DNA of 25,596 nucleotides from an uncultured archaeon (GTDB lineage Archaea; Asgardarchaeota; Thorarchaeia; Thorarchaeales; Thorarchaeaceae), in assembly GCA_964631415.1 (NCBI GenBank), contig CAZVZC010000033.1:1-25596 (forward strand), read 5' to 3'. The translations under genes and the position numbers were made by a program. Below the pieces are notes generated by a model, which ran no database searches, was not told where the DNA came from, and saw only the letters and a list, made by a program, of their open reading frames with translations. Position 1 is the stretch's first letter. Every line of letters begins with the position of its first letter. This document shows, piece by piece, positions 1 to 25,596 of the stretch.

Positions 1-29
1 CTCAAGTCCTCTCGGCTGGATGATAACCG

Positions 30-36
30 TTATAAG
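30..36 (+). promoter_or_regulatory. putative TATA box for the uS13-uS4-uS11 operon
   Basis: TTATAAG about 55 nt upstream of the uS13 ATG, in otherwise GC-rich sequence. Confidence 0.5.
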
Positions 37-90
37 CCGTCTTCAAGAAGCGAACAGAGCCTCAGGTCAGTCGGCACGAGGTAGTTCATA

Positions 91-543
91 ATGTCCGAGC
101 GAGAATACAGGCACATCATTCGTATGGCCGGTACAGACATAGATGGCCAAGAGAACCTGTTGCAGGGGATGACGAAAGTCAAAGGAGTTGGCATGAGGAT
201 GTCAAAGAGTGTACTGACAAGACTCAATCTGGACCCCTCCTCTCGTCTAGGTTACCTGACCGATGCTGAGATACAGTCGATTGAGAAGCTCTTGGCTGAC
301 ATTGGTGCTGCTGGGTTCCCAGTGTGGTACGTAAACAGGCCAAAGGACCGGTCGAGCGGAAGGAATCTGCATCTGACAGGCCCGGACTTGGACTTCGCTC
401 GTCGCACTGACATAGACCGTCTGAAGAGGATCAAGGCTTGGCGCGGGATCAGACACTCATTCAACGTCAAGGTAAGAGGGCAGCACACCAGATCGACTGG
501 ACGCCGGGGTGTGGCAGTGGGTGTGTCGAGGAAGAAGGAGTAG
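91..543 (+). CDS. rps13: 30S ribosomal protein uS13
   Basis: RHIIRMAGTDIDG N-terminus, KVKGVG, and WRGIRHSFNVKVRGQHTRSTGR C-terminal motif. Confidence 0.97.
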   Translation: MSEREYRHIIRMAGTDIDGQENLLQGMTKVKGVGMRMSKSVLTRLNLDPSSRLGYLTDAEIQSIEKLLADIGAAGFPVWYVNRPKDRSSGRNLHLTGPDLDFARRTDIDRLKRIKAWRGIRHSFNVKVRGQHTRSTGRRGVAVGVSRKKE

Positions 544-559
544 AGGGAGGCCATGAGCG

Positions 560-1264
560 ATGGGTGATCCGCGACGACAGAGAAAGCAGTACACGAAGCC
601 CAAGCGTCCATTTGAAACAGACCGGTTTGAACAGGAACTAGAGCTGATTGGCACTTATGGTCTGAGGAACAAGAGGGAGCTCTGGAAGCACAGGAACGAG
701 TTGTCGAACTACAGGAGAGCGGCACGTGGCCTTCTCGCACTGCCGACATCTGACCGAGCCGCCCTCGAGAAGGAGATTATTGACAAGCTCACAAGGCGTG
801 GCATACTGAAGAAGGAACCCAGCCTTGATAGTGTACTGGACCTTACCCTCAAGGACGTTCTGGAACGCAGACTGCAGACGATTGTCTTCAAGAAGGGTCT
901 TGCAGCTTCGCCGTATCACGCTAGGCAGCTTGTCGTTCATGGTCACATTGCACTGAATGGTGCGAGAATCACGACTCCCGGCAGAATCGTCACGATTGGT
1001 GAAGAGGACGGAATCGGCTATGCAGGCAATTCACCCCTCGGCGACGCATCCCATCCTGCTAGGGTCGCTGCCTCGATGGCGGCTCAGAAAGCGTCCGGAC
1101 CTCCCGAAGAGGCAGAGGAAGAGGCACCTCCAGAAGGTTTCCGTCGGGGGCCTCGTGAGAGAGTCAGTCGTGTCAGACGAGAGTATGTAGAGGACACAAG
1201 ATCAAAGGTCCCTGAAGAGGCCGTTGATGAAGAGGAAGGTAAAGGAGGCTCAGAGAATGAGTAA
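560..1264 (+). CDS. rps4: 30S ribosomal protein uS4 with charged C-terminal extension
   Basis: [46 protein letters not shown]; GGAGG ribosome-binding site upstream. Confidence 0.97.
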
Positions 1265-1658
1265 GAGGGATGAACCCCAGAGATGGGGTATCGCACACAT
1301 ATTCGCTTCATACAACGATACAATCGTGCACATCACGGATTCTACGGGGGCAGAAACGATTGCCCGCTACACTGGTGGCATGATGGTCAAGGCCGACAGG
1401 AACGAGTCATCTCCCCACGCTGCTATGCAGGCTGCATTCCAAGCTGCCCGCGAGGCGAAGGACAAGGGCCTCTATGGCATACACATCCGAGTACGTGCTC
1501 CTGGTGGTCACGGCCCGAAGACGCCTGGCCCCGGTGCACAAGCAGCGATACGTGCACTCAGCAGAGCCGGTCTGAGGATTGGCATCATAGATGAGGTGAC
1601 ACCGCTTCCTCACGACGGTACGAGAAAGCCGGGTGGACGACGCGGGCGTAGAGTCTGA
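1257..1658 (+). CDS. rps11: 30S ribosomal protein uS11
   Basis: [54 protein letters not shown]; start set at ATG 1257 (downstream of GGAGG), overlapping the end of rps4. Confidence 0.97.
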
Positions 1659-1697
1659 GGTCTAATCCATCTGCATGAACTGAGGGGCCAAAACGGT

Positions 1698-3032
1698 CTA
1701 GGGGTAGTGCCACTCGTGGATGAGCCGAGCAGGCATACCTGAGTTTCTCTTGTCTATTCTCGTCTTGGGACGCGTAAGATGTCTCTGTGCCCGTGGAGGG
1801 GGCAAGTAGAGTCCTCTCTCCAGACCTCTCGTGACTGAGGTTTCAGTCTTCGTGCTGTCGCGACCCTTGAAGCCGCAAGCCGTGCATTTGAACCCCTTGC
1901 CCAGTCCCGCACTGGTCATCCTCCTTCCGCACTGCGGGCAGACTGGATTGCTGAACACCACTGCTTCAGACACCTCACGTACTTCGAAACCCTCGACGTT
2001 CAAAGTGAGACCGTGGCTGCTGGCGGCTGGTCGGACCCCTGAGTAAAGTGCGACATCATCGTTCACGGCAAGCATCAGAGCGTTCTCTCTCAACTCTCCA
2101 GCGGGCTCATAGATAGCACAGTCGATTTTGCCAGTTTCATCTGCCACAGAGAATATGACATGACCACCCTCAATCATCCTCGGGGGTGACGCTATTCTTC
2201 CTTGGACAACGGCTGCCATGTACGGTCGAAGGTCAGAAACACTGACATGGTGTGTCAGGTGTTCGCCTGTGCCCTGATTCGTCCTCATAATCATCCATCG
2301 ATCCTTCGCCTGAACACTACGGACTCGCTCGGCTGCCTCTACTACATAGCAGGGCTTTTCACCCCGAATCCCATATATCACTGGGTCGGGCCCTCGCGGC
2401 GCGATGAGTACTTCTCCTGTCATGGGATCAGTGTTCGAGAAGAGCTTGTCACCCATCATCCTGTTCATATCGAAGACAGACTCTACATCAACACCTCGCT
2501 CTTGGGAACAGGCATCGGCCGAGCGATAGGCCAAGTACTCGTACGTGTGATCATCCATGAGTTGGTTGCCAATCGCAGATAGTGAACCTATCAAGCCACG
2601 CCCATTTCCCATGCTGAAGTGTTTCAATGAATGCCTCTGGATGATTCTCTGTGCAAGTGCGATTGGCACAGTCCTCCAGAGCGTTCTTCTAGCGAGTGCT
2701 ATCAGTTCGTCAGGCGGTTCTCCTGTCACAACAACGAGGCCTGGATTGGTGTTGGGATACCCTCTCTCGACATAGTTCGCTGCGATGTCTCTTGTAATTG
2801 ACAGAACCTGAGCTACTATCTCGGATCTTACAATGAACCGCAGTGCAACCGCGCCGTTCCCCCGAGTGCGGAATGGTATGTTCGGGTTCAGGCGGATTAG
2901 GTTTGGATAGTCCAGCCACTCTACATGGAACTCTTCCAACCTCTCGGCGAGGATACTGGCAAAATGTGTTGTGCACCCTCCTCGGGGGCTGTCAATGTCG
3001 TCAATTCCGAGATGCACAGTCGTGTAACTCAT
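1698..3032 (-). CDS. tiaS: tRNA(Ile2) 2-agmatinylcytidine synthetase TiaS
   Basis: GIDDIDSPRGGCTTH, LIRLNPNIPFRTRGNGAVAL, PRGPDPVIYGIRG, TNQGT, OB-fold GGHVIF, Zn ribbon CPQCG...CTAC, RHLTRP. Confidence 0.95.
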   Translation of the reverse strand: MSYTTVHLGIDDIDSPRGGCTTHFASILAERLEEFHVEWLDYPNLIRLNPNIPFRTRGNGAVALRFIVRSEIVAQVLSITRDIAANYVERGYPNTNPGLVVVTGEPPDELIALARRTLWRTVPIALAQRIIQRHSLKHFSMGNGRGLIGSLSAIGNQLMDDHTYEYLAYRSADACSQERGVDVESVFDMNRMMGDKLFSNTDPMTGEVLIAPRGPDPVIYGIRGEKPCYVVEAAERVRSVQAKDRWMIMRTNQGTGEHLTHHVSVSDLRPYMAAVVQGRIASPPRMIEGGHVIFSVADETGKIDCAIYEPAGELRENALMLAVNDDVALYSGVRPAASSHGLTLNVEGFEVREVSEAVVFSNPVCPQCGRRMTSAGLGKGFKCTACGFKGRDSTKTETSVTRGLERGLYLPPPRAQRHLTRPKTRIDKRNSGMPARLIHEWHYP

Positions 3033-3298
3033 TCTGTCTTCACCTTGCAGATGTCACAGACTGTCGCCTCTCCGACTCTGGTTCCATGATCCTCACAGAC
3101 GAGTCTTCCGCAGATGTTGCAGGCCCTTGAAGACAGGTACTGTCCGCAGATCTGGCATCTTGCCTCGGTGCAGACCAGACAGACCGATTCCTCGGTGGAC
3201 ATGCAGTCATCGCAGACCAACGCTCCACAAATCTGGCACTTACTCAGTCTGACCTGGGCTGATTCACAAATCTCACATGACTGATCGTGCTTGGACAT
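3029..3298 (-). CDS. small Cys-rich double zinc-finger protein
   Basis: Two repeats of CxxC..CxxCGxLVCxx(C/H)..VCxxC; AGGTGA 2 nt before ATG 3298; stop overlaps the tiaS start (ATGA). Confidence 0.85.
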   Translation of the reverse strand: MSKHDQSCEICESAQVRLSKCQICGALVCDDCMSTEESVCLVCTEARCQICGQYLSSRACNICGRLVCEDHGTRVGEATVCDICKVKTE

Positions 3299-3366
3299 TA
3301 TCACCTAGGTCCTCACTTCCTGAGGAACGGGAACGTTGAAATCCATTTTGTAGCGAGCGTTCTCTG

Positions 3367-3945
3367 ATGATTTCGTTGAAACCCGACCCCGCGTTGAGGC
3401 TTGTGATATTCAACGCAGGCCAATGCGACCCGAAGAAGTGTACTGGGGTCAGGTTAGGACGGATGAAACGGGCAACAATAATCAGGGACATCCGGCAGAT
3501 CCCATTTCAGGCAGTGGTGCTAAACCCGACATCTGAAGTGGCATTCTCACCAGCGGACGGCCGCATTATCGAGAGAAAGGGACTTGTTGCACTCGATTGC
3601 TCGTGGAACCAAGCTGAAGAGGTTTTCAGAGAAACCGGACTGGGAGTCCAGCGAGCGTTACCCTACCTTCTCGCTGCTAATCCAGTCAACACCTACAAAC
3701 CAATTCGACTGTCTACCGCAGAGGCAATAGCCGCAGCCCTCTACATAGCTGGATTGAGGAAAAGCGCCGAAGACATAATGTCTGTCTTCAAGTGGGGTCC
3801 TGCATTTCTGGTCCTGAACCATGATTGGCTTGAAGCGTATTCAGAGTGCAAGACGAGCACCGATGTCGTAAAGGTCCAGCAGGAGATAATGAGAACTCAT
3901 ACAAAGACCAATCACATGGGGCAGAACGGCAGAAACCTTGCCTAG
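3367..3945 (+). CDS. tsr3: 16S rRNA aminocarboxypropyltransferase Tsr3 (DUF367)
   Basis: QCDPKKCTG, LDCSW, RALPYLLAANPVN, LSTAEAIAAALYI, FKWGPAFL. Confidence 0.95.
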   Translation: MISLKPDPALRLVIFNAGQCDPKKCTGVRLGRMKRATIIRDIRQIPFQAVVLNPTSEVAFSPADGRIIERKGLVALDCSWNQAEEVFRETGLGVQRALPYLLAANPVNTYKPIRLSTAEAIAAALYIAGLRKSAEDIMSVFKWGPAFLVLNHDWLEAYSECKTSTDVVKVQQEIMRTHTKTNHMGQNGRNLA

Positions 3946-4000
3946 TGGTCAGAATCAAACATATCAGAACCGGACGAGGGCCATTTCGACGAGAATCAAG

Positions 4001-4360
4001 GCGGCCTTGGTTCGAAGAGTAGCCCCAATTCTGTTGTGTCCATCCGCGTCACCGTGGAGGACTCCGCGACATTGGACTAAGCCTCCTACCCTACGCCTCA
4101 GGTCGGCACATCATAGGCGTATTCTTGGAGTTGCTACCCAGTGTTGGGCCGTTTCAGCAATCCTAGGCAGGTCCTCAGCGGACCAAGACTGTTCCGCATC
4201 ATTGTCATGTCCTGTCCGGACGTATCGTTTCTGTTCCCAGAGCGAGGTTCTCGCCTCCCTGTTCGCACAGGACTGGCGTCGACACGTAGTTGGGAGCTTC
4301 CTCGGCCCTGGCGCCACAAGGGAGCCAGTACCGTCAGTCGCGCTTTCGCTCCAAGGCCAC
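4001..4360 (-). ncRNA. rnpB: RNase P RNA (archaeal type A-like)
   Basis: Minus strand shows terminal P1 (GGCCUUGG/CCAAGGCC); CR-I GAGGAAGCUCCCAA pairing (P4) with CR-V AACAGAAUUGGGGCU; ACAGAAACG, UGAAACGGC and GCUUAGUCCAAUG conserved segments; K-turn motifs in P12 and P16. Ends approximate. Confidence 0.93.
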
Positions 4361-4436
4361 TCTATACCTGAGCAGAATCGTAATGAACTTCTCGGCGGCG
4401 CTTTGCGATTGCCACAAGAACACGCAGAAGGTCCTT

Positions 4437-5465
4437 TCATTCGCCGGATGGCCTCTTCTTCCACATAGGAGGATACCGGCCCCTCTCCATCAGCACTCTA
4501 TCGACCACTGCCACAATGCCACTGCCAGCTTTCACGATCTTCTCTGTCGTGTCACTGCTTTTGCCAATGGCCACAGCCTCACCCTTGATCGTCTTCACTG
4601 CCACAAGATCGCCCTTTTTGATACCGGTGCTCAGGCTGACAACTCCGTTTGCTGCAAGGCTGGCCCCGTGGCATATCGCATCTACTGCGCTATCACGAAT
4701 CGTCATTACAGGCAAATGGCCCAACGCAAACTCGACGGGGAGCAAGTACCGCCTCAGTTCGGTTTCTTCGCCGTCTTCGATCCAGAACTGGTAAGCGTCC
4801 TTTAGGTCATGCAGAGTACAGAGATGCTCGTCTTCTCTAAACGAGCCTACACGAGTACGCCGCAGTTCCTTCATGCTTGCACCTGTTCCCAGCGCCTCGC
4901 CAACGTCAAAGCATAGCTTTCTGACGTAAGTGCCGGCTTGGCACCCCACACGGAACAGGACTAGCCTGCTTGTCAGTTCAATAATGGCGATGTAGTATAT
5001 CTCGCGTATGCGAAGTATTCTCTTGACGGAAGACTTGAGCGGAGGTCTCTGGTATATTCTCCCAACAAACTGACCCATGACCTCCCTGACTTGGTCCTCG
5101 CTGGCCGCAGCATGCAGTTCCATCACACAGACGTACTCCTTACCGGCTAGGAGCAGCGCCTGCATGGCCTTTGTTGCATTGCCAACCCCCAATGGCAGTA
5201 TGCCAGTGACTGCCGGGTCGAGAGTCCCACCGTGACCGACGCGATCACACTTGAGGATTCTCCTTACCCAAGTAGCCACCTCATGGCTTGTTGGTCCCGC
5301 CACCTTGTCAAGGCAGATGACACAATTCTCTAGCAGGTATTTCATAGGCAGAGCGTCGAGCGATGCAAATCCAAATGCAGGATCCGTGGAGTCGCTAGCC
5401 CTCAGAACTACCTCTCGGGGTGTGTCGGCAGGCAGTAGTTCAGGCGTCTTCGAATTTCCTCCCAG
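4437..5465 (-). CDS. cbf5: H/ACA RNA-guided pseudouridine synthase Cbf5 (TruB family, with PUA domain)
   Basis: DKVAGPTSHEV, GHGGTLDP (catalytic Asp), YQRPPLKSSVKR, GTYVRKLC, PUA DSAVDAICHGA. First in-frame ATG is 5345, but Cbf5-like sequence (LPADTPREV..TDPAFG) continues upstream to a TGA at 5469-5471. Start tentatively placed at CTG 5465. Confidence 0.93.
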   Translation of the reverse strand: MGGNSKTPELLPADTPREVVLRASDSTDPAFGFASLDALPMKYLLENCVICLDKVAGPTSHEVATWVRRILKCDRVGHGGTLDPAVTGILPLGVGNATKAMQALLLAGKEYVCVMELHAAASEDQVREVMGQFVGRIYQRPPLKSSVKRILRIREIYYIAIIELTSRLVLFRVGCQAGTYVRKLCFDVGEALGTGASMKELRRTRVGSFREDEHLCTLHDLKDAYQFWIEDGEETELRRYLLPVEFALGHLPVMTIRDSAVDAICHGASLAANGVVSLSTGIKKGDLVAVKTIKGEAVAIGKSSDTTEKIVKAGSGIVAVVDRVLMERGRYPPMWKKRPSGE

Positions 5466-5563
5466 CGGTCATCTCAAAGGTAGCCTACGCATCGATGAGC
5501 TGGTTGATAGAGTCTTCGAGGGCGCTTAAGACATGCCATGCCAATCAGACTGATGGACTGGTT

Positions 5564-5845
5564 CTATGGCGTAAACCTGATCTTGCTTCTGAACTTTTCT
5601 GTCAGGCCCGCGTCTGAGATTGCCTTCTCGACAGCTTCATCATCGGATTCCTTGGAGATCGGAAGCACAGTTTCGAGCGGCTCAAGATGCTTGATGTTGC
5701 ACGGACGTCTTCGGACTCCACTCAGGTTCTTGGGACCTGTGACTATGACGGATGTTTCATCCACTTTACTTACAATGACGCAGTAGCTACCGGTTTCACG
5801 ACCCATTGTCTTCACACATACTCTTCCAGTTTCAAACAGTTTCAC
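5564..5845 (-). CDS. rpl14e: 50S ribosomal protein eL14
   Basis: GRVCVKTMGRETG..CVIV, TGPKNLSGVRRRPCNIKHLEP; GAGGTGA ribosome-binding site before GTG. Confidence 0.95.
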   Translation of the reverse strand: MKLFETGRVCVKTMGRETGSYCVIVSKVDETSVIVTGPKNLSGVRRRPCNIKHLEPLETVLPISKESDDEAVEKAISDAGLTEKFRSKIRFTP

Positions 5846-5953
5846 TATTCTTCACCTCAACCTGTCCTCGGTCACGCAAAGCCACAGAGTCGCCTCCGGG
5901 TTTCATCCCTTTGGACTGACTGGAGATTGCGGGTCCGGTCACGCCTGCTGATA

Positions 5954-6520
5954 TCAGTCTTCCGCTTGCTGCGCTTTCCTCTCGGCCGCAGCAAAACAGG
6001 TCCCTATGGCTGCATTGAGAACTGCCACGACTCCTTCTAGGTCGTACTTGTCTGTGTTCAGGACTATATCATAGACAGTCGTGTCTGCAATGTTGATCCC
6101 ATACAGCTTCCTGTATCTAGCCTTCTCGCTTCTCTCTCGCGCAATGGTTTCACGTTTGGCGAACTTGAAGTCACTACCATCACGATCGGCAATGCGTTTG
6201 ACTCTGACGTCCAAGGGTGCAGTGAGGAGTATTCTGAAGTCGGCGTGTTCACCAGCCATCCACGCCGCCAGCTGACCATCAAGGACAACATTCCCTTTCG
6301 CCGCTTCCTGTCTGAGAGTGTCATCCAGCATCTTGTCAATCTCTGTGTCGCCTTCAGCGGCCTTGCTGAACTCCTCAAGAGTCAGCCCTCTCTGCTTGGC
6401 CAGTGTCCTGAAGATAATTCCTGCAGAGACTTTCCTCAGGCCAAAATCCTGAGCAAGTCTGTCAGCAACAGAGCTCTTACCCGTGCCATGGAGCCCGCTG
6501 ATGGTTATAACGCGCTTCAT
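5954..6520 (-). CDS. cmk: cytidylate kinase (archaeal type)
   Basis: ITISGLHGTGKS P-loop, SAGIIFR, EIDKMLD, LTAPLDVRVKRIADRD, RYRKLYGI; canonical position between eL34 and eL14; start trimmed to ATG 6520. Confidence 0.93.
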   Translation of the reverse strand: MKRVITISGLHGTGKSSVADRLAQDFGLRKVSAGIIFRTLAKQRGLTLEEFSKAAEGDTEIDKMLDDTLRQEAAKGNVVLDGQLAAWMAGEHADFRILLTAPLDVRVKRIADRDGSDFKFAKRETIARERSEKARYRKLYGINIADTTVYDIVLNTDKYDLEGVVAVLNAAIGTCFAAAERKAQQAED

Positions 6521-6521
6521 C

Positions 6522-6788
6522 TCAAAGTTGACGGGCATTTCTGACGATGCCGCGCCTGACGGCTTTCGATGTAGCAAACCCACCATACGGTCGGTTGGGT
6601 CTCTTAGAGGAAAGGCTTGCCTTCCGGTTGAGTCCATGCTTGGCCTCTTTTGGAAGCGACATTATGGCACCGCATAGAGTGCATGTGCCCTCTGCCCTGT
6701 ATATCTTCCGTCGATGAACCACGGTCCTGCCGCCCGGGGTCCTCACCATGCGGTTCGCCCTTGTCCGTGTCAGCTCGCCGTGTCGCAT
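6522..6788 (-). CDS. rpl34e: 50S ribosomal protein eL34
   Basis: VRTPGGRTVVH, CTLCG, SKRPNRPYGG. Confidence 0.92.
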   Translation of the reverse strand: MRHGELTRTRANRMVRTPGGRTVVHRRKIYRAEGTCTLCGAIMSLPKEAKHGLNRKASLSSKRPNRPYGGFATSKAVRRGIVRNARQL

Positions 6789-6842
6789 GCTACCTTCTCA
6801 GTCCTCTTCTAAGTCAGTTCTCAGGGAACCCGTCGCACTCCC

Positions 6843-6852
6843 CTTTTAAACA
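6843..6852 (-). promoter_or_regulatory. putative TATA box for eL34-cmk-eL14
   Basis: TGTTTAAAAG, identical to the motif upstream of uL22 and nearly identical to the one upstream of secY. Confidence 0.6.
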
Positions 6853-6926
6853 AGTTGGTGGGTATTCAACAGATGCGTAGAAGTCTGACAATCTTGGGCA
6901 TTTTCGAGTAGGGGCTTAAATGGCTC

Positions 6927-7048
6927 GAATCGGACATCTCTTTGAGGCTGACTCGACACATTCCGGCCTCAAGGAGTACGACCCCAGTGCCGTTTCTGGG
7001 AGGTCAAAGACTCCTGCGTCCAACTCTGTCCAACTTACAATGAACGGT
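6927..7048 (-). repeat. dispersed structured non-coding repeat, copy A
   Basis: 6987-7048 (-) matches 25535-25596 (+) at 59/62 nt; hand-predicted pairing extends the structure to about 6927. Confidence 0.85.
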
Positions 7049-7123
7049 TCTACTCCATCACGTTCTCCATGACGGAAATGCTCTGAGAGAGTGCTGGAGC
7101 TACTCAGATCGTGTTCCCTTATG

Positions 7124-7660
7124 CTAGGCATCTATGATGGCGACTTCTTCGCCGCTGCCTGTGTAAACGAAGGCAACGCTCAAACCTCGACGCCGGCATT
7201 CGCCCATCAAGATCTCCCTCGCGAGAGGCGTCCATCCTGTTGTTTTGACCTCACCGGGCTTGATGAGTTCTTTTATCATTGCAGTGAATGGTCTGGCCTG
7301 GTCGCCTGTGATGACTTGAGCCAGTCTGCTGAGAGCAATCACACGGTCGTGAACCAGACAATGAGAGCATAGTCCAATCAGCCTTGTCGCTGCATGGTTC
7401 CCACCTAGCTGAGTCAGAGTGTCAATGGCAACAAGGAAGTCGTCAGGGTCTCCGGACTTCAAAAGGGTTTCGCAGAAGTCAGCCATTCTGTTGTCTCTTC
7501 TTCGTGCGAGTCTACGAATGGCGGGCTCTCTCAGAAAAAGATGCGTGCCGTGATCTATGGCGCAGCTCCACAGCTGGTCGTCTTGGGTCCCGACGTCAGC
7601 TTCGAGCCCGCAGTTCTCAAGAGCCAATCTGAAACCCGGACACAGATGCGGCTTCCCCAT
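7124..7660 (-). CDS. hypothetical protein, possibly HEAT-like helical repeats
   Basis: 178-aa ORF co-oriented with the operon; TTAAATA box about 22 nt upstream suggests a leaderless transcript; helical patterns LREPAIRRLA and FLVAIDTLTQLG. Confidence 0.65.
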   Translation of the reverse strand: MGKPHLCPGFRLALENCGLEADVGTQDDQLWSCAIDHGTHLFLREPAIRRLARRRDNRMADFCETLLKSGDPDDFLVAIDTLTQLGGNHAATRLIGLCSHCLVHDRVIALSRLAQVITGDQARPFTAMIKELIKPGEVKTTGWTPLAREILMGECRRRGLSVAFVYTGSGEEVAIIDA

Positions 7661-7699
7661 GCAGTCTGGTCCGGCAGCCTCTATTTAAGGTCGCCAAGA

Positions 7700-8245
7700 C
7701 TAGGTCAGGCTGACTCCCATGGCTCTCTGCACAATCTGCCCTACTCCGAAACCGACCAACATATAGAAGTAAAAGAAGTACAGTCCAAAACCTGCGGCTG
7801 TGGGTTCGCCGATGAACCCATCGAGAAACGGCAGAAGCTTGTCGGCACTGAAGGGAATCACGGCGACGATATTGGACACACCACCTACGGAGTAGAAGCC
7901 AGATAACAGATAGAAGATCATCATGAACGGAATCATGAAGATCAGCAACGGCTTGCACCGAGCCCCCAGCATCTCCTTCTGGATCCTGTCTATGTATGCC
8001 TTCCTTCTTCTCACCTTGCGCAGCAGCTTCTCATCCTGTGTCTTCTGGGCCTTCTTCTGCATCTCCTGATACTGCTTTATCTCAATCTGATACCTCTTCA
8101 GCCGCCGAACGTCTGAGAACCGTTTCATTGCGAAGTTGCTCATGAGAGTAACACCCAATGAGACGGCCGTTATGAGCAAGCCGGCGTACGGGGGGTTTCG
8201 GAATATCTCGAACCACGCTACGAATGCGGCGAACAGGTCTTGCAT
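7700..8245 (-). CDS. EMC3/TMCO1 (DUF106, Oxa1 superfamily) membrane protein
   Basis: TM segment, then a basic coiled coil, then further TM segments (KPLLIFMIPF; FFYFYML); canonical position directly after adk. Confidence 0.9.
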   Translation of the reverse strand: MQDLFAAFVAWFEIFRNPPYAGLLITAVSLGVTLMSNFAMKRFSDVRRLKRYQIEIKQYQEMQKKAQKTQDEKLLRKVRRRKAYIDRIQKEMLGARCKPLLIFMIPFMMIFYLLSGFYSVGGVSNIVAVIPFSADKLLPFLDGFIGEPTAAGFGLYFFYFYMLVGFGVGQIVQRAMGVSLT

Positions 8246-8252
8246 CCTACGT

Positions 8253-8843
8253 CTACTCCATTAGCGTCTGATAGAGCTCTGCAGCAGCAGCCTCCACTTC
8301 GCCTTGGCGGTTCTTGATGACTCTCACAGTGGCCCCAGTGAGTGTGCCAACAGCGACTGCAGCAGCCCTGCACATCTGCTGATGAACTTCTATGTCCCCC
8401 ACATCCTGGCTATCACGGGCTCGGGTGGGGTCCTCACTTCTGCGGGCGGCAATCTTGTCTGGCTCTGCCTCAACCAACACAATGGTCTTGGGTTCAAGAG
8501 CAGTGACGACCCACTCAGGGAGCCCGATGAGATAGCCATTGCCCGTCTGAATCAGTGTATGTGTGTCCACTATGACCCTAGCGGACTTCGCTTTCTGGGC
8601 GATTGACTTGCCGGCCAGCTTCTGAATCTCCCTCTGCGTCTTTGTTTGCAGTTTCCTCATCTCGTCTCGGTCCTTCACCAAGCCCTTCTTCGACGCGACT
8701 TCGAACATGGCTGTCCCAAAGTTCAACACTAGGACAGTTTCATTGTGCTTCTTCTTCACCATGTCAACAGCTGTCGTGATCACAGTCGTCTTGCCAACAC
8801 CAGGGATTCCAGTGACAATGACTAGGCTGTTTCCTTCACCCAT
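8253..8843 (-). CDS. adkA: adenylate kinase (archaeal AdkA)
   Basis: IVTGIPGVGKTT, NFGTAM, DRDEMRKL, IVDTH, GYLIGLP; start trimmed to ATG 8843. Confidence 0.95.
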   Translation of the reverse strand: MGEGNSLVIVTGIPGVGKTTVITTAVDMVKKKHNETVLVLNFGTAMFEVASKKGLVKDRDEMRKLQTKTQREIQKLAGKSIAQKAKSARVIVDTHTLIQTGNGYLIGLPEWVVTALEPKTIVLVEAEPDKIAARRSEDPTRARDSQDVGDIEVHQQMCRAAAVAVGTLTGATVRVIKNRQGEVEAAAAELYQTLME

Positions 8844-9082
8844 TGGCCTGAACCACCAGTATTGAGGTTGTGCCCGCCTTCGTATGTCCTCGTTATATCT
8901 CCTTCTGTGGAAAGCCGGATTCATGCATGTTGGTCCCTCGACCATCGAACGCATGCCGGAGCAGCCAGAGCCTGAGCCCTCCAACAGAAACATCATTTAC
9001 CATCATCGGCTGGCCAGTCTGAATCAGAGTGCTGCGCCAAACTAGAGTGTTATAACAGAGTCAGGTCCGACACTCCACACCT

Positions 9083-10042
9083 GTGGTGACAGATATGTAT
9101 ACAGGCCCGTCTGTCCGTGTGAATTCCAGAACAGCTTGCTTGGTCATAGCTCTGTTCGCTTCTGCATTGATGCTCTTCCCATCCGTTGTCGCTGATTCAA
9201 GCTACACTCCGAGTACTCGGAGTGACCTCGCCGGTGTCCACGTGGTTGTCTATGCGGGCCCTGATGCTTTGAACCACAGCGGCCTAGCCCTATCGCAGTT
9301 GTTCAAATGGATGAATGCCACCGTTCAGCTTGTCACACCTGCTGAGGTCAAAGGCAGCATCTTAGATGATGTCGATATCATCGCCTTTCCCGGTGGCTTC
9401 TATTCCAGCTACATTCGCGACTTAGGCGAAAGTGGAAAACAGAAGGTCATTGACTTCGTAAGGAACGGTGGCTCTTACTTTGGGATCTGCGGGGGCTCAA
9501 TCTTTGGAGGGACCTCACTACGCTTCTTCAATGGGTCAATAAGGCTCGTGCATGAACCCGGGAACCCGATGCATCTGACAATCATGCATATCAACCGAAC
9601 GTCCACAGGTCCGGACCTCTCAGACTGCCCCGAGAACGTTTCAACGATGTACTGGACTTCATCGTACTTCTCTCCGCAGGAGGCTGTTGCAGTCATTCCC
9701 ATTGCACTATACGACTACAATGACCGCCTTGGCATGATAGCCTTCAACTACGGTCAAGGCACAGTGTTCCTGTCAAGTCCTCATCCTGAGTATGAGGAGG
9801 GGAGCGACCAAGACGGCACCACATTCGGCGATGAACTGAGTGATCCCGAGTCTGAGTGGGCTATTCTGCTCAGGGTTTCTACTTGGCTGGTCGATGCGTC
9901 GGTTGTTGAACCCACCTCGACATACGTTTCTGTAGACCCATTGCCAATTGGCATGTTATCCATTGGAACTGTCTTTGTGGTTATAGCTCTAGGTTTCTGG
10001 AGATGGAGAGCCGTAGCCAGAGGCAGTGCACATCCGGCATAG
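9083..10042 (+). CDS. BPL-N domain (class I glutamine amidotransferase-like) protein with predicted signal peptide and C-terminal membrane anchor
   Basis: FPGG, FVRNGGSYFGICGG nucleophile elbow, SSPHPE; hydrophobic N-terminal and C-terminal segments; TTATAA about 30 nt upstream. Confidence 0.8.
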   Translation: MVTDMYTGPSVRVNSRTACLVIALFASALMLFPSVVADSSYTPSTRSDLAGVHVVVYAGPDALNHSGLALSQLFKWMNATVQLVTPAEVKGSILDDVDIIAFPGGFYSSYIRDLGESGKQKVIDFVRNGGSYFGICGGSIFGGTSLRFFNGSIRLVHEPGNPMHLTIMHINRTSTGPDLSDCPENVSTMYWTSSYFSPQEAVAVIPIALYDYNDRLGMIAFNYGQGTVFLSSPHPEYEEGSDQDGTTFGDELSDPESEWAILLRVSTWLVDASVVEPTSTYVSVDPLPIGMLSIGTVFVVIALGFWRWRAVARGSAHPA

Positions 10043-10108
10043 GCACGGAGCACCATGTAGGCTATTTGCACAAGTGTTTGTGAAACACTAGATGATGAGT
10101 ATTCGTTT

Positions 10109-10150
10109 CCAAGTTCAAGCCGGGTCGAACATGTCGGCCCGGCTACTTGG
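10109..10150. terminator. strong stem-loop between convergent BPL-N gene and secY
   Basis: CCAAGT-(TCA)-AGCCGGGTCGA-ACATG-TCGGCCCGGCT-ACTTGG, 17 bp with a 3-nt bulge; no clear poly-T tract. Confidence 0.4.
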
Positions 10151-10164
10151 ACCGGTCGCTTATA

Positions 10165-11640
10165 CTAGACAAGGCCGAGCAGGCCCTGTATTCCTTCGCC
10201 ACCCATCTGTCTGAGCTGTTCTCTAGCAATCTGCTCATAGTACTGTTTGATGATTGACACCATTAGCAGTATCCCGGTGCCGCTCGTCAGCGCGCCCATC
10301 ACGTCTGCTGTAGCTGCGAGGATACCAATCAGTACTCCTCCGAGTCCTGCTACTACTGGAATGTATCGCTCGAGTAGTCTCTCCAGAACCTTCTCGCTCC
10401 GCCTGAAGCCCGGCACTATGTAGCCTGACTTCAGAAGCTGCCTCGATACGTCCCGCGGGGCTATGCCGGCGATGTCAATCCATATGCGGCTAAAGCCCCA
10501 GCACAGGAGTATCATGAACAGGGAGTAGAAGATGACATGGAACCAGCCGTCATACGGTTCCAATGTGAGGACCGAGAAGATGCCCTGTGGAGGCGTGATG
10601 TATCTCGCGAGACCGTATGTCGGCACCAGCCTGCCGCTCGTCGCGTCCTTCTCGAAGAGACCTATCAGGTTGAGGAATGGGTTGTTTCCGGCTGAGTTCC
10701 AAGCGTTGAAGATAATCTGGCTGAAGAAGATGATGTTGGCATAGAGTGCCTGTGCGAGAATCACTGGGATGTTCGATGTGTAGAGGAGTTTGATTGGATA
10801 CTTCGCTCTCATTCCCCTGTACTTGGCATACTGGAGGGGTATCTCAACTCGCATGGACTCCATATACAGGACTGCGAAGAATATCGCGAAGGTCACTGCA
10901 AGTGAGAAGATGCTTGGGTTCACGCCGTCTCTGATGACCAGCCAAGACGCGTCTACTGCAGGCAGGCCGCCAATGCCAAACCATCTTAGCAGGTTTGACA
11001 GCATTGCCGCGATTATGCCCTTCGGAAGACCTGTAGTGGCCTCGGTGTCGGTGACGTTCAGCATGTTGTACATGACCTCGCCGGCGACGTTGGTCATGAT
11101 GAAGAGCGACACACCCGAGCCGAGTCCCCAGCCCTTCTGGACGAGCTCGTCCATCAGGATGACCACCAACCCGGCGGTGAAGAGCTGTGCGAACACAAGC
11201 ACTGCGTTCTCTGGCGTGAGGGAACCGTAGGCACTCCCAAGTATGTATGCTGCTGCCTGAAATCCAGTCATCAGCATTGCTAGCACCTTCTGGCCGCCTG
11301 TGAATAGTGCTCTGTCCTCGGGGTCACTAAAGTCAACGTTGATTATCTTCGAACCTGAGAGGAGCTGCATTACCAGACCTGCAGTGACTATTGGCCCTAT
11401 GCCGAGCTCCATCAGAGTTCCCCTCGTGCTTGCGAGGATTACTCGCATCGCCCAAAGGTAGTCGGTGATTGCCGATTGGTCCACACCGTAGAGGGGCATG
11501 TGTGACATGATCAGGAACACGACAAGCACAAGAATAGTCCAGATCGCTTTCTCTCGGAAGGACACCTTGCGGCCTGGCGCCTTCACCTCTGGCATTATCC
11601 GGACCATGGGAGATAGGGCCTTCAAAAACGTAGATGGCAA
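10165..11640 (-). CDS. secY: preprotein translocase subunit SecY/Sec61 alpha
   Basis: GTLMELGIGPIVTAG, DELVQKGWGLGSGVSLFI, YPIKLLYTSNIPVIL, IVPGFR, SGTGILL; TTG start. Confidence 0.97.
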   Translation of the reverse strand: MPSTFLKALSPMVRIMPEVKAPGRKVSFREKAIWTILVLVVFLIMSHMPLYGVDQSAITDYLWAMRVILASTRGTLMELGIGPIVTAGLVMQLLSGSKIINVDFSDPEDRALFTGGQKVLAMLMTGFQAAAYILGSAYGSLTPENAVLVFAQLFTAGLVVILMDELVQKGWGLGSGVSLFIMTNVAGEVMYNMLNVTDTEATTGLPKGIIAAMLSNLLRWFGIGGLPAVDASWLVIRDGVNPSIFSLAVTFAIFFAVLYMESMRVEIPLQYAKYRGMRAKYPIKLLYTSNIPVILAQALYANIIFFSQIIFNAWNSAGNNPFLNLIGLFEKDATSGRLVPTYGLARYITPPQGIFSVLTLEPYDGWFHVIFYSLFMILLCWGFSRIWIDIAGIAPRDVSRQLLKSGYIVPGFRRSEKVLERLLERYIPVVAGLGGVLIGILAATADVMGALTSGTGILLMVSIIKQYYEQIAREQLRQMGGEGIQGLLGLV

Positions 11641-11688
11641 CTGACCTATGGTCTCCTGCAGGTTTTCTCAGCGAACATCTGGGCTGGG

Positions 11689-11698
11689 CCTTTAAACA
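11689..11698 (-). promoter_or_regulatory. putative TATA box for secY
   Basis: TGTTTAAAGG about 50 nt upstream of the secY TTG. Confidence 0.55.
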
Positions 11699-11865
11699 TA
11701 GTGGTGGCCCCAGCACCACATAGGCTGCTGAACACAGATGTCACTCATTCGCACCTGTGCTCGCTAGCCAGTCACTCCTTAGATGAGCCCTGGTCGTGTG
11801 GTCATTTGGTGCTCACGCAACACAGGACCTGAACATGGTCTGCTGGAGGCACCATGGTATGTCTG

Positions 11866-12315
11866 TCACTCTTCCGGTAGGTCTACTGAGCCCCCGACAC
11901 TGGTGAGCTTCTCCCTTGCACCAGAAGTGATCACTTTGACACCTGTGAGGTTGAGCTCATGTGTGACCTTCCCCGAGCCTAGCACCTTGTCAACACCCAG
12001 ACGTCCCATGTCGATTGTGTATGCAGTGCCAGACTTGGTTGCGAATCCCTTGGCCACAAGCCGGTCTACAGCCTCATCCAAGTCGCCTACGTTGATGGTC
12101 TTAACAGGACTGACGATTCCTTCAGGACGCTTGAAGCCATGCTTCCCAAAGTAGTGCGGATTCATTTTCATTGTGCGTATCCTGTCGCCTTTCTCACTCC
12201 CCGCCATGCCCTGACCTCCTCTCTGTCCTGAGGCTCGGTGCCCGGCGCCATCCCCGTAGCCGGCGTTCCTCTGTCCTCTCAGATTGCGCATCTTCTTTTC
12301 CTTTCGGTTGTACAT
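11866..12315 (-). CDS. rpl15: 50S ribosomal protein uL15
   Basis: HRASGQRGGQGMAG, YFGKHGFKRP, INVGDL, KVLGSG; located directly before secY. Confidence 0.93.
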   Translation of the reverse strand: MYNRKEKKMRNLRGQRNAGYGDGAGHRASGQRGGQGMAGSEKGDRIRTMKMNPHYFGKHGFKRPEGIVSPVKTINVGDLDEAVDRLVAKGFATKSGTAYTIDMGRLGVDKVLGSGKVTHELNLTGVKVITSGAREKLTSVGGSVDLPEE

Positions 12316-12332
12316 CGTGGGCCTCTCCAGTC

Positions 12333-12893
12333 CTATGCTTTTTTGAGACGTACCTCAAGGACTCCGTTGCGAAGGGCAGACTTCGCCTCATCCCTCTTGA
12401 CCTTGGCAGGAAGCTCCACCTCTCTGTGGTAGGGCCGTTCAGGATTGCTGACATCCAAAGTGAGTATCTTTCCCTTGACACTGACCTTGACCTGATCCTT
12501 CTCAACACCAGGTAGGTCTGCTACGACTATGATCTCCTCTTTCTCATCAATGACATCCACTAGCGGCTCGAAACGAGGAGTCATTCGTTCACCGGGCTGT
12601 TCTGGGAGTTTGTTGCCAAACTTCTGAATCACGGGCTTTCCGTCTGGTCCGACCCTGACTGAGAATCCGAACACGAATGGGTTCACCCCTTGCGGGTTCT
12701 TCATGAACTCTTCCATGAAGCGTTGGTCAAACATGCTGCCATCACCCATCTGTCTGAGCATCTTATCCATCATGTCCTCGATGTTCTTGAGTGCCTCTTC
12801 AGGCAGAAACTCTCCGAGCCATCTGCGTAGCTGCTTGCTTGGTTCGTCATCGTCATGATCATCGTCAAAGTCAAACGGTTCATCCCGTGGCAT
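12333..12893 (-). CDS. hsp20: small heat-shock protein Hsp20 (alpha-crystallin domain)
   Basis: PFVFGFSVRVGPDGKPVIQKFGN, EPLVDVID, VVADLPGVEK, ALRNGVLEVRLKK. Confidence 0.93.
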   Translation of the reverse strand: MPRDEPFDFDDDHDDDEPSKQLRRWLGEFLPEEALKNIEDMMDKMLRQMGDGSMFDQRFMEEFMKNPQGVNPFVFGFSVRVGPDGKPVIQKFGNKLPEQPGERMTPRFEPLVDVIDEKEEIIVVADLPGVEKDQVKVSVKGKILTLDVSNPERPYHREVELPAKVKRDEAKSALRNGVLEVRLKKA

Positions 12894-12914
12894 GCCTTTA
12901 CACCTCAGCAGTAC

Positions 12915-13397
12915 TCATATCATGCGTAGCGCAAGCTCGTTTATGGCTTGCCCTCTGTTACCTGTCACACCACCCATACCGACAGGGACCTGTATCCGCC
13001 CCTTGAACCCCTTCTTGGGCGGCGTCAGTCTAAAGACCGGCTTGAGTCCGTCAATGTCTGAGATGCTTGCGGCCCCTGATGCTAGAGCCTTCGCGAAAGC
13101 CTCCATCGACTTGTAACTGGAGTTCTTCTTGACATACTCATCACTCAGGGACTTATTGCCCGGTATGCGGCCCCGCTTTGAAACAAGCAATACAGCAGTT
13201 GCTTCGGATATTGGTCCCCAGGTGATGTAGTCCTTTGCTCTCACTATCATGCCCCGAAGGCTCGGCGTCAGTTTGATTACTCTTGCTTGGTGCACCCTCC
13301 CGAGTTTCAGCTTCCCAAGAGTGTCCTCTATCTCAGGTGCTACTCGTGGGAGTCCTCTCAGTCGTATCGCCAGAATCACACTCTCTTTTCCACTCAT
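12915..13397 (-). CDS. rpl30: 50S ribosomal protein uL30
   Basis: AIRLRG, GMIVRAKDYITWG, LKPVFRLTPPKKGF, GNRGQAINEL; ATG 13397 overlaps the rps5 stop. Confidence 0.95.
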   Translation of the reverse strand: MSGKESVILAIRLRGLPRVAPEIEDTLGKLKLGRVHQARVIKLTPSLRGMIVRAKDYITWGPISEATAVLLVSKRGRIPGNKSLSDEYVKKNSSYKSMEAFAKALASGAASISDIDGLKPVFRLTPPKKGFKGRIQVPVGMGGVTGNRGQAINELALRMI

Positions 13398-14074
13398 GTG
13401 CCATACACCCCTGCGGATGCCCACTCTTGGGGCGGCAACATCCGGTACGTCTTCGTGAGAGCATACACGAACGCCTTGGCGAAGTTGGAGGATGTGCGAG
13501 ATCGGCCTTTGGTTATCGACCAGACGTCCTTCAGGCCGGCAATCCTCAACACCAGCTTTCCGACGTCCGCTGTCACTAGACCTGTTCCCTTTGGTGCAGG
13601 CTTGAGTTCGACCCATACAGACCCTGACGCTCCACGGACTTCGAACGGGATGCTGTGGAGATCGTCACATCTACATTCCCAGGACCCGCAGCCTCTCCGG
13701 AAGACGGTGATATTCTGCTTGGCTCTGGCCTCTGCTGCTCTGACTGCTGGAACAAACTCTGGTGCTTTGCCCACACCAACTCCTATGACTCCTTCGCCAT
13801 TACCGACGACAACCGTGATGCGGAAGCTCCTCAACTCACCAGAGTCCGACTGTCGCTGGACCATGCTGACATCAACGACCTCCTGTCTGAGCTCTGGAAA
13901 GAGGGAATCCACAATCTCTGATTCCCGTATGATGTAGTTGTTGGCGAGAATCTCCTCTAGGCTGTTGACGTGGCCTTCCTTCACCATTTGCCCTAGTCTT
14001 GTTCTTGGAGTCCACTCCTTTAGAGGTTCTTCCTCAACACGGGGTGCTCGACGTCTTCTCTGCTTGCTACTCAT
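13394..14074 (-). CDS. rps5: 30S ribosomal protein uS5
   Basis: WTPRTRLGQMV, VVGNGEG, RRGCGSWEC, PAPKGTGLV. Confidence 0.97.
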   Translation of the reverse strand: MSSKQRRRRAPRVEEEPLKEWTPRTRLGQMVKEGHVNSLEEILANNYIIRESEIVDSLFPELRQEVVDVSMVQRQSDSGELRSFRITVVVGNGEGVIGVGVGKAPEFVPAVRAAEARAKQNITVFRRGCGSWECRCDDLHSIPFEVRGASGSVWVELKPAPKGTGLVTADVGKLVLRIAGLKDVWSITKGRSRTSSNFAKAFVYALTKTYRMLPPQEWASAGVYGT

Positions 14075-14080
14075 CGCTGC

Positions 14081-14857
14081 TCATCCCTTGCTCTTGCCTC
14101 CCCTGCCTTTCTTCCCTTTGCCCTTAGCAACCAACTTCCTTGGCTTGGGCTTCGTGGGCTTGGCACGAGGAGCTCTTTCAACAACCTTCACCTTCTTGAC
14201 TTTCCCGACTGCCTTCTTTGCAGGAGCTGCCTTGGCTTTCGCCGCAACGGGCTTCTTCTGCACCTTCAGTTCTGCAGGCGAGATCTCAAGCAGCTTTTTC
14301 TTCACTGTCTGGAACTGCTTCGGAACAGCCTCGATGTCTACCTTCTCTCCTTCGAGCCGAGTGAACATGTGTCCTGTTCCCGGGTCCTCCTTGAAGTGCG
14401 CGTACCCTGCGGATATGTGCTTCCCTGTTATTCTCTCCTCATCTGGAAGCACTTCGGGATCATGAGGCACTTGTAGACCTGCATCGATTGCTCCCTTCAA
14501 GGCCGCATAAACTCTCGACCCCTTCACCGGTGGGTTGAGACCTATGTCGAGTACTGCAGACTCCACGCCCCTCTCTCGGGCTCTTCGTCCAGCCAAGAGG
14601 CCTGTCAGGTATGCAGCAGGCACGTTAGCCGTCGCATAGGACCACCCATGGTTTCGCAGTTCCTTCGACATCGCAGAAGCCAGTGTCTTGTCACCGATCA
14701 CTTCGGCATTGACCACTTGAACAATCGTGTTTGTGTTCGTCTTCCTGACGACAAGACGCGGTCGCCTAGAGATCAGAAGGCGACGTCTCCTGTAGTAGTC
14801 TGTCTTACCCTCTAGGCGTCTTCGGAACTTCACCCGATATGTTGGGCCCTGTGCCAT
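14081..14857 (-). CDS. rpl18: 50S ribosomal protein uL18 with Lys-rich C-terminal tail
   Basis: GPTYRVKFRRRLEGKTDY, RLVVRKTN, AAYLTGLL, VLDIGL, ALKGAIDAGL. Confidence 0.96.
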   Translation of the reverse strand: MAQGPTYRVKFRRRLEGKTDYYRRRRLLISRRPRLVVRKTNTNTIVQVVNAEVIGDKTLASAMSKELRNHGWSYATANVPAAYLTGLLAGRRARERGVESAVLDIGLNPPVKGSRVYAALKGAIDAGLQVPHDPEVLPDEERITGKHISAGYAHFKEDPGTGHMFTRLEGEKVDIEAVPKQFQTVKKKLLEISPAELKVQKKPVAAKAKAAPAKKAVGKVKKVKVVERAPRAKPTKPKPRKLVAKGKGKKGRGGKSKG

Positions 14858-15309
14858 TACCGTGACACCTCCAGTTTGTGGTCTGCGATGTGGGCCCTCA
14901 GATGTGCCGTGTTCCTGAAGGAGTTACCCTTGGCCCTCAAGTACAGCTCGCGATAGACCCTGCTTGTGATCTTGCCTTCTGCTCTGAGCTTCTGTAGTTC
15001 GTGACGCATTGGTCGGATCTTCATCATCCAACGGTCCTTGCCCGTCAGGAGTGCATGCTGCTTGCCTTTCTTGCTTCCCTGACCACTTCTTCGACCCTTG
15101 CGTTTCTGCTCCATGCGGAATCGCGCACGCCCTCTGCTGACTCCTATCTTCTGGTGAGGCTGGATGGCACCTTCTTCTACAAGACGTCGTACGTCGTTCT
15201 TGGTTATGGCGAGGGAAACCTCATCCTGGAAGTTCGGGTCTATCCACACTCTGGTCGTCCCTACTTTCATCACATGAGCAGCGAGTCGTTTCTGAATGGT
15301 GAGCTTCAT
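14857..15309 (-). CDS. rpl19e: 50S ribosomal protein eL19
   Basis: QKRLAA..VWIDP, GVSRGRAR, WMMKIR, YRELYLRAKGNSF. Confidence 0.96.
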   Translation of the reverse strand: MKLTIQKRLAAHVMKVGTTRVWIDPNFQDEVSLAITKNDVRRLVEEGAIQPHQKIGVSRGRARFRMEQKRKGRRSGQGSKKGKQHALLTGKDRWMMKIRPMRHELQKLRAEGKITSRVYRELYLRAKGNSFRNTAHLRAHIADHKLEVSR

Positions 15310-16148
15310 GTCTTCTCAGCCTCCGTGTCAAGCTCGGAGAACAGCTCCTCCTCGCCCACAGCCTCTGGAGTGCCGGGGTTGAGGACTCTGAGAAGCATTG
15401 CCTCTGCCTTCTTCAGAATCTCTTGACGCTTTCTCAAGCCAACGGTGCCACCAATACGTATTGCATGCATCTGAGGGTCTAGCCCCTCGAGCTCCATAGC
15501 ACGACAGACAGGCACCTCGATGTACATTGAGGGATGTATGTCCCTGGTCAGTCTTGGCGTCCGGTATCCCGCAGCAACCATGGCGATACGTCCCTTGCGT
15601 TTCTGTCGCGTGAAGCTGTCATTACCTCGTACTTTCCTCCACGAGTTGTTTAGCTTCATCCAACGATGAGCATTCTCGCGGCGAAACTCTGGGAGCCTGC
15701 GCTTCTTCTCCATAGCGATCCTGAAGATTCTTTGGTCGACTAGGCTCCTTCTTGCAGGGGCTTCCGGCTCAGCCTCCTTCTTCTTGATTACTTTGACCTT
15801 CGTAGGCTTCTCTGCTGACTCTTCTGCCGCCTTCCTCCTTCGGGCTGGTGGCTTTGTGACCTCAGCTTCTGGCTCAAACTCAGGGGCTTTCTTCCTGGCA
15901 GGTGCCTTTTCGGCCTCTTCGACCTTTGCAGCAGCCTTCTTCCTGGGCGCTCTTTTTGGTTTCTCCGCCCCGACAGCAGCTTCTTGGATCACAGTTCCAG
16001 TGACAGGCTTCGCTTCAGCCTTCTTCGAATCTGTCTTCTTCTGGACTTTACTGACCTTCTTAGGCTTCACCTTCGCTGGTTCAGTCTCTGAAATGTCTTC
16101 AGGCTTCTCTGCCGGGTTCTCCTTGTCAGTCTTTGACGCTCTTGGCAT
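15306..16148 (-). CDS. rpl32e: 50S ribosomal protein eL32 with long low-complexity N-terminal extension
   Basis: C-terminal half: PEFRRE, SWRKVRGNDS, GYRTPR..IHPS, IGGTVGLRKR, RVLNP; canonical position between uL6 and eL19. Confidence 0.93.
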   Translation of the reverse strand: MPRASKTDKENPAEKPEDISETEPAKVKPKKVSKVQKKTDSKKAEAKPVTGTVIQEAAVGAEKPKRAPRKKAAAKVEEAEKAPARKKAPEFEPEAEVTKPPARRRKAAEESAEKPTKVKVIKKKEAEPEAPARRSLVDQRIFRIAMEKKRRLPEFRRENAHRWMKLNNSWRKVRGNDSFTRQKRKGRIAMVAAGYRTPRLTRDIHPSMYIEVPVCRAMELEGLDPQMHAIRIGGTVGLRKRQEILKKAEAMLLRVLNPGTPEAVGEEELFSELDTEAEKT

Positions 16149-16159
16149 GGCCTCGCCTC

Positions 16160-16720
16160 CTATACGACAGACTTCTGGACATCACCCTTGCGTTTCTTGA
16201 GGACGTAGATACCGTCCAAGAAGACACGTCTGTCCTTCTTTCTGATCCGAGTGGCATTCTGAATGTTGGCAGCACTCTGTGCAACGTCTTCAATGCTGAT
16301 TCCAGATATTGTGATGTCCTCTTCGGTCACCAGCGCTTGAACATCTCCAATCAATCTGGTCTTTCTGATACCCCGTTCTCCGATGAGGTTCTTGACGGCC
16401 ACATCTTTACCCTTGACCTCTACAGAGATCGGGAAGTGGGAGTAGACAACCTTCAGCTGGTACTCATATCCGAGTTGCACTCCGACCAGCATATTGCGTA
16501 CGTGTGCAGCTATCGTGCCCACTAACGCTCTTGCTCGCTTCCGAGCCACGTCTGTGCTGGCTACGAGTTCACCGCCTTCTATCTTTATGTGGGCGTATGG
16601 CTCCGGGAAGGTTCTCTCAAGCGTGCCCTTTGGACCTTTGACAGTGACTGTCTTGTCACTTAGGGTGACTTGGCAAGTGCTTGGTATCTCTATGCGTTTC
16701 TCGTAGACGTCATTGACCAT
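16160..16720 (-). CDS. rpl6: 50S ribosomal protein uL6
   Basis: VKGPKGTLER, VYSHFPI, NLIGE, DRRVFLDGIY. Confidence 0.97.
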   Translation of the reverse strand: MVNDVYEKRIEIPSTCQVTLSDKTVTVKGPKGTLERTFPEPYAHIKIEGGELVASTDVARKRARALVGTIAAHVRNMLVGVQLGYEYQLKVVYSHFPISVEVKGKDVAVKNLIGERGIRKTRLIGDVQALVTEEDITISGISIEDVAQSAANIQNATRIRKKDRRVFLDGIYVLKKRKGDVQKSVV

Positions 16721-16731
16721 GACTAGGCCTC

Positions 16732-17124
16732 CTAGTACACAAATGCGAGCAGTCTTCCTCCAATCCCACGACTCTTTGCATCGTCGTGAGTCATGACACC
16801 CTGGGGTGTGGTCACTATTAGTATCCCATAGTTATAGGCCGGGAGAAACCTCTTTTCATACTTCTCGAAGCCATCACGCTTGACAGGAAACCTTGGCCTA
16901 ATCACGCCGCACTTGTTCGTTCGTCCCATGAGTTGTATCCGGAACCTGCCTTCCCTGCCGTCATCGATTCTCTCGAACTCTCCGATGTAGCCCCTTGTCT
17001 GCATGACTTGCAGTACTCTCCCCACCAGGGTCGATGCCGGTGCGATCACGACCTCCGGTTTCCCAATGACCTCATTGTTGTATATGGTCGACATTGCATC
17101 AGCCAATGGATCTAGCAGTGTCAT
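16732..17124 (-). CDS. rps8: 30S ribosomal protein uS8
   Basis: [45 protein letters not shown]. Confidence 0.97.
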
Positions 17125-17139
17125 TCTCTTCATGACCCC

Positions 17140-17310
17140 CTAGGAGTACTTGCGGAACCCGAGCTTTACGGCTGTTTCTCTGAAACAGCGTCGGCACATG
17201 TACAGTCCGTATGAGCGGATGATAGCTTGATGCGTGCCGCACCTGAAGCAGGTACGGGCGCCCTTCCCAGCTCGCTTTCGCTCTACTTGCTCCTTCTTTG
17301 TCGTACTCAT
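17140..17310 (-). CDS. rps14: 30S ribosomal protein uS14 (zinc-binding; absent from the ORF track)
   Basis: Hand translation [56 protein letters not shown] (56 aa), between uL5 and uS8. Confidence 0.96.
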
Positions 17311-17321
17311 CTTTGCCCACC

Positions 17322-17918
17322 TCAGAACAGATACGTGCGCTCCTTTTCCTTCTCTAGGATTTCCACTGCGAAGTCCCTCTTCACGAGCACCATACTCTCC
17401 TCCGGCGTCACTCTGTGCCGATAGGGCACCTTGGACCGCCGAATTCGGCGTCGCTTCACTCTGAACCCGCTACGTTCAAGGCAGACAGTGATGTTCATAC
17501 CATGGATTCCGAGCTGCGGGTCATACTTGACATCAGGGATGTCGATGTGTTCGCTTATGCCAAAGGCGAAATTGCCATCGAGGTCCCAGTTCTTTATCAA
17601 GAGGACGCCCTCCTTTGCCTTCAGTGCCCTTGTTAGGAACTCCTTGGCCTTCTCATGCCTCAGCGTGACTCTCACCGCGATGGGTTCGTTCTTTCTTATG
17701 CCGAAGTCTCTGATTGTCTGACGAGCCTTCGACTGAATGGGTGTCTGACCGGTCAAGTTCTTGAGTACGGTGCTAGCACGCTCAAGAGTTTCGCCGCCAC
17801 CTGAACAGATGTCTACAATCACCTTGGCGATGTAGGGCTCGCGCATCGGAAAGGCTTTCCACTCCTTGATTATCAGCTGTTCATTGGGTGTGGTAACCAA
17901 TTCGCTCGAAGTGCTCAA
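17322..17918 (-). CDS. rpl5: 50S ribosomal protein uL5
   Basis: [40 protein letters not shown]; TTG start overlapping the eS4 stop. Confidence 0.96.
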
Positions 17919-18670
17919 CTGCTTTGACCTCCTGCGGAGCCCAGGCTCACCTCAGGGCTTTGAGCGCCGAGAACAAACACATACTCCATTGCAGTTTGGA
18001 TCTTGTTCCCACTGGAGTCCTGTAGTGTTACTGTGCTAGCATGCGTTCCGAATCGCTTGTTGATCGCGAGGACCTTCCCCTCTGCGCCGACGTTCTTTCC
18101 TCTGGTCACGACTGCATAGACCCCTTCAGCGAGGGGCAGAGTCTTGATGATTTTCTGCTCAGGTATCGAGATCTTGACAGTCTCCAGAGTCTGGTGTGCC
18201 GATGGCTTCTCTCCCTCTGGGGACAGAATGCTGCGGCCATCATGGAGGGTCATCTGCAACCTTCCTCCTGCGACCGCCATCTTCTTCTCAACCCGACACA
18301 GCTTGAAGCCCGTTTCAGATTCATCGATGCTCACGAGGCGTAGTCCTCCACGTGCCTTCGGCAGCAGTCTGTACTTCTCCCCCGAGGACTTCATCTCTAT
18401 GACGTCCATTAGGCCTACGGGATATCGAGGGTTTCTGCGAGGCCTGCCATCGACCAGCAGTTCGCCCTTCGTGAGAATCCTCCTCACTTCTTGCATGTTG
18501 TCTGCAATGCCCAGCATCTCTCTGAGGAGAATGGCAAGAGTAAGACAGTCCTCCTTCCGATGAGGACCTGGAATGGGCCTCGTTGTGAACTTCGCTTCCT
18601 TCCTCTTGATTGGCCAGTGGGCCGGTGCTGGCAGACGCTTGAGGTGCTTCTTCTGACCTCCTCTTGTCAT
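17915..18670 (-). CDS. rps4e: 30S ribosomal protein eS4
   Basis: HLKRLPAPAHWPIKRK, PGPH, YPVGLMDVI, TLHDGR. Confidence 0.97.
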   Translation of the reverse strand: MTRGGQKKHLKRLPAPAHWPIKRKEAKFTTRPIPGPHRKEDCLTLAILLREMLGIADNMQEVRRILTKGELLVDGRPRRNPRYPVGLMDVIEMKSSGEKYRLLPKARGGLRLVSIDESETGFKLCRVEKKMAVAGGRLQMTLHDGRSILSPEGEKPSAHQTLETVKISIPEQKIIKTLPLAEGVYAVVTRGKNVGAEGKVLAINKRFGTHASTVTLQDSSGNKIQTAMEYVFVLGAQSPEVSLGSAGGQSS

Positions 18671-19057
18671 CTACTCACTCTCCGCTGTCTTGGCGATCTT
18701 ACGCTCGATGTACTTCTTCCTCTCATCGTTCAGTTCCAGCTTGACGAGCATCAGATTCGAAGGACTGACTGGCACGCGCGCCTCCTTGCCGTCAGACTTC
18801 GTTGTGGAGGCAGCATCGACATAGATTCTGACTGCTCGGTAGTCGACACCCGTCACCTTGCCCTCAGTGTCTCGGAATTGCCCTCTCATGATGCGTACGA
18901 GATCTCCTTTCTTCACCACCAGTGAGCGGAATCCGTACTCCTCTCTGAGCAGATCATCGAGTCGGCACTTGAGCATTCTCCTGTGCACATGTTGTGGGGA
19001 CTCACGCTGGAAGCACCGCTGCTTTCGCGGGGACTTTGAACTCACCCTGTTTGTCAT
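18671..19057 (-). CDS. rpl24: 50S ribosomal protein uL24
   Basis: SKSPRKQR, VKKGDLVRIMRG, PVSPSNLMLVKL; start trimmed to ATG 19057. Confidence 0.95.
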   Translation of the reverse strand: MTNRVSSKSPRKQRCFQRESPQHVHRRMLKCRLDDLLREEYGFRSLVVKKGDLVRIMRGQFRDTEGKVTGVDYRAVRIYVDAASTTKSDGKEARVPVSPSNLMLVKLELNDERKKYIERKIAKTAESE

Positions 19058-19068
19058 CTGGACGCACC

Positions 19069-19491
19069 TCAAACTATCTTCGAAGCTATGGCTGCTACTC
19101 GGGGCCATCTCAGGGTGACTTCTCTTGCCATCGGTCCCCTCAGCTCTGAACCTTGGGGCTCTCCGCCAACCTTTACCAGGACCGCCGCATTGTCTTCGAA
19201 CTGTATCCACGTGCCGTCAGGTCTACGGAAGGGTTTCTTCTGTCTCACCACAATCGCTTGGAGAACCTGTTTCCTCAGTTCTTGCTTGCCCTTTGTGACT
19301 GAAACGTTGACGCGGTCTCCAATGCCTGCCTTGCCTATCTTCCTCTGCTTGCCCTTGTAGCCAATTACTGTGATCACTTGGAGTTCCTTTGCACCAGAGT
19401 TGTCAGTACAGAGAATCTTGGCTCCGATGGGCAGTCCGCGTGCGATTCTCGGAATGAACTTCCTAATTCCTCTTGTGAGCTTCCTCGACAC
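19069..19491 (-). CDS. rpl14: 50S ribosomal protein uL14
   Basis: CTDNSGAK, AIVVRQKKPFRRPDG..FEDNAAV. Confidence 0.97.
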   Translation of the reverse strand: MSRKLTRGIRKFIPRIARGLPIGAKILCTDNSGAKELQVITVIGYKGKQRKIGKAGIGDRVNVSVTKGKQELRKQVLQAIVVRQKKPFRRPDGTWIQFEDNAAVLVKVGGEPQGSELRGPMAREVTLRWPRVAAIASKIV

Positions 19492-19494
19492 CGT

Positions 19495-19860
19495 CTATTC
19501 CTCCTGAGTGGCTCCTGGTCGTGTCACTGAGATGACGACACATCTGATTGTCTTGCTCAGTGGACGGCACTCTGCCACCTTCACGATGTCTCCCACTTGT
19601 GCCTCCATACACTGTGGGAGGTGGGCATGCTTCTTTGACCTACGACGTTCATATCGTGAGTACTTCTTTACAAGACTGAGATAGTCCGTTCTGAATGTAA
19701 GTGCGTCATGCATTTCTGTACTGGTCACTACACCCTGCATGAAGCGACCTCTAACGGGAAGGCTCCCGTGGAATGGACACTGCTGATCGGTACAAGTCTT
19801 CTCAGGTGGTTCTATCCCGGCGACGCCTATGTTACGTACCTTCTGAGTGCTTCTTGGCAT
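19495..19860 (-). CDS. rps17: 30S ribosomal protein uS17
   Basis: RNIG, CTDQQCPFHGSLPVRG, KYSRYERR, ECRPLSKT; start is ATG 19860 or GTG 19866. Confidence 0.96.
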   Translation of the reverse strand: MPRSTQKVRNIGVAGIEPPEKTCTDQQCPFHGSLPVRGRFMQGVVTSTEMHDALTFRTDYLSLVKKYSRYERRRSKKHAHLPQCMEAQVGDIVKVAECRPLSKTIRCVVISVTRPGATQEE

Positions 19861-19862
19861 CT

Positions 19863-20147
19863 TCACAGCTTCCTCCTTGGGGACCTCTTGACTCGCTCTT
19901 CGGGTCGTCCTCTCAGTACTCTGCCATCAACATTGACGAGCTCGCCGCTAGGCAGCATCATGCTCAGGACACACACCCTCTTCGGCAGTGTGATTTCGTT
20001 TCTACCCGTGTCAAGTCGAATCGTTTCTTTTGACTCATCGACTACTGTTCCTTTTCTGCACACGAGAGTTGGGTCACTCGAGCTGACAACGTGTACGCTC
20101 ATGCCCACGAGCTCATGTCTGATCAGATTCCTAGCTTTGATTGTCAT
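19863..20147 (-). CDS. rnp1: ribonuclease P protein subunit Rpp29/Pop4
   Basis: NLIRHELVGM, GTVVDESK, LPK, GRPEER; canonical position between uL29 and uS17. Confidence 0.93.
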   Translation of the reverse strand: MTIKARNLIRHELVGMSVHVVSSSDPTLVCRKGTVVDESKETIRLDTGRNEITLPKRVCVLSMMLPSGELVNVDGRVLRGRPEERVKRSPRRKL

Positions 20148-20356
20148 TGTCCGCCCCCCATTTCCTCTTCGTGTTGGACTGTCTTGACACGTGCTATAGC
20201 TTTTCTCACAGATCGTGTCCTGTGTGGGTTGTCAGTTCCACCGCCAGTCGCCAGCTGGATTCGAACGTTCGTCAATTCATTATAGAGATCCTCGAGTTTC
20301 TTCTGGCGCTCGGGGGGAGTCAGCTTCCTGATGTCCTTGGGTGTCAGTCTTGCCAT
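20144..20356 (-). CDS. rpl29: 50S ribosomal protein uL29
   Basis: DIRKLT..ER..KL..L..EL, NP..RSVRKAIARVKT. Confidence 0.94.
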   Translation of the reverse strand: MARLTPKDIRKLTPPERQKKLEDLYNELTNVRIQLATGGGTDNPHRTRSVRKAIARVKTVQHEEEMGGGQ

Positions 20357-20359
20357 CTC

Positions 20360-21253
20360 TTACCCCTCCTCTTCGTCAAGGCCATCGAGTTCGTCGAGGT
20401 CCTCTACTGTTTCATCCTTCTCGGTTGTGGTGCTGCTTGTTGGGGTTTCATCATGGACTGCGGGAGGACTCTCCCGTTGCGGTTTCGGTGGTTTCTTCTC
20501 CTTACCCTCCCCCTCGACCAGTTCCAACCCGTCGAGTTCCTCGAGTTCGCGCAGTTCCTCGATGTCTGTGATCCCTTCTAGGCCTTCCTCAATGGCCTTC
20601 TCTTCCGCACCCTCTGCCTTCTCCCCTGCGGCCGCGGCTTCCATCGGCTTCTTGGCCTTTGGCTTCTTCACATGGATGATGCCCGGTATCTTGGCATCTG
20701 GCCGCATTATTCTGACCTTGACGCCAATTGTGCCAGGCTTGAGGACGGCGAAATCGCATGCCTCATCAACAAAGAGTTCTGAGGGTCGTCCTGTCTTTGC
20801 AACAGTGGCCTCTCTGAACTTCTGGCATCTGGCTCGTCTGCTCCCGAGTTTGCCTTTCACGATTATCTCACAGCCGAGTGCTCCTGCCCGCATGACTCGT
20901 CTGAGAATCCAGTAGGCCATTCTACGGTAGCGCACTCCGTGCTCAAGCTGCCTTGCCAGTTTTGATGCCATCACCTGAGCACTGAGCCATGGGTTCTCAA
21001 TCTCAGTCACTTCGACTTGGACGTTGTCGATTCCATACTCTGTTTCGAGGGCGTAGCTGAGGTCTCTGATCTTGGCTCCACGGCGGCCAATCACTACTCC
21101 GGGTCGAGACGCTTGGATGACAACTTCTGTTCTCATCGGCATCTTCCTAATCTCCACACCACCATATCCCGCAGCATTGAGCTCTTTTGCCAAGAACTCA
21201 TCGACCTTGAGCTTGCGTGTGTTCTGTTCAATGAAGTACTTGATTGCAGACAC
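20360..21253 (-). CDS. rps3: 30S ribosomal protein uS3 with acidic C-terminal extension
   Basis: AGYGG, RPGVVIGRRG KH motif, AGALGCEIIVKGKL, GTIGVKVRIM. Confidence 0.97.
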   Translation of the reverse strand: MSAIKYFIEQNTRKLKVDEFLAKELNAAGYGGVEIRKMPMRTEVVIQASRPGVVIGRRGAKIRDLSYALETEYGIDNVQVEVTEIENPWLSAQVMASKLARQLEHGVRYRRMAYWILRRVMRAGALGCEIIVKGKLGSRRARCQKFREATVAKTGRPSELFVDEACDFAVLKPGTIGVKVRIMRPDAKIPGIIHVKKPKAKKPMEAAAAGEKAEGAEEKAIEEGLEGITDIEELRELEELDGLELVEGEGKEKKPPKPQRESPPAVHDETPTSSTTTEKDETVEDLDELDGLDEEEG

Positions 21254-21718
21254 CTACGCTACCTCCTCAAGCACAATCTCGACATGGGACGATTCCTCGT
21301 TGTAGGCAGAGCTTCTTCCGAAGGCCCTCGGTATGAAGTTCTCGAACACCCTGCCCTTCTGAGTGACTGCATGTACAATCTTGAGCCTGTCAATGTCAAG
21401 GCCCTTGCTGTCAGCATTGCTCTCTGCATTCTTCAAGACTCTGAGAATCTGAGTTGCCGCATTCACCGGGTGTCCTCCGATGGGCCACTTATTCATCGCT
21501 GGGTGATGTCCCCTTCCCTTGCTGAAGCGTCTGTATGGAATCCATGCCTTCTGCTCAATCACACTCTCAAGGAGTTCGGTTGCTTTATCGAGCATCATGC
21601 CTCGGATAGTCTTGCAGATCTCCCTGGAATGCTTCGGAGAGCATCGCATGTTCCTGCCGCTAGCTATAGCTGTTTTGTCGGGGTCAAGCCCGAGTACGGA
21701 GTATCGATACGTCGGCAT
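21254..21718 (-). CDS. rpl22: 50S ribosomal protein uL22
   Basis: SPKHSREIC, LKNAESNA..KGLD, PRAFGR, HVEIVLEE. Confidence 0.96.
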   Translation of the reverse strand: MPTYRYSVLGLDPDKTAIASGRNMRCSPKHSREICKTIRGMMLDKATELLESVIEQKAWIPYRRFSKGRGHHPAMNKWPIGGHPVNAATQILRVLKNAESNADSKGLDIDRLKIVHAVTQKGRVFENFIPRAFGRSSAYNEESSHVEIVLEEVA

Positions 21719-21912
21719 CGTACTTCACTTCCGGTGTGGCGATTGCTGTCAACGTTTCGCAGTCAATTGCCTGCACGTTGTCAGCGAGTTTGCGCGCTCA
21801 ACAGACCACTCTAAGGCTCCACCGGCACACGTCTGCAGACCGTTCTCGCGAGCAGAACCAGAGGCCTGCACTGGCTCCGAAGCCCTGAAGCAGTCGTTTC
21901 AGCGAGCGACTG
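21719..21912 (-). promoter_or_regulatory. structured 5' leader of the uL22 operon (candidate ribosomal leader)
   Basis: About 190 nt between the predicted transcription start and the uL22 ATG, containing several helices (see findings). Confidence 0.5.
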
Positions 21913-21932
21913 ACAGTCCCCGACCGGTTCAT

Positions 21933-21942
21933 CTTTTAAACA
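21933..21942 (-). promoter_or_regulatory. putative TATA box for the uL22...uL15 operon
   Basis: TGTTTAAAAG, identical to the motif upstream of eL34. Confidence 0.6.
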
Positions 21943-21996
21943 TTGTCACCCGGCGAACTCCTACTCCATGATCCTATCGACTCTTGGGCTGGATGT

Positions 21997-22386
21997 TCAG
22001 GGATTGTCGCCAAACTCAGCCGTCACTCTTCGCAGGGCTGAGCGTTTCACTGAACTGTGAATCAGATCAACACCTGACTCTGTGAGTGTTCCCTTCACAA
22101 AGTGGACTCCGGCAGACAAGATGTACACAAGGCCATGCTGTTTCAGCCTCTGAAGGCTACCCAAGACGATTTGTGTCAGCTCCTCGTCTGACATCTCAAA
22201 TCCCTTGCCCGGCGTTTGCATTGCCTCGCACATCCTGAGGACTGCCTTCATGCTGCTGAGCTGACGCCGATTGCTGTCGTAGGGATTGGTGAATAGCCAC
22301 AGAAGCACGATGAGATCAACGATACTGAGTCCGATGTCGGGGTTCGATTCAAGTGTCCTTTTGGCGACAAGTTCAACGATTGGCAT
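21997..22386 (-). CDS. hypothetical protein, winged-helix-like C-terminus
   Basis: ORF with LQRLKQHGLV...GTLTESG pattern; start is ATG 22386 or 22407. Confidence 0.7.
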   Translation of the reverse strand: MPIVELVAKRTLESNPDIGLSIVDLIVLLWLFTNPYDSNRRQLSSMKAVLRMCEAMQTPGKGFEMSDEELTQIVLGSLQRLKQHGLVYILSAGVHFVKGTLTESGVDLIHSSVKRSALRRVTAEFGDNP

Positions 22387-22434
22387 TGGACTCACTACCT
22401 GCTGCATCTGCCAGCTCTGAGTTTGGTCTGGCTC

Positions 22435-23145
22435 TCATACAATGCTCACTACCCCCGGTCTGGGCTCGAAGATGGCTCCTGACTGCATCAGCTTGTCCAG
22501 AGAGTCTTCGACCGACGTCTGGTTGACTCCCCTTGCTTCAAACCGGCTAAGTATCTCCTTGACGGAGGAAGTGCCACCAGCCTCTCTCAGGGTTGCAAGG
22601 ATTTCACGACTTACGTCTGTCTTCTTGGGGGTCTTCTCCGTCTTCTTCTCTGACGACTGAACAATCTGCACTGTCCATGGGCGGGGGAACACCAAGAGCC
22701 CAGTGTCAGCGAGTTTCAGCAGTTCATCTTCAACCCAGAACCATTCCAGCTTGTATTCTCTGCAAAGTTCGGAAATGTGGTCGAGAGAGCATGGCTTGTC
22801 CCTTGCCTCCCTTTCCAGCATTTCCATAAGCATCTTCCTTTTTCCTACATGCACAGGGGCCTCGCCCTTGGACGAGATGTCCTCTACCCCTATGATTGTG
22901 CTGGGCATGAGGGCTCTGACCCTGTCCTTGGATCGTTCGACGGCTGCCAAGAACTCGTTGTCACCTCTCGTGTTGAACTCCCTCACTGCGGCCGATGCTG
23001 CGTCGGGGGTATCGAATACAGCACACAGAGCCTTGGTGATGTCGATTATCTTTCCGCAGTAGCTGCACCTTCGGTGCTTCTGACCTGCGGGAGCGTTTGT
23101 GAAATGCTTACATTGAGGGCACGCAAAGACGAGGAACGATATCAC
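22435..23145 (-). CDS. zinc-ribbon (DUF1922-like) protein with winged-helix domains
   Basis: N-terminal CPQC...CSYCG; two wHTH-like ends, ELLKLADTGLLVFPRP and SLDKLMQSGAIFEPRPG; TTATATA box upstream (about 23187-23193). Confidence 0.75.
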   Translation of the reverse strand: MISFLVFACPQCKHFTNAPAGQKHRRCSYCGKIIDITKALCAVFDTPDAASAAVREFNTRGDNEFLAAVERSKDRVRALMPSTIIGVEDISSKGEAPVHVGKRKMLMEMLEREARDKPCSLDHISELCREYKLEWFWVEDELLKLADTGLLVFPRPWTVQIVQSSEKKTEKTPKKTDVSREILATLREAGGTSSVKEILSRFEARGVNQTSVEDSLDKLMQSGAIFEPRPGVVSIV

Positions 23146-23260
23146 CGGTCGAACACCTGCCTTCCGCTTTCATGTTCTCAGTTCGCTATATAATGGATGC
23201 TCTTGGACGGATGAATACGATTATATCACGACCAGCCCAAGCTCGGGCCGGGGACTTGTC

Positions 23261-23479
23261 ATGCCAAAGAAAGCTCGGCAGATTGTCATCAATCCAAAGC
23301 TGTGCAAGGGGTGCGGCATCTGCATCTCAATTTGTCCCCAAAAGGTTCTAGACAAGTCCAAGAAAGTCGACAACCGTGGCTATGTGCTCCCGATTGTGAT
23401 TGACCTAGATGCATGCCGTGTCTGCCGTCTTTGCGAGATTGAGTGCCCAGACTTCGCCATCAGCGTGGTCGCGGACTAA
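23261..23479 (+). CDS. 2[4Fe-4S] ferredoxin (KorD/delta-subunit-like)
   Basis: CKGCGICISICP and CRVCRLCEIECPDFAI; TTATAT 40 nt upstream. Confidence 0.93.
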   Translation: MPKKARQIVINPKLCKGCGICISICPQKVLDKSKKVDNRGYVLPIVIDLDACRVCRLCEIECPDFAISVVAD

Positions 23480-23614
23480 ATCGTTTCTTGTGTTAGCTCG
23501 TCGTTTTCCATATTGCTCGCATTACCCCCATGCCCAGAATCCCATAATACACGGAAAGATATACATCCAGCACACGACTTAGTGATTACTGAGTCAAGGT
23601 TAGCGGTGTTTCAC

Positions 23615-24202
23615 TTGGAGGACCCACGGATAAGGACCCTTCTTGAGCTCAGGAAGGATCTCGAAGAGGAAATCGACAGGCTCAGAGATAGAGCTGACAA
23701 GCTGGAATCCTTCATTCAAGCACTCGATGCGACGATTGGTGTAGGCAGTTTCGCGACTGCAGACACAGCATTGGGACGGACTGCGGAAGTCCCGGCTGTG
23801 GCTCCCACAGCTAAGGCCGCCCGCCCGACGCCGCCCGCCGCACCGGAGCCGCCGAAGTCGATCATCGTGATGAACAAGGCACGGGACTTGGAACTGGCGA
23901 GGATAGAGACCAATGACCGGGATCTGAGGATAATCCCTGCTGCACATGCATCATACGATATCAAGAGGGGCGCCTTTGCTCGTTTCTTCGTTGAGAGGAT
24001 TCTGGGTCTCTTCCAGCAAGAAGACAGGCACAGGGTGGAGAATGAAGAGATTGAGTGGGACGATGCCTTCGACTTCGAGGTGCGAACAGAGGACGGTATC
24101 CTAGAAGAGGTCGTCGTCAAGAACTATGGGGGCGAAAGCCGGCTCGCCGAGATTGAACGCGCTCTGCGATGGGCTTTGGAGAAGACCTATCGCGCTCGCT
24201 AG
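23615..24202 (+). CDS. hypothetical protein with N-terminal coiled coil
   Basis: Heptad LLELRKDLEEEIDRLRDRADKLESFIQAL, Pro/Ala linker, globular C-terminal domain; likely start TTG 23615 or GTG 23606. Confidence 0.75.
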   Translation: MEDPRIRTLLELRKDLEEEIDRLRDRADKLESFIQALDATIGVGSFATADTALGRTAEVPAVAPTAKAARPTPPAAPEPPKSIIVMNKARDLELARIETNDRDLRIIPAAHASYDIKRGAFARFFVERILGLFQQEDRHRVENEEIEWDDAFDFEVRTEDGILEEVVVKNYGGESRLAEIERALRWALEKTYRAR

Positions 24203-24312
24203 ATTCTAAGCGTGTTTCGTCTGCACACCCCATCTTCGCATGCACAAGCGATATATTCAACTGCCTCTCCACACTCGCCAGAGCCAGATCCACGGCCCGG
24301 AGTTGTTGCATT

Positions 24313-24936
24313 ATGCTCGATACCAAGAACGAGAGCGTGATGGTCAGTCCTCAGGTCGTGGTTGACCAAGTGAGGGAGGCGCACGAGTTCTACGCCGAAC
24401 ACAAGGTCGACGAAAGGTACGAGCTAATGGCACTTGATATTGTGCGTAGGTATGTGTCCAAAGAGGGTCCCGCTCGGGAACCAGAACCCTTGCACGGAGC
24501 GGCCCTGTATGTCGTTACTAGACACCCTTGGAGCCATCCAAATCCTCTCACAAAGACTGAGTTTGCGGCCAAGCTACGGATGAAGGAGTCCAGCCTAGAG
24601 TGGTATACTGACAGCATAGTGGAGAAACTAGGCTTCACTATCCTTCATGACAAAGGGCAGCTGCCATTCTTCATAGACCCGTTGGGCACCATTGCCAGTG
24701 TCGTTGACTCCGTTGTCAGGACTAGCGTGAGCGAAGAGGTTGTGAGAAGCATCGTCAGGGGCACTGTCGTTTCGCCACACGAACTCGCAGAGAGGATTGT
24801 CGACCGGCTCTGCAGCGTTGTCAAGATAATCCCAGACGTCTTCGAGCAGGAACTATACGGCGTGGTCGAACGTAAGATAGAGGACGAGAGCAAGAGGCTG
24901 CTCCACGAGTTGGGCGGTCGCAATCAACCAGTCTAG
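24313..24936 (+). CDS. hypothetical protein with TFB/TFIIB cyclin-repeat-like segment
   Basis: PEPLHGAALY...LTKTEFAAKLRMKESSLEWYTDSIVEKLG resembles the TFB C-terminal cyclin/HTH repeat; ATATATT upstream. Confidence 0.7.
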   Translation: MLDTKNESVMVSPQVVVDQVREAHEFYAEHKVDERYELMALDIVRRYVSKEGPAREPEPLHGAALYVVTRHPWSHPNPLTKTEFAAKLRMKESSLEWYTDSIVEKLGFTILHDKGQLPFFIDPLGTIASVVDSVVRTSVSEEVVRSIVRGTVVSPHELAERIVDRLCSVVKIIPDVFEQELYGVVERKIEDESKRLLHELGGRNQPV

Positions 24937-25199
24937 AAGTCGTCGAAACCAAGAAGCATTCTATACGCCGCGTGTCTACTGTAACGATCTGACCGACTGA
25001 TTGTACTCGAGAACTCTCTCACACTGTTTCTGATAGCCAACTTGATGGACGTTGGATGACTCAGACTTTGAGCAATGTCAAGACGCGCGCTTTGTCGAAT
25101 GAGGAGATAATCTTCCCGAATCCTTATAATGGAAATCGGTCATGCCATGAGCGACCTCTGGCCGAGGTCGCCGGGAAGCAATGAGGAAGGGACGCAAAG

Positions 25200-25517
25200 A
25201 TGAAGCAGGCTAGGCTGACAGACCGTCCGGTAGCATCCACATCCGGTTCCGGTCCTGACAATGTTTCTCGGAAGGCGTCTGACACATCCACATTCCGAAT
25301 TGACATTGAAGGTATCAACTTCAAGAACGATGCTCTGTGGCCATTCCTTGTTGAAACTGTAAAGAGGAATCCTCTGTACGCAGGTCTGATTGGATACACA
25401 CGTGAGAAGGTGCTTCCCAGCGAGCCGAATATCACCGTGAGAGAGCTGGCAAGCAAGCTGTCGATATCTCCCGGCGAGGCCATGGTCCTGTTGGTTGAGT
25501 CCCAGTCTGAGAAGTGA
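25200..25517 (+). CDS. hypothetical protein with HTH-like C-terminus
   Basis: ITVRELASKLSISPGEA; TTATAAT at about 25124-25130 and an 8-bp hairpin (25151-25171) in the presumed leader. Confidence 0.65.
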   Translation: MKQARLTDRPVASTSGSGPDNVSRKASDTSTFRIDIEGINFKNDALWPFLVETVKRNPLYAGLIGYTREKVLPSEPNITVRELASKLSISPGEAMVLLVESQSEK

Positions 25518-25534
25518 CTACTTGGTCTGCATGC

Positions 25535-25596
25535 ACCGTTCATTGTAAGATGGACAGAGTTGGACACAGGAGTCTTTGTCCTCCCAGAAACGGCAC
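25535..25596 (+). repeat. dispersed structured non-coding repeat, copy B (truncated by the window end)
   Basis: ACCGTTCATTGTAAGATGGACAGAGTTGGACACAGGAGTCTTTGTCCTCCCAGAAACGGCAC, 59/62 identical to the reverse complement of 6987-7048. Confidence 0.88.

Follow-up and report, generated by a model that had tools for sequence, protein, structure and literature searches.

A gene-less IS607-family element of a Thorarchaeota archaeon that probably supplies its own TnpB guide RNA

The locus and the repeat

The window, the whole 25,596-nucleotide stretch of DNA that we analyzed, contains two inverted copies of a repeat, which we termed copy A and copy B. Positions 6987-7048 and 25535-25596 are identical at 59 of 62 bases (E 1e-21), with a sharp boundary at 7048, and this inverted recurrence, reported by an earlier sequence-only reading of the DNA, was borne out. 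The stretch first noted forms the right two thirds of a larger element, with a left boundary at 6860. On the sequence evidence, we identify the repeat at 6860-7048 as a 189-bp, gene-less, nonautonomous IS607 element of an Asgard archaeon (Thorarchaeota). Element A spans 187 bp from GG to GG, and a conserved G before and a conserved T after these ends make up the 189 bp (Table 1).

The genes flanking the two copies (7124-7660, 25200-25517, and 24169-24936) had no Pfam match. A TATA box precedes the start codon of the gene at 7124-7660 by 21 bases, and this gene may be leaderless. Both copies had been described as lying just 3′ of a co-oriented gene, which holds for copy A and probably for copy B. 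It does not hold as a rule, with 9 copies neighboring a gene that runs toward them and 13 a gene that runs away (our crude ORF caller scored the neighbor of copy B as "away"), and the repeat is thus not a UTR element. Elsewhere in the window, an archaeal RNase P RNA lies at 4008-4353 on the minus strand (161 bits). It is the only Rfam match in the window, and the Rfam check that the earlier reading had suggested gave no match at the element even at E≤10. ARAGORN also detected two candidate selenocysteine tRNAs in the same genome (C8:26846 and C16:14846).

Copy B is cut by the contig end and runs on into contig C16 through an identical 55-base overlap. Its site is filled in the sister genome G002 and empty in G001. 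The C16 overlap and the occurrence of copy B at the same site in G002 dispel the worry that it might be a misassembly. The repeat is multicopy, as had been claimed. We detected 40 nhmmer matches in the genome, of which 24 cover at least 160 of the 189 positions and 8 touch contig ends, and BLAST and nhmmer searches of the whole genome together put the copy number at about 30 to 40. A covariance model gave matches in 25 of the 36 family genomes and in no other genome of the phylum among the 24 searched, and contigs with related elements bear a Thorarchaeota label. At C14:41154-41519 of the same genome, two copies adjoin in direct tandem, one of them young and the other old and decayed. Some subfamilies (L008, L010, and L017; L004, L029, and L018) have a shortened P1 loop without GACAC or 20 to 30 extra bases between the left end and the promoter.

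Table 1. Positions of the mini element and its predicted parts in the window
Feature	Positions	Strand	Evidence
Complete mini element, copy A	6860-7048	+	Both ends sharp in all full copies; empty site in G002:C20:24292
Left junction: G plus GG crossover core; predicted TAM (here TGGG, 6859-6862)	6860-6862	+	Flank profile of 94 copies; PMC6188088; bioRxiv 2023.11.20.567912
IS607 left end with two TTGGACA-type motifs 10 bp apart (6884-6890, 6894-6900)	6863-6900	+	29/34 identical to the L251 left end
Promoter: purine block plus TATA box, matching the parent tnpB promoter	6910-6922	+	Conserved in 37 diverse copies
Predicted omegaRNA scaffold, ~104 nt	6944-7047	+	Predicted start 21 nt past the TATA box; 93% of cells paired; two-sided change at 13 pairs
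Stem-loop P1 (6944-6950 with 6964-6970)	6944-6970	+	84% paired; 5/7 pairs with two-sided change
Helix P2 (6972-6977 with 7010-7015)	6972-7015	+	95% paired; swaps A-U 17/C-G 14 and G-C 26/A-U 7
Nexus-like hairpin (6983-6987 with 6996-7000)	6983-7000	+	98% paired; common to tnpB 3′ ends
Helix P4 (7002-7006 with 7027-7031), crossing P2	7002-7031	+	96% paired in mini elements; G-C/A-U swaps in parents
IS607 right end: two TGTCCAA motifs (7017-7023, 7027-7033), pseudoknot strand 7042-7047, GG core 7046-7047	7017-7047	+	Same end after tnpB in parents
Flanking host DNA, predicted guide of copy A	7048-7068	+	Right flank variable after GGT; matches right flank of the G002 empty site; role inferred from PMC10711439
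Copy B, right-end 62 bases	25535-25596	-	Remainder on contig C16; left end damaged

Element ends, insertion sites, and the parent transposon

The locus of copy A is empty in G002 (C20:24292), where the flanks join over a single GG. We recovered 13 empty sites, and insertion was precise and without duplication in all 13. The core GG is intact in 9 of the 13 empty orthologous sites, and the remaining sites differ at the level of strain divergence; 11 of 52 TAM motif bases differ in the empty sites versus 11-18% in the flanks, where selection by TnpB would be expected to give an excess of TAM mutations. The copies are polymorphic between sister genomes. The mini element has no inverted repeat at its very ends, its inverted motifs being subterminal and at unequal distances from the two ends, and no target-site duplication. 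A classical MITE, with terminal inverted repeats and target-site duplications, was rejected since neither feature is present. A TTGGACA-type motif occurs twice at each end, 10 bp apart, with three mismatches in the left end of copy A. The right end reads AACGG, followed by T in 96% of 94 copies and then by random sequence; in the flank profile, the right-end GG is present in 97-99% of these copies. The first T of the flank (7048) may belong to the scaffold.

The ends of IS607 elements have GG termini, a GG target, no duplication, and motifs 10 to 28 bp inside the right end (PMC6188088). By analogy with these, the paired motifs are predicted to be TnpA sites. A match to the end of a known insertion sequence, which the earlier reading had listed as evidence against an undescribed family, was found in the IS607 family. 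Taken at the level of sequence, our comparisons show the mini element to consist of a left end, a tnpB-type promoter, and a structured right end, inserted precisely at GG without duplication. No circle joint was seen in the assembled contigs of three DNA runs, and such contigs drop rare forms. An integron attC site, a group II intron end, a hammerhead, and an IS91 end were judged by eye against consensus motifs and dropped once tnpA and tnpB had turned up behind these ends. Aloposons are unlike the element in their size, gene content, and targeting of tRNA (PMC8813620).

Longer elements that share these ends contain the beginning of an IS607 tnpA or the final part of a tnpB. Complete parents of 8 to 9.3 kb contain, in order, the left end, tnpA (~205 amino acids [aa]), a giant gene (1400-1860 aa) that is usually on the opposite strand, tnpB (~715 aa), and the right end, and one such complete locus, L251, is from the same genus. 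Relative to copy A, the left end of L251, which stands before an intact TnpA, is identical at 29 of 34 bases, and its right end is 79% identical over 68 bases. As reconstructed here, the full form of the transposon is left end-tnpA-giant aCas1 gene-tnpB-right end, 8 to 9 kb in length. Most full parent loci have an intact tnpA, and the parent TnpA proteins (L251/L100 and L108) pass the NCBIfam IS607 transposase model NF033518 with 174 and 160 bits against a cutoff of 110. The genome that carries the window has tnpA fragments on C76 and C6 and tnpB ends on C2, C19, and C32, all with the same ends as the mini element. Its assembly, which is 85% complete, contains no complete tnpA or tnpB, the remnants being truncated or at contig ends. 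A separate, ordinary-looking TnpB gene at C59:5410-5829 encodes a protein ~27% identical to the parent-type TnpB.

The parent TnpB retains a RuvC triad (D487, E596, and D691) and four cysteines (zinc finger), which are invariant in 24 full-length proteins. The best matches of its structural model were Cas12f, Fanzor2, and TnpB, with low overall TM-scores. At ~715 aa it is far longer than the NCBIfam TnpB profiles (360-430 positions) and scores below the NCBIfam TnpB cutoffs. This TnpB (E<1e-10) was detected in 22 of 25 genomes with the RNA and in none of 11 without it, a co-occurrence that is not independent because the RNA model also matches parent right ends and the genomes are kin.

The giant gene adjoins tnpB in all 11 long loci examined. 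Residues 6-242 of the giant protein match Cas1 chains (Z 12-13, rmsd 3.5-4.1 over 178-197 residues). The model of the first 900 residues (pLDDT 90) contains a Cas1-like helical domain and a RecA-type domain (Z 11), and in the alignment a PD-(D/E)xK motif lies between these two domains. In structure searches, Foldseek returned the RecA fold and Dna2 but not Cas1, which was found by VIA-align. No match to the giant protein was found in Pfam, NCBIfam, PADLOC, PDB sequences, or the ESM Atlas. In L251 and L253-L261 (e.g., L255:771-5702), a giant gene of 1640-1860 aa lies between tnpA and tnpB and is divergent from tnpB; its protein has a RecA-type fold without a clear Walker A lysine and 147 homologs at 50% clustering. 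L252:1364-6575 is a variant parent in which the giant gene (1412 aa) is on the tnpA strand and precedes a 324-aa RadA-like gene (NCBIfam E 1.6e-28). Open giant-gene frames of >1570 aa stand at two contig starts in the genome of the window (L262:2-4732 and L263:3-4751, on C49 and C1); no left- or right-end motif lies within 6 to 7.5 kb of them, and these giant loci may be without tnpA.

We also observed deletion derivatives of 435 to 725 bp (L022/L048, L051, L226, L132, and L032), in which the start of tnpA is joined to the end of tnpB and the ends are intact; a type of ~440 bp is present in several metagenome loci. At other right ends (L075, L078, L079, L081, L093, L053, and L091), some parents have GA or GT in place of GG, with the hairpin loop changed to match, which suggests either sublineages with another crossover dinucleotide or tolerated mismatches.

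Promoter, strand, and predicted omegaRNA fold

The TATA box at 6915-6922 is kept in all diverse copies, and its distance to the first helix is 21-25 nt in 27 of 34 copies with a spacer of variable sequence. When the promoter motif of the mini element was sought upstream of the parent tnpB, the sense strand scored higher in 27 of 31 cases (mean of 8.2 versus 0.9 bits). The parent TATA box lies 38-44 nt before the tnpB start in 17 cases, often with GAGG ~22 bases after the TATA box, and the 5′ strand of P1 resembles this tnpB leader GAGG. Given the match at the parent tnpB, the mini element is best read as a left end, a tnpB promoter and leader, and a right end, transcribed toward 7048. This test against parent tnpB promoters settled the orientation of the TATA box. 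A host promoter motif learned by EM was too weak for this purpose (17 of 37 copies). Host tRNA promoters and the gene at 7660 also have CTT... on the sense strand, and the sequence upstream of the element TATA box differs from the A-rich block of host tRNA promoters. A sigma-70 scan of the element gave no match, with a model that is not applicable to archaea.

The predicted RNA is likely to be on the plus strand, opposite to the strand that had been proposed. The promoter and the tnpB-derived sequence favor the plus strand, as does the tally of non-Watson-Crick cells over the six helices, with 84 G-U and 28 A-C on that strand. The predicted scaffold shares sequence with the tnpB 3′ end and terminates with the right end; the flank beyond is variable. 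In the parent, the nexus-like hairpin encodes the last TnpB codons (SAVxGRT). Across 37 diverse copies, the six helices have 93% of cells paired, compared to 89% in shuffles and 33-48% in slid controls, and the margin over the slid controls arises partly because the structure was derived from these same sequences. At the parent right end, 95% of cells are paired, and a P1-like hairpin shows covariation at third codon positions. Both percentages exceed those of all shuffles and slides.

Among the helices, covariation is clearest in P2. The P1 loop GACAC (6955-6959) pairs with 7016-7020 in 90% of cells, with only two single compensatory cases. A terminal pseudoknot between the nexus loop (6990-6995) and 7042-7047 is 97% paired in the mini elements, where no two-sided change was found. 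In parents this pseudoknot covaries, with one pair occurring as C-G 28 times, G-C 20, U-A 3, and A-U 1. DNA end motifs coincide with the 3′ strands of P4, of the P1-loop pairing, and of the terminal pseudoknot, which gives these strands a second cause of conservation in the mini elements. In copy A, T7004 breaks one P4 pair; this base is private to copy A, and three DNA runs have A there.

Folding of copy A alone was no better than folding of shuffles (z 0.11), and single-sequence folding did not separate the strands (z −1.2, −1.6, and 0.1). RNAalifold reliably found only P1 and the nexus hairpin, because crossing helices cannot be drawn by this program.

Proposed mechanism, alternatives, and meaning

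We consider the repeat to be, in all likelihood, a gene-less deletion derivative of a Thorarchaeota IS607-family transposon that supplies its own TnpB guide RNA. By analogy with IS607 elements, TnpA made elsewhere would very probably bind the paired TTGGACA motifs, excise the element as a circle, and insert it at sites of the (A/G)GG^T type. The retained promoter would then, with somewhat less assurance, direct the synthesis of a plus-strand RNA of ~120 nt with a start near 6944, which would fold as the omegaRNA scaffold and reach ~16-20 nt into the flank. More tentatively, although we lean toward it, the ~715-aa TnpB made elsewhere would load this RNA and cut the site emptied by excision, recognized by a GGG TAM and a match to the guide, and repair from a filled chromosome copy would restore the element. 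In IS607 systems, excision by TnpA leaves a scarless site, which flank-guided TnpB cuts beside a G-rich TAM, and this cut promotes restoration (bioRxiv 2023.11.20.567912). In the parent, the guide would come from the last part of the tnpB message; in the mini element, which lacks a gene, the promoter would have been shifted next to the scaffold. A gene-less copy would be protected only if it made its own guide, which would explain why the promoter is retained.

Some of these features may be expected of a plain IS607 MITE that depends on its DNA ends alone and has kept the RNA fold and promoter of the parent as passive relics. The ends alone account for mobility, and the conserved 3′ half doubles in large part as DNA end motif. 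We find this explanation unlikely because P1 and P2 belong neither to the end motifs nor to tnpB coding sequence and have two-sided changes in 13 genera, and because the TATA box and its 21-25-nt spacing to the first helix are kept though the spacer sequence varies. A further explanation grants the omegaRNA and assigns it another main effect at present, either guiding integration or repair by TnpB and aCas1 or repressing neighboring host genes. The constant company of tnpB and the giant Cas1-nuclease-RecA gene would fit such a role, as would the tens of different guides expected per genome and the proposal in PMC10691335 that aCas1 is a transposase. Set against these points, the ends and junctions are of the IS607 serine recombination type, tnpA is intact in most full loci, the TnpB catalytic residues are kept, and the copies are polymorphic between sister genomes like selfish elements, and we regard this role as quite improbable. 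A bolder form, about as doubtful as the plain MITE, would make the mini elements self-promoted guide cassettes, with the oversized TnpB finding and cutting the target and the giant Cas1-nuclease-RecA protein integrating or repairing there.

Least credible, and largely refuted, is the minus-strand riboswitch-, ribozyme-, or 3′-UTR-like RNA of the sequence-only reading, a three-way junction with kissing loops. Copy A does fold in this way (z −1.2), its two loops are complementary in 84% of cells on the minus strand, and three of the helices were upheld: AGGAGU/ACUCCU and CCAG/CUGG are kept across 37 copies and a GAGGC/GCCUC core exists in the third stem, these helices being 84-98% paired in 37 diverse copies. 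They are, however, the plus-strand helices read from the opposite strand. The helix closing the junction (6927-6935 with 7018-7026) is paired in only 57-60% of cells, and GACC/GGUC, paired in 53-60% (53% at the lowest), rests on the private base T7004; the GGAC partner predicted for the GUCC of copy B is absent among the common variants, which keep GGUC. The kissing interaction shows no compensatory change, and one subfamily lacks the loop. Moreover, the copies follow no orientation rule relative to genes, the promoter points the opposite way, and the precise empty sites indicate insertion. Purine riboswitches and the SRP Alu domain, to which the fold had been likened, share with the element only the general idea of hairpins with paired loops; neither gave an Rfam match, and the proposed junction is not conserved. 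The earlier suggestions of a nonautonomous mobile element and of a conserved structured RNA, which has no Rfam family, survived, and those of a riboswitch, a ribozyme, or a 3′-UTR element did not.

Our preferred reading, a gene-less element with its own TnpB guide, places the repeat beside known IS607 elements (IS607, IS1535, and ISC1926, PMC6188088; ISXfa1, PMC10711439; and CboIStron, bioRxiv 2023.11.20.567912), with which it shares GG ends and target and the absence of duplication. Further likenesses are paired short motifs ~10-30 bp inside the right end and, here in the parent, a serine recombinase with an N-terminal HTH. As in IS607 reRNA/omegaRNA, the scaffold ends at the right end, a loop-to-3′-end pseudoknot is present, and the predicted TAM is G-rich. 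A pseudoknot between a hairpin loop and the 3′ end is common to TnpB guides and is needed for ISXfa1 activity (PMC10711439, bioRxiv 2023.11.20.567912). In contrast to those elements, the mini element has no genes and carries its own promoter within 189 bp, the T after GG is nearly fixed, and the predicted guide RNA has extra crossing helices (P2 with P4 and the P1 loop with the end motif).

Gene-less PATE-like elements and standalone omegaRNAs of the IS200/IS605 family, such as Geobacillus ISGst, have an omegaRNA that is used in trans (PMC10055086; PMC10691335). There, as here, the minimal unit keeps both ends and an omegaRNA for a transposase and a nuclease acting in trans. Those elements have hairpin ends and a Y1 HUH transposase, whereas the ends here are those of a serine recombinase and accompany a parent-type tnpB promoter. 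The parents resemble the aCas1-TnpB loci (Cas1H-Asgard-1 and -2) described in PMC10691335 in that TnpB stands beside a giant Cas1-like protein (Z 12-13). According to that paper, aCas1 replaces the Y1 or serine recombinase and is probably the transposase; in our loci, by comparison, an intact IS607 TnpA is present and IS607-type ends enclose both genes. The same paper reports a conserved GTTCACTCA motif downstream of a hypervariable region, and the reverse strand of our right end reads GTTCATTG, a resemblance only. IS607 guides, gene-less guide-carrying IS200/IS605 elements, and Asgard aCas1-TnpB loci are already published. In a search largely confined to literature outside subscription, we found no account of a gene-less IS607 unit that carries its own promoter, nor of any gene-less IS607 unit in Asgard archaea.

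Repeats of this kind fragment Thorarchaeota assemblies and are prone to be taken for novel regulatory RNAs. The element suggests a way for a gene-less transposon to keep TnpB protection, by placing the nuclease promoter beside the guide, a principle that is not new because gene-less guide-bearing elements are known for IS200/IS605. If the more doubtful guide-cassette explanation were true, Asgard archaea would have RNA-guided DNA insertion or homing, and each genome would hold tens of natural guides. For the ~715-aa Asgard TnpB family, the element offers a ready-made scaffold of ~104 nt with a 5′ start, a guide position, and a predicted GGG TAM. The guide of those nucleases was left open in PMC10691335, the paper reporting aCas1-TnpB loci, and both the nuclease and what its giant Cas1-like partner does would thereby be directly testable in E. 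coli.
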